From: Thermomicrobiales bacterium
Lineage (GTDB): Bacteria; Chloroflexota; Chloroflexia; Thermomicrobiales; UBA6265
Length of the DNA stretch: 64,000 nt
Assembly: GCA_046328335.1 (NCBI GenBank)
Contig: JAXLWU010000015.1
Location: 30,023 to 94,022 of the forward strand
Reading direction: 5' to 3'
In this document: positions 1 to 64,000 of the stretch, one piece after another
How the letters are laid out: the number at the start of each line of letters is the position of its first letter
Position numbering within the stretch: position 1 is the first letter of the stretch
The notes under the pieces: model-generated
Told to the model about the DNA's origin: nothing
The model's input: the letters and a program-made list of their open reading frames with translations, nothing else
The model's database searches: none
Program-made: the position numbers and the translations under genes

Positions 1-251
1 TGTTCTTCGGCCGCACGGAAGGGATCATCCCGGCGCCGGAACCATCCCATGCCATTCGCGTCGCGATCGACGAGGCGAACAAGGCCAAGGAAGCGGGAGA
101 GGCGCGGACCATCCTCTTCAACCTTTGCGGCCACGGCTTCTTCGATCTCACCGCCTACGACAGTTTCCTTTCCGGATCGATGCAGGACTACGAACACCCG
201 CAGTCCGACATCGATGCGGCGCTCGCCGGGCTGCCATCGGTAGCGGAGTAA
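1..251 (+). CDS. trpB: tryptophan synthase beta chain, TrpB2-like (C-terminal fragment, 5' end outside window)
   Basis: Frame 3 reads ..[56 protein letters not shown].. to TAA at 249-251. The EGIIPA-E-SHA and NL(S/C)GHG blocks are conserved C-terminal motifs of TrpB-family PLP enzymes. Confidence 0.7.
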
Positions 252-277
252 CGGCAACGATTGCGTGAGTAACGGGT

Positions 278-308
278 GACCGGCGGCCCGAAATCACGGC
301 CGCTGGTC
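278..308 (+). terminator. possible stem-loop terminator after trpB
   Basis: gaccggcggcc / ggccgctggtc forms an 11-bp stem (one G-U pair) with a 9-nt loop, 27 nt after the stop codon. There is only a weak T tract after it. Confidence 0.3.
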
Positions 309-373
309 TGCCATTCCCGGCGAGCGGCGCTATAGTCGCGGCTGAAACTCTACGTAGTTTCCAGGGAGTTGCC

Positions 374-1309
374 GTGGATCCGGTTGCAATCGTCATACTG
401 GTGCTCTGCGTAGCCGTAATGGGCGGTTTGGTGGCTGCGCGGGGGACACTTATTGCTCGCGTCCAGAATATGCCGAAATTGCTCCCGCACGAACCTGCGA
501 CCTCGCCGGCTGGACCCGTAAACCAATTGGTGACCGTCCTCGGACAGGTTGACCGCGATCGTGCGCCCATGACGGCGGCCGCGATACCGGAGGCCCAGGT
601 CGTCGCGCGCGGTGATGCCCGCTCGCCGCGATACGAGGCCGAAGAGAGGGCAGGAGCGGCCCTCGAGGCCCGGCTGTCCGATTTCGAGCGACAGTTGCGT
701 GAGGTTTCACATGCCATTGAGCTCCAGAGAGCGGAAGTCCGGGCGGACCTGACGGCGTTGACCGCGGTGGTGAATGGCAGCCAGGTCGCGATGAGGTCAG
801 ACCTGAATGCGTTGCAGCACGCGGTGTATGACTCAAGCGCGACGTCTTGTCACGCGGAGTCCCTCGCGCGCAAAACCGCAATGACGACGCGCCGGCTCGA
901 CGTTGGCGCGGATCTGTATCTCCGATTGGCCCGACTTGAAGCGGCGATTGCCGCCGTGACCAATCCGATGCTCTTGCCCGGGGAGCCGTACGTCCCGCCT
1001 CGCGAATTCCTGCCGGAATCGCTGATCTGGGAGAACTGGAGTGACGTTGGAGAGCGGGCATTCGCGCTCGCTGATGGGTTAAGCGTGAACCGGCTGGTTC
1101 TCTCCGCGGAGTGCCGGGAAACGCTGGGGACCTTTGTCACCACGCTCCGGACGAGGCTGACGCAGGAGGTTTACCCGAATCTGCAGCCAGAGCCGACGGT
1201 CGCTCAGCAACAGGCGCTGAGGGCGGTCCTGGAGCAGGTAGCCAGAGACCTTCCGTTCGCTCGAACCGCGCTCGAGCGCGAATACCAGAGCGTAGGCATC
1301 AACGCCTGA
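374..1309 (+). CDS. hypothetical membrane-anchored protein
   Basis: 311-aa ORF with a GTG start 5 nt after AGGGAG. It has an N-terminal hydrophobic helix (VAIVILVLCVAVMGGLVAA) followed by an Ala/Arg/Glu/Leu-rich helical region. No motif I recognise. Confidence 0.55.
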   Translation: MDPVAIVILVLCVAVMGGLVAARGTLIARVQNMPKLLPHEPATSPAGPVNQLVTVLGQVDRDRAPMTAAAIPEAQVVARGDARSPRYEAEERAGAALEARLSDFERQLREVSHAIELQRAEVRADLTALTAVVNGSQVAMRSDLNALQHAVYDSSATSCHAESLARKTAMTTRRLDVGADLYLRLARLEAAIAAVTNPMLLPGEPYVPPREFLPESLIWENWSDVGERAFALADGLSVNRLVLSAECRETLGTFVTTLRTRLTQEVYPNLQPEPTVAQQQALRAVLEQVARDLPFARTALEREYQSVGINA

Positions 1310-1363
1310 TTTGAATCTAACCAGGATCGCGATTCGCGCGGTTGAATCGTGGTCCGCTACGGC

Positions 1364-3331
1364 TCACGACGCGCGTTTCGACTTCCTTTCACTTTTTCGA
1401 CCATCGGCGCTCTGACTCGAAACATCAGATCCGCCGTCGCCGCCGTTGCCGCCGTCGCCACCGGAGGTCGAAGACCCGCTGTCGCCGCCGCTGCCACCGT
1501 CGCCGGCATCGCCGCTCGCTGAATCGCCCCCATCCCCACCGTCGCCGCCGGTCCCGCCATCGCCAGCGTTGCCGCCGTCCCCACCGTCGCCACCGTTCTG
1601 GCCTGAGCCACCGCCGCCGCCGTCACCCCCATCTCCGCCGGAACCGCCGTCGCCGCCATTGCCCCCAGAACCGCCATCACCGCCGTCGGTGCCGTCTCCT
1701 CCATCACCGCCGTCACCGCCGTCCTGACCGTTGCCGCCGTCACCTCCGTCCTGACCGTTGCCGCCGTCACCTCCGTCCTCGCCGGAACCGCCGTCGGCAC
1801 CGTTATCCCCATCCGCGCCGTCATCGCCGTCGTGGCCGTTGTTGCCGCCGGACCCACCGCCGTTGCCGTTGTTTTCACCGGAACCGTCACCGTTGCCGTT
1901 GCGGCCGCCCCCACCCTTGTCGTCATTATGCCGGTCGCGGTTGCCGTCGGAATTCTTGTTGTTGGTGTCCCTGTCGTTCTCGTTACCGCCGTTGCCATCG
2001 CTGGCGTTCCGCTTGCCGGTCTTGTCAGCGTCCGAAGCGTCTTCGGCTGACGTATCGGTGCTCTCAGACGAATCGTTCCCATCCTTGATGCGATTGCGCT
2101 CGCGATTCTTCTCTCGGTCCGCCGCATCCTTCGAATTCGGGTCATCCGGCGTCTGCCCAGCCGCGTCGGCATCTTTCGGCGGAGCCGCCTCAGTCGATTC
2201 GACTGACTTGCCGTCGTCTGCTCTGCGCTGCGAGCGCTCTCGGTCCCGTTCCCTCTCGCTTGTGGCAGATTCATCGGGTGGTGTATCTGGAACATCCTGC
2301 CGCCTTGGCGGCGGAGGCGGCGAGGGGTCTGCCTGCTCCGGATGGCCCGCCGTGGTGCCGGCGGGAAGCCGGAAACTCGCGTGTGGACGGCGCCCGACGC
2401 TGCCGCCCGACTCCGGGTTGTCGGGTAGCCAGCGCATCGGATCAAGATGCTCTCCGGTGCGCAGATCGGTGACGGAAAAATGGAGGTGAGGACCGGTCGA
2501 GTAGCCAACCGAGCCAACTTCGCCGATCGGCTCTCCCGCCCGAACGTAATCGCCCACTTCGACGTAGGCCGCGATCCAGTGCAGATACTCGGTGGCGAAA
2601 TGCTCGTTGCGGCCATCGTGCTGAATGATGATTCTGGTATTCGCGTCTGGCGTCGGCCGGTCGAAGCCGGCCATGGTCACCCATCCGGACGCCGCGGCAT
2701 AAAACGGTGTGCCTTCCGGCGCTGCCAGGTCGATTCCGGTGTGGACGACGGGTGCCTCCGGTGGGCATCCATCACCGGCAAAATAGAGATTGCCCAACTG
2801 CGGCACGCAGCCGAACTTCTGGGTAAAGACGAAATCTCCGTCATGCAAGGGCCAAGTTCGTTCGTCTGCCTTGCCTCGGACCGGCGCGGGATCAGGTGAA
2901 TGCCGCTCTGGTTGGTCAGGAGAGTCATCGGGGCCACTCTGGGGCGTTTCCGTCTCGATCAGTTCGACGGGAGCCTCCTGGCCACGCTGACGGGTGCTTT
3001 CGCTTGGCCGATCGCCCTGGCCGTTCGGTGGCTCTTCCCCTGATTCCAGGAGTTCGGTTGGTATTCCCGCGGAGTAGTCGAGCGGCACGGCGGGGTCGGT
3101 TGCAGAATCGAGCGGATCTTGTGATGAGGAATCGCCGGTAGCTTCGCGGATGGGTTCCGAATAACCGGCCAAGGTCCGTTGGACGAAGGTTTCAAAGCCG
3201 GCGCCAACGATCCAGGAAACGCCAAACAGCCGCAGGAATGCGGCACGTGACAGACGCGGCTTTGTGCTCTGACCAGGCAAGAGCGCTCTATCCTCGGCCG
3301 TTGTTCGTTCAGGCGCGGGCTTCGTTGACAA
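1364..3331 (-). CDS. M23/LytM-family metallopeptidase with long acidic/Gly-Asp low-complexity C-terminal tail
   Basis: 655-aa ORF. The HTGID (HxxxD) and GPHLHF (HxH) zinc motifs sit in the block HTGIDLAAPEGTPFYAAASGWV...STGPHLHFSV. N-terminal hydrophobic segment FLRLFGVSWIVGAG. The C-terminal ~300 aa are D/N/R/K/S-rich, then GGDGG-type repeats. Confidence 0.85.
   Translation of the reverse strand: MSTKPAPERTTAEDRALLPGQSTKPRLSRAAFLRLFGVSWIVGAGFETFVQRTLAGYSEPIREATGDSSSQDPLDSATDPAVPLDYSAGIPTELLESGEEPPNGQGDRPSESTRQRGQEAPVELIETETPQSGPDDSPDQPERHSPDPAPVRGKADERTWPLHDGDFVFTQKFGCVPQLGNLYFAGDGCPPEAPVVHTGIDLAAPEGTPFYAAASGWVTMAGFDRPTPDANTRIIIQHDGRNEHFATEYLHWIAAYVEVGDYVRAGEPIGEVGSVGYSTGPHLHFSVTDLRTGEHLDPMRWLPDNPESGGSVGRRPHASFRLPAGTTAGHPEQADPSPPPPPRRQDVPDTPPDESATSERERDRERSQRRADDGKSVESTEAAPPKDADAAGQTPDDPNSKDAADREKNRERNRIKDGNDSSESTDTSAEDASDADKTGKRNASDGNGGNENDRDTNNKNSDGNRDRHNDDKGGGGRNGNGDGSGENNGNGGGSGGNNGHDGDDGADGDNGADGGSGEDGGDGGNGQDGGDGGNGQDGGDGGDGGDGTDGGDGGSGGNGGDGGSGGDGGDGGGGGSGQNGGDGGDGGNAGDGGTGGDGGDGGDSASGDAGDGGSGGDSGSSTSGGDGGNGGDGGSDVSSQSADGRKSERKSKRAS
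1424..1915 (-). repeat. coding low-complexity Gly/Asp repeat tract (GGDGG / GGNGG / GGSGG units, 164 codons)
   Basis: Read directly. The minus-strand frame gives GGGGRNGNGDGSGENNGNGGGSGG...GGDGGNGQDGGDGGNGQDGGDGGDGGDG...GGDGGNGGDGGSD. The plus strand shows a gccgcc/gtcacc periodicity. Confidence 0.9.
1720..1773 (-). repeat. perfect 27-bp tandem duplication inside the Gly/Asp tract
   Basis: gtcctgaccgttgccgccgtcacctcc occurs twice back to back (1720-1746, 1747-1773). Each unit encodes GGDGGNGQD on the minus strand. Confidence 0.9.
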
Positions 3332-3554
3332 TGAACTCGCTCGCCGGTGCGGGACATTCTGCGACGACCATACGTTACCACTTTTGGACCGGTGACCAGA
3401 GTCCGTGGTCGCCAGGAGACGGCAAGCGGCGTGCTACGATTTCAAAGAAAATGACTGGGCGCCGACGGAGTACCTGGCTGGCGCCATTGGTGTTTGCCAG
3501 CGGGCTGTACCGAGAAAACTGGCAAGAAGACGTGATCACACTGGGAGCGCGAAC

Positions 3555-4721
3555 ATGACCGGGGCCAACGGCACTACCGCCGTTTCTGATCGACCTGCCC
3601 TGCCCAAGCCGGAGGGGCTTGAAGGAGTAGTGGCGGCGTCCACGGCGCTCAGTCATGTCTTCGGGGAACAAGGGAAGCTGGTTTACCGGGGCTATGACAT
3701 TCATGAACTTGCGGGACGAGCCTCGTTCGAGGAAGTGGCGTTTCTCCTCTGGAACGGTCATCTCCCGAACCGGAGCGAGCTTTCCGATCTTCTGAACATC
3801 CTTGGACAGCAGCGCGCCTTGCCGGACCATGTGATCGATGTGATCAAGGCACTCCCGGCGTCCGCGGTGCCGATGGATGCGCTGCGCACTGGTGTTTCGT
3901 CGCTGGGCGCGATCGATGCCGAGCAATTCGATGATGTTCCCGACCTCTCCGAAGCGATGGCGCTAACCGCCAAGTTTCCGGGCATCCTGGCAGCGTTCTT
4001 TCGGCACCGGCAAGGTCTCGCTCCCGTTGCGCCCAAACCCGAGCACAATACCGCGCAGAGCTACCTGTACCAGTTGTTCGATCGCGAGCCAGAGGAAAAG
4101 CACTGGCGGCCGCTGGATGTCTACCTGACGCTCCTGGCGGATCACGGCATGAATGCATCGACATTCACGGCCCGCGTCATCGCCTCCACCGGTTCCGACC
4201 TTGTGTCTTCGATAACCGGCGCTGTCGGTGCGCTCAAAGGCCCGCTCCATGGCGGCGCGCCATCCAAGGTGCTCGACATGCTCGAGGCGATCGGGACCGC
4301 GGACAACGTCGATGCCTGGCTGACGACGGCGCTCGATCGCGGAGATCGATTGATGGGCTTTGGCCACCGGGTCTACAAAGCGGAGGATCCGCGGGCAGAG
4401 ATTCTGCGCGGCATGGCGCGGGAGGCGAGCACGGCAGAGTTCTTCGAACTCTCGCGGCGCACGGAGGAGCGTGCGCTCGCCATGCTCCACGAGCGGAAGC
4501 CCGACCGACGTCTGTACACCAACGTGGAGTTCTACTCCGCGGCTGTCCTCTCCGCGGTTGGGCTCCCGGGGGACATGTTCACCCCGACCTTCGCCGTATC
4601 CCGCGTGGCGGGTTGGACGGCGCATGTTCTCGAACAGGTTGCCAACAATCGCCTGATCCGGCCTCAATCCGAGTTCGTCGGTCCGATCGACAAGACATTC
4701 GTTTCGATCGACGAGAGATAG
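3555..4721 (+). CDS. gltA: citrate synthase (or 2-methylcitrate synthase) family
   Basis: Contains GFGHRVYKAEDPRA, HGGAPSKV and the typical N-terminal LEGVVAASTALSHVFGEQGKLVYRGYDIHELA. I prefer the ATG at 3555 (GGGAG 7 nt upstream) over the longer 3405 ORF start. Confidence 0.9.
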   Translation: MTGANGTTAVSDRPALPKPEGLEGVVAASTALSHVFGEQGKLVYRGYDIHELAGRASFEEVAFLLWNGHLPNRSELSDLLNILGQQRALPDHVIDVIKALPASAVPMDALRTGVSSLGAIDAEQFDDVPDLSEAMALTAKFPGILAAFFRHRQGLAPVAPKPEHNTAQSYLYQLFDREPEEKHWRPLDVYLTLLADHGMNASTFTARVIASTGSDLVSSITGAVGALKGPLHGGAPSKVLDMLEAIGTADNVDAWLTTALDRGDRLMGFGHRVYKAEDPRAEILRGMAREASTAEFFELSRRTEERALAMLHERKPDRRLYTNVEFYSAAVLSAVGLPGDMFTPTFAVSRVAGWTAHVLEQVANNRLIRPQSEFVGPIDKTFVSIDER

Positions 4722-4873
4722 GCGGCGCGCGCGTGGCACATGGCGTGACTGGTCGCCCGTAGGGCAGTCAGCGCATTCTCGTGGCACGGTTGTCACGGCG
4801 ACGCATCCTCTGCGCGCTGCGCGGCGTACATCGGCTGGGAGAAGGCGACGCCCGCCCTGCGTTGGAGGAGTGA

Positions 4874-6034
4874 TTGCTTCGTCATCTTGCCGTCCGCATC
4901 ATTACTGCTGCGACGGTAGGTCTGCTTCTTTGCGCTATAGGCGTCAACCCGGCATTCCAGCGGGCATCGGGCACCGCCTCGGCTCAAACTGAATTCCCCA
5001 CGGAGGGCGCCGCGGATGCCGCGCGTGAACTTTCCGTGCTCGAGTCGGAGCGCGATTTCAATGGACTCTATCTGCGGATGTATCCGGATTCGAAGGCGAT
5101 CGCCCCGGAATCCGCCGTCGTTGGCTGGTACAGCGACTTTCTATCCACCCGCATTGCCGGCATCTTGACCGTCTCCGATACCGTCGCCGAGCCATGGACC
5201 TGGGGTGTCAATGGCACGACCTATGAGGATGCGGTAACGGTCAAATACGTTCAGCCATACACCATTGACGGCGTGACGACGGATGTCCAGGGCGAAGTCC
5301 ATCTCGTTCCAGATGACGATGGATGGGGCTGGTTCTTCGGGGACTCACGCGCGTTTCTCGACCAGCAGATTTCCCTGTATGGCGATGATGGGACGGCGGC
5401 GACCTTCGCCCTTACACTCGATCAGGCAGCAGAGCCCTCCCTGACTCGTGAAGAACTCTTTCCCGATCCGTTGCACGCGCACGTCGACGCTTTCTGGGCC
5501 AATCAGTTCGCTCTTGCGGGCCGACCGTACGATCCCCCGAACGGTGTGATTGGATTCGATGAACCGATCGTGACGGCGTGTGGCCGGGCTGATCCGGAGT
5601 TGGAAGCCGCCTTCTATTGCGTAATCGATCAGAAGATCTACTATTCCTCCGATTTCCGAAGGTTGATCGAGGACCGTATCGGTGATTTTGCCTGGGTGAT
5701 TGTTGTCGCTCACGAATGGGGTCACCACATCCAGGCCCAACTCGGACTCGATCTCGGGGTCGTGCCGGACCGCGCCGGTGAAATGCCGCCAGCCTCGCTC
5801 GAACAACAGGCCGACTGCCTGGCCGGGGCCTACTCGATCGACGCCGAACTGACCGGTTGGCTCGATCCCGGCGATATCGACGAAGCCATCAAGATGACCG
5901 AGATTTCCGGCGACCCCCCCGGCACTGCCTGGAACGATCCGCGCGCCCACGGTTCCGGGGACGAGCGGGTCCAGGCCTTCCTCGACGGGTACAGCGGTGG
6001 GATCAGCGCGTGCGGTCTCGATCTCTCCCCATAA
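4874..6034 (+). CDS. secreted neutral zinc metallopeptidase, YpfJ/PF04228-like
   Basis: HExxH motif (VAHEWGHHIQ) and C-terminal AHGSGDERVQAFLDGY as in YpfJ-type peptidases. Signal-like N-terminus LAVRIITAATVGLLLCAIG. TTG start just after GGAGGAG. Confidence 0.75.
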   Translation: MLRHLAVRIITAATVGLLLCAIGVNPAFQRASGTASAQTEFPTEGAADAARELSVLESERDFNGLYLRMYPDSKAIAPESAVVGWYSDFLSTRIAGILTVSDTVAEPWTWGVNGTTYEDAVTVKYVQPYTIDGVTTDVQGEVHLVPDDDGWGWFFGDSRAFLDQQISLYGDDGTAATFALTLDQAAEPSLTREELFPDPLHAHVDAFWANQFALAGRPYDPPNGVIGFDEPIVTACGRADPELEAAFYCVIDQKIYYSSDFRRLIEDRIGDFAWVIVVAHEWGHHIQAQLGLDLGVVPDRAGEMPPASLEQQADCLAGAYSIDAELTGWLDPGDIDEAIKMTEISGDPPGTAWNDPRAHGSGDERVQAFLDGYSGGISACGLDLSP

Positions 6035-6198
6035 GCGATCCGCCGCTCGGTTCAACCGGCCTCCTGCGCCCCTCGCTGACCTTCTCGTGCCGCCCCATCG
6101 CTATCGACTACCCGATTGACAATCCGCCACTCTACTACCACCATGCGTACAGAGGATCTGGAGAATCGGGCTGGCGCCCTACCATCAGGAGCAGGACC

Positions 6199-7479
6199 GT
6201 GGGACTGGAGATTTTCGACCGGGGTGAATTGCCTCGTTGGGCGCCGGTGCGCCAGCAGCTCGATGCAACCGATATCGGGGATGTGCGAGCGGCTGTCGCC
6301 GTCCAGTTCCAGCGCGCCGGCATCGGCGACCGGTTGCGAGCCGGCCAGCGCGTCGCCATCACGGCAGGCAGCCGAGGCATCGACAAAATCGACCAGGTCG
6401 TCAAGGCCGTGATCGATGAGGTCAAGGCAGCCGGAGCGGAGCCATTCATCATCCCGGCGATGGGAAGCCACGGTGGCGCGACGGCCGAGGGCCAGCGCGA
6501 AGTGATCGCCCATTACGGCATCACCGAAGAAACAATGGGCGTGCCCATCCTCTCCAGCATGGAGACGGTCCATCTGGGCGAAGTCGAAGCGGGTGTCCCC
6601 GTCTGGTTCGACCGCAATGCCTACGAGGCCGATGCCGTCATTCCGGTCGGCCGGGTCAAGCCCCATACCGATTTTCGAGGCCCGGTCGAATCGGGTCTGA
6701 TGAAAATGCTCGCGATCGGACTCGGAAAGCAGAAGGGCGCGGATTTCTTTCATCACCAGGGGATGGGCGAGTTTTACCACCTGATCCCGGCCGTGGCCAA
6801 TTTCACCCTCACCCGGATCAACATCCCTTTCGGGGTCGCAATCATTGAGAATGGGTATGGCAATCTCGCCCAGGTCGAGGCGGTCCCGGCGGCGAAAATT
6901 TGGGAACGGGAGCAGGAACTGCTCAAGATTGCCCGCGGCAGGATGGGCCAACTTCCCGCCGAACGGATCGATGTCCTGATCGTCGATCGCATCGGCAAGG
7001 ACATCTCAGGCGACGGGGCCGATCCCAATGTCACCAATCGGGATGTTGCCGGAGTGTTGCCGCCGAGCGAAGAGCCGGTTCGGCCGCGCGTTCAGCGTAT
7101 GATCGTCCGCGATCTTACGGACGATACTGAGGGCAATGCGTCCGGCATCGGCATGTTCGATGTCGCGTTACGCCGGGCGGTCGATCGCATGGACCCGGTC
7201 GCGACCTACATGAACATGATTACCGCGAAGGCACCGCAAGGCGGGCGGATTCCGATCACCGTGAATACAGATCGGCAAGCGATCAACATCGCGCTGGCGT
7301 GCTGTCTCAAGATTCAGCCAGAATCGTCGCACATCGTGCGCATCCAGGACACCAAGCACCTCGAAACGTTCTGGGCGTCTGAACCATTGATCCCGGAACT
7401 TCTCGAGTCTGACCGCGTGGAGGTTATCGGGGAAGCGCGTCCGATCGCGTTCGACGGTGACGGTATGTTGGCTGATTAG
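6199..7479 (+). CDS. LarA-like / DUF2088-family protein (lactate racemase N-terminal domain-like)
   Basis: Blocks VAITAGSRGI...IIPAMGSHGGATAEGQ...ADAVIPVGRVKPHTDFRGPVESGLMKMLAIGLGKQKGA resemble the LarA/DUF2088 fold family; this is a family call from memory. GTG at 6199 follows AGGAGCAGG. The upstream part of the 5857 ORF overlaps the peptidase gene. Confidence 0.5.
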   Translation: MGLEIFDRGELPRWAPVRQQLDATDIGDVRAAVAVQFQRAGIGDRLRAGQRVAITAGSRGIDKIDQVVKAVIDEVKAAGAEPFIIPAMGSHGGATAEGQREVIAHYGITEETMGVPILSSMETVHLGEVEAGVPVWFDRNAYEADAVIPVGRVKPHTDFRGPVESGLMKMLAIGLGKQKGADFFHHQGMGEFYHLIPAVANFTLTRINIPFGVAIIENGYGNLAQVEAVPAAKIWEREQELLKIARGRMGQLPAERIDVLIVDRIGKDISGDGADPNVTNRDVAGVLPPSEEPVRPRVQRMIVRDLTDDTEGNASGIGMFDVALRRAVDRMDPVATYMNMITAKAPQGGRIPITVNTDRQAINIALACCLKIQPESSHIVRIQDTKHLETFWASEPLIPELLESDRVEVIGEARPIAFDGDGMLAD

Positions 7480-7632
7480 CGCGACGTGGCGAAAACGTGT
7501 CATTCCGACGGAGGAGGAATCTCGTTCGTCACCCTGTTGGGCCCGAACGACGAGGTCCCTCGTTCCTCGGGACGACACAACGTCGGCGCGTCGCTGTGGA
7601 CCATCGTCCCCGCTGCCAAGCACCCAGATTCA

Positions 7633-8367
7633 TCACTCTGGATTCTCTGCTGACATTGCCGACGTGGGGCCAGCGTCTGTTAGTGCCCTGTCGCGAACAG
7701 ATGTCAAAAGAGCATCGTCGATCGTTTCCATGACCTCGTGGCGGAACGACTCGACTGGCAACCGCGGGTCTGATTCCAGGTAGTACCGCGATTGCAGAAA
7801 GGTTTCCAGGCGATCGACCTGTTTGACGAATCTGGCTTCCGCAGTTTGTGCCGCTCGCAGCTCACTCCAGAGGTGTCTGACCGTGGAGGCGAAGGCGGCC
7901 GGACTGGTTTCGAGCAACACGGCAATCGCGGCATCTTCGGCGGCATGCCTCGCGGCGCGATTGCCAGCGTACCGATGATGCGCGCGATTGAAGAATGCCC
8001 GGCGCGACTCCGGGTCATCGGCAATCGCAGTGTTGGCGAGATCGTAGGGAGTGACGTCGCCGGTCGCTGCCTCGGCGAGATCGTGGATCAGCGCCAACAT
8101 CAGCACCCGGCCAGGATCGATGATTTCGCCCGCAGCGGCTCGCTCCAATGCGGCGGCCCAGGCCAGAAGCGCGACCCCAAACGAATGATCAGCGACCGAT
8201 TCGGTCGCGACGGGATCAATGCCGCGGTCCAACCAACCCGTTCGGGGTACGGTCTTCAGGCTGGAGACCCACCGCGCCAGCGCCAGGAGACCTGATTCCG
8301 GAGTTGCAGACCGAGAAACCGGGTCAATTGCCGATTCGTTCCTGTTGGTGCTGTGACTTTCAGGCAT
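7633..8367 (-). CDS. HD-domain phosphohydrolase, YfbR-like 5'-nucleotidase family
   Basis: LKTVPRTGW...ESVADHSFGVALLAW...LIHDLAEAATGDVTP...FVKQVDRLE is the HD_3/YfbR pattern. I chose the ATG at 8367; the upstream extension is Arg-rich. Confidence 0.75.
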   Translation of the reverse strand: MPESHSTNRNESAIDPVSRSATPESGLLALARWVSSLKTVPRTGWLDRGIDPVATESVADHSFGVALLAWAAALERAAAGEIIDPGRVLMLALIHDLAEAATGDVTPYDLANTAIADDPESRRAFFNRAHHRYAGNRAARHAAEDAAIAVLLETSPAAFASTVRHLWSELRAAQTAEARFVKQVDRLETFLQSRYYLESDPRLPVESFRHEVMETIDDALLTSVRDRALTDAGPTSAMSAENPE

Positions 8368-8508
8368 AGACAGACCGTTCGTACACCGGTATCCTTGCGA
8401 GGCCCGCTGCCGTTGGGACCGAGCGACGCGGCGCCTGATCCGTCCGGCCAAGCCGATTCACCAAATCGGTGCGGTCGAGCCGCCGCCACCGCTGGGAGGG
8501 AGGAGCCA

Positions 8509-10395
8509 GTGCCGCGTAGCATCGCGTTGCGAGCCCTCCTGGGCGCGGCCATTGTCGGACTGATTCTAGCGCTCCTCATATCACCGTTTGCCGACGCTCG
8601 TCCGAAGGACAAGCAGAATGACAAGCGGGGAGATGTCGCGTCCGAAACAACGCCGCCTCCCGCATCCGACAGCGGTGTTGCTGTCGAAGTCGCCACCAAT
8701 CCCGAACAGTCGTTGCCAGTCCAGGAGAGCGCTGGCGCGAGCAACGACAAGACCTTGATCTCGTCCGATGCCGATGGGGATTACATCCCTGACGCCATGG
8801 ACAACTGCCCCTATGCGCAGAATCCCGATCAGGCTGACGCGGACGGGGATGGTATCGGCGATGCCTGTCGCGTGTACCAGGATTCCGATGGGGATGGAAC
8901 TCCAGACAAGTCCGACAACTGTCCCAACATTGCCACTTCCGATTTCAGCGATCGCGACGGCGATGGCGTTGGCGATTCCTGCGACAAATCACCGGACGGC
9001 GTCGAGCCCGAACCCGAACCCGCCCCGGACCTCAACGGTCGTGGCGGTGAAGGAGCCCCGGAGGAAACGACACCGGTCAACGGTGAAGGTCAGGACGGTA
9101 CCTCGATCGAGCGGAGCAGTCGGCCGCGTTCCAAGCAGCGCGATCGGACTGACGTGGCCAAACCCTCGATTACCGTCGGCAACGACGGCCAGGATCAGGT
9201 GGAGGAGCCGGCTGATCCAGAGCCGCAGAACGACGAGACGCCGCGTGACAACCCTCGCATCAATGAGGAACTGATCGCAGAAGCCGCTGCATCGGGTGAG
9301 TTGTACGCGCCACCGGAACCGCCGCCGGCGCCGCAACGTGAATGGGACGGCGAGGCCGCCGCAAGTAACGAACCACAGTGGAACTCGATCATTCGCATCG
9401 ATGCGGGCGCAACAGACGAATCTCAACCGATTTCGCCTGTTGATCCTGAGCCAGGTGACGCCAATACGCGTGCTGAGAATCGCGGCGCGAGTGGAGAAGG
9501 CGACGTTGCCGACAGTCAGTTTGCGCGAGGTTGGGTGCGGGCGAAGCTGATTCTCCAACAGGAGGCAGATTCTGAACCGGGCGACGGCGAACCTCCCACC
9601 GCCGACGAATCACGTGATGGGGCTGATGCCCCTGCACCGGTTCCTGTGGAGTCCGGCCTGATCATCAAGGGAGTCGAACCGTCCGAACCAGGGAAAGACT
9701 CAGAAGCGAACATTCGCGGCGCGAAAGACGGCGACAAGGCCAAAGAGCGGGCGAAGGGCGACTCCAGCCAGAACAGCGACGCCAATCGCGACCGGGAGAA
9801 CGGCGATTCCGGGAAGGACGGCAGTCGGCGCGATGGTTCGGGGCGTGGACCCGCGGCGCCCGAACGAGACACATCCAGTCGCACTTCGAATTCAGACCAA
9901 AAGAGTGATCGAGAGACCAAGGACCGCAAGAGCCGGGGCAATCGGCATCGGCCAGAAGGCTGGAGTGACGACCAATACTTCACAGGCGGGTCGGCACTGA
10001 ATTGGTCAGCGGATATCGATATCGATGGCACTGATGATGACGGGCTCTACCTCACGCAACGCTCGGGTTCGGGTCAAGGCAAGAAGCGCGGGTTCAGCTA
10101 CACGATCCCGCTCGAGGAATCCGGAACCTATCTCGTCCGGCTCTATTTCGCGGAGCCGTTCTGGGGAGCACCCGGCGGACCCGATGGCGCCAGCGGAAAG
10201 CGCGTCTTCTCGGTAACGGCGGAAGGTGACACAGTCATCCGCGATCTCGACATCTATGATGAGGTCGGTTCGTCAACGGCGCTCGTCAAGGAAACCGAGG
10301 TCGAGGTTGCGGACGGTGAGTTGAATCTGCGCTTCACGGCGTCCGCCGGGGAGCCGATCGTCGCCGCAATCGAAGTCCTGGCGCCCGCGAATTGA
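8509..10395 (+). CDS. secreted protein: thrombospondin type-3 Ca-binding repeats + charged disordered linker + C-terminal malectin-like domain
   Basis: GTG at 8509 follows GGGAGGGAGGAG. Signal peptide ALLGAAIVGLILALLISPFADA. TSP3 pattern DADGDYIPDAMDNCPYAQNPDQADADGDGIGDAC and DSDGDGTPDKSDNCPN...DRDGDGVGDSCD. The C-terminal YLTQRSG...FSYTIPLEESGTYLVRLYFAEPFW...KRVFSVTAEGDTVIRDLDIYDEVG...IVAAIEVL fits the malectin fold pattern. Confidence 0.8.
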   Translation: MPRSIALRALLGAAIVGLILALLISPFADARPKDKQNDKRGDVASETTPPPASDSGVAVEVATNPEQSLPVQESAGASNDKTLISSDADGDYIPDAMDNCPYAQNPDQADADGDGIGDACRVYQDSDGDGTPDKSDNCPNIATSDFSDRDGDGVGDSCDKSPDGVEPEPEPAPDLNGRGGEGAPEETTPVNGEGQDGTSIERSSRPRSKQRDRTDVAKPSITVGNDGQDQVEEPADPEPQNDETPRDNPRINEELIAEAAASGELYAPPEPPPAPQREWDGEAAASNEPQWNSIIRIDAGATDESQPISPVDPEPGDANTRAENRGASGEGDVADSQFARGWVRAKLILQQEADSEPGDGEPPTADESRDGADAPAPVPVESGLIIKGVEPSEPGKDSEANIRGAKDGDKAKERAKGDSSQNSDANRDRENGDSGKDGSRRDGSGRGPAAPERDTSSRTSNSDQKSDRETKDRKSRGNRHRPEGWSDDQYFTGGSALNWSADIDIDGTDDDGLYLTQRSGSGQGKKRGFSYTIPLEESGTYLVRLYFAEPFWGAPGGPDGASGKRVFSVTAEGDTVIRDLDIYDEVGSSTALVKETEVEVADGELNLRFTASAGEPIVAAIEVLAPAN

Positions 10396-10467
10396 GTCAC
10401 CATCAATCGCAGATGCGCGTTTTCGGAAGCGGCCTGCCGCGGAATCGGCCGCGTCACTATTGGGGGA

Positions 10468-11580
10468 ATGTCTCTCGTGCCAGATCCAAGGATTTCCGCC
10501 TGGGCCAAAACACTGGTGAACTACTCCACGCAGGTCAAGGCCGGGCAAACGGTTTCAATCGAGGGTGATGTCGCGTCGCGGCCCCTGTTGCGCGAGGTGT
10601 ATCGGGAAGTCTTGCGGGTTGGCGCTTTGCCCGCGATCGTGCCACGGTTTCCCGAGTTGAACGCCGACTTGCTCGATATGGGATCAGATTCGCAGTTAGC
10701 GTGGATCGCGCCGATCGACCGCTGGTCGCGAGGGGAGGCGGACGTTTTGATCCGGGTCATGGCCGAGGAAAACACAAAAGGCCTCTCCTCGATTGACCCG
10801 GAGCGTCAGATTGCGCGGCGGAAGGCGACCGGCGATTTGCTGCGTCAGATGCTCGATCGCGAGGCAAAGGGCGCCATGCGCTGGTCGCTGACGCTCTTTC
10901 CCACTGACGCCTACGCCCAGGATGCGGAAATGGACACCGGCGATTTCGCCGAGTTCGTGTACGACGCCTGCAAGCTCAATGCCCCCGATCCGGCGACAGC
11001 CTGGCGTCAACAGGGCGAAACCCAGAAGCATCTGATCGATTGGTTGGCCGGCAAGCGCGAAATTCATGTGCGTGGCACGGATACCGATCTGCGCGTTGGC
11101 GTGGCGGACCGGGTCTGGATCAATTGCGATGGTACCAACAACTTTCCGGACGGCGAGATCTTCACGGGACCGATCGAAGATGCAACCGAGGGACACATCC
11201 GCTTCTCGTTCCCTGTTGTCACCGGCGGACGGGAGATCCACGACGTGCGAATGAGGTTCTCGGGCGGAAGAGTCGTCGATGCTTCGGCGAGCAGGAACGA
11301 GACATACCTCATCGAGTCGCTTGATGCCGATCCCGGCGCGAGAGTGCTGGGGGAATTCGCCTTCGGAACAAACTTCGACATTACCCGGTTCACAAAGAAT
11401 ATCCTCTTTGACGAGAAGATCGGCGGGACCGTGCATATGGCCGTTGGCGCGGGCTATCCGGAGACCGGCAGCATCAATCAGTCCGCCATCCACTGGGATC
11501 TGATTTGCGATCTGCGTACCAGTGGCACCGTCGATGTGGACGGCGAGCCATTCTTGCGCGACGGCCGGTTCCTGGTGTGA
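10468..11580 (+). CDS. aminopeptidase, M29 (AmpS/PepS) family
   Basis: N-terminal AKTLVNYSTQVKAGQTVSIEG, then FPDGEIFTGPIE and GGTVHMAVGAGYPETGSINQSAIHWDLI are typical of thermophilic M29 aminopeptidases. Confidence 0.85.
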   Translation: MSLVPDPRISAWAKTLVNYSTQVKAGQTVSIEGDVASRPLLREVYREVLRVGALPAIVPRFPELNADLLDMGSDSQLAWIAPIDRWSRGEADVLIRVMAEENTKGLSSIDPERQIARRKATGDLLRQMLDREAKGAMRWSLTLFPTDAYAQDAEMDTGDFAEFVYDACKLNAPDPATAWRQQGETQKHLIDWLAGKREIHVRGTDTDLRVGVADRVWINCDGTNNFPDGEIFTGPIEDATEGHIRFSFPVVTGGREIHDVRMRFSGGRVVDASASRNETYLIESLDADPGARVLGEFAFGTNFDITRFTKNILFDEKIGGTVHMAVGAGYPETGSINQSAIHWDLICDLRTSGTVDVDGEPFLRDGRFLV

Positions 11581-11620
11581 GCAGGCACAGGGCGTTGCTC
11601 TTGCCGATGGATCGGGGACG

Positions 11621-11836
11621 GTGAACGACACGCAGCAGACCGCCCCGAGCCATCGATCGGCTTTCTTCGGCGCCGTGATCGTTGTTCTCGGTGCCGTCCT
11701 GGTTATCGGAGTGCTGTGGCTGGCGGCGCGAGGCGCGCCGAGTTCGGCGCGTGATCCACAGATGACCCCTCTGGCCCTGGTGCCCACCCGCGTCGCGACG
11801 CGGCCACCGGCAAGCGAAGTCGACGCTGAGGAATGA
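11621..11836 (+). CDS. possible small single-pass membrane protein
   Basis: 71 codons from a GTG after GGGGA. There is one clear TM helix (AFFGAVIVVLGAVLVIGVLWLAA). No homology recognised. Confidence 0.3.
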   Translation: MNDTQQTAPSHRSAFFGAVIVVLGAVLVIGVLWLAARGAPSSARDPQMTPLALVPTRVATRPPASEVDAEE

Positions 11837-11851
11837 TGCTGAATTGGGCTT

Positions 11852-13420
11852 CTACGACGAGGTTTGTCTCAGCCGCGGGTCTACGATCGGCTCCAGCGCG
11901 AGCGCCAGAAGCATGAAGGCCAGCGCCGTGATGACGATCAGAATACCCGGCGGCAACACCCACCACCAGTAACCGACATACAGCGCTCCTGTACGGAAGC
12001 CGGCTTCCAGCATTTGCCCCCATGTTGGCGCCGACGGATCACCAAGCCCGAGAAAGGACAACGCCGCTTCCGCCAAGATTGCGCCCGGCGCGAAAAAGAT
12101 CATCTGCGCCACAATAAAGGGGGCGACCTGCGGGAAAACATGGCGGGCCATGATGCGGGCGCGTGAAGCGCCCATCGAGCGTGCTGCCTCGACCAGTTGC
12201 CCCGACCGGAGTTGCAACACCATCGAGCGCACCAAGATGGCCAGCCCCGGCCAGGAGAACGCCACCAGCACCGCCATGATCAGCCAGAGGTGACGGCCAA
12301 GGATGGCGACCAGGAAAATGAGGAGCGGCAACGTCGGGACATTTGACACGATGTCGGAAGAGCGCTGGATAAGCGAATCGGTGAGGCCGCCGGAGAACCC
12401 GCTCCAGATTCCGAGCGAAGCGCCGATGACGGTTGACAGCAGCGATGTCAACGCCGCAATCACGAGTGCAACGGGAAATCCGTAGAGCAGACCACGCCAA
12501 AGATCGCGGCCAAGGCCGTCGGTGCCCATCAATCCGAATGCCGTGCCGCCGACGGTCACCGTCATCGGCGCGATTTCATCAGTTTGGTCCGCGACCACGG
12601 TCTGGATTCGAATGGTGTAATCACCGTGGAGCGGTTCTAACCGGCCCGATCCATCGGCGGCAGGGATGGCGAAGAGTGCATCAGGCATCTGCTGGGTGAA
12701 GTCCGAGGGCAACGTTCGATCAGGGTAGGTATCGGCGAAAAAGCGCCTCACCGCGTCGGTGGCGGTTTGCTGATCCCCTAGTGAAATGCGCTCTGGAACA
12801 TCGTAAAATCGCCGGAACGGGGGGGATTCGTTCGGGCGTGGACCGCGAATCGGGACGCTGCCAAGTCGAATCTGGCCTCCATCGGGGCGGGTAAGCATCC
12901 CCTGGATTGCCGGGGGCCGCGTCTGAAACGTAACGCCGGAGAGGGTCAAGAGGAGCGAAGTCGGCGCCTGGCTGCTCTCGTAGCGATAGGGGGCATCGAA
13001 CTGTCGCACTTCACCGGCTGGGATGGTGCTGGTGTTGCTCGGTTCCGTCAATGCGAAGTCTGACTGCGGAACGGCGGAGTCTTGGCCGAGGAACCCGGCC
13101 CAGACCGGCGGCGCATTGCGCGGATTGTTCGCCCAATACGACGGATTGCTCCACTGCGCTGTTCCAAAGTCGCTCGGATAGGTCACGAGTACCCACACCG
13201 AAATCAGGATCAGCCCGCCGAAGAGCGCCAATCCCAGACGTCCGCTGCCGCTTTGGACAAACAGCCGCCACGCGGAATCTGGCGCAAATTCCGGCTGCTC
13301 GATGACATCGAAGTCGGGTTCGAGATCAGGCGCTCGCGACTCCAAGGTGGCCGCTGGCGCGTGCGGAGGATGGGTCCCTGGCAAACGTGGCTCGGAATCG
13401 GACCAAGCAGTCCCGCTCAC
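11852..13420 (-). CDS. ABC transporter permease (Dpp/Opp C-type) with ~220-aa N-terminal extracytoplasmic extension
   Basis: The C-terminal half has the binding-protein-dependent permease signature region ..EAARSMGASRARIMARHVFPQVAPFIVAQ.. and multiple TM helices. Confidence 0.85.
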   Translation of the reverse strand: MSGTAWSDSEPRLPGTHPPHAPAATLESRAPDLEPDFDVIEQPEFAPDSAWRLFVQSGSGRLGLALFGGLILISVWVLVTYPSDFGTAQWSNPSYWANNPRNAPPVWAGFLGQDSAVPQSDFALTEPSNTSTIPAGEVRQFDAPYRYESSQAPTSLLLTLSGVTFQTRPPAIQGMLTRPDGGQIRLGSVPIRGPRPNESPPFRRFYDVPERISLGDQQTATDAVRRFFADTYPDRTLPSDFTQQMPDALFAIPAADGSGRLEPLHGDYTIRIQTVVADQTDEIAPMTVTVGGTAFGLMGTDGLGRDLWRGLLYGFPVALVIAALTSLLSTVIGASLGIWSGFSGGLTDSLIQRSSDIVSNVPTLPLLIFLVAILGRHLWLIMAVLVAFSWPGLAILVRSMVLQLRSGQLVEAARSMGASRARIMARHVFPQVAPFIVAQMIFFAPGAILAEAALSFLGLGDPSAPTWGQMLEAGFRTGALYVGYWWWVLPPGILIVITALAFMLLALALEPIVDPRLRQTSS

Positions 13421-13426
13421 GACCGA

Positions 13427-14479
13427 TTACCCGTACCGGACCCGTGGGTCGAGCAGGATATACATCACATCGAGGGCAAATCGCAGGATGACATAGAGAA
13501 GGGTGAAGATGAAGGTCAGGGCGACGATGACCGCCTCATCGAGAGCGCCGATGGCATCGAAATAGAGCCGTCCCATACCCTGCCAGTTGAAGATGGTCTC
13601 CACGAGGATCGAGCCGGAAAGGGACCCTGCCAGGCCGAGGACGAGTCCCGTCACGATGGGCGGGGCCGCGACGCGCAGGATGTGCTTGCGCATCACCATG
13701 TTTTCCGGAAGTCCTTTGGCGCGGGCGAGCGCGACATGGTCTTCCTGAGCGACGGTCATGGTCATCGTCCGAATGGTGTAGATGTATGGACCGACGCTCA
13801 CCGCCACCAGCGTGATGATCGGTAGGGCGGCGTGATGGGCCACGTCGACCAAACGCGCCCACGTGCCTTCCGGTGGCGGTGTCGAAAACATGCCGCCCGA
13901 GGGAAACCAGTCGAGACCGAAAGCAAAGACGAGAATGAAGAGGATGCCAAGCCACCACCCCGGAACAGCAAATGAGAGCGCGGCGAAATAGGAAACCGCG
14001 CGGTCGAGTGGCGTGCCAACCCGGGTCGCCATGCGCACCCCGACCGCGAGTCCGATGACGGCGGTGATGATCGACGCGCTGGTGAGAAGGATCACCGTGC
14101 GCGGCAATCGTTCCAGGACGATGTCGCCAACGCTGTTCGAGCCGGAGGCGGTGCGCAGGGAGCGAGACTCTCCGAGATCGAGGCGAAGGACTTTGGCGAC
14201 TGCTGGCAAGAGTCGCGTATACCACGGCTCGTTCAATCCGTAGAATTGTTCGATTTCGATCCGTCTCGCTTCGACCGTTCGTTCGAGTTCTTGAGGATCG
14301 CGAATCGATTGTGAGAGAGACTGGCGGAGGGCGCGCACTTCCTCGCTGACCTGGGCGCGAAGCAAATTGTCCGAGAAACCGGTTGCGCCGAGAATAACGA
14401 CGAGGAGTACGAGGACCGCTACCAGCACGAACGCCAGCGACAGGGCGCGTAAGGCGAGTTGTCGCAGCGTTGCCGCCAT
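13427..14479 (-). CDS. ABC transporter permease (Dpp/Opp B-type)
   Basis: 350 aa with 6 predicted hydrophobic helices. The ..ALARAKGLPENMVMRKHILRVAAPPIVT.. EAA-loop region is typical of DppB/OppB. Confidence 0.85.
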   Translation of the reverse strand: MAATLRQLALRALSLAFVLVAVLVLLVVILGATGFSDNLLRAQVSEEVRALRQSLSQSIRDPQELERTVEARRIEIEQFYGLNEPWYTRLLPAVAKVLRLDLGESRSLRTASGSNSVGDIVLERLPRTVILLTSASIITAVIGLAVGVRMATRVGTPLDRAVSYFAALSFAVPGWWLGILFILVFAFGLDWFPSGGMFSTPPPEGTWARLVDVAHHAALPIITLVAVSVGPYIYTIRTMTMTVAQEDHVALARAKGLPENMVMRKHILRVAAPPIVTGLVLGLAGSLSGSILVETIFNWQGMGRLYFDAIGALDEAVIVALTFIFTLLYVILRFALDVMYILLDPRVRYG

Positions 14480-14587
14480 CTAGCGGATCCTCGATCTGGT
14501 AAAGCGGTTGGTCCCGGTAGGCTCGGGGATTCGATCTTCGGGGCCGTGGTCGGCCGCGAAAAATGGATCGCCGGCTCGCCGGTTCAC

Positions 14588-17041
14588 CTAAACCCCAATC
14601 GGGATCTCGATCATGCGCTCGGTCACCCGCGCCAGTTCGTCACTCGAACCCAGCAGATAGAGTTGGTAGACGCCAGGGAAGAGCAGTCCGGTGACGTCGC
14701 CGCCGATGTCGATCGTGAATGCCTCCCCGGACTTGGTCGCGTCGCCGCTCGCGACAATCGACGTTGCTGGATCCGCCGCGGGGTCGACAAGGGCATATCG
14801 CACCGCGAGACTTCCCGGTCCCGACACGGCCACGCTGAGGGAAAGCGCATCTCCGGGTTGCGCCGCGGCAGGCGGTGCAACATCGAGGGTGAGCGCCGGC
14901 GGCGCACCGAAGTTCCAATCCCCCGGTTTGAAGGGATAACCCTCGGCCCGAAATGCGTCCGCCTGGGCAAACTGAGCCGGTGGATCGTAACGGGAGAGGA
15001 AGAACGGCCCGTTCGAAATGACCAGCAGATTGGTCTTTTCGAACCAGTCGAGGCAGGCCTGATACCGCGCTTTCGCGTCATCGGCGGAAACCAGTTTCCG
15101 GCCATTGAGATTGAAGATCGCCTCGGGCAGGGTGCCGTCTCCCGCGAACCGTCGCAACGAGCGAATGACCTGCCGCGCGTCGGTCTCGGTTACCAGACTC
15201 AACCAGGGAACGCTAAAGCGCGCCGCGGCGGTATCTGAGTAGGCGCCGCGCCGCTGTGCGAAGACGATGTCGTCCATCGCGAAGAGGAGTTCCCAGGGTG
15301 TAGCCAGGCCACCGACGGTCGCATAGGAGGCGATATAGGCAGGTTCGAAGTGCCAGAAGTCGACGTAAGTTTCGAGCCTGTCATCATCGAGCAGTCGAAA
15401 TCCCTTGAACGTCTCCAGGAACGGCCGCAGGGTGACGCCAAGCGCCGTTTCGATCTGGATGCGATTTTCGTCGTAGGCCAGTTCCCATGATTGAGCGATG
15501 GAGTAGATGAGGTCGGCGGGGCTGATCTTGGCGCGGTGATGGAACGGCGCCTGGAAGTACTTGCTGTAGTCGTAGGTGACTTTGCTGACCGCCGTGACAC
15601 CTTCGCCGACTGCCGTCCAGACATCGCCTTTGGCGTCCCACATGACGGCATCTTGCGGGACGGCGAGTGTGCCGTCCGGACCGGCAGTGTCGGTTTCGAA
15701 CGAGGCGCGGAATGGGATCGGCAATCCGCTGAATGGATGATTGACGATCGGAGCGTCGACAAGGTTCTTGTAAATGTCCCCCGAATAGACATCGCCAAAG
15801 CCGCCGACGGGGTTCCACGTCGTCCGATCGGTCCAGATCCAGAGATTTCCGACGCGGATTTCCTCCGATCCGTCCACGGAGGCCTCGCGCAGACTGAGTG
15901 CCGATTTTGGACCCCCGACGATGTCGATGGTGAGATTCTCGAGTTCGTTCCGAGCCGGAAACGTTTGCAAAGCCGTCGCAATCCAGAGCCGGACGCTCTC
16001 GTCGAGCCCCATCGCGGTCATCTGCCGGTAAATGTCGTCTCGCTCATCCTTGCTCTTGAATTCACCGCGGTACAGACGCTGACCGATCGCATCGAGGTCT
16101 TCGTTCTCGTACTGCCAGAACCCGGTTTCGAGCCAGCCGGGCATGTTGCCCAGCCAGGGGGCGTACATCTGGTTGATCGTGCCGAAGTCGTAGCGGTCTG
16201 GCGAGGAACGTCCCCAACCTTCCGTGTACGCATGCCACTGGAAGGTGATCGGATCGCTGGCGTAAACCGCAAGTGTCGCCGGTCCAAATGGCTGATAGAT
16301 CGGCTGAACCTGGAAACCTGCCTTGTCCATCGCGGCACGAATGAGATCGCCGACATCTCGCCGTTCGTCTTCGACCCGGACCACGATCTTGATGACGACC
16401 GGCTTGCCGTCGAAGGTCCAGAATCCCCCGTTCTGGGCTGCCCCGGCCGCCTGCATCTGTTCGCCGATGAGTTGCACGGCGTACTCGGGGTCGTAGCGAA
16501 TGCCCGCCTGCCGCACCGTCTCGAACACGGTCAGTTCGTCGTAATCGAGCGGGCTGACATGGCTGATCATGGGAACGGCGCGTCCCCCATAGATATCGCC
16601 GGCGATGAAGTCCCGGTCGATGAGGTACTGCATCGCCTGCCGTATTTCGCGAATGGCGAACGGATTGAGTTCGCCTTCTCGCGCCGGCGCCGGATTGAGA
16701 ATCAGCGAGAGCGTCGACGCGGGAGCCTGGATGGCGCGGACACCTTCGGCCTTGGCGACTTCGTCCGCGCCCGAGGGCTTAAGCCCGTAAATGTAGAGAT
16801 CCATCTTGTCGTTCTGGATCTCCAATGGGGCTTGGTCGACGTTGAAGGATGAAAAGAGCAGGCGCTCTGCCGCCGGTCCGATCGTGGCGGTCTCCTGCGC
16901 CGCGGCGCGGGCCAGTGCGCCCCGGACCCCGGTCGCGCCAAGCGCCGCGCCAGCAGCGAGTCCTGTCGCGCCAGCCAACATCTGGCGCCGATTCAGCATC
17001 GCGCGGGCGAGGCCCCCGGAGGTCGAGCCGTCGTCAACCAT
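14588..17041 (-). CDS. ABC transporter substrate-binding protein, family 5 (peptide/oligosaccharide type), unusually large, Tat-type signal
   Basis: ATG at 17041 is preceded by GGAGGAA. Twin-arginine signal LNRRQMLAGATGLAAGAALGA. It sits upstream of and on the same strand as the two permeases. The C-terminal ~110 aa look like an extra beta-rich domain. Confidence 0.8.
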   Translation of the reverse strand: MVDDGSTSGGLARAMLNRRQMLAGATGLAAGAALGATGVRGALARAAAQETATIGPAAERLLFSSFNVDQAPLEIQNDKMDLYIYGLKPSGADEVAKAEGVRAIQAPASTLSLILNPAPAREGELNPFAIREIRQAMQYLIDRDFIAGDIYGGRAVPMISHVSPLDYDELTVFETVRQAGIRYDPEYAVQLIGEQMQAAGAAQNGGFWTFDGKPVVIKIVVRVEDERRDVGDLIRAAMDKAGFQVQPIYQPFGPATLAVYASDPITFQWHAYTEGWGRSSPDRYDFGTINQMYAPWLGNMPGWLETGFWQYENEDLDAIGQRLYRGEFKSKDERDDIYRQMTAMGLDESVRLWIATALQTFPARNELENLTIDIVGGPKSALSLREASVDGSEEIRVGNLWIWTDRTTWNPVGGFGDVYSGDIYKNLVDAPIVNHPFSGLPIPFRASFETDTAGPDGTLAVPQDAVMWDAKGDVWTAVGEGVTAVSKVTYDYSKYFQAPFHHRAKISPADLIYSIAQSWELAYDENRIQIETALGVTLRPFLETFKGFRLLDDDRLETYVDFWHFEPAYIASYATVGGLATPWELLFAMDDIVFAQRRGAYSDTAAARFSVPWLSLVTETDARQVIRSLRRFAGDGTLPEAIFNLNGRKLVSADDAKARYQACLDWFEKTNLLVISNGPFFLSRYDPPAQFAQADAFRAEGYPFKPGDWNFGAPPALTLDVAPPAAAQPGDALSLSVAVSGPGSLAVRYALVDPAADPATSIVASGDATKSGEAFTIDIGGDVTGLLFPGVYQLYLLGSSDELARVTERMIEIPIGV

Positions 17042-17074
17042 GACACGTTCCTCCACGAGTGCTGCCGCGGCGGG

Positions 17075-19348
17075 CTAGGGAATCAGATCTTCGTTCGCGA
17101 CGGGGGTGGCGTCGCGCGATTCGATCTCGCCCCGGAGCGTCTCGAGTTCTCTGGCGATCGAGTCAAAACCAAACTCGGTATAGAACGACGCGGTGGCGAC
17201 GTTGCCGGTTTCGTCGTAGGCAGAGACGTCGCGCGGGCCTTCACCGGTGACCGGCATGTAGATGTTGGTCTGGAATTCTCCGCGCTCGTTCGAGCGCAGA
17301 TTTGTCGCGGTGATGCCGCCGACATCGATGATGATATCGGAATCGGGCTGGAAGCCAAATCCCTGAATGGCGACATCACGCCCCGCCGGACCGCTCGGCG
17401 GGTTGAGAAAGAGCGATGGCGGCGCGATGGCCCGCTTGCGCGCGAAGGCGACCTGCTGGTTCGGTCCGCCGTACTCGCCGAGACGGGTGTCGGCCCAGAC
17501 GAGATAGACATCCTCATCGCTCGCTGCCATGGCGAAATAGTCGCCGAGGAACCGTCCCCCAGGGAAGCCGCGAAGCGCGTTGGATGCAAAGTCGGTGACC
17601 CGCACGTCCGGGATGTTCAGCCCGATCTTTTCGTCAACAAAGCCCCACGTCTCACCGCGATCCTTGGATTCGGTGTAGTAGATGTGGTAGCGCGTCTCGT
17701 GTGGATCGTCCCGCATGTCGCCCCACATCGCGCTGACCGTTCCACCGGGGCTGACCGCGAGCGCGGGAAAGAACTGCAAGCGGTCCGTATCGTCGGTGTT
17801 CATGCGATACGGTGGCTGCCAGGTCTTGCCCTTGTCGAGCGAACGGAGGAGATAGATATCTCCGTCGTCAGTCGGTTTGTCGAACGGCTTGCCCGACGTC
17901 AAGATGTAGATTTCGCCGTTGCTGCCGACCTTCACTTGCGGAAAGGCTGAACCCCACCACCGAAATGTGGTGTTCCGCGCGGGGTCGTGAATCTCGCGCA
18001 GAACCCCTGCCTGTCGCGGTTCGGAAAATGTGCGGCCAGCATCGTCAGACACGGTGACCATGATGGTCGAGAGGCCCTTGTTGAACCCGTCAAGGGTCGT
18101 ATCAACGTACGCGGCGACCACGGTTCCGTCCGGCATGACCGCGGGTTGCGGACCTTGCACCACTTCGTCCGATTCGGAACCGGCGCTCTCGGCTTGCGGC
18201 TGCTGGACGATCGGATTGCCGGCATCCGCCTCTGATGTGATTTGAGACGCGGCGCGGACGCCCTCCTCTTCACCTTCCCGGCTGGCCCCCTCCGCCTGGA
18301 ACACCGTGGGGCTGATGCCGATCGGTTCCGACCAGGTCTCGCCGCCGTCCGTGGAGCGAACGAGTCGAATGGTCGTCTCGGTAATCGGTGATGAGAGGAA
18401 CGGGAGTTCATCCGCATAGAGGGTCGTGTAGCGCGTCTTGAACTCGGTGAACGCGACGTAGATCACGTCCCGCTCGGGATCGTCCGGATTGGGACCGATC
18501 GCGATCCATGGCTTGTCGAGAAACTCAACCGCCACCTCGCCCCGCTCTCTCCCAGTGTCGTCCTGGAACGACGTGGTTTCGATATTCGACCTTGCCGTCG
18601 AGGTGGCGTCGCTCCAGGTCAAACCGTCGTCCTGGGACTTCGAAATGACGATGCTCGAAATCTCCGTAAAAGAGACGAGCGAACCGAGGCGATAGTCGTC
18701 GAGGCCGAGGGAGATGGACACCATATAGACGTTGCCGTTGCGGTCAAACGCAACGACCGGATCACCGGCAGCATAGTAATCCTGCTGGAAGAAGCGGACC
18801 TGGTTGGGCCCCTCCCACGTCTCCCCGCCATCGAATGTGACATAGGTCGACATCGATGGGAAGTTGTAATCGATGACGCCGAGAACCAGATGGTCGGGAT
18901 CATTGGGATCGACCGCGATATGCGGTTCTGTGCTGAGAGGGAAGAGACCGAATTGGCGGGTTACGATCTGGTTCCGGCTGAACGCGGGTCCGGGTGACCG
19001 ATAGGGCACCTGTGGCGCGAATTGACCGCCTCGGCTGCCGCTTTGCGAACCGACGCCATAGCTGGCAAGGTCTGCCGTTCTCGCGGCCTCCCCGGTTGGG
19101 ATATTGAAGAGTCTCGGGTCCTGTTGGGTCGTCATCAGCCAGGACGCGGCGCTCAACTGATTGGTGATTGGTTGCAAGAGCTGAAACTGACCAACGGGAA
19201 CGATCTCGTTCCCTTCCTGGGCCGACCCATTCCTTGCCGGCGCCGCGGCGGCCAGCATGGCGCTGATCACGAGCACCGGGAGCAATCGAAGCGCGATCAG
19301 CTGGATCGTCGCATGGGTCGTGTCAACTCCGGCTCGCAATCGAACCAT
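17075..19348 (-). CDS. secreted BNR/Asp-box repeat beta-propeller protein (sialidase-like fold) with C-terminal IPT/Ig-like domain
   Basis: Six Asp-box motifs: TFDGGETW, SQDDGLTW, STDGGETW, SDDAGRTF, SLDKGKTW, SKDRGETW. Signal-like LLPVLVISAMLAAAAPA. The ATG at 19348 is preferred over the 19468 start. Confidence 0.75.
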   Translation of the reverse strand: MVRLRAGVDTTHATIQLIALRLLPVLVISAMLAAAAPARNGSAQEGNEIVPVGQFQLLQPITNQLSAASWLMTTQQDPRLFNIPTGEAARTADLASYGVGSQSGSRGGQFAPQVPYRSPGPAFSRNQIVTRQFGLFPLSTEPHIAVDPNDPDHLVLGVIDYNFPSMSTYVTFDGGETWEGPNQVRFFQQDYYAAGDPVVAFDRNGNVYMVSISLGLDDYRLGSLVSFTEISSIVISKSQDDGLTWSDATSTARSNIETTSFQDDTGRERGEVAVEFLDKPWIAIGPNPDDPERDVIYVAFTEFKTRYTTLYADELPFLSSPITETTIRLVRSTDGGETWSEPIGISPTVFQAEGASREGEEEGVRAASQITSEADAGNPIVQQPQAESAGSESDEVVQGPQPAVMPDGTVVAAYVDTTLDGFNKGLSTIMVTVSDDAGRTFSEPRQAGVLREIHDPARNTTFRWWGSAFPQVKVGSNGEIYILTSGKPFDKPTDDGDIYLLRSLDKGKTWQPPYRMNTDDTDRLQFFPALAVSPGGTVSAMWGDMRDDPHETRYHIYYTESKDRGETWGFVDEKIGLNIPDVRVTDFASNALRGFPGGRFLGDYFAMAASDEDVYLVWADTRLGEYGGPNQQVAFARKRAIAPPSLFLNPPSGPAGRDVAIQGFGFQPDSDIIIDVGGITATNLRSNERGEFQTNIYMPVTGEGPRDVSAYDETGNVATASFYTEFGFDSIARELETLRGEIESRDATPVANEDLIP

Positions 19349-19718
19349 GGTTCCGAAATCCTCTGAGCGTGCAACACCTGCGCGCCCGGGTGAGCTACAG
19401 CCAGCCGGCTTCCGCGGCATGTGTTGCCGGTCGAATGCCGCTAACCGAGGCTCCAATTCTGTGAGCAAAGCCCCGATCGAGTTCGGCCGTAATCACGTCA
19501 CATCTGGGAAACCGATGGATACCTCAGTCTCGGTGCGGGTGTGACGCGGCGTGCAGGGTACCATGAGCGGAACCGTTCCAGTGTGCAGCGGCGCGGCATC
19601 GCGCTTGCGGAACAGGGAGCGGATACCGTCTAATCCGTGGAGACCGTCTGCCGGTTGATGCGGCGCACTGGCGATTGGGACCATGCCACGGCCGGCACGT
19701 TAGCGGGAGCAACCGAGC

Positions 19719-20714
19719 ATGATGCGGAATTCGATCCTGCGGTCCGTGCGGCTGCAGACCCGCTCACTGGTCATACTAGCCACGCTCATTCTGCTCCTGG
19801 CCCTCGCCACGCCAGCGCTTGCCTTGTTTCAGTCCGATACTGAGCAAACTCAACAGCCGCTTGCTGGCGTCTTTACGGTGACCATTGCGAAACCGGATGT
19901 GCCCCGGGCGCTAGCGGATGGTCCGTCGCTGGTAGGACTCTGGAATATGACATTCAACGGCGACGGCACGTTCAGCCTGTCACGGCAAGACGTGGGTCAG
20001 ATCGTCACCGGAAAGTTCGAGGCGGGGGAGGCCACACTGACCTTTACCGAGTGGACGGGAATCATCGGCTGCAATATCGACCCGGATTCGGGGTCGCCCG
20101 CGACGTACGCCTGGCGCAGGAGTGACGATACGCTCACCCTGACCACGATTACCGATTCTTGTCCGGAGCGATTGACGCTGCTGACCACGCGGCCGCTCGG
20201 CGGGTTTGAAGCATGTGCCGTCGAACCGATCTCGCTGAGTGATCCGTTCGGCACGGACGAGGCCGGTCCGATTTCGCTCGCGACACCAGTTACCGAGGCG
20301 GAGGTTGTCTCCGGGGTGGCGGCGCAGGAAGGGCTCTCCGAGGGCGCCGATGCGGAAGAAGCGATTGATAGTCTCTTACGCCAGGCGAACGGGTGCTGGG
20401 CGACCGGGGATCCTACTCGATTCCTCGCGCTGCACAGTCAGCAGGTTATTCAGGAAATCGCTTTCGGTGGACCACTGGAAGATTTCGCGCGCCAGCTGCG
20501 GCTCTTCATGAGCACGCCGCTCGTGTTCGAACGGATCGGCGATGTCAACCTGATCGATCCCGACCACGCCTGGGCCTACGTCGAAGTGACCCTCGGTGGC
20601 GATCCCATGCCCCAGCGTATCGACTTTGTCTTCGAGGACGGGACCTGGCTCTTCGACACGTTTTTCCTGTTCGGGCCACCGACACCAAGCGGGCCAATCT
20701 CAGTAACCCAGTGA
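19719..20714 (+). CDS. hypothetical secreted protein
   Basis: 331-aa ORF with signal peptide SLVILATLILLLALATPALALF and GGGAG upstream. The C-terminal ~110 aa (ANGCWATGDPTRFLALHS...AWAYVEVTLGG...FVFEDGTWLFD) look NTF2/SnoaL-like; this is a weak call. Confidence 0.6.
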   Translation: MMRNSILRSVRLQTRSLVILATLILLLALATPALALFQSDTEQTQQPLAGVFTVTIAKPDVPRALADGPSLVGLWNMTFNGDGTFSLSRQDVGQIVTGKFEAGEATLTFTEWTGIIGCNIDPDSGSPATYAWRRSDDTLTLTTITDSCPERLTLLTTRPLGGFEACAVEPISLSDPFGTDEAGPISLATPVTEAEVVSGVAAQEGLSEGADAEEAIDSLLRQANGCWATGDPTRFLALHSQQVIQEIAFGGPLEDFARQLRLFMSTPLVFERIGDVNLIDPDHAWAYVEVTLGGDPMPQRIDFVFEDGTWLFDTFFLFGPPTPSGPISVTQ

Positions 20715-20727
20715 GTGCGATCCACCG

Positions 20728-20910
20728 TTGAGCGAACAGAAGATCGAGCGCGAACTGACCGAGCAGGACAACCAACCGGATCCAACCGAACGCTCCGGAC
20801 GATCGGCAACGGTCGGTACCGGCAGCATGCTTGGTATTGGTTGTATCGTCACGGTATTGCTCCTGATCGTGATTGCCATTGCCGTCAGGGCGTTTACCAC
20901 GTTCTGGTAA
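20728..20910 (+). CDS. possible small membrane protein
   Basis: 60 codons with a TTG start and no clear SD. There is one strong TM helix (MLGIGCIVTVLLLIVIAIAV). Confidence 0.3.
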   Translation: MSEQKIERELTEQDNQPDPTERSGRSATVGTGSMLGIGCIVTVLLLIVIAIAVRAFTTFW

Positions 20911-21344
20911 GAGGTACGCCGTAGCCGTGATTCGAGAGTCTTAAATCGCTCAGCTGTCCGCTACACTTCAGTTGACATGATTGACCCTACGCCGACACCG
21001 GTCTTGGCAGCATATCTCCCACGTGAATCGAGAAATCCGTCCGCTCCCATGGCGCACGTTCGGTCTATGTGCGGTGGCGAGATCCAGCGGAGGCTGACTG
21101 CCGACAGGGTGTTCAATCACCTCCTTGGTGCGAACCTGGCCTACCGTCCCTGCAGCGGCGCACTGGCGGCTGTCACCCAGAGCGAGAACGCCGTCGGGGA
21201 GGGGACGGGGCACGGCTCCCAGGTCATCGAGCACATCGAGCCGCCCCAGCCGTCCCACACGTCCCCATCCGCAATCCCAGTACGGTGTTTTCGGTAGATT
21301 GTCGAGTTTGAATTGATGCGCGTGACGCAAGTGAAAGGTTCTTC

Positions 21345-23282
21345 GTGACACCATCCTCAGATTCAGGGGCGCAACAAGGCCGCCGCGCCGATTCTCGTCG
21401 GAACTCCGGTTCGTCCGCAAAGGATCGGGAAAAGCGAGAATCTCAATCAAGTGATGCCGTTGCGGCCCAGCAACCTCCGCGGCGCCGGCCGAACCGCCGG
21501 CCGCAACGTGATGGACAGCAGTCCAGCCGGTCCCGGCCGGGCCGGCAGGGCCAGGGTCCATCGGCGCCCCAGCAGCGCGGTGGGCGAACGCAGTCCCCGC
21601 CGACGCAGGAAGGTGGCGAAGGGCGACTTCGGGTCATTCCCCTCGGCGGTGTCGGTGAAATCGGCAAGAGCATGACCGCCGTCGAATATGGGAACGATCT
21701 CCTTCTCATCGACTGCGGGGGCAAGTTCCCCGAGGAATGGGAACGCGGCATCGACCTGATCATTCCCGACATCCGCTACGTCAAGAATCGACTCTCGAAA
21801 TTGCGGGGCATCGTCCTCACGCACGGCCATGAGGACCACATCGGTGGACTGCCGTATGTCGTGCCGCAACTGGCGACGAACGGGCCAGTACCGCTCTTTG
21901 GTTCCCCATTGGCCCTTGGGTTCGCGGAAAACAAACTCCGCGAGTCCCGGCTTGACGACAAGGTGATCTTTCGCGAGGTTGAACCTCGAGACCGCGTCGT
22001 GCTGGGGGAACTCGAAGTCGAGTTCATCAACGTCACCCACACGATTCCGGCTTCGTTCTCTGTCGCGGTTCATTCTCCCGCCGGCACGATCATCGCGACC
22101 GGAGATTTCAAGTTCGACCCCACTCCGGTGATGGGGGTGCCGACCGACGAGAATCAGTTGCGCCGGCTGGGTGACGAAGGCGTGATCGCGCTTTTCTCCG
22201 ACTCGACCCGCATCGAATCCCCTGGGCACACGCCGTCGGAACTGCTCGTTCTGGAAACATTTGACCGGGTCATTCGGGACGCGACCGGGCAGACGCTGAT
22301 CGCGACATTTGCGTCCAACATCAGCCGTGTTTACATGGTGATGCAGGCGGCCGAGCGATACGGAAAGAAGGTGGCGGTCGCGGGCCGCTCCATGGAACAG
22401 AACGTCCGTACCGCGATTGAACTTGGCTACCTCGATCCACCGGATGGGGTGCTCCTACCCCTGAACGAAGTACAGCGGCTCCCCGCCAGGCAACGGGTTC
22501 TCGTCGTCACCGGCAGCCAGGGAGAGGCTGGCGCGGCGCTGGCGCGCATCGCGGCGGACGAGCACCCAAAGATCCACATCGGCAAGGGCGACATCGTCCT
22601 GATCTCCGCCACACCGGTTCCGGGTAACGAGAAGACGGTGTCAGAGACGATCGACAATCTCTTCCGGCGTGGCGCCTCGGTGGTCTTCAGTTCGACGGGC
22701 GATCGTGTCCATGTTTCGGGGCATGCCGCGCGGGAGGACCTTCGCCACATGCTCGATCTGGTTCGCCCGAACTACGCCGTGCCGATTCACGGAGACTTCC
22801 GGCACATGGCGCTTTATCGTGAAATGGCGACGGCGGACGGTTTGCCGGAAGACCACGTCCTGATGACTGAAATCGGAAGCCTGATCGAGTTTCAGGATGG
22901 CAAGGGTGGGGTCAGGGGGCGCGTTCCATCTGGATCGGTTCTCGTGGACCGGCTTGGTGATTTCATGCCGGGCGAGGTTCGCCTGCGAACTCGCGAGGAT
23001 CTCGCCTCGGACGGACTGGTCACGATCACGATCATCGTAGATGCCGAAACGGGCAAACTGATCGCCGGTCCCGAGTTCGTGACCAAGGGCCTGAGCATGG
23101 AGATGCTAGCAGGGCCAATCCGGCAGGCCGAGCAGGAACTGAAGCGGTGGTTGGAGCGCCGGCCGGAAGGTGAGCCTGAAATCGGGTATCTGGTATCGCA
23201 GGCGAAAGGGATTACCGCGCGGTCACTCTTTCGGAAAACAAAGCAGCGACCATTGATCTTGCCGATGGTGCTGGAACTGTAA
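21345..23282 (+). CDS. rnj: ribonuclease J (beta-CASP metallo-beta-lactamase) with ~90-aa basic N-terminal extension
   Basis: RVIPLGGVGEIGKSMTAVEY, LTHGHEDHIGGLPY (HxHxDH), later SGHAAREDL and the beta-CASP layout. I found no in-frame ATG/GTG/TTG between 21345 and the catalytic core. Confidence 0.9.
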   Translation: MTPSSDSGAQQGRRADSRRNSGSSAKDREKRESQSSDAVAAQQPPRRRPNRRPQRDGQQSSRSRPGRQGQGPSAPQQRGGRTQSPPTQEGGEGRLRVIPLGGVGEIGKSMTAVEYGNDLLLIDCGGKFPEEWERGIDLIIPDIRYVKNRLSKLRGIVLTHGHEDHIGGLPYVVPQLATNGPVPLFGSPLALGFAENKLRESRLDDKVIFREVEPRDRVVLGELEVEFINVTHTIPASFSVAVHSPAGTIIATGDFKFDPTPVMGVPTDENQLRRLGDEGVIALFSDSTRIESPGHTPSELLVLETFDRVIRDATGQTLIATFASNISRVYMVMQAAERYGKKVAVAGRSMEQNVRTAIELGYLDPPDGVLLPLNEVQRLPARQRVLVVTGSQGEAGAALARIAADEHPKIHIGKGDIVLISATPVPGNEKTVSETIDNLFRRGASVVFSSTGDRVHVSGHAAREDLRHMLDLVRPNYAVPIHGDFRHMALYREMATADGLPEDHVLMTEIGSLIEFQDGKGGVRGRVPSGSVLVDRLGDFMPGEVRLRTREDLASDGLVTITIIVDAETGKLIAGPEFVTKGLSMEMLAGPIRQAEQELKRWLERRPEGEPEIGYLVSQAKGITARSLFRKTKQRPLILPMVLEL

Positions 23283-23366
23283 AGAAGGCAACCCGGTATA
23301 CTTGCTACCAGCCCCGCTCAATCTACGCCGTACTGATCAATCCCGACTCGGTCGGCAGGAGAGGGC

Positions 23367-23789
23367 ATGGACACGAACAACGTTCGGTCGGTCACGGATC
23401 GCGGCCAGTGGCGGGGAGCGCGCCGCCGCGTCCTGTGGTTGGCCGCGTTGGGCACCGGCTTCGTCTCGGCGCCAGGCGTTCTTGCCGGGAAGAAGAGCAA
23501 GTGCCGGAACAATTACAGCGAAAAAGAAATCCTCGATTTCATCCGAAAGGCTGCAAAGAAGTACAAGCAGTCGCGGAAGGCGATGGAACGAGTTGCCCGC
23601 TGTGAGTCGAATCTGGATCCGTGCGCGGTCAACAAGCGCGGCCCGTACTTCGGTCTCTTTCAATTTCTGAAATCGACATGGAAGACAACGCCGTACGGGA
23701 ACCGCGACATCTTCGATCCCGAGGCCCAGGCTCTTGCGGCGGCGTGGATGTGGAAACAGGGCCGCAAGAACGAGTGGGCCTGCAAGTAG
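23367..23789 (+). CDS. secreted lysozyme-like transglycosylase (SLT/Rpf superfamily)
   Basis: Tat-like RRRVLWLAALGTGFVSAPG, then ARCESNLDPCAVNKRGPYFGLFQFLKSTW (catalytic E-S ... GLxQ pattern). Confidence 0.65.
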   Translation: MDTNNVRSVTDRGQWRGARRRVLWLAALGTGFVSAPGVLAGKKSKCRNNYSEKEILDFIRKAAKKYKQSRKAMERVARCESNLDPCAVNKRGPYFGLFQFLKSTWKTTPYGNRDIFDPEAQALAAAWMWKQGRKNEWACK

Positions 23790-23793
23790 GAGC

Positions 23794-24213
23794 TTACGAG
23801 GAGCGCTTTTCCAGATCGAGCGCGCAGCCGTTCATGCAATAGCGCAACCCACCGGCGTTTCGGGGCCCATCCGGGAAGACGTGGCCGAGGTGCCCGCCGC
23901 AGTGGGCGCACTGCACTTCGGTCCGGACCATGCCGTAGGACCGGTCTTCCACGAACGTGACGGCGCCGGGGATTGCCTCGGTGAAACTCGGCCAGCCGGT
24001 CCCTGATTCGAACTTCGTGTCGCTCTCGAAGAGCGGGTTTCCACAACCCGCGCAACGGAACGTACCCGGATCCTTGCTGTCGAGGAATGGGCCGGTGAAC
24101 GCCCGTTCCGTACCGTGCTGACGCAGAACTCGATACTGCTCGGGCGTGAGCCGTGCCCGCCACTCCTCGTCGGTGAGATTCTTCAATTCGGTATCGGTCA
24201 TTCTGTTCTCCAT
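23794..24213 (-). CDS. msrB: peptide-methionine (R)-S-oxide reductase
   Basis: [24 protein letters not shown]...[16 protein letters not shown]...RYCMN gives the two CxxC zinc motifs and the catalytic Cys block of MsrB. Confidence 0.95.
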
Positions 24214-24415
24214 CCGTACCTTTTCATTTGGGTAGGGCGCAGAGTATCAGCCATTCCAATCTGGAAACGGTAAGTCAGGCAACACCGCATTGGCAATGGC
24301 ACGGGCCGGAGAGCGAGGCGCAGCCCCTGGCAAAATGAAGGGGAGCCAGGGGCCGCAGGGCTAGATCGAGCGAGGGCCAATAGACGAAACCGGCAATCGA
24401 GATTGCGGAAATCGC

Positions 24416-25177
24416 TTATCGGCTCGTGACCTCCGTAGTGCTGGTATTGCCTTCGTCGACAATGACCTCTTCGCGCCGTACCGTGCCAGAAACTTGCTCG
24501 GTCCGCTGCACCGCTTCCTTGCTGATCACGACTTCTTCCGCGACCCGCGCCCGCTTCTGAAGGTCGACTTCCTCCGCGTAGAGCGGAACTTCAATAACCG
24601 TTTCCTCGAGCACGTTCGCATCGGCAGCCGCGACCGGCCGGTCGACGATACGGCGCTCGACCCTGATCCGCTCCTCTGTGACCGGCACCTCGAGCGTTCG
24701 CTCTTCCGCGACGACATCCTTCTCGATGCGGACCGACCCAGCCTGTACCGGACGAACCGTTGCCGTCAGTTCTTCCTGCACCACTGGTACATGGATCTCG
24801 TCGTCTGTTTCGCGGATTGTTGCTGCCGGGGCTGCGTAGTCGCCAACGAGACGATCCTCGCTGGCCAGAGCGCTGTCATACGTTCCCACGGTCGTCATGT
24901 CGGCCGACATCGCGTCTGCCGAAGGCGGAACGTCCCAGCCGCTCTGCAGCGCCACATCGCGCGAGACATTCAGATAAACACGTCCGTCCTGGACGGTCGC
25001 GATCGCGCTCATCGGGACGTAATAGTCCGTCGGGAAGAAGAATCCCTTCTCGACGACGACATAGTTCGGCTGAACTTCCGCGATTTTGCCAACCTTTTCG
25101 TTGTCGGCGCCGACCACGTCGTCGCCCAGCGCAATCGCCGAGTAATCGATCGTTCTACTCACCACGTTTCTCCTCAT
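24416..25177 (-). CDS. PRC-barrel + DUF2382 (YsnF/AvaK-type) stress-associated protein
   Basis: N-terminal PRC-barrel-like VGADNEKVGKIAEVQPNYVVVEKGFFFPTDYYVP. C-terminal repeats EELTATVRPVQAGSVRIEKDVVAEERTLEVPVTEERIRVERR are typical of DUF2382. Confidence 0.75.
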   Translation of the reverse strand: MRRNVVSRTIDYSAIALGDDVVGADNEKVGKIAEVQPNYVVVEKGFFFPTDYYVPMSAIATVQDGRVYLNVSRDVALQSGWDVPPSADAMSADMTTVGTYDSALASEDRLVGDYAAPAATIRETDDEIHVPVVQEELTATVRPVQAGSVRIEKDVVAEERTLEVPVTEERIRVERRIVDRPVAAADANVLEETVIEVPLYAEEVDLQKRARVAEEVVISKEAVQRTEQVSGTVRREEVIVDEGNTSTTEVTSR

Positions 25178-25318
25178 CGATCGTCGACCGCATTAGTTAC
25201 CCGCGAACCAATGTTGACCGGCTTGGTCATGGTCTATTGATCGCTAACCGCAAGGCGTATGCCATTGCCTTCCGGGAACGAGGAGCAAGGCTACGTGCGT
25301 AGCAAAGCGATCGAACAA

Positions 25319-25873
25319 TCAATCGTGCTTGTTGCCAAACCGGTCGTAACTGACGAGATCGGCGAGCGGTCTCCGCCCCGCAACCGCTGGATTCGGCCGG
25401 TGATCGCGAGTGGTTGTGGGATAGCCAAGCACGACGACTGACCGCGCGGTGCGATCAGCGGGAATCCCGAGAATCTTCTTCCCCTCCTCCTGTTGTGCGT
25501 CATCGCCGAACCAGGCGGTCCCACCGCCCAGTCCGAGGAATCTGGCGCCGATCAGGAGGCGCTCCGAAACCCGGCCCTCGTCGAATGCCTCGGATATTGG
25601 ACTGGACCCGTTCAGGACGATCGCGACGGCAAGCGGCGCATCCGCGACCCAGTTGATCGGAGTCCGAATCTGGCTGATCTTGCGCAGTTGATCCTTGTCC
25701 GTGATCACTATGAATTCCCAGGGTTGGGTGTTGCGGGAACTACCGGTCCAGCGGGCGATTTCGAGGAGTTCGTCAATCGCGTCCCGCGGAACTGGATCCG
25801 GCCGGTACAGTCGCGCCTGCCGCACTCCGCGAATTTCTCGCGTCGCGGCTTTGGGATCGAGGTCGCCGGTCAC
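25319..25873 (-). CDS. nitroreductase-family flavoprotein
   Basis: RQARLYRPDPVPRDAIDELLEIARWTGSSRNTQPWEFIVI is the canonical nitroreductase N-terminal block. Confidence 0.8.
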   Translation of the reverse strand: MTGDLDPKAATREIRGVRQARLYRPDPVPRDAIDELLEIARWTGSSRNTQPWEFIVITDKDQLRKISQIRTPINWVADAPLAVAIVLNGSSPISEAFDEGRVSERLLIGARFLGLGGGTAWFGDDAQQEEGKKILGIPADRTARSVVVLGYPTTTRDHRPNPAVAGRRPLADLVSYDRFGNKHD

Positions 25874-25932
25874 AGTGCCTCCCTCATTTCATCGCGATCG
25901 AGCGCGTCCCGGCAACACTTGCCCGGACACCG

Positions 25933-26616
25933 TTACGCTCCCGCGGAAGTCGCCGCGACGTTCAGACCAGCCGGGCACCCGACGCCCGTACCGGCCAGAC
26001 CGCAGTAGCCGTGCGGCACCTTGTGCAGGTACTGCTGGTGATAGTCCTCGGCGTAGAAGAAGGGCCCCACCGGGCGAATCTCGGTGGTGATCGGGCCGAA
26101 GCCAAAGCGCCTCAGCTCGCCCTCGTACGCGTCCTTGCTCCGGTGGGCGGCATCCGCCTGGGCCTCGGTCGTCGTGTGGATCGTGGAGCGATACTGCGTG
26201 CCGAGATCGTTGCCTTGCCTCATGCCCTGGGTCGGATCGTGCGCCTCCCAGAAAACGCGGAGCAGGTCGTCATACGAAATCTTGCTGGGATCGAAGACCA
26301 CCTGGACGACTTCGGCGTGCCCGGTGCGGCCTGAACAGACCTCCTCGTAGGTCGGGTGGGGGGTAAAGCCGCCGGCGTACCCGACCGCGGTGCTGTACAC
26401 CCCGGGCAGATTCCAGAATAACCGCTCGGCGCCCCAGAAGCAGCCCAGACCGAACACCGCGGTCTCCAAACCGGGGGGAAAGGGCCCCTGAATTGGCGTG
26501 CCAAGGACTTCATGCGTGTGCGGGACGGTGAACGCGGGATGATCGCGGCCAGTGAGAGCGCGCTCGGCGTCGACCATCTCCATCTTCTTGCGGCCAAAAA
26601 GCAGGCTGTCCAACAT
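25933..26616 (-). CDS. msrA: peptide-methionine (S)-S-oxide reductase
   Basis: [54 protein letters not shown] at 26616 is preceded by GGAGGAA. Confidence 0.95.
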
Positions 26617-26745
26617 GGATGATTCCTCCACTTTCTCACGGTGCGTACCACCATGAGGAAAATAGCGTAGTCCAGCAATGAGACGTCCGGAGGGGCTCTT
26701 CAGTCAGATCATTGCTGTGTCTTACAGTTACTTCGATGGTCCGGT

Positions 26746-27456
26746 TTGTTACACTCCGCCGCGAACGCGAACGAGCGCGTGAATCCAGTCCCCGCCAGTG
26801 CTGGAGTGCCCGTCGTGCATGCTCGAGAAACGCTCCCAGTTGACGCAGCCAATGATATTCAGAACTTGCAACTCCAGATCCGGAATTTGCAGCAGCGTCT
26901 CGCGTTCTACGAAGGGTTTGACAGCCTCATCCAGGACAACGTCGCCCAGTCGCGCGAGTTGCTCCGGCTCGCCGCCAAAGAGCGTGCCGACGCGACTGCA
27001 TCAGCGGACCGCGTCCGCATGGAGCGGGAAAGTCGGGAGCGCGAGCATCGGGCCGAATTGCAGGCGATCCAGGCGGAGGTCACAGCGGTAAGTCAATCGC
27101 TTCTCAGCCTCGGCAGGCGGCTCGACACCGCGCTGAACAGTGGGACCGCGATGCCCGCGTTCGAGGAGGAGCGGACCCGAAGAACATCCATCGCGGTCAT
27201 TGTTCATGGAGTACCTTCGGCAAGGACCGCGCTTTCGCTGCAGCGCTTGCTTTCGTCTCTGCCGTTCGTGAACGATGTGCAGGCGCGCGAATTCTCGGCT
27301 GGCGTGCTTCGCCTGGAAGTCAGCGGCAGCGCGGCAGTTACCGCGGCCCACTTTGCAGGTTGGGAAGACCCTCGTTCGGTCGAAGTGCTGACCGAGCGGC
27401 CCGACGCGCTGGAAATCATGTTGCGGCCGGCAATCGTGGCGAAAGCGGGCGACTGA
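26746..27456 (+). CDS. hypothetical coiled-coil protein
   Basis: 236-aa ORF. The central Q/L/E/R heptad-like region is IQNLQLQIRNLQQRLAFYEG...RMERESREREHRAELQAIQAEV. No recognisable domain and the start is uncertain. Confidence 0.5.
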   Translation: MLHSAANANERVNPVPASAGVPVVHARETLPVDAANDIQNLQLQIRNLQQRLAFYEGFDSLIQDNVAQSRELLRLAAKERADATASADRVRMERESREREHRAELQAIQAEVTAVSQSLLSLGRRLDTALNSGTAMPAFEEERTRRTSIAVIVHGVPSARTALSLQRLLSSLPFVNDVQAREFSAGVLRLEVSGSAAVTAAHFAGWEDPRSVEVLTERPDALEIMLRPAIVAKAGD

Positions 27457-27485
27457 ACGTCAGGACGTTCACGGCGTGATGAGCG

Positions 27486-27788
27486 CTATTTGACCTCGAT
27501 CTCGATGAACACGAACTCGCTGTCAGCGCCATTGATCACGTCATGCTCGACACCGGCCGCTCGCGCATACGATCGACCAGCGACCAGTTCGGAAACGGTC
27601 GTTCCGCTTGCGGCCTCGATCGTGAGGGCGCCAGTCGTCATCGGAACGACTACGTAGTCGTACGCGTGGCGGTGCCAGCCGGTGTGCGCGCCCGGGGCGA
27701 ACCGCCACTCCGTGACGATGACCCGCTCGTTTTCGACCTGACGGGTTGGCACCGCGAGTGGACGGTCGGTAGCGGCGCTCTCTGCCAT
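27486..27788 (-). CDS. cupin-domain protein
   Basis: 100 aa. VTEWRFAPGAHTGWHRHAYDYVVVP...ARAGVEHDVIN fits the two cupin motifs. Confidence 0.7.
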   Translation of the reverse strand: MAESAATDRPLAVPTRQVENERVIVTEWRFAPGAHTGWHRHAYDYVVVPMTTGALTIEAASGTTVSELVAGRSYARAAGVEHDVINGADSEFVFIEIEVK

Positions 27789-27901
27789 TCGTATCCCTCA
27801 ACTCTGGACATCCCGATCGGGCTGAGCACAACGAAAAACCCCGCGCCTTGGTGGCGCGGGGCTTGGCGAACCAGTGGCGCCGAAGCGCCAAGTCTGTCGC
27901 G

Positions 27902-28207
27902 TTACGGCCGCTGGGCGATGACGTCCGGCTGCACCAGGTACATGACCGCGGCGCCGTCGAAATCAGGCGTGAAGCGGACGACGACCGGAGCAGTACCGGC
28001 GCCGTTGGAAACACCGAGAACGGCGGTGCGATCACCGTCGGGGGTGTGAACCACTTCGTAGTCGTAGCCCGGAACTGGGTTCCAGACAATCGCGTCGTCA
28101 CCGTCAATCACAGCCTGCGCGCCCGCGGCGCCAGCCAGGCCAGCCGAAACGGTGGCGACCGCCGCAAACGCGACCAGGCCGCGGCGAACGAATTGCGTAG
28201 CACGCAT
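27902..28207 (-). CDS. small secreted hypothetical protein
   Basis: ATG at 28207 is preceded by AAAGGAG. Signal peptide MRATQFVRRGLVAFAAVATVSAGLAGAAGAQA. ~70-aa mature beta-rich part. Confidence 0.6.
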   Translation of the reverse strand: MRATQFVRRGLVAFAAVATVSAGLAGAAGAQAVIDGDDAIVWNPVPGYDYEVVHTPDGDRTAVLGVSNGAGTAPVVVRFTPDFDGAAVMYLVQPDVIAQRP

Positions 28208-28334
28208 GGAATCCGGCTCCTTTCGTAAACCCGCGCCCCATCCCGTCTGGGAGCGCCTCCCCGATCCCGCACCCGAGCGATTCGTCAGCCACGCCTCGAT
28301 GGCTGTCGCTCGCTCCCCCCACGCGATCCTCCGC

Positions 28335-28362
28335 ATCATACACCATTCTAGGCGTCTGCCAA
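28335..28362 (-). promoter_or_regulatory. candidate sigma70-type promoter for the small secreted protein gene
   Basis: The minus strand reads TTGGCA-N16-TATGAT. It lies ~120 nt upstream of the 28207 start. Confidence 0.4.
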
Positions 28363-28440
28363 GACTCACAGGGGGGCAATTGATCCTAAACGTCAGCACC
28401 TCCTCCGTATGGGCTGCATTTGGGGGCTCATTGCCACCAT

Positions 28441-29478
28441 CTACATGCCTTCTTCGCAGGCGATGCCGTCCAGATCCGGATCAAGAGCGGAGATGATAGC
28501 AGGATCGGCATCGAGTAACCCAGCTGCCTCATAGGCGAGTTGGGAGTCATACCAGGTTCCGTAACTGTCGCACCCGGCAATCGCGTTGGTTGAACTGGTA
28601 TCCGCTGGCGGGGCGATAACGTCGGTATCACCGGCAACGGATATGGTTGACGGCGCATCATCGGAAACGATGTAGCGGCCATCGGGACCGAGCAGCGAGG
28701 TCGTGCCCGATCCGTTTCGTCGGACCGTGCCGGGGGCGGCGGAGGCACTGCCAGGTCCAAGGGATGAGGCATTGCCGTCGGTGGCGGTCATGTCTTCGCT
28801 GGTGTCTTGCGCCAGAGAAGTGGAACGTGCGTCTGCCGTCACCGGCGCATGATCGACGGCGTCTTGCGAGAGCGGCTCGCTCGAGCCGCTCGGGTTGGGC
28901 GTGAATTCATCCCAGACCAGAGGATCGGTCTGGATGCCGAAGAGTTCTTCACCGTCACCAATCCCGTCACCATCCGTATCGAAGACGGTGGGATCGGTGC
29001 CGTAAATGTTCAGTTCGTCGCCATCCGCTACGCCATCGCCGTCGGAATCCGAATTGTAAGGATCCAGGCCAAGATCCCATTCAAGATCGTCCGGGTAGTT
29101 GTCCGCGTCGGCGTCAGTTTCGCTCACAACAAGCGTTTCGTCATTAGGCGCCGCGGCCGATGCCGTGTTGTCGATGCCCCCCCCGTCGGTGGCGTTCCCG
29201 TTCTCCGCCACGGGCTCTGTCGCAACAGGCGCGGGGGGCGGTGCTGTGACGATCGAGGGCGACTCGATTACCGTTCTCTCGGAACCTGTATTGATGTCGC
29301 CGTAGACGATGGTGCCTCCGCCGCCATTGGCAGTCGGATTCACGCCTGCCGTCGAGCGCACCGCAGAGCCATCGGCGTTGGTTGCAATCGGTGTCTCGTT
29401 CGTCTGCCCCTGGGCTCCAGCGTACGCATTGAAGAGGCCGAGGCTGAGGAAGAGGACGGTAATGACAAGTTTGCGCAT
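28441..29478 (-). CDS. secreted Ca-binding repeat protein with C-terminal Excalibur domain
   Basis: Signal peptide MRKLVITVLFLSLGLFNAYAGAQG. DxDxDG repeats DPYNSDSDGDGVADGDE and DPTVFDTDGDGIGDGEE. C-terminal CDSYGTW...LDPDLDGIACEE matches the Excalibur DxDxDGxxCE motif. Confidence 0.75.
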   Translation of the reverse strand: MRKLVITVLFLSLGLFNAYAGAQGQTNETPIATNADGSAVRSTAGVNPTANGGGGTIVYGDINTGSERTVIESPSIVTAPPPAPVATEPVAENGNATDGGGIDNTASAAAPNDETLVVSETDADADNYPDDLEWDLGLDPYNSDSDGDGVADGDELNIYGTDPTVFDTDGDGIGDGEELFGIQTDPLVWDEFTPNPSGSSEPLSQDAVDHAPVTADARSTSLAQDTSEDMTATDGNASSLGPGSASAAPGTVRRNGSGTTSLLGPDGRYIVSDDAPSTISVAGDTDVIAPPADTSSTNAIAGCDSYGTWYDSQLAYEAAGLLDADPAIISALDPDLDGIACEEGM

Positions 29479-29560
29479 CGACGCCCCTCCACGGGCGGCA
29501 GTCGCTCGAATTCAGCAAAGGTCGGCGCCGCAGCGGCGCATTCCGCGACACAGACCGTCT

Positions 29561-29905
29561 CTATTCCGATTGAACGTCCGGTATCCGCTCATGGTTTCGG
29601 CGCAACGACGAAGTGGCGACACGATGTCCTTGATTCCACTCCGTGTACGCCCCAGTCGCCTCATCGCGGTCGATTGCGTTGAGGTCGACTACTGCATCTC
29701 GATCATCGAGGCAGCGAGCGATCAGGAGCACAAGCCCGCGTGCTTCGTCGCCATTGCCGCATTCAGCGAGAACATAGTCCTGTTCCCAGGCCGAAGCGAT
29801 GATTCGGGTTCGGTGGTCGTACTTTGCAACCTGCTGATAGTTCAGAACGGCGGCGCGATCGAGGTTGACCAGCACCGGCCATTCGCTCCTCGTGAGAACC
29901 CACAT
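29561..29905 (-). CDS. hypothetical protein
   Basis: 114-aa ORF with ordinary amino-acid composition. No motif recognised. Confidence 0.4.
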   Translation of the reverse strand: MWVLTRSEWPVLVNLDRAAVLNYQQVAKYDHRTRIIASAWEQDYVLAECGNGDEARGLVLLIARCLDDRDAVVDLNAIDRDEATGAYTEWNQGHRVATSSLRRNHERIPDVQSE

Positions 29906-29962
29906 CTGTCGATTCCTTCCGACAAATCACGCCAAGCATTGCGCTGACGATTTTCGGGCAGA

Positions 29963-31270
29963 CTACGGACCATGTCGGCCTGGATCGGCGGCCGTTCTCG
30001 AGCGCATGGCACGGCGAAGCCAGAGACAGCGAGCGGCCAGCGACATCGCGCGGAGTCCCGTCCCGGCGGCGACTACCCCGAGGATCGCCATTGGTACGTG
30101 GTAACGATCGAATTCGGAGCGCATGCCCAGGATGGTGATCGCAACTTGACCACCGAGGAGCATCAGCACCAGAAATGGAGCCGAGAGTGGTCCAGCGCGA
30201 ACGGCGATCGCGATCATTACCGCGAGACCGGCCAGGGGAATGAGCAGCTCGACGACGTGTGCTGCCGTGGGTGCGTCCTGACCGACAAGAGCCGTCAGCG
30301 TGTCACTGAGGGTGAAGCGCTCACCAAAATTGACGGCAACGCGGCGCAGCGCCTCGATGCGGGTCGGCACCGCCATCGCCGGCCAGTCGGAGGCTTGCTG
30401 CGCCATTTCCGCCGTTCGAAAGGCGAAGAGGTTGCGGGTGCGGCCAACCGGATCAGGCCATAGATAGGGATAGACCGCAACAAACGTGATGCACGCCGCG
30501 GCGGCGGCAATGATTCCTCCTCGGGCCAAGGGCCGCGCTGTAGATGGCCATGATCCGCGGCTGACGAACGGACGGAGAGCTAGTGCGAGCGATCCCGAGC
30601 CGAGCAATGCGGCCAGGACCAGCGGCGAGAGTTTTGTCGCCGCTCCGAGACCGAGCGTCGCCCCTCCTGCAATTGCGCGCGGAACGGTCGGCAGTTCCGC
30701 GAATGAGGCACCAATGCCCGCGGCAAGCGCGATCAAGAACGCAAAGAGCGCATCCGACATGGCAAGCGAACCGATGTAGAGCGTGAACGGATGCACGGCG
30801 TAGAGCAATCCAGTGAGGAGTGCCCAACCGAAAGGGACGAAGGCTTGGGCGACATAAACGACAGCCGCAGCGGTGAGAGCAGTCAGGAAAGCGCTCGTGC
30901 GGCGCCCGGCCGCGAGGTCAGAATCAGACGGACCATTGCCGACCGCGAAGTTGGCTTCCCAGGTGATCGAGAAATCCCAGGGAGGGTTGGTGCGCAAGTC
31001 ATGTCCCTGAAGGAGGAGTCCGGCGCCCATGACGTATGAACCGAGCGGTGGTTGACCCCTGGTCATGTACTGATCGGCCCAGACCGGTCCGAATGGATCG
31101 GCTAGTGCGGCAAGATAGTGAGCCCGTGATAGCCAGCGGCTCTCATCCGGATTGAAGCCCGTAAAGGGTGCCGCGGCATCCGCCAGGAGAAAGGCGACGA
31201 CTGCGACAAGCGCCATCGCAAACCATGGCCGACGGTCACTCTGAGACTCGCCAGTCTTGTTCCCGATCAC
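29963..31270 (-). CDS. polytopic membrane glycosyltransferase, GT39/ArnT (PMT_2)-like
   Basis: The C-terminal ~435 aa of the 1041-aa ORF are highly hydrophobic and multi-TM, with an early loop FNPDESRWLSRAHYLA...TRGQPPLGSYVMG reminiscent of ArnT/PMT families. The start (GTG 31270 or ATG 31216) is uncertain. Confidence 0.5.
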   Translation of the reverse strand: MIGNKTGESQSDRRPWFAMALVAVVAFLLADAAAPFTGFNPDESRWLSRAHYLAALADPFGPVWADQYMTRGQPPLGSYVMGAGLLLQGHDLRTNPPWDFSITWEANFAVGNGPSDSDLAAGRRTSAFLTALTAAAVVYVAQAFVPFGWALLTGLLYAVHPFTLYIGSLAMSDALFAFLIALAAGIGASFAELPTVPRAIAGGATLGLGAATKLSPLVLAALLGSGSLALALRPFVSRGSWPSTARPLARGGIIAAAAACITFVAVYPYLWPDPVGRTRNLFAFRTAEMAQQASDWPAMAVPTRIEALRRVAVNFGERFTLSDTLTALVGQDAPTAAHVVELLIPLAGLAVMIAIAVRAGPLSAPFLVLMLLGGQVAITILGMRSEFDRYHVPMAILGVVAAGTGLRAMSLAARCLWLRRAMRSRTAADPGRHGP

Positions 31271-31393
31271 CGCGCGTGGGCCCTGGCCGTCGATCGCGTG
31301 TGATCTCGCGCACTGATGAACGGGACTGCCAAATGCGGGGTAGAGTAGTGTCCGCTTTGTGCGAGAGGTGAATTTTTCTCGGCGGGAGAGACC

Positions 31394-33826
31394 ATGAAGA
31401 CGCGCGCCTCGGTGGTCATTGTCGGCGCCGGCATCGTCGGCTGCGCCACCGCGTATTTTCTCTCGAAGTACGGATGGACGGACATTGTGGTTCTCGAGCA
31501 AGGTCCCCTGTTTGCAACGGGTGGTTCCACGTCTCATGCTCCCGGGATTGTCTTTCAGACTAACAGTTCCCGCACCATGACGACATTCGCCAGGGACACG
31601 GTCGCGCTGTATGGATCTCTCGCACATGAGGGCCAGCCGTGCTGGTTCGGGGTCGGCAGCCTCGAGGTGGCAACATCCGAGGCGCGGTGGGCCGATTTGC
31701 ACCGCAAGGCAGGGTGGGCCAAGAGCTGGGGAATCGAGGCGGATCTGCTGACACCGGATCAGGCAAAGGCAAAACTTCCGCTGCTCGATGCCAGCAAGAT
31801 TCTCGGCGCCTACTACGTCCCGACGGACGGTGTCGCCAAACCGGTCTGGGCGGCAGAGGAACTGGCACGCGCCGCATGCGGCGCCACTTTCTACGCCCGG
31901 ACCGCGGTCAAAGGATTCGAGATCGAGCGTGATCGCGTGCGGGCGGTCCTGACAGCGCAGGGGAGGATCGGAACGGACCGGGTGCTGGTCTGTGCCGGCA
32001 TCTGGGGGCCGCTCGTCGGGCAAATGGCTGGGGTGCCCATTCCGCTTGCGCCGCTCGAACATCAGCTGGCGTGGACGACGCCGCTTGCCGAATTGGCCGG
32101 GGTGACGGCGGAGATTCAACAGCCGGTTCTGCGCCATCAGGACCAGGACCTCTATTTTCGACAACGACAGGACCACTACGGAGTCGGTGGATACGGGCAC
32201 GAACCGATCGTGGTCGATGCTGCAGACATTCGTCGTCACGGCGAACCGGATGACATGCCGGCCTCGAATCCGTTCGACGCCGAGGTCTTTTCCCCGGCAT
32301 GGCGCGCGGCAATCGATCTCTTGCCCGCGTTGGCACAAGTCGAGATTGCCAGCGCCGTCAACGGCATCTTCTCGTTCACGCCCGATGGCTTTTCGTTGCT
32401 CGGCGAGTCCGATCGCGTCCGCGGATTCTGGGTGGCGGAAGCAATCTGGATTACCCACGCCGGTGGCGCGGCAAGGGCTGTCGCCCAGATGATGACCAGC
32501 GGCACCAGCGACCTCGATTGCCACGAGTGCGACATCAACCGCTTCGATCGATACGCCACTTCCGGTGCCTACGTCCGTGAGCGCGGGGCGCAGCAGTACC
32601 GTGAGGTGTACGACGTCATTCACCCGCTGCAGCCGCTGGAGCGCCCGCGACCGCTGCGGCAATCTCCCTTTTATTCGCGAGAGGAAGCCCTCGGCGCCGT
32701 TTTCTTCGAGAGCCGAGGTTGGGAAGCGCCCCGCTGGTACGAGGCGAATGCCTCGTTGCTCGCGCAATACACCATTCCGGAACGCTCCAGTTGGAACGGA
32801 CAATTCTGGTCTCCCATCGCGGGCGCCGAGCATCTTGCCACCAGGGACCGCGCCGGACTGTTCGATATGACACCGCTCCAGAAGATCGAGGTGACCGGTC
32901 CGGGCGCCGCGGCCTGGCTCGAGCGGTTGACCACGAACAAGGTGGCCCGCCGCCCGGGAAGCGTCACGTACTCCTTGCTTCTCGACGATTCCGGCGGAAT
33001 CCGCAGCGATATCACGGTGGCCCGTTTCGGCGAGGAGACATTCCAGATCGGGGCCAATGGGCCGGCTGATCTGGCGTGGCTTCGACATGAAATTCCCGAC
33101 GACAATTCGGTGAGCGTAGCCGACGTGACTGGGGCACTCTGTTGCCTCGGTCTGTGGGGTCCCCGGGCGCGCGACATCATCTCCCGCATCGGACCCGGCG
33201 ACTGGAGCAACGAATCGCTCCCGTACTACACGGCGCGGGAGATGACCGTGGGCGAGGTCCCCGTTCGCGCCCTGCGCGTTTCGTACGTGGGCGAGCTTGG
33301 CTGGGAACTCTACACCTCACCGGAGTACGGCGGGAGGCTCTGGGACCTGGTCTGGAGCGCGGGACGGGAATTCGGTCTCGTGGCTGCCGGCCGTGCGGCG
33401 TTCGACACGTTGCGGCTCGAGAAGGGCTACCGGCTTTGGGGCGTGGACATGCACTGGGAGCATAAGCCCGACGAGTCTGGTCTCGGTTTTGCGGTCAAGC
33501 GATCCAAGAGCGAATTTCGCGGCCGGGATGCGGTTGGGCAGGCAGATACGGAATCTAGCCGCAGGCTTTGCTGCTTGAGATTGACAGAACCCGGCCGGGT
33601 GGTAATGGGCAAGGAGCCCGTCGTGCAGCACGAATCAGCCGTTGGCTACGTGACGAGTGCTGGCTATGGATTCTCGGTGGAGGAAAGTCTGGCGCTTGCC
33701 TGGTTGCCCGCGGAATTGTCCGACCCAGGGACGAAAGTCGCGGTGGAGTACTTTGGCGCGATGATTCCCGCCGAGGTCGTGACTGAACCGAGATGGGATC
33801 CGGAAGGAGCGCGTCTCCGCGGCTGA
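31394..33826 (+). CDS. FAD-dependent oxidoreductase fused to GcvT-type folate-binding domain (dimethylglycine/sarcosine oxidase-dehydrogenase family)
   Basis: N-terminal dinucleotide fold VVIVGAGIVGCATAYFLSK. The C-terminal half has the aminomethyltransferase-like blocks AGLFDMTPLQKIEVTGPGA and YVGELGWELY. 810 aa is typical of DMG oxidase-like enzymes. Confidence 0.8.
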   Translation: MKTRASVVIVGAGIVGCATAYFLSKYGWTDIVVLEQGPLFATGGSTSHAPGIVFQTNSSRTMTTFARDTVALYGSLAHEGQPCWFGVGSLEVATSEARWADLHRKAGWAKSWGIEADLLTPDQAKAKLPLLDASKILGAYYVPTDGVAKPVWAAEELARAACGATFYARTAVKGFEIERDRVRAVLTAQGRIGTDRVLVCAGIWGPLVGQMAGVPIPLAPLEHQLAWTTPLAELAGVTAEIQQPVLRHQDQDLYFRQRQDHYGVGGYGHEPIVVDAADIRRHGEPDDMPASNPFDAEVFSPAWRAAIDLLPALAQVEIASAVNGIFSFTPDGFSLLGESDRVRGFWVAEAIWITHAGGAARAVAQMMTSGTSDLDCHECDINRFDRYATSGAYVRERGAQQYREVYDVIHPLQPLERPRPLRQSPFYSREEALGAVFFESRGWEAPRWYEANASLLAQYTIPERSSWNGQFWSPIAGAEHLATRDRAGLFDMTPLQKIEVTGPGAAAWLERLTTNKVARRPGSVTYSLLLDDSGGIRSDITVARFGEETFQIGANGPADLAWLRHEIPDDNSVSVADVTGALCCLGLWGPRARDIISRIGPGDWSNESLPYYTAREMTVGEVPVRALRVSYVGELGWELYTSPEYGGRLWDLVWSAGREFGLVAAGRAAFDTLRLEKGYRLWGVDMHWEHKPDESGLGFAVKRSKSEFRGRDAVGQADTESSRRLCCLRLTEPGRVVMGKEPVVQHESAVGYVTSAGYGFSVEESLALAWLPAELSDPGTKVAVEYFGAMIPAEVVTEPRWDPEGARLRG

Positions 33827-34720
33827 TCAGGCATTGGGCCCAGATGTGATCCTGATCCGCTTCACGGTGACAGACGTGCCCTGGCTCCAAAGCCCGACGC
33901 CCAGATTGCCAGACGCGGTGTCGGGCAGATCGGATGGCCTTGTTCCAGCGACCACCACGTCTCCAACCGTGAGCGTGATCCTGTCGGCAGAGACGGAGAT
34001 ACGATACGTTTGAAATCCTGCGCCCGGGTCGAACGGCTCTTCGGCGAGAACCGGTTCGGTGTTGTACCCATTTTGCCAGTTCGTTACGTCGCTGAGGCGA
34101 ACGACCACCTGTTCTCCCTGACAGGGAAAGACCACCCCGCCGCCCGTGGCCCGCGCCGCACCAATGTCTTCAACAACCACACCAAAAGACTGGTTGCAAA
34201 ATGCGCTGAGCGTTCGATCTACCCGAATCTCCGCTTCGATCTCGATGTTTGACTGATCGAAGGTGCCGAGCGTGTGCCAACGCGCGGCGACGGCTGTGTC
34301 GCTGTCGAACTGGAGGCCGTCGTCGGAGGCGATCCAGTCTCCTTCGGCTAATGATGTGAACGATATTGTGTCTGGCGCATCCAGCAGCGTCAGGCCAGTG
34401 ACCGATGCAGTCTCCGGGGAAGGGGCAACCTGTGACTGACTCGATTGATCGACGGTCCGCGAGTCATCGGTCCGCGAAGGTTGATGGTCGAGATTCTCGA
34501 TCTGCGGTTGCGGCTCGTGAGCGATCTGGACGGTCCGCGGCGTCGGGGTCGGCGGCGCTCCGGTTATCACACCGGTGCCTGGGGCCGTTCCACCACTCAG
34601 CGAAGAAAGCAGACCTACCGCAGCGGCAACGACCAGCGTGATGGCAACGCTCAGGGCAGCGGCGATGGCGATTTCGCGACCACCTGATCCAGATCTACTG
34701 CGATCCCCGATGTGTGCCAA
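33827..34720 (-). CDS. hypothetical membrane-anchored protein with beta-rich extracytoplasmic domain
   Basis: N-terminal TM helix IAIAAALSVAITLVVAAAVGLL, then a Pro/Thr/Gln linker. The C-terminal ~190 aa are jelly-roll/lectin-like by composition only. Confidence 0.5.
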   Translation of the reverse strand: MAHIGDRSRSGSGGREIAIAAALSVAITLVVAAAVGLLSSLSGGTAPGTGVITGAPPTPTPRTVQIAHEPQPQIENLDHQPSRTDDSRTVDQSSQSQVAPSPETASVTGLTLLDAPDTISFTSLAEGDWIASDDGLQFDSDTAVAARWHTLGTFDQSNIEIEAEIRVDRTLSAFCNQSFGVVVEDIGAARATGGGVVFPCQGEQVVVRLSDVTNWQNGYNTEPVLAEEPFDPGAGFQTYRISVSADRITLTVGDVVVAGTRPSDLPDTASGNLGVGLWSQGTSVTVKRIRITSGPNA

Positions 34721-34860
34721 GCCTAGAACGCCTCCGCGACGTCAGTGTCCGTACACTGATCCTACTCCTTGTGATGACTGATGGCAATTCATTTTGAAAG
34801 TATTGAAACGTTTGACGTGTGATAGGCTAGGTCGGACATGTGAGGCGAGGACTTTGCTCG

Positions 34861-35673
34861 ATGAACGATAAACTGCTCAATTTGGCGCCGCCAAAGGCGA
34901 TGACCATCGCGGGATCTGATTCAGGCGCGGGAGCCGGGATCCAGGCCGATCTCAAAACGTTCGCGGCGCTCGGTGTGTACGGCACGTCCGCCGTGACGGC
35001 CGTTACTGCACAGAATACCAAGGGAGTGTTCGCGGTTGCGGAAGTCCCGGAAGAAGTCGTCTCACTGCAGATCGATGTCGTCCTGGACGACATCGGCGCC
35101 GACGCGCTGAAGACCGGCATGCTCTCGAGCGCATCGATCGTGAGAACAGTCGCCGACCGGATCGAGGCGTGGGGTGTCGCGAGGGTCGTTGTCGACCCGG
35201 TGATGGTCGCCAAGGGCGGTCACCCGCTGCTGCACGAACAAGCGGTGGCGGCCCTGAAGGACGCGCTGCTGCCGCTAGCGATGATTGTTACTCCGAACAT
35301 TCCCGAAGCGGAGATCCTGGCAGGGATGGTGATCGACTCGCCGGAAGCGGCAAGAAACGCCGCGATCGCCATTGCCGAACTTGGACCGAAGATCGTGGTG
35401 GTTAAAGGTGGGCATCGATCGGGAGATGCGTCGGACTTGGTGTACGACGGCAACACATTTGAGGAGTTTTCCGCGGAGCGGATCGTGACCGCGAACACGC
35501 ACGGCACTGGTTGCTCGCTTTCCGCCGCAATAACCGCGAATCTCGCCAAAGGCTTGCCGCCGATGGAGGCAATCAGCGAGGCCAAGCTCTGGCTGACGCA
35601 GGCTATCGAGCGTAGTTATGCGATCGGCGCCGGACACTCTCCGGTCAATCACTTTCATGCGCTTTGGCGATAA
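34861..35673 (+). CDS. thiD: hydroxymethylpyrimidine/phosphomethylpyrimidine kinase
   Basis: [47 protein letters not shown] and [11 protein letters not shown] are canonical ThiD blocks. Confidence 0.9.
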
Positions 35674-35726
35674 GCGGATTCATTCGTGTAGTTCCAGAGA
35701 ACATCGATCAAAGGGGAAGCAGCGAG

Positions 35727-36377
35727 GTGGATAACAGCGAATTACGGGAGCGGCTGGCGGTCTACTACGTCGCCGACCCGGAACAGACGAACCGGAATTT
35801 CCTCGAAATTGTCGAACAGGCGCTGGCGGGGGGAGCGACGGCCGTGCAGTTGCGGGCCAAGCAGATGAGCGGCCGCGAGATGTTCGACTTGGGCGTGCTG
35901 ATGCGCGAGCGCTGCGCCGCGTGGGGGGCGCTCTTTTTTGTCAACGATCGCGTAGATGTTGGCATTGCCGTCGCCGCCGACGGTGTCCATGTCGGCGTCA
36001 ACGACCTGCCGTTGCTCGAGACGCGGGCGCTTGTCGGCGCCGACGTCATTGTCGGATTCTCACCCGTCGATGCGGAGGGTGTTCGGCGCGCGGCGGAACG
36101 TGGCGCCGATTACGTCGGCGTCGGGCCCGTCTTCACAACAGGGTCGAAATCAGACGCCGAACCACCGCTCGGCGTGGAGGGGACCGCGGCGCTGGCCGGA
36201 CTTTCCCCGGTGCCAGCGGTGGCGATCGGGGGAATTCAGATCGAGTCTGCGGGAGTGATCGTTCGGGCCGGTTTGGATGGCGTCGCGGTGATCAGTGCCA
36301 TTCAGGGGGCTGCGGACCCACGGGAAGCGGCCGCCCAATTGAAACGGGAAGTCGAGGCCGCGAAACTCGAGCGCTGA
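35727..36377 (+). CDS. thiE: thiamine-phosphate synthase
   Basis: LYYVAD-type start (LAVYYVADPE), AVQLRAK, FFVNDRVDVGIAVAADGVHVG, GVGPVFTTGSK, VAIGGI. GTG at 35727 follows GGGGAAGCAGCGAG. Confidence 0.9.
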   Translation: MDNSELRERLAVYYVADPEQTNRNFLEIVEQALAGGATAVQLRAKQMSGREMFDLGVLMRERCAAWGALFFVNDRVDVGIAVAADGVHVGVNDLPLLETRALVGADVIVGFSPVDAEGVRRAAERGADYVGVGPVFTTGSKSDAEPPLGVEGTAALAGLSPVPAVAIGGIQIESAGVIVRAGLDGVAVISAIQGAADPREAAAQLKREVEAAKLER

Positions 36378-36383
36378 CTCAGA

Positions 36384-36758
36384 TCAACCATCAATCGCCT
36401 CGTCCCACGGCTCGGGGAGCCAGAACACTGCCGTAATATCGACCTGGTAGGGTGCGACAAAGGGCACGCCTTCGGCTTCGAGACGGCCGGCCATGACGTC
36501 AGGGTGGCCAAAATGCCAACCACCACTGAGGAATCCAACGCGATTGACGACGCGGTGACAGGGGAGTTCGGGTCCTGCCTGATGAAGCGCCCAACCGACG
36601 GCACGAGCTCCTCGCGGAACTCCAATGGCACGCGCGATCGCCCCGTAGGTGGTGACGCGCCCAAAGGGAATCGCTGCGACGATGGAAAAGATGCGATCGA
36701 TCTGGCGCGTCGCAGCGATCTGGGGGAACGAGGGTGTATTGGAGCGTTCGTTATCCAT
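36384..36758 (-). CDS. MGMT-family DNA-binding domain protein (COG3695-like)
   Basis: IPFGRVTTYGAIARAIG...RAVGWAL......PCHRVV is the methylated-DNA-protein-cysteine methyltransferase C-terminal domain pattern, with the Cys retained. ATG at 36758. Confidence 0.7.
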   Translation of the reverse strand: MDNERSNTPSFPQIAATRQIDRIFSIVAAIPFGRVTTYGAIARAIGVPRGARAVGWALHQAGPELPCHRVVNRVGFLSGGWHFGHPDVMAGRLEAEGVPFVAPYQVDITAVFWLPEPWDEAIDG

Positions 36759-36823
36759 GTGATGATTTCCCGCCCACGTGCCGATGGTAGCATCCCAACT
36801 CGTACGCAAATGGAGCAAGAATC

Positions 36824-37501
36824 GTGGATTCAGTGTGTGTGTTTTGCGGCTCGCGCGATGGAAACAACCCCGCGTATCTTTCGGCGGCGCGTCGAACGGG
36901 GATGGCAATCGCCCAGCGCGGCTGGCGCCTGGTCTACGGTGGTGGCCGGGTCGGACTGATGGGCGCGGTTGCTGACGGCGCGCTGGCCGAGGGCGGCGAG
37001 GTGATTGGAATCATTCCGCGATCGCTGCTGACACGGGAGATCCCCCATCCTTCGATTTCGCGATTGCATGTCGTGAACAGCATGCATCGACGCAAAGCAC
37101 TGATGTCGAGCATGTCTGATGGATTCCTCACGCTCCCGGGAGGCTTCGGCACCCTCGAGGAATTCTTCGAGACGCTCACTTGGGCGCAGTTGAAACTCCA
37201 TACCAAACCTTGCGCATTGCTCGATGTCGCCGGGTTCTGGGATGACCTGCTGGCGATGGTCAATACCGCTGTCGTCGAGGGATTCATCCCGGAGATTCAT
37301 CGCGAGCTGATCCTTATTGGCAAGGATCCGGATAGCTTGCTGGATCGCATGGCGGCGTACGTACCGCCTGAATCTGCCGAAGCGGCGATCGGCCTCCCGG
37401 CCGATGGCCCCCCGGTTCATCGCGATTTGCCGCCGTCCAAATCGTCGCGCATTGCCATGGATTCTAGAAACGTTGCAGAAGCCGGACCCGGGCACGTTTG
37501 A
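36824..37501 (+). CDS. LOG-family (TIGR00730) nucleotide 5'-monophosphate nucleosidase with ~45-aa C-terminal extension
   Basis: VCVFCGS, LVYGGGRVGLMG and the hallmark PGGFGTLEE motif. Confidence 0.85.
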   Translation: MDSVCVFCGSRDGNNPAYLSAARRTGMAIAQRGWRLVYGGGRVGLMGAVADGALAEGGEVIGIIPRSLLTREIPHPSISRLHVVNSMHRRKALMSSMSDGFLTLPGGFGTLEEFFETLTWAQLKLHTKPCALLDVAGFWDDLLAMVNTAVVEGFIPEIHRELILIGKDPDSLLDRMAAYVPPESAEAAIGLPADGPPVHRDLPPSKSSRIAMDSRNVAEAGPGHV

Positions 37502-37608
37502 CGGCTTCGTGCTTCCACTGGGAACTCCGCGGCGGGCCGCTCCGTATACTCAGCGAGATACGTGCTGCCAGTTGGGGGCGTTCCCTGGTCAGTTACTGAG
37601 GCTAAACC

Positions 37609-40200
37609 ATGCGAAATTTGTTGACGAAGATTTTCGGGGACCCGAACGAGGCCCCGCTCAAACCCTATCTGAAGATCGTTCCCGAGGTCAATACCCTCGA
37701 ACCCCGGATGGAGACCCTCTCCGATCTCGAATTGCGCGAGCTAGCCAATGGGTTTCGTGACCGCCTGGAAGATGGCGAATCGCTGGACGATCTCCTTCCC
37801 GAATCATTCGCGGCGACGCGCGAAGCGTCCCGTCGCTCGCTCGGACAGCGGCATTTCGACGTGCAATTGCTCGGCGGGGCGGTGCTCCACTCCGGAAGGA
37901 TCGCCGAGATGCGGACCGGTGAAGGCAAGACACTGACCGCGACACTTCCTGTGGCCCTCAACGCGATCGAAGGCAAAGGCGTTCACGTCGTCACCGTCAA
38001 TGATTACCTCGCCAAGCGCGATACCCAATGGATGGGCCAGGTCTACGACGCGTTAGGTCTTTCGGTGGCGTGCATCCAGCACGATGCCGCGTTCATCTAC
38101 GATGGGGACTGGGTTTCGGAAGATGAGCGACTGGCGCGGCTCCGTCCGATTTCCCGCCGAGAAGCATACGAGGCGGACATAACCTACGGAACGAACAACG
38201 AATTCGGTTTCGATTACCTCCGCGACAACATGGTTCCCGACGCTGAGCGAATGGTGCAGCGGGACCTCAACTACGCGATCGTCGACGAGGTCGACAACAT
38301 TCTCATTGACGAAGCACGCACCCCGTTGATCATCTCCGGTCAGGCCGAGCAGGCAACCGACCGTTACTACCAGTTCGCTCAGGTCGTGAAGCAACTGCGG
38401 GAGGGCAGCGACTACACCGTCGACCTCAAGCACAAATCGGTTTCGTTGACCGACGATGGCATCGACCGGGTAGAGGAACTGATCCAGATCGGTCCCGGGG
38501 AAAGCATCTACGACGAGCGCTACGTCGAACTCACCCACTATCTGGAGCAGGCGCTAAAGGCGCACGCGACGTTTCAGCGCGACAAGGATTACATCGTCCG
38601 CGACGGCGAAGTGATCATCGTCGATGAGTTCACTGGCCGCATGATGCTCGGGCGGCGCTACTCCGAAGGGTTACACCAGGCAATCGAGGCCAAAGAGGGA
38701 GTTCGCGTCCGTCGCCAGAATGTGACCCTGGCCACCATCACATTCCAGAACTACTTCCGGATGTACAAGAAACTCGCGGGCATGACGGGTACGGCGAAGA
38801 CCGAGGCGGAGGAGTTCCGCCGCATCTACAGTTTGGATGTCGTGGTCATCCCGACCAACAAGCCAATGGTCCGGGAAGACCTCGGCGATCTTGTGTACAA
38901 GAATGAGCGCGGCAAGTTTCGCGCCGTCATCGACGATATCAAGACTCAGCGCGAGAGCGGCCGGCCCATACTGGTAGGAACTACCTCGATCGAAACCTCG
39001 GAGCGCCTGTCCGAGCACCTGACTCGCGAAGGAATTCCGCATCAGGTCCTCAACGCGAAGCATCACGAGCGTGAAGCGGCGATCGTGGCCGAGGCGGGGC
39101 AACCGAAGACCGTCACCATTGCCACCAACATGGCAGGCCGCGGCACGGACATTGTGCTCGGGCCCGGCGTCCGCGAAGCGGGCGGTCTCCACATCATCGG
39201 CACCGAACGCCACGAAGCGCGGCGTATCGACAACCAGTTGCGTGGCCGGTCCGGCCGCCAGGGAGACCCCGGTTCGTCGCGTTTCTACGTCTCGCTCGAA
39301 GACGAGTTGATGCGCCGGTTCGGCTCGGAACGAATCTCCTCCATGATGGAACGTCTCGGCATGGAAGAGGACGTGCCGATCGAGCACCGGGTCATCACCA
39401 AGTCAATCGAGAACGCCCAGGTCAAGGTCGAAGGGCATAACTTCGACATCCGCAAGCACGTCGTGCAGTACGACGACGTCATGAACAAGCACCGCGAGGT
39501 GATTTACGCCGACCGTCGTCAACTCGTGACCGGCGAAGATGTCCAGGACCGTGTTTGGGACATGGTCGAGGGCGAAATCGAGAAAATCGTCGACGCAAAC
39601 ATCGGTGATGGCAAGGACCTCCTGCGCGATGACGAGACGCTGATCGAGAATTACACGGGATTCGTGCCGACGACGACGTTGACCGTTGGCGACGTTGCCG
39701 GGCTCGATCGCGATGCGGTCATTGAGGCGCTGATCGCGGATGCGGACCGCGCCTACACCGACGTCGAATCTCGTTTCGGGCCGGATGTCATGCGCAAGGT
39801 CGAGCGTCATGTGATGCTCACGATCATCGATAAACTCTGGGTCGAACACCTCACGGCGATGGACGAACTTCGGGAAGGGGTCGGGCTACAGGCCTATGGT
39901 CAGAAGGACCCTCTCGTGGTCTACAAGACCCAGGCCTATGAGTTCTTCCAGCAGTTGCTCTCGAGTATTCAACACGATGTGGCCCACACGATCTTCCGGG
40001 TACAACCGGTAGTCGCGCAGCAACCGGTACGCACCAGGCTGACGGAGGAATCGGACAAGGCGCAGGGCGCCGATGAGTCTGAAAACGGATCAGGACCAAA
40101 AAAGGCGCGCAAGATTGGTGTCAACGACCCCTGCCCATGCGGCAGCGGCAAGAAGTTCAAGCACTGCCACGGCGCGAAGGGAAGCCGCGCCCTGGTCTAG
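37609..40200 (+). CDS. secA: preprotein translocase ATPase SecA
   Basis: 863 aa. MRTGEGKTLTATLP (Walker A), VTVNDYLAKRD, DEVDNILIDEARTPLIISG, TNMAGRGTDI, and the C-terminal zinc finger CPCGSGKKFKHCHG. Confidence 0.97.
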   Translation: MRNLLTKIFGDPNEAPLKPYLKIVPEVNTLEPRMETLSDLELRELANGFRDRLEDGESLDDLLPESFAATREASRRSLGQRHFDVQLLGGAVLHSGRIAEMRTGEGKTLTATLPVALNAIEGKGVHVVTVNDYLAKRDTQWMGQVYDALGLSVACIQHDAAFIYDGDWVSEDERLARLRPISRREAYEADITYGTNNEFGFDYLRDNMVPDAERMVQRDLNYAIVDEVDNILIDEARTPLIISGQAEQATDRYYQFAQVVKQLREGSDYTVDLKHKSVSLTDDGIDRVEELIQIGPGESIYDERYVELTHYLEQALKAHATFQRDKDYIVRDGEVIIVDEFTGRMMLGRRYSEGLHQAIEAKEGVRVRRQNVTLATITFQNYFRMYKKLAGMTGTAKTEAEEFRRIYSLDVVVIPTNKPMVREDLGDLVYKNERGKFRAVIDDIKTQRESGRPILVGTTSIETSERLSEHLTREGIPHQVLNAKHHEREAAIVAEAGQPKTVTIATNMAGRGTDIVLGPGVREAGGLHIIGTERHEARRIDNQLRGRSGRQGDPGSSRFYVSLEDELMRRFGSERISSMMERLGMEEDVPIEHRVITKSIENAQVKVEGHNFDIRKHVVQYDDVMNKHREVIYADRRQLVTGEDVQDRVWDMVEGEIEKIVDANIGDGKDLLRDDETLIENYTGFVPTTTLTVGDVAGLDRDAVIEALIADADRAYTDVESRFGPDVMRKVERHVMLTIIDKLWVEHLTAMDELREGVGLQAYGQKDPLVVYKTQAYEFFQQLLSSIQHDVAHTIFRVQPVVAQQPVRTRLTEESDKAQGADESENGSGPKKARKIGVNDPCPCGSGKKFKHCHGAKGSRALV

Positions 40201-40305
40201 TTTCGAGATGCGTAGGTCCATCCGCTGCCGGCGCATTCTTGCGCTTACCGAACCGTGATCGAACTGGCTGGATTGGCCATGCCGATTCGGCAGGCGACCA
40301 TCGCT

Positions 40306-41076
40306 TCAGGATAGATCGCCTTGACGCTCGTCTTCTGATGCTGCATATGGCCGCAACATGACGAGCGAGCGCTCGATTGCCGCAATGGTCCGCTCGTAGG
40401 CAAACAGGAGATCGGTCATCTCTCCGATGCGGGCGGACAGGGTCATCAGCGTTTCAACATCGCGAGGATGTTCGCGCGCCTGCAGCAAGAAATCGCGAAG
40501 GTCGGCAATCCGCTCGGGTTCAACGGCGCCCGGCGGGTGAACGGCAACCTCGAGATCAGAGACTACGCCGCTGAGATCAGGTGTTTCATCCAGGGTGACC
40601 TCTGACAGCAGGAGTTTCAACTCACTGATCAACGCGCCAAGACGATGGACCGCTTCACGGTTGCGATCATCGGCGAAGCCGACATCGGCCACAGCGGCCT
40701 CTTCTGCGCTAACCGCGTCCAGTGCGAGATTCTCCGCTTCCGCGTGCTCTGCGGCATCCTCTGATTCTGGCGTTTGAGACGGGGATTGCTGGACCGGCCA
40801 TCCGGAGGAGACGAGCTCAGAGGAGTCGCCTTGTTCCCTGGTATCGGTCGCCGGTCTCCAGTCCCAGTCCACGGTTGCGGGACTCCTGACCTTGTTCGCC
40901 GGCACATGGGGCCAACCTCCGGTCGGCCATTTCTTGGGGCCCTGACTTGACGCGCCCAAGTCGGGAATGGATTCGTCGAGGGACAGGCTGGCATCGATTG
41001 AGTAGCGATGCCCACAGATCGTGCAGAACCTCGCTCCCGGCCGCGTTGGCGCTTCGCAATTTGGGCACGTATCCAT
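40306..41076 (-). CDS. hypothetical zinc-ribbon protein
   Basis: N-terminal CPNC...FCTICG zinc-ribbon, an acidic disordered middle, and a helical C-terminus. Confidence 0.55.
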   Translation of the reverse strand: MDTCPNCEAPTRPGARFCTICGHRYSIDASLSLDESIPDLGASSQGPKKWPTGGWPHVPANKVRSPATVDWDWRPATDTREQGDSSELVSSGWPVQQSPSQTPESEDAAEHAEAENLALDAVSAEEAAVADVGFADDRNREAVHRLGALISELKLLLSEVTLDETPDLSGVVSDLEVAVHPPGAVEPERIADLRDFLLQAREHPRDVETLMTLSARIGEMTDLLFAYERTIAAIERSLVMLRPYAASEDERQGDLS

Positions 41077-41261
41077 CGTGGCCTCCCTCGTTCAAGAAAT
41101 CCGATGCCGCTCTGCGGCCATGGTACCCCGCCCGGACTGCGCGCCATGATCCGATCCGCTAGCCAACTGGACGCCGCGCTGCGACAATCTCACGTCACGA
41201 CGGATCGATCACCAAGACAGTTGACGCTCGACCTGCCACGAGCGCGAAGGAGCAACAGAGA

Positions 41262-42212
41262 GTGAGTGATGTTCTGGGAACCACGACGCCGATCAAGACG
41301 CGTCATATCAGGCCAGGCCAGGGCCAGGCGGTCGAGGTCAAGGCTGGTCAGTTCGTGCAGATTCAGACCTTGCAGGGCAAGCAGGTTGCCGATTTTGTCG
41401 CGTTCTCGGCTGACGATCATGAGGAATACCACGCGACGTCCGTTACGCAATCGGCCAATGCCAACATCGTTCCCAAGAGAGGAATGACGCTCTACTCGAA
41501 CCGGCGGCAGGGGATGTTCGAGATCGTCGAGGACACTGTCGGTCGCCACGATATGATCTACGCCTGCTGCGATCCGATCCGCTATGAACAATTGGGAGCG
41601 CCAGGCCATGCGAACTGTCGCGAGGCGCTAACCGAGGCCCTCTCCGCATACAGCATTGGGTACGATCGCATCCCCACACCGATCAACTGGTTCATGAACG
41701 TCTCGATCCAGCAGCGTGGTGAGCTGGAGATTCGCGAGCCCCTTGCCGAAGCGAACGACTATGTGCTGCTGCGAGCCCTGAAGGACGCGATCGTGGCGGT
41801 CTCCGCCTGTCCCCAGGACCTGACGGCCACCAACGGGTTCGCGCCGTCGGATCTCCGCTTGCGGGTCTTCCGGGAAGGATCGCTGATGCCGGAGACGGTC
41901 GAACAGTTCGTCGCCGAGGTGGTGGTTGTCGAAGTCGCCGCGGACGCGGAAGCGAACGACGCCGTGGAAAAGACGGCGCGTCGGGCGGAGCGGCGAGCGG
42001 AGCGGCGGGCAGCCATGGCGGAAGCGGCAACGGGCGAGGTGGCCGAGGTCTCGGATGAAGGGAACAGGGCTGCCGAGAACGCCGAGGCAGACGGAGCCGC
42101 CGCCGGGACCGCGGCCGCGGCTGTGGCACCAGACCCGGTTGCGCCGGCAGTTGGCCGTCCCGCCAGACTTCAGGACACCGCGGAAGCGACTGTTATGCGC
42201 GTCGAAGGGTAG
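41262..42212 (+). CDS. DUF1989-family protein (urea-carboxylase-associated-like) with Ala/Glu-rich C-terminal tail
   Basis: IRPGQGQAVEVKAGQFVQIQTLQGKQVADFVAF...GRHDMIYACCDP...GHANCREAL matches the DUF1989 pattern as I remember it. The last ~110 aa are low-complexity A/E/R. Confidence 0.65.
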   Translation: MSDVLGTTTPIKTRHIRPGQGQAVEVKAGQFVQIQTLQGKQVADFVAFSADDHEEYHATSVTQSANANIVPKRGMTLYSNRRQGMFEIVEDTVGRHDMIYACCDPIRYEQLGAPGHANCREALTEALSAYSIGYDRIPTPINWFMNVSIQQRGELEIREPLAEANDYVLLRALKDAIVAVSACPQDLTATNGFAPSDLRLRVFREGSLMPETVEQFVAEVVVVEVAADAEANDAVEKTARRAERRAERRAAMAEAATGEVAEVSDEGNRAAENAEADGAAAGTAAAAVAPDPVAPAVGRPARLQDTAEATVMRVEG

Positions 42213-42591
42213 ATTGCCGCAGTTCGCACTTGGACGAACGTGAAACGCCGGCAACCGCGGTGGCGGTCCCCGGCGTTTCCGACTGAGATGAAGCGGTGTT
42301 CAGCAGGCAATAGCGCCCGGCATGAACCCGACTGGTTCCGCGGCGCCAATGACGCGCCGCGGTTCCCTGAACTTCGGCGTCACCGCGAAGAAGCGCGGCC
42401 ACCGATCCGTCGCTCAGCTTGCGGCAACGCCGAATCGAGCCGACGTTCGTCCGAGATCCCGGAGGCCGGGGCGAACGAGTTCCCGGGTGTGCATCCCCCA
42501 CGGGGTGAAGAGGAGAACCGCAGGCAGGGATGCGAGGCGATTCCGTTCCCTGCCCCCATGGTCTGGGCCGCGCCACCTCAGTACGTACACC

Positions 42592-43473
42592 CTAGCGGAG
42601 CGACGCCCCGCCGTCAACTGTCGCCGGAACTTCATCGACATTTACCTTCCAGAAACGTTCCGCCATCGTCCCTCCTCCGGCGTTTTGGGCGTAATTCGCC
42701 AGCGCAGCGCTGATTTCGTCACGCTTGGTGCCGACGCCGACATACTGGCGGAACACTGTTTCGAGTTGCGAAGGATAACTGAGGACCGCGGATATCTTGC
42801 GGTCCCACCCCGCCGCTGCCGGAACAGCGGCAGCCGCCGTGAGGGTGCCTTCTCCGATTGCCGCAAATCGCTCGCTCGTAGCGCCGGGTTTCATGGCGTA
42901 CGGGACGTCCTCATAAAACCAGACATCCCAGCCGGAACTGGCGAGCCCCCGGCCCGTTTCGTACGCCAGCTGGTGATCGACGTGGCTGCCGATGCCGATC
43001 GGCACATAGATGCGGACACTCAGGTCCGGTGCGGCCGGAAGATCGAGGGCAGAAGCAATTGCTCCGGGTACTGACGCTTCGTCTGCAAGGGGACGGTCGA
43101 ACAGTTGGTTGTCGGAAAGATACCGGTGGCCGCGGTAGATCGCGTCGCGAAAGGGGAGCACCGAACTCGTCGCTCCCAGGATTGCGGAAGCAGCGGCTTC
43201 TTCTGCGCGTCGCGACGCGATCACGGTTTCGGCGCTCAGCCCCCATCCCTCGTGCAACTGATGCGCGAACGAGGAGAGGGACTCCGTCGGATCGGGGTAA
43301 TCGCCGAAGATGACGACCGATTCCGGCGCGAAGCCAAGATCATGGAGTCGCGCCACCGTTGCTCCCACGGACAAGGCGATATCGTCGTAATGAGGTGATA
43401 GAAAAAGATGCCGAGTGGCGCTAGTCAGCAATTGCTCCGGAGATGTCTCGGTCGCCAACTGATCCCTCCCCAT
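42592..43473 (-). CDS. PIG-L/LmbE-family N-acetylglucosaminyl deacetylase
   Basis: The LFLSPHYDDIALSVGATVA (PHxDD) motif is near the N-terminus, with HVDH later. The start is ATG 43473, or TTG 43458 after GGGAGG. Both overlap the end of selB. Confidence 0.75.
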   Translation of the reverse strand: MGRDQLATETSPEQLLTSATRHLFLSPHYDDIALSVGATVARLHDLGFAPESVVIFGDYPDPTESLSSFAHQLHEGWGLSAETVIASRRAEEAAASAILGATSSVLPFRDAIYRGHRYLSDNQLFDRPLADEASVPGAIASALDLPAAPDLSVRIYVPIGIGSHVDHQLAYETGRGLASSGWDVWFYEDVPYAMKPGATSERFAAIGEGTLTAAAAVPAAAGWDRKISAVLSYPSQLETVFRQYVGVGTKRDEISAALANYAQNAGGGTMAERFWKVNVDEVPATVDGGASLR

Positions 43474-45451
43474 CTGGATTTTCGGTCGATCGTGGACCCG
43501 GACGTTTGGGGCCCCGTACGCGATCGTCCCCAATCCGGCGCGTGTAGCGAAGGAGATCCATCTGCTCGAGCGCTGCCTGAGCGTACTTTCGGCTGGTACC
43601 GAAGTGATCGCGAAACTGCGCGAGGGTAATCGAGCCATGGTCATCGATGAAGGCAAGGGTGCGGGCCGTGAGTTGCTCCCAGGAGTGCGGCGTGTAGTAG
43701 ATGCCATCCCCGACGCGGACGATCTTTCCCTGATGCTCGAGCACGATGAGCGATTCCGCGTCGAGGCCGGACTCATGGGGGCTCGGTGGACTCAGCGGGT
43801 TCGCCGCAAGCGAGGCAAGAAACGCATCCGCTTTTCCTTGCCGGGTGGGATCGAGGACAAGCGCGAACCCCGCGTCCCGGATGGTGGCGCCACCGTCCGA
43901 AATCGAGCCACGCCGCATTGCTTCACCGATTACCAGGTCAAATACACGGGGCGGTCGCAATCCCATTCGGGTGCGCAATTCTTCTCGCGGCATGCCCGGA
44001 CGCAGGGGATTGCTGGCGTGGAACCGCCTTAGGGTATCGATGAGTTGCTGCTCGATCTCGCCCCATCGCGTGGTTGCGACGACAACGTCAGTGGTGGTGA
44101 AACCCGGAGTTCCCGCTCCAAGGACCAAGACGTCGCCTTCGGCGATCAGTTGGCCGAGGGCGGCGTCGATCTGTCCCGCGGTCAGTCCGGCAACGCTCGC
44201 GCGAAGTTCGCCGATCTCAACCGGTCGGGACTCAATCGCTTGCAGGACGATTTCATCTGGACTACCAGCAGCGAGTGTCTCCAGAGCCGCGACAGTCTCC
44301 GGCCGGAATCGCTGGTGGCGGGGCGGGTTGGCATCGATGACCTCACCACCACCGATCGTTTCGCTCGGAGACGCGCGGCGCACAATGAACCGATCGCCTT
44401 TCCGCACGGCAAGCCGAGTGCGAAAGCGCAGTTGGACCCACCCGGTTTCCCCTGGGGGGATGGTGTCACGATCGAGCAACGTGGCCCATGCCGGCAACTC
44501 CGTGGCGCCCGTGAAGAAGTCGATCTCCGCGTTCTGCTTCAAGGTCATAGGCGAATCCTCGAGCAGGCGGAGCCTCACATCGATGCGCTGCGTCGGAGTC
44601 ATCGATTTTGGCGGAGCCAGCACGTCGCCCCGGCGAATTTCTTCTGTCGTAATCCCGGAGAGATTCACGGCGGTGCGCGTTCCTGGCGGCGCAATGCTGA
44701 CTTTGTGCTGGTGCGATTGAAGACCGCGGACGCGGGCGACGCGGTTACCAGGGTAGACCTGGACGTCGTCGCCGGTGGCGATGGTTCCTCCACTGAGCGT
44801 TCCCGTGACGACCGTGCCGAACCCAGCAACGGTGAAGACGCGGTCAACGGGAAGCCGGGGTGGTCCGCCGCGCACAGGGAGTGCACTCTCGCTCAATACC
44901 CGTTGCAGCGATAGAAGGAGTTCGGCAAGACCCCGACCGGTTGTGGCGGAAACGGGAACGATTGGGGCGCCGGCAAGTGAGGTGCTGTCGATTCGCTGTC
45001 GTACCTCCTCTGTCACCAGATCCAGCCACTCGTCGTCAACCAGATCCGCCTTGGTCAAGACGATCACGCCCCTCGACACTCCGAGGAGATCGAGAATCGC
45101 GAGATGCTCGGCGGTCTGGGGCATGGGGCCCTCGTCCGCGGCAATGACGAGCAGCGCGGCATCGATTCCGCCGACACCTGCCAGCATGTTCTTGATGAAC
45201 CGTTCGTGCCCGGGCACATCGACGATACTGACTTCGCGCCCACCCGGCAACGTCACCCAGGCAAAGCCGAGGTCGATTGTCATCGCCCGCGCTTTTTCCT
45301 CCGCCAGCCTATCGGGATCGATCCCGGTCAGGGCCTTTACCAAGGTCGACTTGCCGTGATCGACATGACCTGCGGTGCCGACAACGAAACTTCGGGTCGG
45401 GGGAACTTCAGCGCCGGAGGACACCTCAGCCATGGCCGTCGATCGGTTCAC
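43421..45451 (-). CDS. selB: selenocysteine-specific translation elongation factor SelB
   Basis: VGTAGHVDHGKSTLVKALTGIDPDRLAEEKARAMTIDLGFAW, DVPGHERFIKNMLAGVGGIDAALLVIAADEG and LTKADL. The long C-terminal winged-helix-like region brings it to 676 aa. It aligns closely by eye with E. coli SelB N-terminal blocks. Confidence 0.9.
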   Translation of the reverse strand: MNRSTAMAEVSSGAEVPPTRSFVVGTAGHVDHGKSTLVKALTGIDPDRLAEEKARAMTIDLGFAWVTLPGGREVSIVDVPGHERFIKNMLAGVGGIDAALLVIAADEGPMPQTAEHLAILDLLGVSRGVIVLTKADLVDDEWLDLVTEEVRQRIDSTSLAGAPIVPVSATTGRGLAELLLSLQRVLSESALPVRGGPPRLPVDRVFTVAGFGTVVTGTLSGGTIATGDDVQVYPGNRVARVRGLQSHQHKVSIAPPGTRTAVNLSGITTEEIRRGDVLAPPKSMTPTQRIDVRLRLLEDSPMTLKQNAEIDFFTGATELPAWATLLDRDTIPPGETGWVQLRFRTRLAVRKGDRFIVRRASPSETIGGGEVIDANPPRHQRFRPETVAALETLAAGSPDEIVLQAIESRPVEIGELRASVAGLTAGQIDAALGQLIAEGDVLVLGAGTPGFTTTDVVVATTRWGEIEQQLIDTLRRFHASNPLRPGMPREELRTRMGLRPPRVFDLVIGEAMRRGSISDGGATIRDAGFALVLDPTRQGKADAFLASLAANPLSPPSPHESGLDAESLIVLEHQGKIVRVGDGIYYTPHSWEQLTARTLAFIDDHGSITLAQFRDHFGTSRKYAQAALEQMDLLRYTRRIGDDRVRGPKRPGPRSTENPDGEGSVGDRDISGAIAD

Positions 45452-45506
45452 TGCTCATGCGTGGATGGTCGATGACCGCGCCGTGCTCGTCAAGTGATGG
45501 ACCGTG

Positions 45507-46394
45507 TCAGGAAAGACCGAACTGCTCCAGAATTTCGGCGTGGAACCAGCCTCCGCCGACCAGAATCGCATCGCCGCCGACTTCCACCGATTCGATGACG
45601 TTGGCAGACCCAGACACGCGGGCGAAGAGCGTGCTGGGTCTGCCCAGTTCTGCCCCCTGGGAGATTTGGATCTCCTGTCCCCACGGAATAAGTCCATTCC
45701 GCGCAAGGTGGAGCGCGAGAGGACCCGCCGCGGAACCGGTGGCCGGGTCTTCGATGACACCCGCACCGGGCGCAAACATCCTCGTTTTCCATTGGGTGCC
45801 TTCGCCCGAGAAGACATTCACGCCGATGAAGGGTAAATCGAGGTGCTCCGCGGCGCGCAACAACGCGCCTGAATCGGGAGCAAGGGCAGCCACGGCATCC
45901 GGATCCTTGACCATGAAATAGACGTGCCGCAGGCCGTTGTCGTAGAGAGTGACTGGCAGGAGAGAATCTGCGATCCCGAGCGCTGCGAGGAAAGGCACCG
46001 GTTGCGCGAACGGCTCGATCGACGGGATCGGCTGCCGCATGATGCCGCGCTTTGCTGGTCCGGTCCCGCCCACGTACCTGACGGCCACACGGCCGCCATT
46101 CGTTTCGAGGTCAATCGCTTGGCTCCGCTGCTGCTGAGCGAGATAAACGGCCGTTCCCAGCACCGGATGACCGGCAAACGGAATCTCACCACCAGGCGTG
46201 AAAATCCGCATCTTGGCAGCCCCGCCCGCTTCAGGCGGATAGAGAAAGACAGTCTCCGAAAAATTGATCTCTCGCGCCAATGGGTGAAGCATCTTCTCCG
46301 GAATGCTCGTGGCGTCCGGAAAGACGGCCAGTTGGTTGCCCGCCAGCGGTAGATCGGTGAAAACGTCGACGATCTGAAATTCCCAGCGACTCAC
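45507..46394 (-). CDS. PhzF-family isomerase-like protein
   Basis: FQIVDVFTDLPLAGNQLAVFPDA...EINFSETVF...FAGHPVLG...EDPATGSAAGPLA is the PhzF/YddE family pattern. GTG at 46394 comes 9 nt after the aroF stop, within TAAGGAGCGAACGTG. Confidence 0.85.
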   Translation of the reverse strand: MSRWEFQIVDVFTDLPLAGNQLAVFPDATSIPEKMLHPLAREINFSETVFLYPPEAGGAAKMRIFTPGGEIPFAGHPVLGTAVYLAQQQRSQAIDLETNGGRVAVRYVGGTGPAKRGIMRQPIPSIEPFAQPVPFLAALGIADSLLPVTLYDNGLRHVYFMVKDPDAVAALAPDSGALLRAAEHLDLPFIGVNVFSGEGTQWKTRMFAPGAGVIEDPATGSAAGPLALHLARNGLIPWGQEIQISQGAELGRPSTLFARVSGSANVIESVEVGGDAILVGGGWFHAEILEQFGLS

Positions 46395-46403
46395 GTTCGC
46401 TCC

Positions 46404-47450
46404 TTACGCCTGGGCACCGACAGTCATTTCTGCCGGCACGCTCTCCTCCACACCTCCGAGCAGGGCCGCGTGGAGCGCTCGTCCCAGGTCGATGATCGTG
46501 GCCAATTCCGCGGTGGAAATCGTCTGCTGCGCGTCGCACAACGCGGTCTCTGGATCTGGATGGGATTCGATGATCAGTCCGTCCGCTCCGGCGGCTAGTC
46601 CAGCGAGCGCCATTCGCGGCACCAGCGTGCGGCGGCCGGTCCCATGAGAGGGATCGACGATGATAGGCAGGTGACTGAGTTCCTTGACGAGTGGCACCGC
46701 ATTCAGATCGAGCGTGAACCGCGTCGAAGAATCGAAACTGCGGATGCCGCGCTCGCAGAGAACCACGTCCGGATTTCCGTACGCCATCACGTACTCGGCG
46801 CTCATCAGCCATTCTTCGATCGTCGCCGAGAACCCCCGTTTGAGGAGCACCGGCTTGCCCGACTGTCCGGCTCGCCGCAGCAATGGGAAATTGGCCATGT
46901 TCCGGGCTCCGATCTGCAGCATGTCGGCGTAGTGAGCCACCATTTCGACCTGGTCCGGTTCCATGACCTCGGTGACCACCGGCAGGCCCGTAACCTCGCG
47001 CGCCTCGGCCAGATACCGCAGCCCCTCCTCCCCGAGCCCCTGGAAGGCGTACGGCGAGGTTCGCGGCTTGAATGCGCCGCCGCGGAGCATATCGGCACCG
47101 GCGGCCTTGGTTTCCTTCGCTGACAGGAGCAGCGATGCCCTGCTTTCGATGACGCAAGGTCCGCCGATCACTACCGGCCGGCCCCCACCGATGCGCACAT
47201 TCCCGACCTTGACGACGCTCGGCGCGTGCGGTCGTCCTTCGCGACTGGCGAGCATGTAGGGGCGATGCTTCTCGATGACCCTGGAAACACCGGGCAATTC
47301 CTGGAACGGCAACGGGTCGCCGGCAATAGCGATGACGGTGCCCCCATGGCCGTCTGCCAGCGTTCGCAGTTCTGCTCCAGCCGCCAGCGCGGCCGCGCGG
47401 ACCACGGCAAGCGTTTCCAGCGGTGCAGTGGCGGTCAGCGTGACGATCAT
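46404..47450 (-). CDS. aroF: 3-deoxy-7-phosphoheptulonate (DAHP) synthase, class I-beta with N-terminal ferredoxin-like/ACT-type regulatory domain
   Basis: IGGPCVIES, ADMLRGGAFKPRTSPYAFQGLGEEGL, GLPVVTEV, KRG, IVDPSHG. ATG at 47450 comes 7 nt after AAGGAG. The ~70-aa N-terminal extra domain resembles that of Thermotoga-type DAHPS. Confidence 0.9.
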   Translation of the reverse strand: MIVTLTATAPLETLAVVRAAALAAGAELRTLADGHGGTVIAIAGDPLPFQELPGVSRVIEKHRPYMLASREGRPHAPSVVKVGNVRIGGGRPVVIGGPCVIESRASLLLSAKETKAAGADMLRGGAFKPRTSPYAFQGLGEEGLRYLAEAREVTGLPVVTEVMEPDQVEMVAHYADMLQIGARNMANFPLLRRAGQSGKPVLLKRGFSATIEEWLMSAEYVMAYGNPDVVLCERGIRSFDSSTRFTLDLNAVPLVKELSHLPIIVDPSHGTGRRTLVPRMALAGLAAGADGLIIESHPDPETALCDAQQTISTAELATIIDLGRALHAALLGGVEESVPAEMTVGAQA

Positions 47451-47502
47451 CGACGTGCTCCTTATCGCGGGTGTCTCCGGTCTCCACCTGACCGAGGACA
47501 AC

Positions 47503-47528
47503 AAAAAAACCGAGGTCATCGACCTCGG
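47503..47528 (-). terminator. intrinsic terminator inside the aroF 5' leader (attenuator terminator)
   Basis: The minus strand reads ccgaggtc-gat-gacctcgg followed by ttttttt (47509-47503). It lies 52 nt upstream of the aroF ATG and ~30 nt downstream of the leader ORF stop. Confidence 0.75.
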
Positions 47529-47560
47529 CCCCGGCGCTGCTTACTGGTGTTTGCGGACGT

Positions 47561-47665
47561 CTAGCGGTTCACCGCCTGTCGTCCCGCCAGCAGCGCCGGG
47601 GGAACGTAGCCAAAATAGACGTAGCCGAACCAACGGGCAGCAGCGGCTCCGCGGTTTCGCCACAT
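47561..47665 (-). CDS. aromatic-rich leader peptide ORF (34 codons)
   Basis: atg tgg cga aac cgc gga gcc gct gct gcc cgt tgg ttc ggc tac gtc tat ttt ggc tac gtt ccc ccg gcg ctg ctg gcg gga cga cag gcg gtg aac cgc tag translates to MWRNRGAAAARWFGYVYFGYVPPALLAGRQAVNR. GGGAG lies 10 nt upstream. An in-frame upstream ATG at 47695 would give 44 codons. Confidence 0.65.
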   Translation of the reverse strand: MWRNRGAAAARWFGYVYFGYVPPALLAGRQAVNR

Positions 47666-47701
47666 CTCAGTTGGCTCCCAGGCAGATGTTGGCATGGCGG
47701 C

Positions 47702-47730
47702 ACAGTACCGGGAGCCGACCGCGCTGTCAA
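47702..47730 (-). promoter_or_regulatory. sigma70-type promoter of the aroF leader
   Basis: The minus strand reads TTGACA (47730-47725), a 17-nt spacer, then TACTGT (47707-47702). Confidence 0.6.
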
Positions 47731-47762
47731 GCCCCGCGGAATGAATCCGCTAGACTTCGCTC

Positions 47763-48434
47763 ATGGATCAGGATCGATCGACAAGGGGCGGAAATTCCGG
47801 CGCACCGATGCAGACGCCACTGCAATTGACGCGCAGCCCAAGACTGGACAACGCGCTGCGCTTCGGCTGGGAGTCGTTCCGCAGGACGCTGGCAGCGGCT
47901 GGCGCCGGCGAAGCCTCGCGCTGGATAGCAATGCGGCTGGATGATCCCGAGTCGGCCGAGGTGACCGAACCTCTTCTCCGGGCCGCGCTCGGCGATGACG
48001 CTGAGGAAGCGGCAGACGCCCTGTTTGGGCTTGCCGAACTTGCCGAGGAGGCGGACGACGACCTCCTCGCCGACACGCTCTGGGAGGGTGTCCTCGACCT
48101 CGGACGTGCGCAGGAAGACGGTGACGTCATCGCGGAGGCGACACGTCGCCTGGCAACAGTCGCCGAGCGAAATGGCGATCCTCTCGCCGCTGCCGAGTTC
48201 CATATCGGCTTCCTCAATTGGCGCCGGGAGGCAAATCACTCCTCTGATCCGGAAGATGTCGAATTGGCCTTTGACGAAATCATCCGCCTCGCCGAGAGCG
48301 ATGGCGCGCCTCGGCCGGCGGCGGAGTATGCCTTCCGTCAGGCCGAATTCACGCGGTTGCTGGATCAGGAGGATCCCAGCACCGTCGAGGGGAACTGGGA
48401 CGAACGCTCGCCAGAGTACGCTTCCTGGGCGTGA
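47763..48434 (+). CDS. hypothetical acidic helical protein
   Basis: 223-aa ORF (alternative ATG at 47808), Asp/Glu/Ala/Leu-rich and helical-repeat-like. No recognised motif. It is divergent from the aroF leader. Confidence 0.55.
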   Translation: MDQDRSTRGGNSGAPMQTPLQLTRSPRLDNALRFGWESFRRTLAAAGAGEASRWIAMRLDDPESAEVTEPLLRAALGDDAEEAADALFGLAELAEEADDDLLADTLWEGVLDLGRAQEDGDVIAEATRRLATVAERNGDPLAAAEFHIGFLNWRREANHSSDPEDVELAFDEIIRLAESDGAPRPAAEYAFRQAEFTRLLDQEDPSTVEGNWDERSPEYASWA

Positions 48435-48520
48435 CCTCGGCGTCCGAGGTCGTATTTCGGTCCCGTCAGCACAGATATCGCGACCGGCAACCGCATCTCG
48501 TTCAGCATTGACCGCCAAGC

Positions 48521-48931
48521 GTGATGCAGATGTGGCACAATGCGGAGTCGAATCGCGACCCGCGCCGTGGAGTCATCCCCGTGAATGTTCTCGAAGGTCT
48601 GCAAACTATCCGCGAACGGCTGATCGAAAACGGGGCAAACCCGGATACCCTGGTGCTCGTCGAATCTATCATCAAGCGGGCCGCACTTCCCGCGGCGGCT
48701 CCTGCCTCCGCGCAATCCCTGTTGCAACTGGTGCGCATGCTCGCGCGTTCACCAGCCGCGACCAACAACATCGCCATCTACAACGATCTCCTGCGACTGG
48801 AAGAGCAGCTCGAGGGCGCCGCGACGGCATATCATCAACGCGTGCAGGCGGAAGAGGCCAAACCGATTCCCAAGACCAAAAAGTATTACAAGCAGGCGAA
48901 AGAACGAGAGCAGAAGCAGTCTCACGGTTAG
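48521..48931 (+). CDS. hypothetical protein with basic C-terminal tail
   Basis: 136-aa ORF with ordinary composition and a Lys-rich end (KPIPKTKKYYKQAKEREQKQ). No recognised motif. Confidence 0.5.
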   Translation: MMQMWHNAESNRDPRRGVIPVNVLEGLQTIRERLIENGANPDTLVLVESIIKRAALPAAAPASAQSLLQLVRMLARSPAATNNIAIYNDLLRLEEQLEGAATAYHQRVQAEEAKPIPKTKKYYKQAKEREQKQSHG

Positions 48932-48995
48932 TGTTCTCGGCATACAGATCGAGCGAGTTTGATTGTTGGTACCGGCACCGAGAGGGGAGATCGCG

Positions 48996-50288
48996 ATGGT
49001 TCAGGCACTCGAGCGTGAAACGTTGAATCCCGCGGAGTTGATTCCGCGCGTCATCGGCCGCTATTCCCCACTGCATATCGACCATGGCAAAGGAATCTAT
49101 CTCTGGGATGTCAATGGCGAGCGATACGCCGACTTCACATCGGGCATCGCCGTGGTCAATACGGGCCACTGTCATCCACGCGTGGTCGCCGCAATCCAGG
49201 AGCAGGCAGCGACGATCATCCATGCGCAGGCCAACATCCTCGCGCACTCGCCGATGATGCGCGCGGCGAAACTGCTTACGGAAACGTTGCCCGCGAACCT
49301 CAATCAGGTCTTTTGGACGAACAGCGGCGCGGAGGCGACCGAAGGGGCGATCAAACTTGCAAAGATCGCCACCGGCCGGCCTGCGGTCATCGCGTTCCGG
49401 CACGGGTTCCACGGTCGCACTCACGCCGCCATGGCGGTAACTTCCTCGCGGGTCAAGGTACGCGGGCACTACGAGCCGTTGATCTCCAGCGTGTACCACG
49501 CGCCGTTCCCGTATGTCTTCCGCAGCCCGTTCAAGGGCGCGGCGCAAGATGCCGATCTCTACTATTTCGCGGAGTTGGAAGCCCTCTTCGATCACCTGGT
49601 CATGCCCGATGACGTGGCAGCGATGATCATCGAGACCGTGGTTGGCGAAGGCGGATATCTGATCCCGACCAGGCGCTGGTTGCAAATGGTTCGTGAACTC
49701 TGCGACCGCCATGGAATCATGCTGATCCTGGACGAAGTCCAATCGGGCATGGGTCGTACCGGCAAGATGTGGGCATTCGAGCATTTCGATGTCGTTCCCG
49801 ACATCATGACGGCGGCGAAAGGCCTCGCCTCCGGCATGCCGGTGGCCGCGGTTGTCTCTGACAAGGCGATCATGGACAAGTGGGCGCCGGGGTCCCACGG
49901 TGGAACCTACGGTGGAAACGCGGTCGGCACCGCGGCCGCGGCGGCCACGCTCGAAGTCATGCGCGACGAAGACCTGCCGGGGAATGCTGCCCGGATGGGC
50001 GAGATTCTGACAGCGGGCCTCCGCGAGATCCAGGCGGACTATCCGGTCATCGGAGACGTGCGGGGTCTCGGCCTGATGGTGGCGACGGAGTTCGTCAATC
50101 CAGATGGCTCGCCGAACCCGGAGGCGGTCAAGGCGGTCGTCGCTCGTGCGTTCGACGAGAAGACCCTGCTGATTACCTGTGGCACGTACGATCAGGCGAT
50201 TCGGATCGTGCCGCCACTTGTCGTGAACGAGGAGCAGATTCACGACTTCCTGGGCATGTACCGGCGTGCAGTGGCAGCGGCGTCGTGA
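48996..50288 (+). CDS. class-III PLP aminotransferase (4-aminobutyrate/omega-aminotransferase type)
   Basis: SGIAVVNTGHCHPRV, TNSGAEATEGAIKLA, LILDEVQSGMGRTGKMWAFEHF, TAAKGLASGMP (PLP Lys). ATG at 48996 follows GAGAGGGGAG. Confidence 0.85.
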   Translation: MVQALERETLNPAELIPRVIGRYSPLHIDHGKGIYLWDVNGERYADFTSGIAVVNTGHCHPRVVAAIQEQAATIIHAQANILAHSPMMRAAKLLTETLPANLNQVFWTNSGAEATEGAIKLAKIATGRPAVIAFRHGFHGRTHAAMAVTSSRVKVRGHYEPLISSVYHAPFPYVFRSPFKGAAQDADLYYFAELEALFDHLVMPDDVAAMIIETVVGEGGYLIPTRRWLQMVRELCDRHGIMLILDEVQSGMGRTGKMWAFEHFDVVPDIMTAAKGLASGMPVAAVVSDKAIMDKWAPGSHGGTYGGNAVGTAAAAATLEVMRDEDLPGNAARMGEILTAGLREIQADYPVIGDVRGLGLMVATEFVNPDGSPNPEAVKAVVARAFDEKTLLITCGTYDQAIRIVPPLVVNEEQIHDFLGMYRRAVAAAS

Positions 50289-50378
50289 TTTAGCAATTCG
50301 ACTGCCAGCGCGTTGGCAGCCGCGGCTATCCTGAGCGGCACAGCCGCGAATTCTCGCGGAGGTTGGGAGCAAACGGGT

Positions 50379-50411
50379 AACGACGGTCGCGGCTATGCCG
50401 CGACCGTCGTT
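50379..50411. other. perfect 15-bp inverted repeat (3-nt loop) between the aminotransferase gene and hisG
   Basis: aacgacggtcgcggc-tat-gccgcgaccgtcgtt. No U tract on either strand. It lies 35 nt upstream of the hisG ATG at 50446. Confidence 0.85.
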
Positions 50412-50445
50412 CGCCACTTGTCTGACAGGAGGAATCTGAACGACG

Positions 50446-51363
50446 ATGCCCGAACAGGGAACGGGCTTCCATCACGTGCTGAGCCAGTCGATGACCGGAC
50501 AGCAACCGCTGAAACTCGCGGTGCAACGATCGGGGCGGCTGACGCAGGACACGCTCGACCTTCTTCATGCCATTGGTCTGGAGTTCGAGAGTTACGGACA
50601 GCGCCTTTTTTCACACTGCCGGAACTTTCCGCTCTCGATCCTCTATGCCCGCGATGACGATATTCCCGGATATCTCGGGCTGGGGACCGTCGATCTGGGA
50701 ATCGTCGGGCGAAATTTGATCCATGAAGAAGGGGTGCGGGTCGAAGAACTGGCGACGCTTGGGTTTGGTTACTGCGAACTGGTGCTTGCCACGCTGCGCG
50801 ATGCCCAGTACACCGACCCGCGAGAACTGCTCCGGGCGCGAATCGCGACGTCCTATCCCAAGTCTGCCCGGAAGTATTTCGAATCCCTTGACGGCGATCC
50901 GGAAATCATCACGATCAGTGGCTCCGTGGAGGTCGCGCCATCACTCGGGCTTGCGGACGCGATCGTGGAATTGACCGCGACCGGATCGACCCTGATGTTG
51001 AACGATTTGCGACCAATGGCGACGATCCTCGAATCGCAGGCGGTACTGGCGGCAAACCCGGTATCGATGGCGGATCCAGCGCGGCGGGAGAACATCGACC
51101 GCCTGCTGATGCGAATCAATGCGGTTCGCGTTGCCAAGCGGTACAAGTACCTGATGATGAACGCCCCAGAAGCGGCGTTGCCCGCAATTCGCGCTGTGGT
51201 CCCGGGTCTCAAGGCTCCGACGATCGTGCCCCTCGCGGACCCTGGTTGGGTTGCGGTCCACACCGCGATCGAAGAAGACGCCTTCTGGGAGTCGATCGAA
51301 CGGCTGCGCGCGGCGGGGGCGACCGAAATACTCGTCTCGTCCCTGGAAAAACTCCTACTGTGA
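50446..51363 (+). CDS. hisG: ATP phosphoribosyltransferase, long form
   Basis: LKLAVQRSGRLTQDTLDLLHAIGL, ILYARDDDIPGYLGLGTVDLGIVGRN, and a C-terminal regulatory domain is present. The start is ATG 50446 (after CAGGAGGA) or ATG 50491. Confidence 0.9.
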   Translation: MPEQGTGFHHVLSQSMTGQQPLKLAVQRSGRLTQDTLDLLHAIGLEFESYGQRLFSHCRNFPLSILYARDDDIPGYLGLGTVDLGIVGRNLIHEEGVRVEELATLGFGYCELVLATLRDAQYTDPRELLRARIATSYPKSARKYFESLDGDPEIITISGSVEVAPSLGLADAIVELTATGSTLMLNDLRPMATILESQAVLAANPVSMADPARRENIDRLLMRINAVRVAKRYKYLMMNAPEAALPAIRAVVPGLKAPTIVPLADPGWVAVHTAIEEDAFWESIERLRAAGATEILVSSLEKLLL

Positions 51364-51561
51364 AACGACGCGATCCGGAATGAGGTAGATTCGTCAGGTC
51401 GCGGAATGTCTCGGGCTCGGAGTTCCCCGACCAAGACCGTGGCGGTGAGCATCCCGTGTTATGGCGTCTATCATTCGTACGATTTTGGGCGCATGGACCT
51501 ATCTTCGGGTCGGGAAGCATGGTCGCGTCCTGATAACGTATCGAAAACTGGAGGAGTATTC

Positions 51562-52680
51562 GTGACTCAAGGAATCGCAACCCGGACTGCCTACGATCCC
51601 GCCAGACTCGTCCGGCCAGCGATCCACACCCTCCCCGTCTATACCCGGAACGCGGAGCCGGACACGAAACCAGCCCGCGAGATTCGGCTGGACTGGAACG
51701 AGTCGCCGTACGGGCCATCGCCGAAAGCACTCGCCGCGGCTGCGGCGATACAAGCGCACAACCGCTATCCGGAGTTCGATGCCTGGGCGCTGAGAGAAGC
51801 GCTAGCGACCTATGCCGGAGTCTCGCCGGACCAGATTGTGGCCGGGGCCGGACTGGACAATGTGCTCGAGACGTTGATGTTCCTGCTGGTGGGAACCGGG
51901 GACCGGGTCATCATCTCCGAGCCAACCTTCATGGTCTACGAGATTCTCGCGAAGGCCCATGGCGGGGAAGTCATCGATGTACCACTGCGAGCGGATTTCA
52001 GTCTCGATGCGGAAGGCATCCTTGATGCCGTCGATGACCAGACAAAGTTGATCGTCATCTGCAATCCAAACAACCCCACTGGGAACTTGCTCGACCCCGC
52101 GGCGATCGAACGAGTCGTGGCCGAGGCCCCATGTGTGGTGGCTATCGATGAAGCCTATGCGGAGTTCGCTGGCACGTCGCATGCGGCGATGATGGAACGT
52201 CATCCGAACCTTGTCATCCTGCGCACAATGAGCAAGTTCGCCGGGTTCGCGGGAATGCGCGTCGGCTACGGGATATTTCCGGAATCGCTGATGCCATACG
52301 TCCTCCGCGTGATGCCCGGATTCTGCAATGTCAGCGTTGCCGCCACGGCTGGCGCCGTTGCGGCGCTGGAGGACACTGAGTACAACCGCGACGTGGTAGC
52401 CCGCATCGTTCGCGATCGCGACCAGCTGGCCAAGCGCCTGCGAACAATTCCCGGTGTCGAGCCGCTGCCATCCGCGACGAACTTCCTGCTCGTGCGGTTG
52501 CCTGTTTCGGATGCGGCGTCAATCGTTCGCGAATTGGGCCGTCGCGGCATTTACGTTCGGCACTTCGGGAATCCGGCGTTCGGTATCGCCGACTGTTTGC
52601 GTGTGTCGATAGGAAAGCCCGAGGACAACGAAATATTCGTGTCCGAGTTGGAAGCCATCTTGCGTGAGAATCCGGCGTGA
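51562..52680 (+). CDS. hisC: histidinol-phosphate aminotransferase
   Basis: IRLDWNESPYGPSP, CNPNNPTG, MSKFAGFAGMRVGYG (PLP Lys). GTG at 51562 follows GGAGGAG. Confidence 0.9.
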   Translation: MTQGIATRTAYDPARLVRPAIHTLPVYTRNAEPDTKPAREIRLDWNESPYGPSPKALAAAAAIQAHNRYPEFDAWALREALATYAGVSPDQIVAGAGLDNVLETLMFLLVGTGDRVIISEPTFMVYEILAKAHGGEVIDVPLRADFSLDAEGILDAVDDQTKLIVICNPNNPTGNLLDPAAIERVVAEAPCVVAIDEAYAEFAGTSHAAMMERHPNLVILRTMSKFAGFAGMRVGYGIFPESLMPYVLRVMPGFCNVSVAATAGAVAALEDTEYNRDVVARIVRDRDQLAKRLRTIPGVEPLPSATNFLLVRLPVSDAASIVRELGRRGIYVRHFGNPAFGIADCLRVSIGKPEDNEIFVSELEAILRENPA

Positions 52681-53288
52681 ACACCGTGGCAGTAGCCGAT
52701 GCCTCACGCGTTGCACGGATCGAGCGAAACACACTCGAAACCCGGATCTTGCTTGAGGTCAATCTCGATGGCGGTCCGGTGTCGGTGACCACCGGAGTCC
52801 TCTTTCTCGATCATATGCTCGATGCGCTGGGGCGGCACGGCCACTTCGGCATCGATATCAATTGTGTCGGCGATGCCGCAATGGACCCGCACCACAGCGT
52901 CGAGGACGTTGGCATTGCGCTTGGCCAGGCAATCCGGGAGGGTCTCGGTGATCGCCGGGGCATCGCCAGATATGGCTTCGCCTACGCTCCTCTGGATGAG
53001 GCATTGGCGAGAGTCGTAGTCGATTGCTCTGGAAGACCGTATCTCCATTTCTCCGCGGCGATGCCTGAACCAGTGATCGGCCGCGACTTCGCGGCCAGCC
53101 TGGTCGAGGAGTTCTGGCGGGCGCTTGTCGTCAACGCCGGGCTGACCGTTCATATCGACCTGATTCGGTCCAGCAACGCTCATCATGCGGCGGAGGCCAT
53201 CTTCAAAGCCGGCGCGCTCGCGCTGCGCGCTGCTGTCACCCGGACCGGAGCCACGGCCGTTCCGTCAACAAAGGGGATGCTCGCATGA
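52677..53288 (+). CDS. hisB: imidazoleglycerol-phosphate dehydratase
   Basis: RIERNTLETRI, FLDHMLDAL, DPHHSVEDVGIALG, NAHHAAEAIFKA. The start overlaps the hisC stop (GTGA). Confidence 0.95.
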   Translation: MNTVAVADASRVARIERNTLETRILLEVNLDGGPVSVTTGVLFLDHMLDALGRHGHFGIDINCVGDAAMDPHHSVEDVGIALGQAIREGLGDRRGIARYGFAYAPLDEALARVVVDCSGRPYLHFSAAMPEPVIGRDFAASLVEEFWRALVVNAGLTVHIDLIRSSNAHHAAEAIFKAGALALRAAVTRTGATAVPSTKGMLA

Positions 53289-53929
53289 GCGTGAGAGTGG
53301 CGATCATCGACTATGGGGCAGGGAATCTTCGCTCCATTAGGCGCGCGCTCGAGGCCGCTGACGCGACGGTGACGGTGACGTCAGACGCGGTGGAGGTTCG
53401 AGAAGCCGATGCGGTTGTTTTCCCCGGGGTCGGGGCCGCTGGCGCCGCCATGGACCGCCTGGATGAACTAGGCTTGGTGCCGGTCTGCGAAGACGTTGTT
53501 GTCGCAGGCAAGCCGTTTCTGGGAATCTGCCTTGGTATGCAATTGCTCTTCGAGGACCAGGAAGAAGGCAAAACTCGTGGCCTCGGGTTGCTGCGAGGGA
53601 GCGTGCGGAGTCTGCCGGATTCTGTCAAGGTTCCCCAAATCGGATGGAACCAGGTGCGTTGGCTCCAGGATGGAGCCGGATATGCTGCCAATGAAGGCGG
53701 GGATTTCTATTTCGTGCACTCCTATGTTGTGGTGCCGGACGACCCGGCAGACATCGTGGCCGTGACGCGGTACGGGACGGTGTTCCCAAGCATCGTCCGC
53801 CGGGAGAACGTCTGGGGCACCCAGTTCCATCCGGAAAAGAGCGGGCCTGCTGGGCTGCGAATGATCGCGGGGTGGGTCGACGCGGTGCGACTTGGGCAAG
53901 AACTTCAATTGGAGCGCGTGCCGGCGTGA
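53285..53929 (+). CDS. hisH: imidazole glycerol phosphate synthase, glutaminase subunit
   Basis: IIDYGAGNLRS, FPGVGA, GICLGMQLL (catalytic Cys), FHPEKS. ATGA overlap with hisB. Confidence 0.95.
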   Translation: MSVRVAIIDYGAGNLRSIRRALEAADATVTVTSDAVEVREADAVVFPGVGAAGAAMDRLDELGLVPVCEDVVVAGKPFLGICLGMQLLFEDQEEGKTRGLGLLRGSVRSLPDSVKVPQIGWNQVRWLQDGAGYAANEGGDFYFVHSYVVVPDDPADIVAVTRYGTVFPSIVRRENVWGTQFHPEKSGPAGLRMIAGWVDAVRLGQELQLERVPA

Positions 53930-54654
53930 TTTTGTATCCAGCAATCGACATTCGCGGCGGCCGCTGCGTGAGGTTGATCGAGGGCGATTTCAACCGGGAG
54001 ACCGCCTTTGATACCGATCCAGTCGATGCCGCCCGGCGTTGGGCCGATGCTGGCGCCGAGTGGCTCCATGTCGTCGACCTGGATGGCGCGGTTGCCGGTC
54101 ACTCGGCAAACCTGGACGCGGTGCGCCGAATCAGACGCGCCGTCGCCATGCCGATTCAGCTGGGTGGGGGACTGCGGTCGGTAGCGGCGATCCAGACCGC
54201 CCTCGACCTGGGCGTCAACCGCGTGATTCTCGGCACCGCCGCGGTTCGTGACAAGGATTTGGTTCAGGCGGCGGTCGAGCGCTGGGGCGATGCAATCGCG
54301 ATCGCGCTTGACGCGCGTGACGGCAAACTCGCGGCGGACGGCTGGTTGACGCAGACCGCAGCGAGCGCCGTCGATGTGGCGCAATCGCTCGCCGCGATTG
54401 GTGTCAAGCATTTCATCCTCACCGATATCCGACGCGATGGGACACTCGTCGGCCCGAATCTCGTCGGATTGGCCGAGGTCGTCGATGCCGTTCCCGCGCA
54501 GGTCATCGCATCCGGAGGGATGTCGCTACTCGCGGATGTTCAGGCCGTAGCCGAGACCGGCGCTGCGGGAGCGATCATCGGCCGCGCGCTCTACGATGGC
54601 CGGATTGATCTACGGGAAGCGCTCGTGCTGGCGGCAACACGAAATGGGCGATGA
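53926..54654 (+). CDS. hisA: ProFAR isomerase
   Basis: [50 protein letters not shown] overlap with hisH. Confidence 0.95.
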
Positions 54655-55472
54655 TGCAGGTCCGGAGCATGGCGCAAGTTGACCTACCTGATTCCGGACC
54701 ATACCGCCGGATCATCCCGTGTCTCGACGTAACCGCCGGCCGGGTGGTCAAGGGCATCGAGTTCGTCAACCTGAGAGATGCGGGTGATCCGGTCGAACTC
54801 GCCGCATTTTACGATCGCGAGGGCGCGGATGAACTCGTCTTTCTCGACATCACCGCATCGTCCGATAGCCGTGAGACCATGGTCGAAGTCGTGGCGCGAA
54901 CGGCGGATCAGGTGTTCATTCCGTTGACCGTCGGGGGCGGCGTGCGCAGCGTGGGGGACATTCGGCAGCTTCTTGGGGCAGGCGCTGACAAGGTTTCGAT
55001 CAATACAGCGGCGATTCATGATCCCGATCTGATCAATGCTGGAGCGGAGATCTTCGGGCGTCAATGCATTGTTGTCGCAATCGACGCGAGGCGTGAACCA
55101 GAGCGAGACTCCTGGGGTGTCTACACGCACGGTGGACGCCGGCCCGCCGGTCGTGATGTGGTCGAGTGGGCGCAGGAAGCGGCGCGACGAGGAGCCGGTG
55201 AAATCCTGCTGACGAGTATGGATCGCGACGGCACCCGCGATGGCTACGATCTCGCGCTCCTGGAAGCGGTATCGGCGGCAGTCCCAATTCCTGTGATCGC
55301 CTCGGGTGGGGCGGGATCGCTTGATCACCTGGTCGAGGCATTGGCACCGGGCCGCGCCGATGCCGTCCTCGCGGCATCGATCTTCCATTTCGGCGAGTTT
55401 CGGATCGCGGAAGCCCGCTCTCATCTGGACGGCCACGGTATTCGGGTCCGGCAGCCGGTTCCGCCGACATGA
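54651..55472 (+). CDS. hisF: imidazole glycerol phosphate synthase, cyclase subunit
   Basis: [60 protein letters not shown] overlap with hisA. Confidence 0.95.
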
Positions 55473-56419
55473 CTGACATTATTCAATTCGACGAGCGCGG
55501 ACTTGTGCCAGTCGTTGTTCAGGACGCCATCAGTGGCGATGTCCTGATGCTGGCCTACATGAACGCCCAGGCCCTTGAATGGACCCAGTCGACGGGCCGG
55601 GCACACTACTGGAGCCGAAGTCGGAATGTCCTGTGGCGCAAGGGTGCGACATCGGGAAACGAGCAGATCGTTGAAGAAATTCGCATCAACTGTGAGGAAA
55701 ACAGCCTGCTGCTCGTGGTAACACAGACCGGCGCGGTGTGCCACACCGGCTATCCGACGTGCTTCTACAGGAGAATCGAACCAGACGGCGCACTGACGAT
55801 TGTGCGGACCCAGCGGTTCGACCCGGCAGCGGTCTATGGGCATACAGACCACGCCGGACAGATTGAGCGAACCGAGATCGACGAGCTGGCGGAAGCGACA
55901 CGGGAGCAGTTTGCCGCCTACGCGTTTCTCCGCGACAACGATCTGACGGCGGAATCAGGGACCTCGGCGCGTCTTCGCAATCGTGACGAGGAGATCGAAC
56001 ATCGCCTTGCCGACGAACTTCGTGAACTTGCCGGTGTGCTCGAAGGTTCGCATCACCATCTCGGTGGCGAGGAAGACGTCATCCTCGAGGCGTCGCAAGT
56101 GGTGTATTGGGCATTCCTGGTCGCGTTGCGCGCCAACGCAACCTGGTCGCGTCTGCGTCCAGACTTGGCCCTCGCAACGTCAGTTGCCGAGTTGGCCGCG
56201 CCGACGATTGCTGCCATGCTGCGCCACGACGCCAGGACCTGGGAGTCGAGGGCCACGCTGCGCGCGGACCGAATTTCAAAGGCTCATGCCACTCTTGCCC
56301 TCGTCGGGCAGGCATGCCGAAATTGTGGCATCGACCCTATTGCGATCATCAACAGGGATCTCGCCGCATTGCGAGCGCGGCCGTACCTGCAGCAATTCTT
56401 CCGTCATCGCCGCGGCTGA
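55469..56419 (+). CDS. hisIE: bifunctional phosphoribosyl-AMP cyclohydrolase / phosphoribosyl-ATP pyrophosphatase-like, enlarged C-terminal part
   Basis: The N-terminal HisI blocks are clear: [38 protein letters not shown]. The C-terminal ~200 aa are only loosely HisE/MazG-like ([11 protein letters not shown]...[14 protein letters not shown]). ATGA overlap with hisF. Confidence 0.8.
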
Positions 56420-56461
56420 TCCGAGTTGCCCGTGTTGCATTCACGCCTGTGAGCCTCATCC

Positions 56462-57214
56462 GTGACTGACGCGAAGGAGCAACGCGCACCTCTAGGGGAA
56501 CGACTCTGGAGTCCATGGCGTGGCGGCTATGTCACACGTGGTATTCGCGAAGAAGGATGCCTGTTCTGCAACCGGCTCGGCGCTACCGATGACGTATCGT
56601 CGTTGATCCTTTTCCGTGGCAATCACGCCTTCGTGATCATGAATCTCTATCCTTACAACACCGGGCATGTCATGCTTGCGCCCAACGCGCACGTCGCCTC
56701 GCCAGAAGACGCAGACCATGCGACGACGAAAGAACTGGCGGAACTCAGGGTTCCCGCACTCCGCGCGCTCCGGCGCGCCCTCCGGCCTGATGGATTCAAT
56801 CTGGGTCTGAATATCGGTTCGCCGGCCGGGGCAGGAGTCGCCGATCATTTTCACGAGCACGTCGTGCCGCGCTGGGTCGGTGATGCCAACTTCATGCCGA
56901 TCCTGGCCGGAACGATGGTCATGCCTGAACTGATTCCTGCCACCTACGCCAAACTCCGGGCAGAATACGATCGCGAGTTGAACGAGGGCAGCGACGCGCG
57001 CCTCGTCGTGATCGAGAAGGACACAGGTGTGGAGCGTGCAAGCGAGCCCGTCCGTCTGGAGGCCGAGGACGACGAGCCGTTGTGGCGAACAGCGCTTCGT
57101 GAGGCTGGAAATCTGGGTGTACGAGATGCGCTCATTGTGGGCTGGCAGGAACTGCCGGCGCTCGGGCCAAAAGCCGGCGGCTTTCTCGTTACCTCAGGTT
57201 CAATCGCGGACTAA
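56462..57214 (+). CDS. HIT-family nucleotide hydrolase/phosphorylase (Ap4A phosphorylase-like) with ~85-aa C-terminal extension
   Basis: CLFC, AFVIMNLYPYNTGHVMLAP, and the histidine triad region HFHEHVVPRW. Confidence 0.75.
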   Translation: MTDAKEQRAPLGERLWSPWRGGYVTRGIREEGCLFCNRLGATDDVSSLILFRGNHAFVIMNLYPYNTGHVMLAPNAHVASPEDADHATTKELAELRVPALRALRRALRPDGFNLGLNIGSPAGAGVADHFHEHVVPRWVGDANFMPILAGTMVMPELIPATYAKLRAEYDRELNEGSDARLVVIEKDTGVERASEPVRLEAEDDEPLWRTALREAGNLGVRDALIVGWQELPALGPKAGGFLVTSGSIAD

Positions 57215-57357
57215 CGTGGTGCGGCGGTCGCCACCAGGTTTTGGGTCTCTCTCCGCGCATCCTGAGGTCCTGATCGGCTTGCGACGGGCCGTTTCCCGCC
57301 GGCCCCTATAATCACCTCACGAACCGCGACGGATCGGCGTGGAGGGAGCCTTGAACG

Positions 57358-58737
57358 GTGCCGGGGGCTGAGCTGAGGCGGGAAGCGTCCTATCGGCAGG
57401 GATCGCCCTTTAGCACGGGGATCGCTCTCGCCATCGAGGCGGTTGGCGCCGCCATCGAAGTGTTTCTTCTCCCGAGTGTGGTCCTCGCGTTTTTCGTCGC
57501 CGAACTCACCCCGTCCTACACAACCATCGGCCTCGTGCCAGCCATTGCGACCGCGTTTTGGACCCTCGGCCGCGTCCCAGCGGCGATCGCATTGTCCGGT
57601 CGTAGGCGTCTTCAACCCTGGGCCTTCGGTGCCGCCGCTACCCGCGCCGGCGCCATCTTGATCCTTGGCGTTTTCGTTAGTCGGACGAACGTCGCTTCGC
57701 TCGGTGGCACGGCAAGACCTCTGCTCGGGGCATTTTTTCTCTGTTTCATTGTCTACGCTTTGGCGTCGGGTTTCGGCAGTGTGGCGCAGGAAGGCGTGAT
57801 CCGCACGACGATCAAAGCCTTGGCGTGGGAGCAATTCGTTACGCTCCGCGCTCTGTGGTCGGCGGCGGCCTCTCTACTTGCCGCGATCATTGTCACTCGC
57901 GTTCTCGCCAGCGCGGGCGTCGTGTTTCCAGCCAATTACGGCCGGCTCTTCATCATCGTGGCTGTCATCCTGATTGCGATGGCAGCGGCGCTGATTCCAC
58001 TCCGAGAGCCAGTCTTTCCGGCAGCTGGTACGCACGAGATGCTTGCCGCACGATCGATGCGGTCTCTCCTCGGAAACGCTCGCTGGCGAAGATTCACGAC
58101 ATTTCAGTTGCTTTTCGCTGCTTCCGGTGCGATCGATCCCTTTCTCTTTCTTTACGCGGTCACGAGGCTGGGACTGGCGCCAGCGAGCATTGGCACGTTT
58201 GTCATCGCCGGCGTACTAGGGTGGGTAGTCACCGCTCCACTCTGGCACGCGATGCAGCAGAAATACGGTCCGCGTGCGGTCTTGCGAAGCGCTTCCGTGC
58301 TGCGCGTCGTTCCTCCCGCGGTCGCGCTCGTCGTGCCACAGATTGCCGCAACGGAGCAATTGGCGGCTTGGTCGGCGGGCCGAGTGTCGCTTGGCAGTCT
58401 CTATGCCGTCGCGTTCGTAGCGATCGGATGCGCGCTGGCGGGACAATCTCGCGCGGCGAATGCGTACGCGCGTACCGCGCTGCCTGCGCCGATCGCGCGG
58501 GCCGGCTCTGAAACGATCAATATGCTGTTGATCGGCGCCGCGTTTGCGCCGGTCGCGGGCGGGGCGATGATCCAGCGTTATGGCTACGAGACGCTCTTCG
58601 TCGCTGTCGCTGTCGTTGCGCTAGCCGCGGTGCTCCTCAGCGGAACCATGGCCGATTCGCCGGCGATGACTACGAATCGCACCCGGGAAATCGAACCGCA
58701 GTTGGGGATACTTGCGGTATCGTCCGCACGCGGCTGA
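57358..58737 (+). CDS. MFS-type transporter
   Basis: 459 aa with ~12 hydrophobic helices in two halves, separated by a basic loop (RSMRSLLGNARWRR). Confidence 0.6.
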   Translation: MPGAELRREASYRQGSPFSTGIALAIEAVGAAIEVFLLPSVVLAFFVAELTPSYTTIGLVPAIATAFWTLGRVPAAIALSGRRRLQPWAFGAAATRAGAILILGVFVSRTNVASLGGTARPLLGAFFLCFIVYALASGFGSVAQEGVIRTTIKALAWEQFVTLRALWSAAASLLAAIIVTRVLASAGVVFPANYGRLFIIVAVILIAMAAALIPLREPVFPAAGTHEMLAARSMRSLLGNARWRRFTTFQLLFAASGAIDPFLFLYAVTRLGLAPASIGTFVIAGVLGWVVTAPLWHAMQQKYGPRAVLRSASVLRVVPPAVALVVPQIAATEQLAAWSAGRVSLGSLYAVAFVAIGCALAGQSRAANAYARTALPAPIARAGSETINMLLIGAAFAPVAGGAMIQRYGYETLFVAVAVVALAAVLLSGTMADSPAMTTNRTREIEPQLGILAVSSARG

Positions 58738-58766
58738 TGGATTGCGTTCACTACCAGGGTGATCGA

Positions 58767-60404
58767 TCAGGTGAGTGACGGACCGGCGCTTCGCACGTTT
58801 CCCGCTACGCCAGCCGAAAACTGATCGAAATTCGCCGCCAGCCCGACCGCGAGTTTTCGTGCCGTCTCATCGAACGCGATTGGATCCGTCCAGGTCGATC
58901 GTGGCGATAGCAGCGCTGAAGGAACGCCTGGCGCCTCCGTCGGTACCGCAAAGCCGAATACTGGATCGATCGCAGTCGGAGCCGAGGCGATCGATCCATC
59001 GAGAATTGCAGCCACTATTGCTCTCGTCAGTGCGATCGGCATCCGAGACCCGACTCCGTACGGGCCTCCAGTCCAGCCGGTATTGACAAGCCAGACATCC
59101 GCCCCGTGGCGATCGAGACGCGTGCCGAAGAGCTCGGCATAGCGGAGCGGTGGCAGGGGAAGAAACGGCGAGCCAAAACAGGCCGAGTAGGTGGCCTCCG
59201 GTTCGGTCACGCCTTTTTCCGTTCCGGCAAGCTTTGAGGTGTAGCCGGACAGGAACCAGAACAGCGCCTGGTCGCGCGTGAGTCTCGCCACCGGCGGCAG
59301 CACCCCGAACGCATCCGCCGACAGGAACAGAACATTTGCCGGATGCTGGCCGGTTCCCCCAGCAGCAGGATCGAGATAATCGAGAGGAAATGCGGCCCGC
59401 GTGTTTTCGGTCAGCGAACCGTCGTCATATATCGGCTTGCGGGTCGCGGTGTCCAGCACTACATTCTCGAGAATGGTGCCGAAACGCCGAGTCGCCTGAT
59501 AAATCTGCGGTTCAGCATCCGGGGAAAGTCCGATTGTTTTGGCGTACGAACCCCCCTCGAAGTTGAAGATGCCCTGGTCGCCCCATCCATGCTCGTCGTC
59601 GCCGATGAGCCGGCGGCGGATATCAGTCGAGAGCGTCGTCTTGCCCGTACCGGAGAGACCGAAAAAGAGGGCCGTATCGCCTTCGGTGCCTTCGTTTGCC
59701 GAGCAGTGCATCGTGGCAACGCCCTTCTCCGGCAGGATTCCCTGAAGCACCGTAAAGATCGATTTTTTGATCTCGCCAGCGTATTCCGTGCCTGCAATAA
59801 GCACCCGGCGCCACTCGAAGTCGATTGCGATCACGGTTTCGCCGCGAGTGCCGTGGCGGCCAGGATGGGCAAGGAGTCTTGGCGCGTGGAGGATGACCCA
59901 GTCATCGGAACCGGTATTCCGGGAGGCGTCACCGGGCAGGAAGAGGTTCCGGGCAAAGAGAGCCGACCACGGACTTTCGGTGACGAGTTGGACCTGGGTC
60001 TGGAATCGTGGATCGGCGCCGGCTGCGAGATCCATGCGATAGCGATCGACCTGATTCAGGTGTTCGACGATGTCCGCGTGGAGACGGGCGAACGATTGCG
60101 GCGACATCGCTTGATTCACGCTGCCCCACCAGACTTGGTCCGCCAAGTCGCCGTGGCGAACGATGTACTTGTCGCGTGGAGACCGTCCGGTATGAACACC
60201 TGTCCGAACTGAAAGTGCGCCAGCGTCAGTCAGTTGCCCTTCACCGCGGCGGATCGCGTGTTCGACCAGTTCAGCCGGGGACAGGTTCCGGAATTCGCCA
60301 GGGGTCGAAGTGGTTCGCTTGCGCGAGGGCCAAGTTTCGACCGCAAACAGTTCGGAGGAGGGAGCACCAACGGAAAGCGATGTCCAGACACTCCGTTCAA
60401 CCAC
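58767..60404 (-). CDS. pckA: phosphoenolpyruvate carboxykinase (ATP)
   Basis: GRSPRDKYIV, FFGLSGTGKTTLS (kinase-1a), IGDDEHGW, FNFEGGSYAKT, WLVNTGW. Confidence 0.95.
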   Translation of the reverse strand: MVERSVWTSLSVGAPSSELFAVETWPSRKRTTSTPGEFRNLSPAELVEHAIRRGEGQLTDAGALSVRTGVHTGRSPRDKYIVRHGDLADQVWWGSVNQAMSPQSFARLHADIVEHLNQVDRYRMDLAAGADPRFQTQVQLVTESPWSALFARNLFLPGDASRNTGSDDWVILHAPRLLAHPGRHGTRGETVIAIDFEWRRVLIAGTEYAGEIKKSIFTVLQGILPEKGVATMHCSANEGTEGDTALFFGLSGTGKTTLSTDIRRRLIGDDEHGWGDQGIFNFEGGSYAKTIGLSPDAEPQIYQATRRFGTILENVVLDTATRKPIYDDGSLTENTRAAFPLDYLDPAAGGTGQHPANVLFLSADAFGVLPPVARLTRDQALFWFLSGYTSKLAGTEKGVTEPEATYSACFGSPFLPLPPLRYAELFGTRLDRHGADVWLVNTGWTGGPYGVGSRMPIALTRAIVAAILDGSIASAPTAIDPVFGFAVPTEAPGVPSALLSPRSTWTDPIAFDETARKLAVGLAANFDQFSAGVAGNVRSAGPSLT

Positions 60405-60559
60405 CTGAGTACCTTTCCAATCACTTGCTGTCTTCCAGAATCAAGCGAATCGGGCCGGCCATTCGCCCGCGCGACGAACGCGCCAAACGGCCCGCGAACG
60501 ACCCCGGCCAGGATCGCAAGAATGGGACCCGCTGCGCCTGAAGAACTGCATTCCCTGTC

Positions 60560-61951
60560 CTAGGCAACCAGGGCGGGATGGATCGCCCGTAGCGCCCGTC
60601 CAAATGCGGCGAGGACGTCGTCAACCGTTGCCGTCGTCATCGGCGTCGACGTACACATCATCAACCGAGGTGCGACGTACACGCCTTCCAGGAGGAGCGC
60701 GAGGTGCATGAGCCGCGCCAAGCCCTTGTCGTTCGCCGCCGCATCACGATAGACGCGAACCTTTTCCGCTCCCAGGTGCAGCCCTGCGAACGATCCGTAG
60801 CCGGTAACGGTCCCTGTGACTCCCTGGTCCGCGAGTTCCGCGCGTAGGCCGGAGCGGAGACGTTCACCGAGAGCGTTGATTCGGGCGACTTCTTCGCCGG
60901 GATACTCCTCCATCGCCGCGACCCCCGCCGCCATCGTGATCAGGTTGCCGTTGAAGGTGCCCGATTGCCAGAGCGGCGCCGGGCGATGGGGATCGAACTG
61001 CTCCATGACATTGGCCCGGCCGCCGAACGCACCGACCGGAAAGCCACCGCCGATGATCTTGGCGAATGAGGTGATATCAGGACGGACTCCAGCTTGTTCC
61101 TGATAGCCGCCTCGTTCCAGCCGGAAACTCATCACCTCATCGAAGATGAGGAGTGCGCCATGTTCCGTCGTGAGTTCGCGCAGCGCCCGTAGGTACGCCG
61201 TGTCGGCGGGGAGCATGCCGGCGGAACCCATGACTGGTTCGATGATGACCGCGGCAACATCCGAGCCACGTGCGCGGAGCAACCGCTCGATGGCGGTGAC
61301 GTCGTTGAAAGGGGTTACCAGCACGTTGTCAACCGTGTTTCGCGGCACGCCGCGGGTGCCAAGAACACCGCGAGGATCACCGGCAGGTCCAATCGCCGGA
61401 TCGTCCAGCGCGGGGTGAACGCTGACTTCCACGTCGTCGTACGTCCCGTGGTAGCCGCCTTCCATCTTGACGATGACATCCCGGCCGGTGAATGCGCGCG
61501 CGGCGCGGATCGCATTCATCACCGCCTCAGTGCCCGAGTTGCAGAAGCGAATCATGTCGACTGACGTAACGCGCTCGGTCATGATCTCCGCGAGGCGAGT
61601 TTGCGATTCGTTCGGGGCCGGAAACGCGGTGCCGTGGGGAACATGGGTCATGACCGCGGCGACCGTGGCTGGGTGACCGTGACCGTGGATGAGGGATGTG
61701 TAGTTGTTCAGCAGGTCGATATAGGTCCGGCCATCGGCGTCCTGGATGCGATAGCCGCTGCCTTCGGCGACGGCGAGGGGATAGGGCGCGTGGAATGCCA
61801 CCGTGCGCGTATCACCGCCAGGCATGACGCGCCGGGCTGCCGCGTGAAGCGCCGCGGAGCGGGGCGAACAGGCGCGAAAATCTGCGAGGATGTCCGCCTC
61901 GATCTCGGCGCGTGACCTGGAATCGAACGCCGAGGAAATCTGGACCGCCAT
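60560..61951 (-). CDS. class-III PLP enzyme, glutamate-1-semialdehyde 2,1-aminomutase-like
   Basis: VMPGGDTR, LLNNYTSLIHGHGHP, NSGTEAVMNAIRAARAFTGR, LIFDEVMSFR, SFAKIIGGGFPVGAFGG (PLP Lys). ATG at 61951; upstream of it the ORF is not protein-like. Confidence 0.8.
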   Translation of the reverse strand: MAVQISSAFDSRSRAEIEADILADFRACSPRSAALHAAARRVMPGGDTRTVAFHAPYPLAVAEGSGYRIQDADGRTYIDLLNNYTSLIHGHGHPATVAAVMTHVPHGTAFPAPNESQTRLAEIMTERVTSVDMIRFCNSGTEAVMNAIRAARAFTGRDVIVKMEGGYHGTYDDVEVSVHPALDDPAIGPAGDPRGVLGTRGVPRNTVDNVLVTPFNDVTAIERLLRARGSDVAAVIIEPVMGSAGMLPADTAYLRALRELTTEHGALLIFDEVMSFRLERGGYQEQAGVRPDITSFAKIIGGGFPVGAFGGRANVMEQFDPHRPAPLWQSGTFNGNLITMAAGVAAMEEYPGEEVARINALGERLRSGLRAELADQGVTGTVTGYGSFAGLHLGAEKVRVYRDAAANDKGLARLMHLALLLEGVYVAPRLMMCTSTPMTTATVDDVLAAFGRALRAIHPALVA

Positions 61952-62074
61952 GAACCGCCCCCTTGTCGCCGTGACTACCGGACTCGCTTCGATCGTAGGG
62001 ATCGATTGCGGGTGCGTCAAGAAAGGGTACGATGACTGGCGGAATCTTGTGACTGAGACGAGGAGCCGGAGCGC

Positions 62075-63235
62075 GTGAAGATCGAGCCATTCCAGCTCGA
62101 ACGCTGGATGACTAAGTACGAAATGAATGTGACATGGGACATTGCCGAGAGCGGCATCTTTCCCATGACCATGCGTGAGATCGTCGAGTTGCTGCCTCTG
62201 CCACAACAGCAACAGGCACTCGATCGGCTTCTCGATCTTCGTCTTGGCTACAGCGAGGCGCGAGGCAGCCTCGAACTTCGCACACTGCTCGCCGATACCT
62301 ATGCCGCGCTGACTCCCGAGGAAGTTCTGGTGACGACGGGAGCGATCGAAGCGAACTTCGTATTGCTGAATGAACTGCTTTCACCTGGAGACCGCGTCAT
62401 CGTTGTCGAGCCGCAGTATCAGCAATTGCGGAGCGTGCCGGCGGCGATTGGGTGCGACGTCGTTCCCTGGCGCGTGCGCGATGCCAACGGGTTTCGCTAT
62501 GACCTCGCTGAACTGCGCGAACTTGCCTGCCGTGGCGCGAAGATGATCGTGCTCAACACCCCCCACAATCCGACCGGCGCGATGCTCTCGGCGAGCGAAC
62601 TGGCAGAGGTCTATCGACTGGCTGAGGAACTCGACGCGTATGTACTGAGCGACGAGGCGTACCGGTGGCTCGCCGTTCCCGGCGGTGAAGCGCTGCCGCC
62701 GCCGATGCGCGACCTCGGTCCCCGCGCAATCAGCATTGGCACCTTCTCCAAACCGTTTGGACTACCAGGTTTGCGCATCGGCTGGATTGCCGCCACCGAA
62801 GAGATCGTCCAGCGCTGCTGGGGGATGCGCGATTACATCAGCCTCAGTCCGGGCAAACTGAACGATGCGCTCGCGGTATTGGCATTCGCACATCGCGATC
62901 AGATCATCGAGAGAACGAGAGCGATCGTTGCCGAAAATCTTGCTTTTGCGGACCAGTGGTTCGCGTCAAACGCCGATCTGGTTTCGTGGCATCCGCCACG
63001 GGGTGGTCTGCTGGCGATGTTGCGGTATAACCTGGAATTGCCGTCGAACCAGTTAGCCAACCATCTCGCCGAGCAGTACAGCGTCATGCTAGCGCCCGGA
63101 GCCGCGTTCGGGTTTGAAGGCTATTTGCGCATCGGGGTCGGCAACAGCCCCGATTTGTTCCGGGAAGGACTGTGGCAAACGACGCGTTGTCTGCGTGAAT
63201 TGCTGGAAGATGGCGTTTCGCTTCGCACACCGTGA
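62075..63235 (+). CDS. class I/II PLP aminotransferase
   Basis: FQLERWMTKYE..V.WDIAESG, LNTPHNPTGA, SDEAY, GTFSKPFGLPGLRIGW (PLP Lys), LRIGVG. Confidence 0.85.
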   Translation: MKIEPFQLERWMTKYEMNVTWDIAESGIFPMTMREIVELLPLPQQQQALDRLLDLRLGYSEARGSLELRTLLADTYAALTPEEVLVTTGAIEANFVLLNELLSPGDRVIVVEPQYQQLRSVPAAIGCDVVPWRVRDANGFRYDLAELRELACRGAKMIVLNTPHNPTGAMLSASELAEVYRLAEELDAYVLSDEAYRWLAVPGGEALPPPMRDLGPRAISIGTFSKPFGLPGLRIGWIAATEEIVQRCWGMRDYISLSPGKLNDALAVLAFAHRDQIIERTRAIVAENLAFADQWFASNADLVSWHPPRGGLLAMLRYNLELPSNQLANHLAEQYSVMLAPGAAFGFEGYLRIGVGNSPDLFREGLWQTTRCLRELLEDGVSLRTP

Positions 63236-63259
63236 GTCAAGAGGCAATCGAGGCAAGGG

Positions 63260-63754
63260 TTAGCCGATCGGTTTGGCCATGCGAATGTGGTCGGGACGAT
63301 AGCCGCAGCGCTCATAGAAGGCGATGGCTCCCGTCTTCGTGGCGAACACGTCCAACACCACCTCCCGAAAACCATGATGCCTTGCCCAGTCTTCGGCATG
63401 TCGCAGAAGGAGTCGGCCAATGCCCTGGCCCTCGGCATCGGCATCGACGACCAGGACGTCGACATAGGCGCGAGGATGCTCGGTAAAGTAATCGCGGTCT
63501 GGATGGACTGAGATCAATCCGAGCGTCAGGTCCCCGCGCACGGCAACGAATGCAACGGTGCTCGGCTCCGCGCTCAGCAAACGGTCACCGATTGAGCCGA
63601 AAAACGCCTGCATCGTCACCTGGTCGCGAGGGGAGATTGTCGGTCCGGGATCGAGTCGTCCTCCGACCCGGGCGATGAACGCTCGATCTGTTTCGGCATC
63701 AAATGGGCGAATGAGGGTGTCCCCAGCGCGGGTGTTGTGGTCCATGTCAGGCAC
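63260..63754 (-). CDS. GNAT-family N-acetyltransferase
   Basis: VDVLVVDADAEGQGIGRLLLRHAEDWARHHGF..VVLDV...AIAFYERCGY is the acetyl-CoA binding motif A/B region. Alternative ATG at 63745. Confidence 0.85.
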   Translation of the reverse strand: MPDMDHNTRAGDTLIRPFDAETDRAFIARVGGRLDPGPTISPRDQVTMQAFFGSIGDRLLSAEPSTVAFVAVRGDLTLGLISVHPDRDYFTEHPRAYVDVLVVDADAEGQGIGRLLLRHAEDWARHHGFREVVLDVFATKTGAIAFYERCGYRPDHIRMAKPIG

Positions 63755-64000
63755 GTTCGGATGGTGTGCTCTGCGACCTGTCTCGCGATGTCGTGACCCT
63801 GTTGTACACGATCAGGAGACCGTCCAGGGTCAATTCCGGTGCGAAGTGATCGAAGAGTGGCGAACGGCCCGAGAACAGCGTGGCGTAGCCGCCGGTGATG
63901 ATGACGGGCGCAGAGGCGCCCAGTTCGGACCGAGTGCGTTCAATCATCCCTTCGAGCATGGCGAGATGCCCGGTCACGACCCCGGCCCGCAATTGATCGG
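63747..64000 (-). CDS. coaX: type III pantothenate kinase (C-terminal fragment; 5' end outside window)
   Basis: ..AGVVTGHLAMLEGMIERTRSELGASAPVIITGGYATLF....FDHFAPELTLDGLLIVY matches the CoaX C-terminal pattern (TGG...L.L.GL). The ORF runs off the window edge. Confidence 0.7.
   Translation of the reverse strand, partial: DQLRAGVVTGHLAMLEGMIERTRSELGASAPVIITGGYATLFSGRSPLFDHFAPELTLDGLLIVYNRVTTSRDRSQSTPSERA

Follow-up and report, generated by a model that had tools for sequence, protein, structure and literature searches.

The present analysis makes it quite likely that the minus-strand DNA ahead of the DAHP synthase gene aroF carries a ribosome-mediated transcription attenuator of the aroF-PhzF operon in the window (the whole 64,000-nt stretch of Thermomicrobiales DNA that was analysed). 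We infer such regulation of aroF from a promoter, a mini-ORF with a run of aromatic codons, a long RNA helix and an intrinsic terminator, which lie in that order before the gene. The leader is conserved in every relative examined and is therefore very probably a real ribosome-sensing switch. It is of a familiar kind with direct functional precedent; what is new is the phylum in which it occurs, and the wiring of its adjacent helices is slightly unusual.

The preliminary description, which had proposed attenuation here, gave coordinates for each element that were re-read on the minus strand, and every one was correct. Its promoter, TTGACA-N17-TACTGT, is present as claimed, with a -35 hexamer TTGACA (47725-47730) separated by 17 nt from a -10 hexamer TACTGT of the TAnnnT type (47702-47707), beyond which GCCGCC leads to an ATG at 47695. 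This ATG opens a leader ORF of 44 codons plus stop, MPTSAWEPTEMWRNRGAAAARWFGYVYFGYVPPALLAGRQAVNR (47561-47695, minus strand), which is supported by the sequence, by the ORF track and by conservation in the clade. Codons 22-30 form the candidate regulatory run W-F-G-Y-V-Y-F-G-Y (47606-47632, minus strand); here, as had been noted, six of the nine codons TGG TTC GGC TAC GTC TAT TTT GGC TAC, read from 47632 to 47606, are aromatic, and Trp, Phe and Tyr are all present. A helix strand designated B (CCCCGGCGCUGCU, 47589-47601, minus strand) starts 4 nt past the last aromatic codon and encodes Pro-Pro-Ala-Leu-Leu in the window. In the MFE fold it pairs with strand C (AGCAGCGCCGGGG, 47529-47541, minus strand), and the two enclose a variable inner hairpin domain (47554-47587, minus strand) that holds the leader stop TAG (47563-47561). 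The 3' G-run of strand C touches the terminator with zero linker in the window. The terminator itself (47503-47528, minus strand), identified in the sequence, in a hairpin scan and by its conservation in the clade, reads CCGAGGUC-GAU-GACCUCGG and then U7 in the RNA, which in the DNA is CCGAGGTC at 47528-47521, the loop GAT, GACCTCGG at 47517-47510 and seven T at 47509-47503; the hairpin and seven U that had been claimed are thus where they were placed. Past the U tract a conserved GUUG reaches 47499. A repeat of CCUCGGUC 3' of the U tract in the window was set aside, being absent from another locus (L004).

The gene behind the leader is indeed a DAHP synthase gene preceded by AAGGAG-N7-ATG (47463-47448), with the Shine-Dalgarno AAGGAG at 47458-47463 (minus strand), 7 nt before the ATG. 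Its product (46404-47450, minus strand), an aroF/aroG-type DAHP synthase of type I-beta with 348 aa and an N-terminal extension, matches Pfam DAHP_synth_1 (PF00793) with E = 3e-79. PDB matches of the enzyme are 1vs1, 1rzm and 4grs, and its closest solved relatives are type I-beta enzymes. The alignment to the T. maritima DAH7PS (1rzm) begins at residue 21, and the N-terminal extension is therefore taken to be homologous to the T. maritima regulatory domain, which fits the ferredoxin-like domain that had been suggested for it. A PhzF-family gene follows 10 nt after aroF (46394-45507, minus strand), and the aroF-phzF synteny is conserved.

Chance origin of the leader elements is excluded on four counts. 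Across all six frames of the 64-kb window this site is the only one with six aromatic codons in nine, and the composite TTGAC-N16-18-TAnnnT-N5-9-ATG/GTG has its single occurrence on both strands of the window at the leader. The hairpin, with 12 pairs including G-U, is the top terminator-like site in the 3 kb scanned. Finally, the MFE of the leader is better than that of 200 out of 200 dinucleotide shuffles (z = -3.8).

The loci available for comparison came from a genome scan with the enzyme (19 loci, mostly from Chloroflexota MAGs), from a metagenome scan with the enzyme (80 more loci) and from 12 close homologues with 69-81% identity, annotated as Thermomicrobiales, Chloroflexia or Chloroflexota (18 further loci). 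All 25 complete loci of the clade, which is Thermomicrobiales/Chloroflexia-like, possess the promoter, the start, the mini-ORF with its run, helix B:C, the terminator and the DAHP synthase gene. Their shared design consists of TTGAC(A/G/T), 17-18 nt, TAnnnT, 6-9 nt, ATG or GTG, an ORF of 32-50 codons, a long helix and the terminator, which lies 45-150 nt from the DAHP synthase start across these loci. Two loci truncated by contig ends (L002 and L003) keep the 3' part. Structure and codon statistics were taken from 21 non-redundant leaders of the clade.

A simple TATAAT-based promoter scan left the leader promoter below threshold and unflagged because TACTGT fits TATAAT at just three of six positions; the assignment of this putative promoter rests on conservation, TTGAC(A/G/T) and the 17- or 18-nt spacing to TAnnnT being found in 25/25 complete clade loci and TAnnnT in all clade loci. 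The ATG at 47695 lies only 6 nt past the -10 hexamer, and the leader is therefore probably leaderless. An in-frame start 6-9 nt past the -10 hexamer is likewise present in all clade loci, and in seven of the loci (L100, L103, L105-L108 and L110) gene callers had independently called ORFs of 31-47 aa at this place. The conserved leader start is thus most likely ATG 47695, giving a leaderless 44-aa peptide. The preliminary description had begun a 34-codon ORF at ATG 47665, and while the reading frame that it gave (MWRNRG...AVNR) and its TAG stop are present, this ATG is internal and was rejected as the leader start, as it lacks conservation (in L004, for example, this position is not Met). Nor is the leader ORF invisible in the ORF track, as had been stated, since the track does list the longer in-frame ORF of 44 aa from ATG 47695. 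In the window GGGAG is found 9 nt upstream of the internal ATG 47665, so that in this one genome translation may instead start at 47665; such internal initiation would cover the same aromatic run.

Alignment of orthologous aroF leaders had been put forward as a check, and both the aromatic cluster and its frame prove to be conserved in 25/25 complete loci, every one of which has at least five aromatic codons in nine. The aromatic fraction of the run is 0.72 in frame vs. 0.10 and 0.18 in the other frames, and outside the run 14 of 723 residues (1.9%) are aromatic. Trp, Phe and Tyr occur together in 19 of the 21 non-redundant leaders. It is the composition of the run that is conserved and not the order, as is apparent from the variants WFGYVYFGY, WYGYVFFGY, FWFFFGYY, WYYYYF, FGFWFAFTY and FGFYAWF, and between subclades the peptide's N-terminal portion differs in length and shows no sequence relationship while the aromatic composition is kept. 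This pattern is the signature of regulatory codons rather than of a working peptide or RNA motif.

Just two conserved helices were returned by RNAalifold from the 21 non-redundant leaders, namely B:C (47601-47589 with 47541-47529 in the window) and the terminator. Jointly they have 93% of cells paired vs. 39-50% in slid controls, and double-sided changes are seen in 10 of 18 pairs, six of them in B:C and four in the terminator, a covariation reached by none of 500 shuffles; the compensatory changes in the terminator are few and come from L005, L021 and L022. Non-synonymous changes in the PPALL codons of strand B are matched by compensating changes in strand C, and helix B:C thereby accounts for the conserved peptide tail 'PPALLAGR'. 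Missed in the preliminary description, B:C is, by conservation and covariation, the most conserved RNA element of the leader. Its position is equally regular. The leader stop codon falls between B and C in 21/21 non-redundant leaders, at a median distance of 39 nt from where B begins, the median gap between run and B is 3 nt, and the linker from C to the terminator measures 0 nt in 15 leaders, 1 nt in four and 2 nt in two, whereas the inner domain within B:C varies in length and sequence across the clade. In addition, C ends on its 3' side in a G/A tract of 4-5 nt that, if free, could base-pair with the first U's and so give a terminator stem of 12 bp instead of 8, and the median terminator energy is -11.9 kcal/mol for the core vs. 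-17.6 kcal/mol for the purine-extended form. L108 and L109 have an interrupted purine tract, and stem extension therefore cannot be the universal link from B:C to termination.

The arrangement had been described as the classical trpL/pheL signature, which is borne out by the promoter, the end-product-rich ORF and the terminator, but the clade has no antiterminator on the terminator 5' arm. Among possible duplex partners of this arm in the clade, the best was neither consistent nor significant (z >= -0.2), and the sole overlap between B:C and the terminator is the 4-5-nt purine tract of the possible extended stem. When the RNA was modelled as present just before the terminator 3' arm is made, sequestration of the 5' arm in the clade was 0.42 with a stalled ribosome vs. 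0.53 with the ribosome at the stop codon. When ribosome footprints were imposed on equilibrium folds, the terminator probability was ~1 in every state, and this test was set aside because it was insensitive even in distant leaders with an obvious antiterminator. Pairings sought by hand, in which the last nucleotides of C would join the 3' arm of the terminator or B its 5' arm, were also rejected, as the hairpin at the U tract remains or the pairing is far weaker than B:C. The clade therefore lacks one defining feature of classical attenuators, namely nucleotides common to an antiterminator and the 5' arm of the terminator, a feature that is found in the distant leaders.

These distant leaders belong to I-beta DAHP synthase genes outside the clade. 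Among the 62 such genes with enough upstream sequence, aromatic mini-ORFs occur upstream of 17, vs. 1 of 62 in antisense (Fisher p = 5e-5), matches that were the C-terminus of an upstream pheA having been excluded. The distant mini-ORFs are 23-32 aa long, and strong terminators close many of the leaders. Ten of them carry a textbook antiterminator, since the terminator 5' arm pairs best with the segment at -2 to +7 nt relative to the end of the run (in L033 at +17), with pairing energies of -15 to -29 kcal/mol and z of -1.8 to -4.1. Modelled sequestration of the 5' arm in distant leaders is 0.76 with a stalled ribosome vs. 0.43 with the ribosome at the stop codon, and in the model the general design therefore works as classical attenuation. 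Examples such as L052, L055/L086, L062, L067 and L091 resemble the clade in gene family, in the mixed W/F/Y run and in the terminator, but differ from it in that the post-run segment pairs directly with the terminator 5' arm. Neither the distant peptides (e.g., '...SGVCPP...') nor the RNAs can be aligned with those of the clade of the window. For Dormibacterota-like loci, a model of Shine-Dalgarno sequestration gave no clean switch and was discarded.

Taken together, these observations allow a model to be proposed for the leader in the window. Transcription would start ~6-7 nt after TACTGT, so that the mRNA begins at or beside AUG 47695, and the 44-codon leader would be translated without a Shine-Dalgarno. 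With charged aromatic tRNAs plentiful, the ribosome would pass strand B and reach the stop codon inside the B:C domain, where it would block B:C while the polymerase transcribes the terminator; with B:C absent, the terminator would form, the purine tract at its base being free, and the U tract would be the end of the transcript. Should any of the three charged tRNAs be scarce, the ribosome would stall in the run, just 5' of B, allowing the 13-20-bp helix B:C to form flush with the terminator, to weaken termination and to permit read-through into aroF. In this scheme B:C is the one element whose state has to follow the ribosome. That the position of the ribosome gates B:C is suggested by the geometry, and on steric grounds a ribosome at the stop codon should exclude the helix. 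The weakest step is the one by which B:C would lower termination: under the usual logic, in which starvation leads to read-through, B:C must weaken termination, yet a B:C helix stacked coaxially on the terminator could equally stabilise it. Weakening might come about by either of two routes. Strand B may hold C together with its G/A tract, which is then not free to carry the terminator stem on into the U tract (12 bp in place of 8), or a rigid helix with a linker of 0-2 nt, which is universal, may hinder the base of the terminator stem sterically. It also speaks against the model that an 8-bp GC-rich stem with U7 would by itself be a competent terminator in E. coli.

It is possible, though we give it less than even weight, that the clade attenuates by abutment without any competition for nucleotides, B:C forming only when a ribosome is held in the run. 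A B:C helix flush with the stem base, together with the stalled ribosome at its other strand, would then keep the hairpin from being completed in the RNA exit channel, and/or the purine tract would be withheld from zipping the stem into the U tract. If true, such a mode would be distinct from the textbook 2:3/3:4 strand-exchange attenuation. An attenuator of the classical four-segment trpL type, with an antiterminator that has been overlooked, appears improbable. In it, for example, the 3' half of the run would extend B:C outward over the terminator arm. Modelled arm sequestration does reach 0.64-0.79 in the window with the ribosome at W22, F23 or Y25, and is similar in L004, L100-L103 and L117, and the outward extension adds ~6-7 kcal/mol in the window, L004, L104 and L106. 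However, the register of the extension varies between members, a ribosome stalled at the later Phe and Tyr codons would not trigger it, and its complementarity is no better than that of shuffled flanks (mean z = +0.18; 0/21 at p <= 0.05) or of other windows of the same ORF; extension by the last aromatic codons was rejected as a selected feature on this shuffle control.

Readings that do without attenuation fare worse. The calling of 31-47-aa ORFs at this place by gene callers, and a terminator that appears strong, would suit a self-contained gene for a small protein or an sRNA that ends at this terminator, aroF being transcribed separately. Such a gene is nevertheless very unlikely, as the U tract and the aroF ATG are just 52 nt apart with no TAnnnT between them, which leaves no room for a separate promoter, and as the peptide, which has no protein family match, is unconserved except for its share of aromatic residues and the stretch that the RNA helix constrains. 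Further, the lineages that have the element are very different, and in all of them it precedes DAHP synthase or aroH-DAHP synthase operons and nothing else. We consider it hardly credible that B:C and the inner hairpin form a ligand-, tRNA- or protein-binding riboregulator (a T-box, a riboswitch or a TRAP-like element) to which the ORF is incidental. The strong covariation of B:C might be expected of one, as might the lack of any evident RNA-only switch; but neither the T-box nor any other Rfam family matches 47200-48000 at E <= 10, the inner domain varies in length and sequence, and the frame-specific run, the fixed position of the ATG and the stop inside the domain would go unexplained without translation. 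There remains a reversed or non-nutritional logic, under which a constitutive partial terminator, predicted as it is in every modelled state, would be combined with a leader that tunes basal expression or mRNA stability. This too is most doubtful, since it explains neither the selection for codons of all three end products in 19/21 leaders nor the clear ribosome-gated antiterminators of the distant relatives.

Known families offer no ready-made description of the leader. The Rfam search gave no match at E <= 10 in 47200-48000 and nothing relevant at gathering score in the whole window, and the T-box and known leader families were rejected for want of such a match. Pfam and NCBIfam have no family for the leader peptide, and a word-indexed search with the 44-aa peptide yielded no homologue. 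The preliminary description knew of no comparable account in Chloroflexota-like genomes; in agreement with this, the literature search found none in Chloroflexi, and full-text literature searches found no such leader described elsewhere for I-beta DAHP synthases. The precedent that it named from C. glutamicum is real: aroR is a leader peptide upstream of aroF (PMC11802643; PMC4046766), a validated Phe-Tyr-Phe leader at which ribosome stalling raises read-through (Neshat et al., 2014; PMC11802643; PMC4046766). aroR is reported to respond to Phe and not to Tyr (PMC11802643). The same organism is cited as translating the leader peptide of its ilvB attenuator without an RBS (Morbach, 2000, cited in PMC4046766). 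aroR is like the clade leader in being a short leader with aromatic codons before a DAHP synthase gene, but it has three aromatic codons where the clade run has 5-7, including Trp, and it belongs to a different phylum. C. glutamicum and the organism of the window are also alike in being high-GC with TAnnnT promoters. The enzyme regulated by aroR is of a different DAHP synthase subtype, and aroR is not known to have a helix that abuts its terminator as B:C does. Neither aroR nor the clade leader is covered by a Pfam or NCBIfam model.

With trpL, pheL and hisL of E. coli, the clade leader shares a promoter-proximal mini-ORF, end-product codons, a terminator before the first gene and a ribosome-dependent helix. 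The differences are in the wiring: the 3' strand of the antiterminator (2:3) in the E. coli leaders is the 5' arm of the terminator, whereas in the clade the gated helix ends where the terminator begins. In addition, the E. coli leaders possess an RBS while the clade leader is apparently leaderless, and the clade leader would sense three amino acids in a mixed run. A further counterpart is the uORFC-13-1 motif of Acholeplasma, a computational prediction of the Breaker laboratory, in which a uORF of Phe codons stands directly before a terminator upstream of aroF, together with an extra conserved base-paired substructure whose role is unexplained (PMC8632094). It can be likened to the clade leader by description, but its source is a Mollicute of low GC content, an RBS is present, and a U-run codes for Phe alone (PMC8632094).

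The leader would extend to Chloroflexota a form of control, leader-peptide attenuation, for which the documented cases are mainly from Proteobacteria and Actinobacteria. Control of the first committed enzyme through one mixed Trp/Phe/Tyr sensor is apparently widespread among I-beta DAHP synthases, being present at 27% of the sampled distant loci, and is covered by no Rfam, Pfam or NCBIfam model. For annotation, it marks a class of leaderless ORFs, 32-50 aa long in the clade and 23-32 aa in the distant leaders, that are too short for the usual cut-offs. For engineering, it may present a control point to remove for the production of aromatic compounds in non-model hosts. For the mechanism of attenuation, the clade provides a natural case in which sensor helix and terminator are adjacent and do not overlap.

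The genes around the aroF leader are syntenic between the window, where the neighbours lie at 43421-45451 and 45507-46394 on the minus strand and at 47763-48434 and 48963-50288 on the plus strand, and the loci of its close relatives. The gene at 45507-46394 (-) is a PhzF-family member, and a gene of this family begins 10 nt 3' of aroF in most clade loci, namely in 15 of the 18 obtained by look-up. Upstream of the leader lies a divergent class-III aminotransferase gene, as it does in six related loci (L101 and L111-L115), and selB is found downstream in the neighbourhood, as in locus L117.

Just 3' of the U tract, the terminator 3'-arm sequence (UCCUCGGUC) recurs within a second hairpin (47470-47499, -) located 5' of the aroF Shine-Dalgarno (SD) sequence. 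This repeat is missing in locus L004 and was therefore left out of the conserved element. Two leader ORFs, those of L001 (2840-2875) and L101 (approximately 660-700), show a single-C length difference in the CCCCC (Pro-Pro) run (alignment A2, columns 115-125), which shifts the frame downstream of the aromatic run; as both contigs derive from long-read-style assemblies, this difference is likely a homopolymer error. In the window, the alternative leader frame (ORF 47569-47730) likewise stops, at UGA, inside the domain closed by helix strands B and C.

Dormibacterota-like MAGs carry an aromatic mini-ORF (for example, MSGRVQFAGFYFYAYLGPARDRLGMG) followed by an aroH-type chorismate mutase gene and then the DAHP synthase gene (L013:745-1265, L015:2473-3003 and L019:1-150). 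In these three leaders a U-tract terminator is absent, and a GGGCCGG:CCGGCCC helix immediately 3' of the aromatic run adjoins an anti-SD (UCCUCC):SD (GGAGG) hairpin, a combination of sequence features that suggests translational rather than transcriptional attenuation. Modelling of these leaders gave no clean switch in SD accessibility.

Elsewhere in the window, a hisG (ATP phosphoribosyltransferase)-like ORF lies at 50446-51363 (+), with no His-codon mini-ORF seen 5' of its start in the scan for codon runs, and no Rfam elements were found anywhere in the 64 kb. In Thermoflexus-like and other lineages, pheA (prephenate dehydratase), bearing the ACT-domain motif PWEYVFYVDFEGH, directly precedes the DAHP synthase gene, and the leader ORF is absent before that gene in all 12 such loci (L006, L008-L011, L014, L017, L018, L034, L043, L047 and L076). 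With the pheA-DAHP synthase arrangement, these lineages place the same enzyme in an operon of another design.
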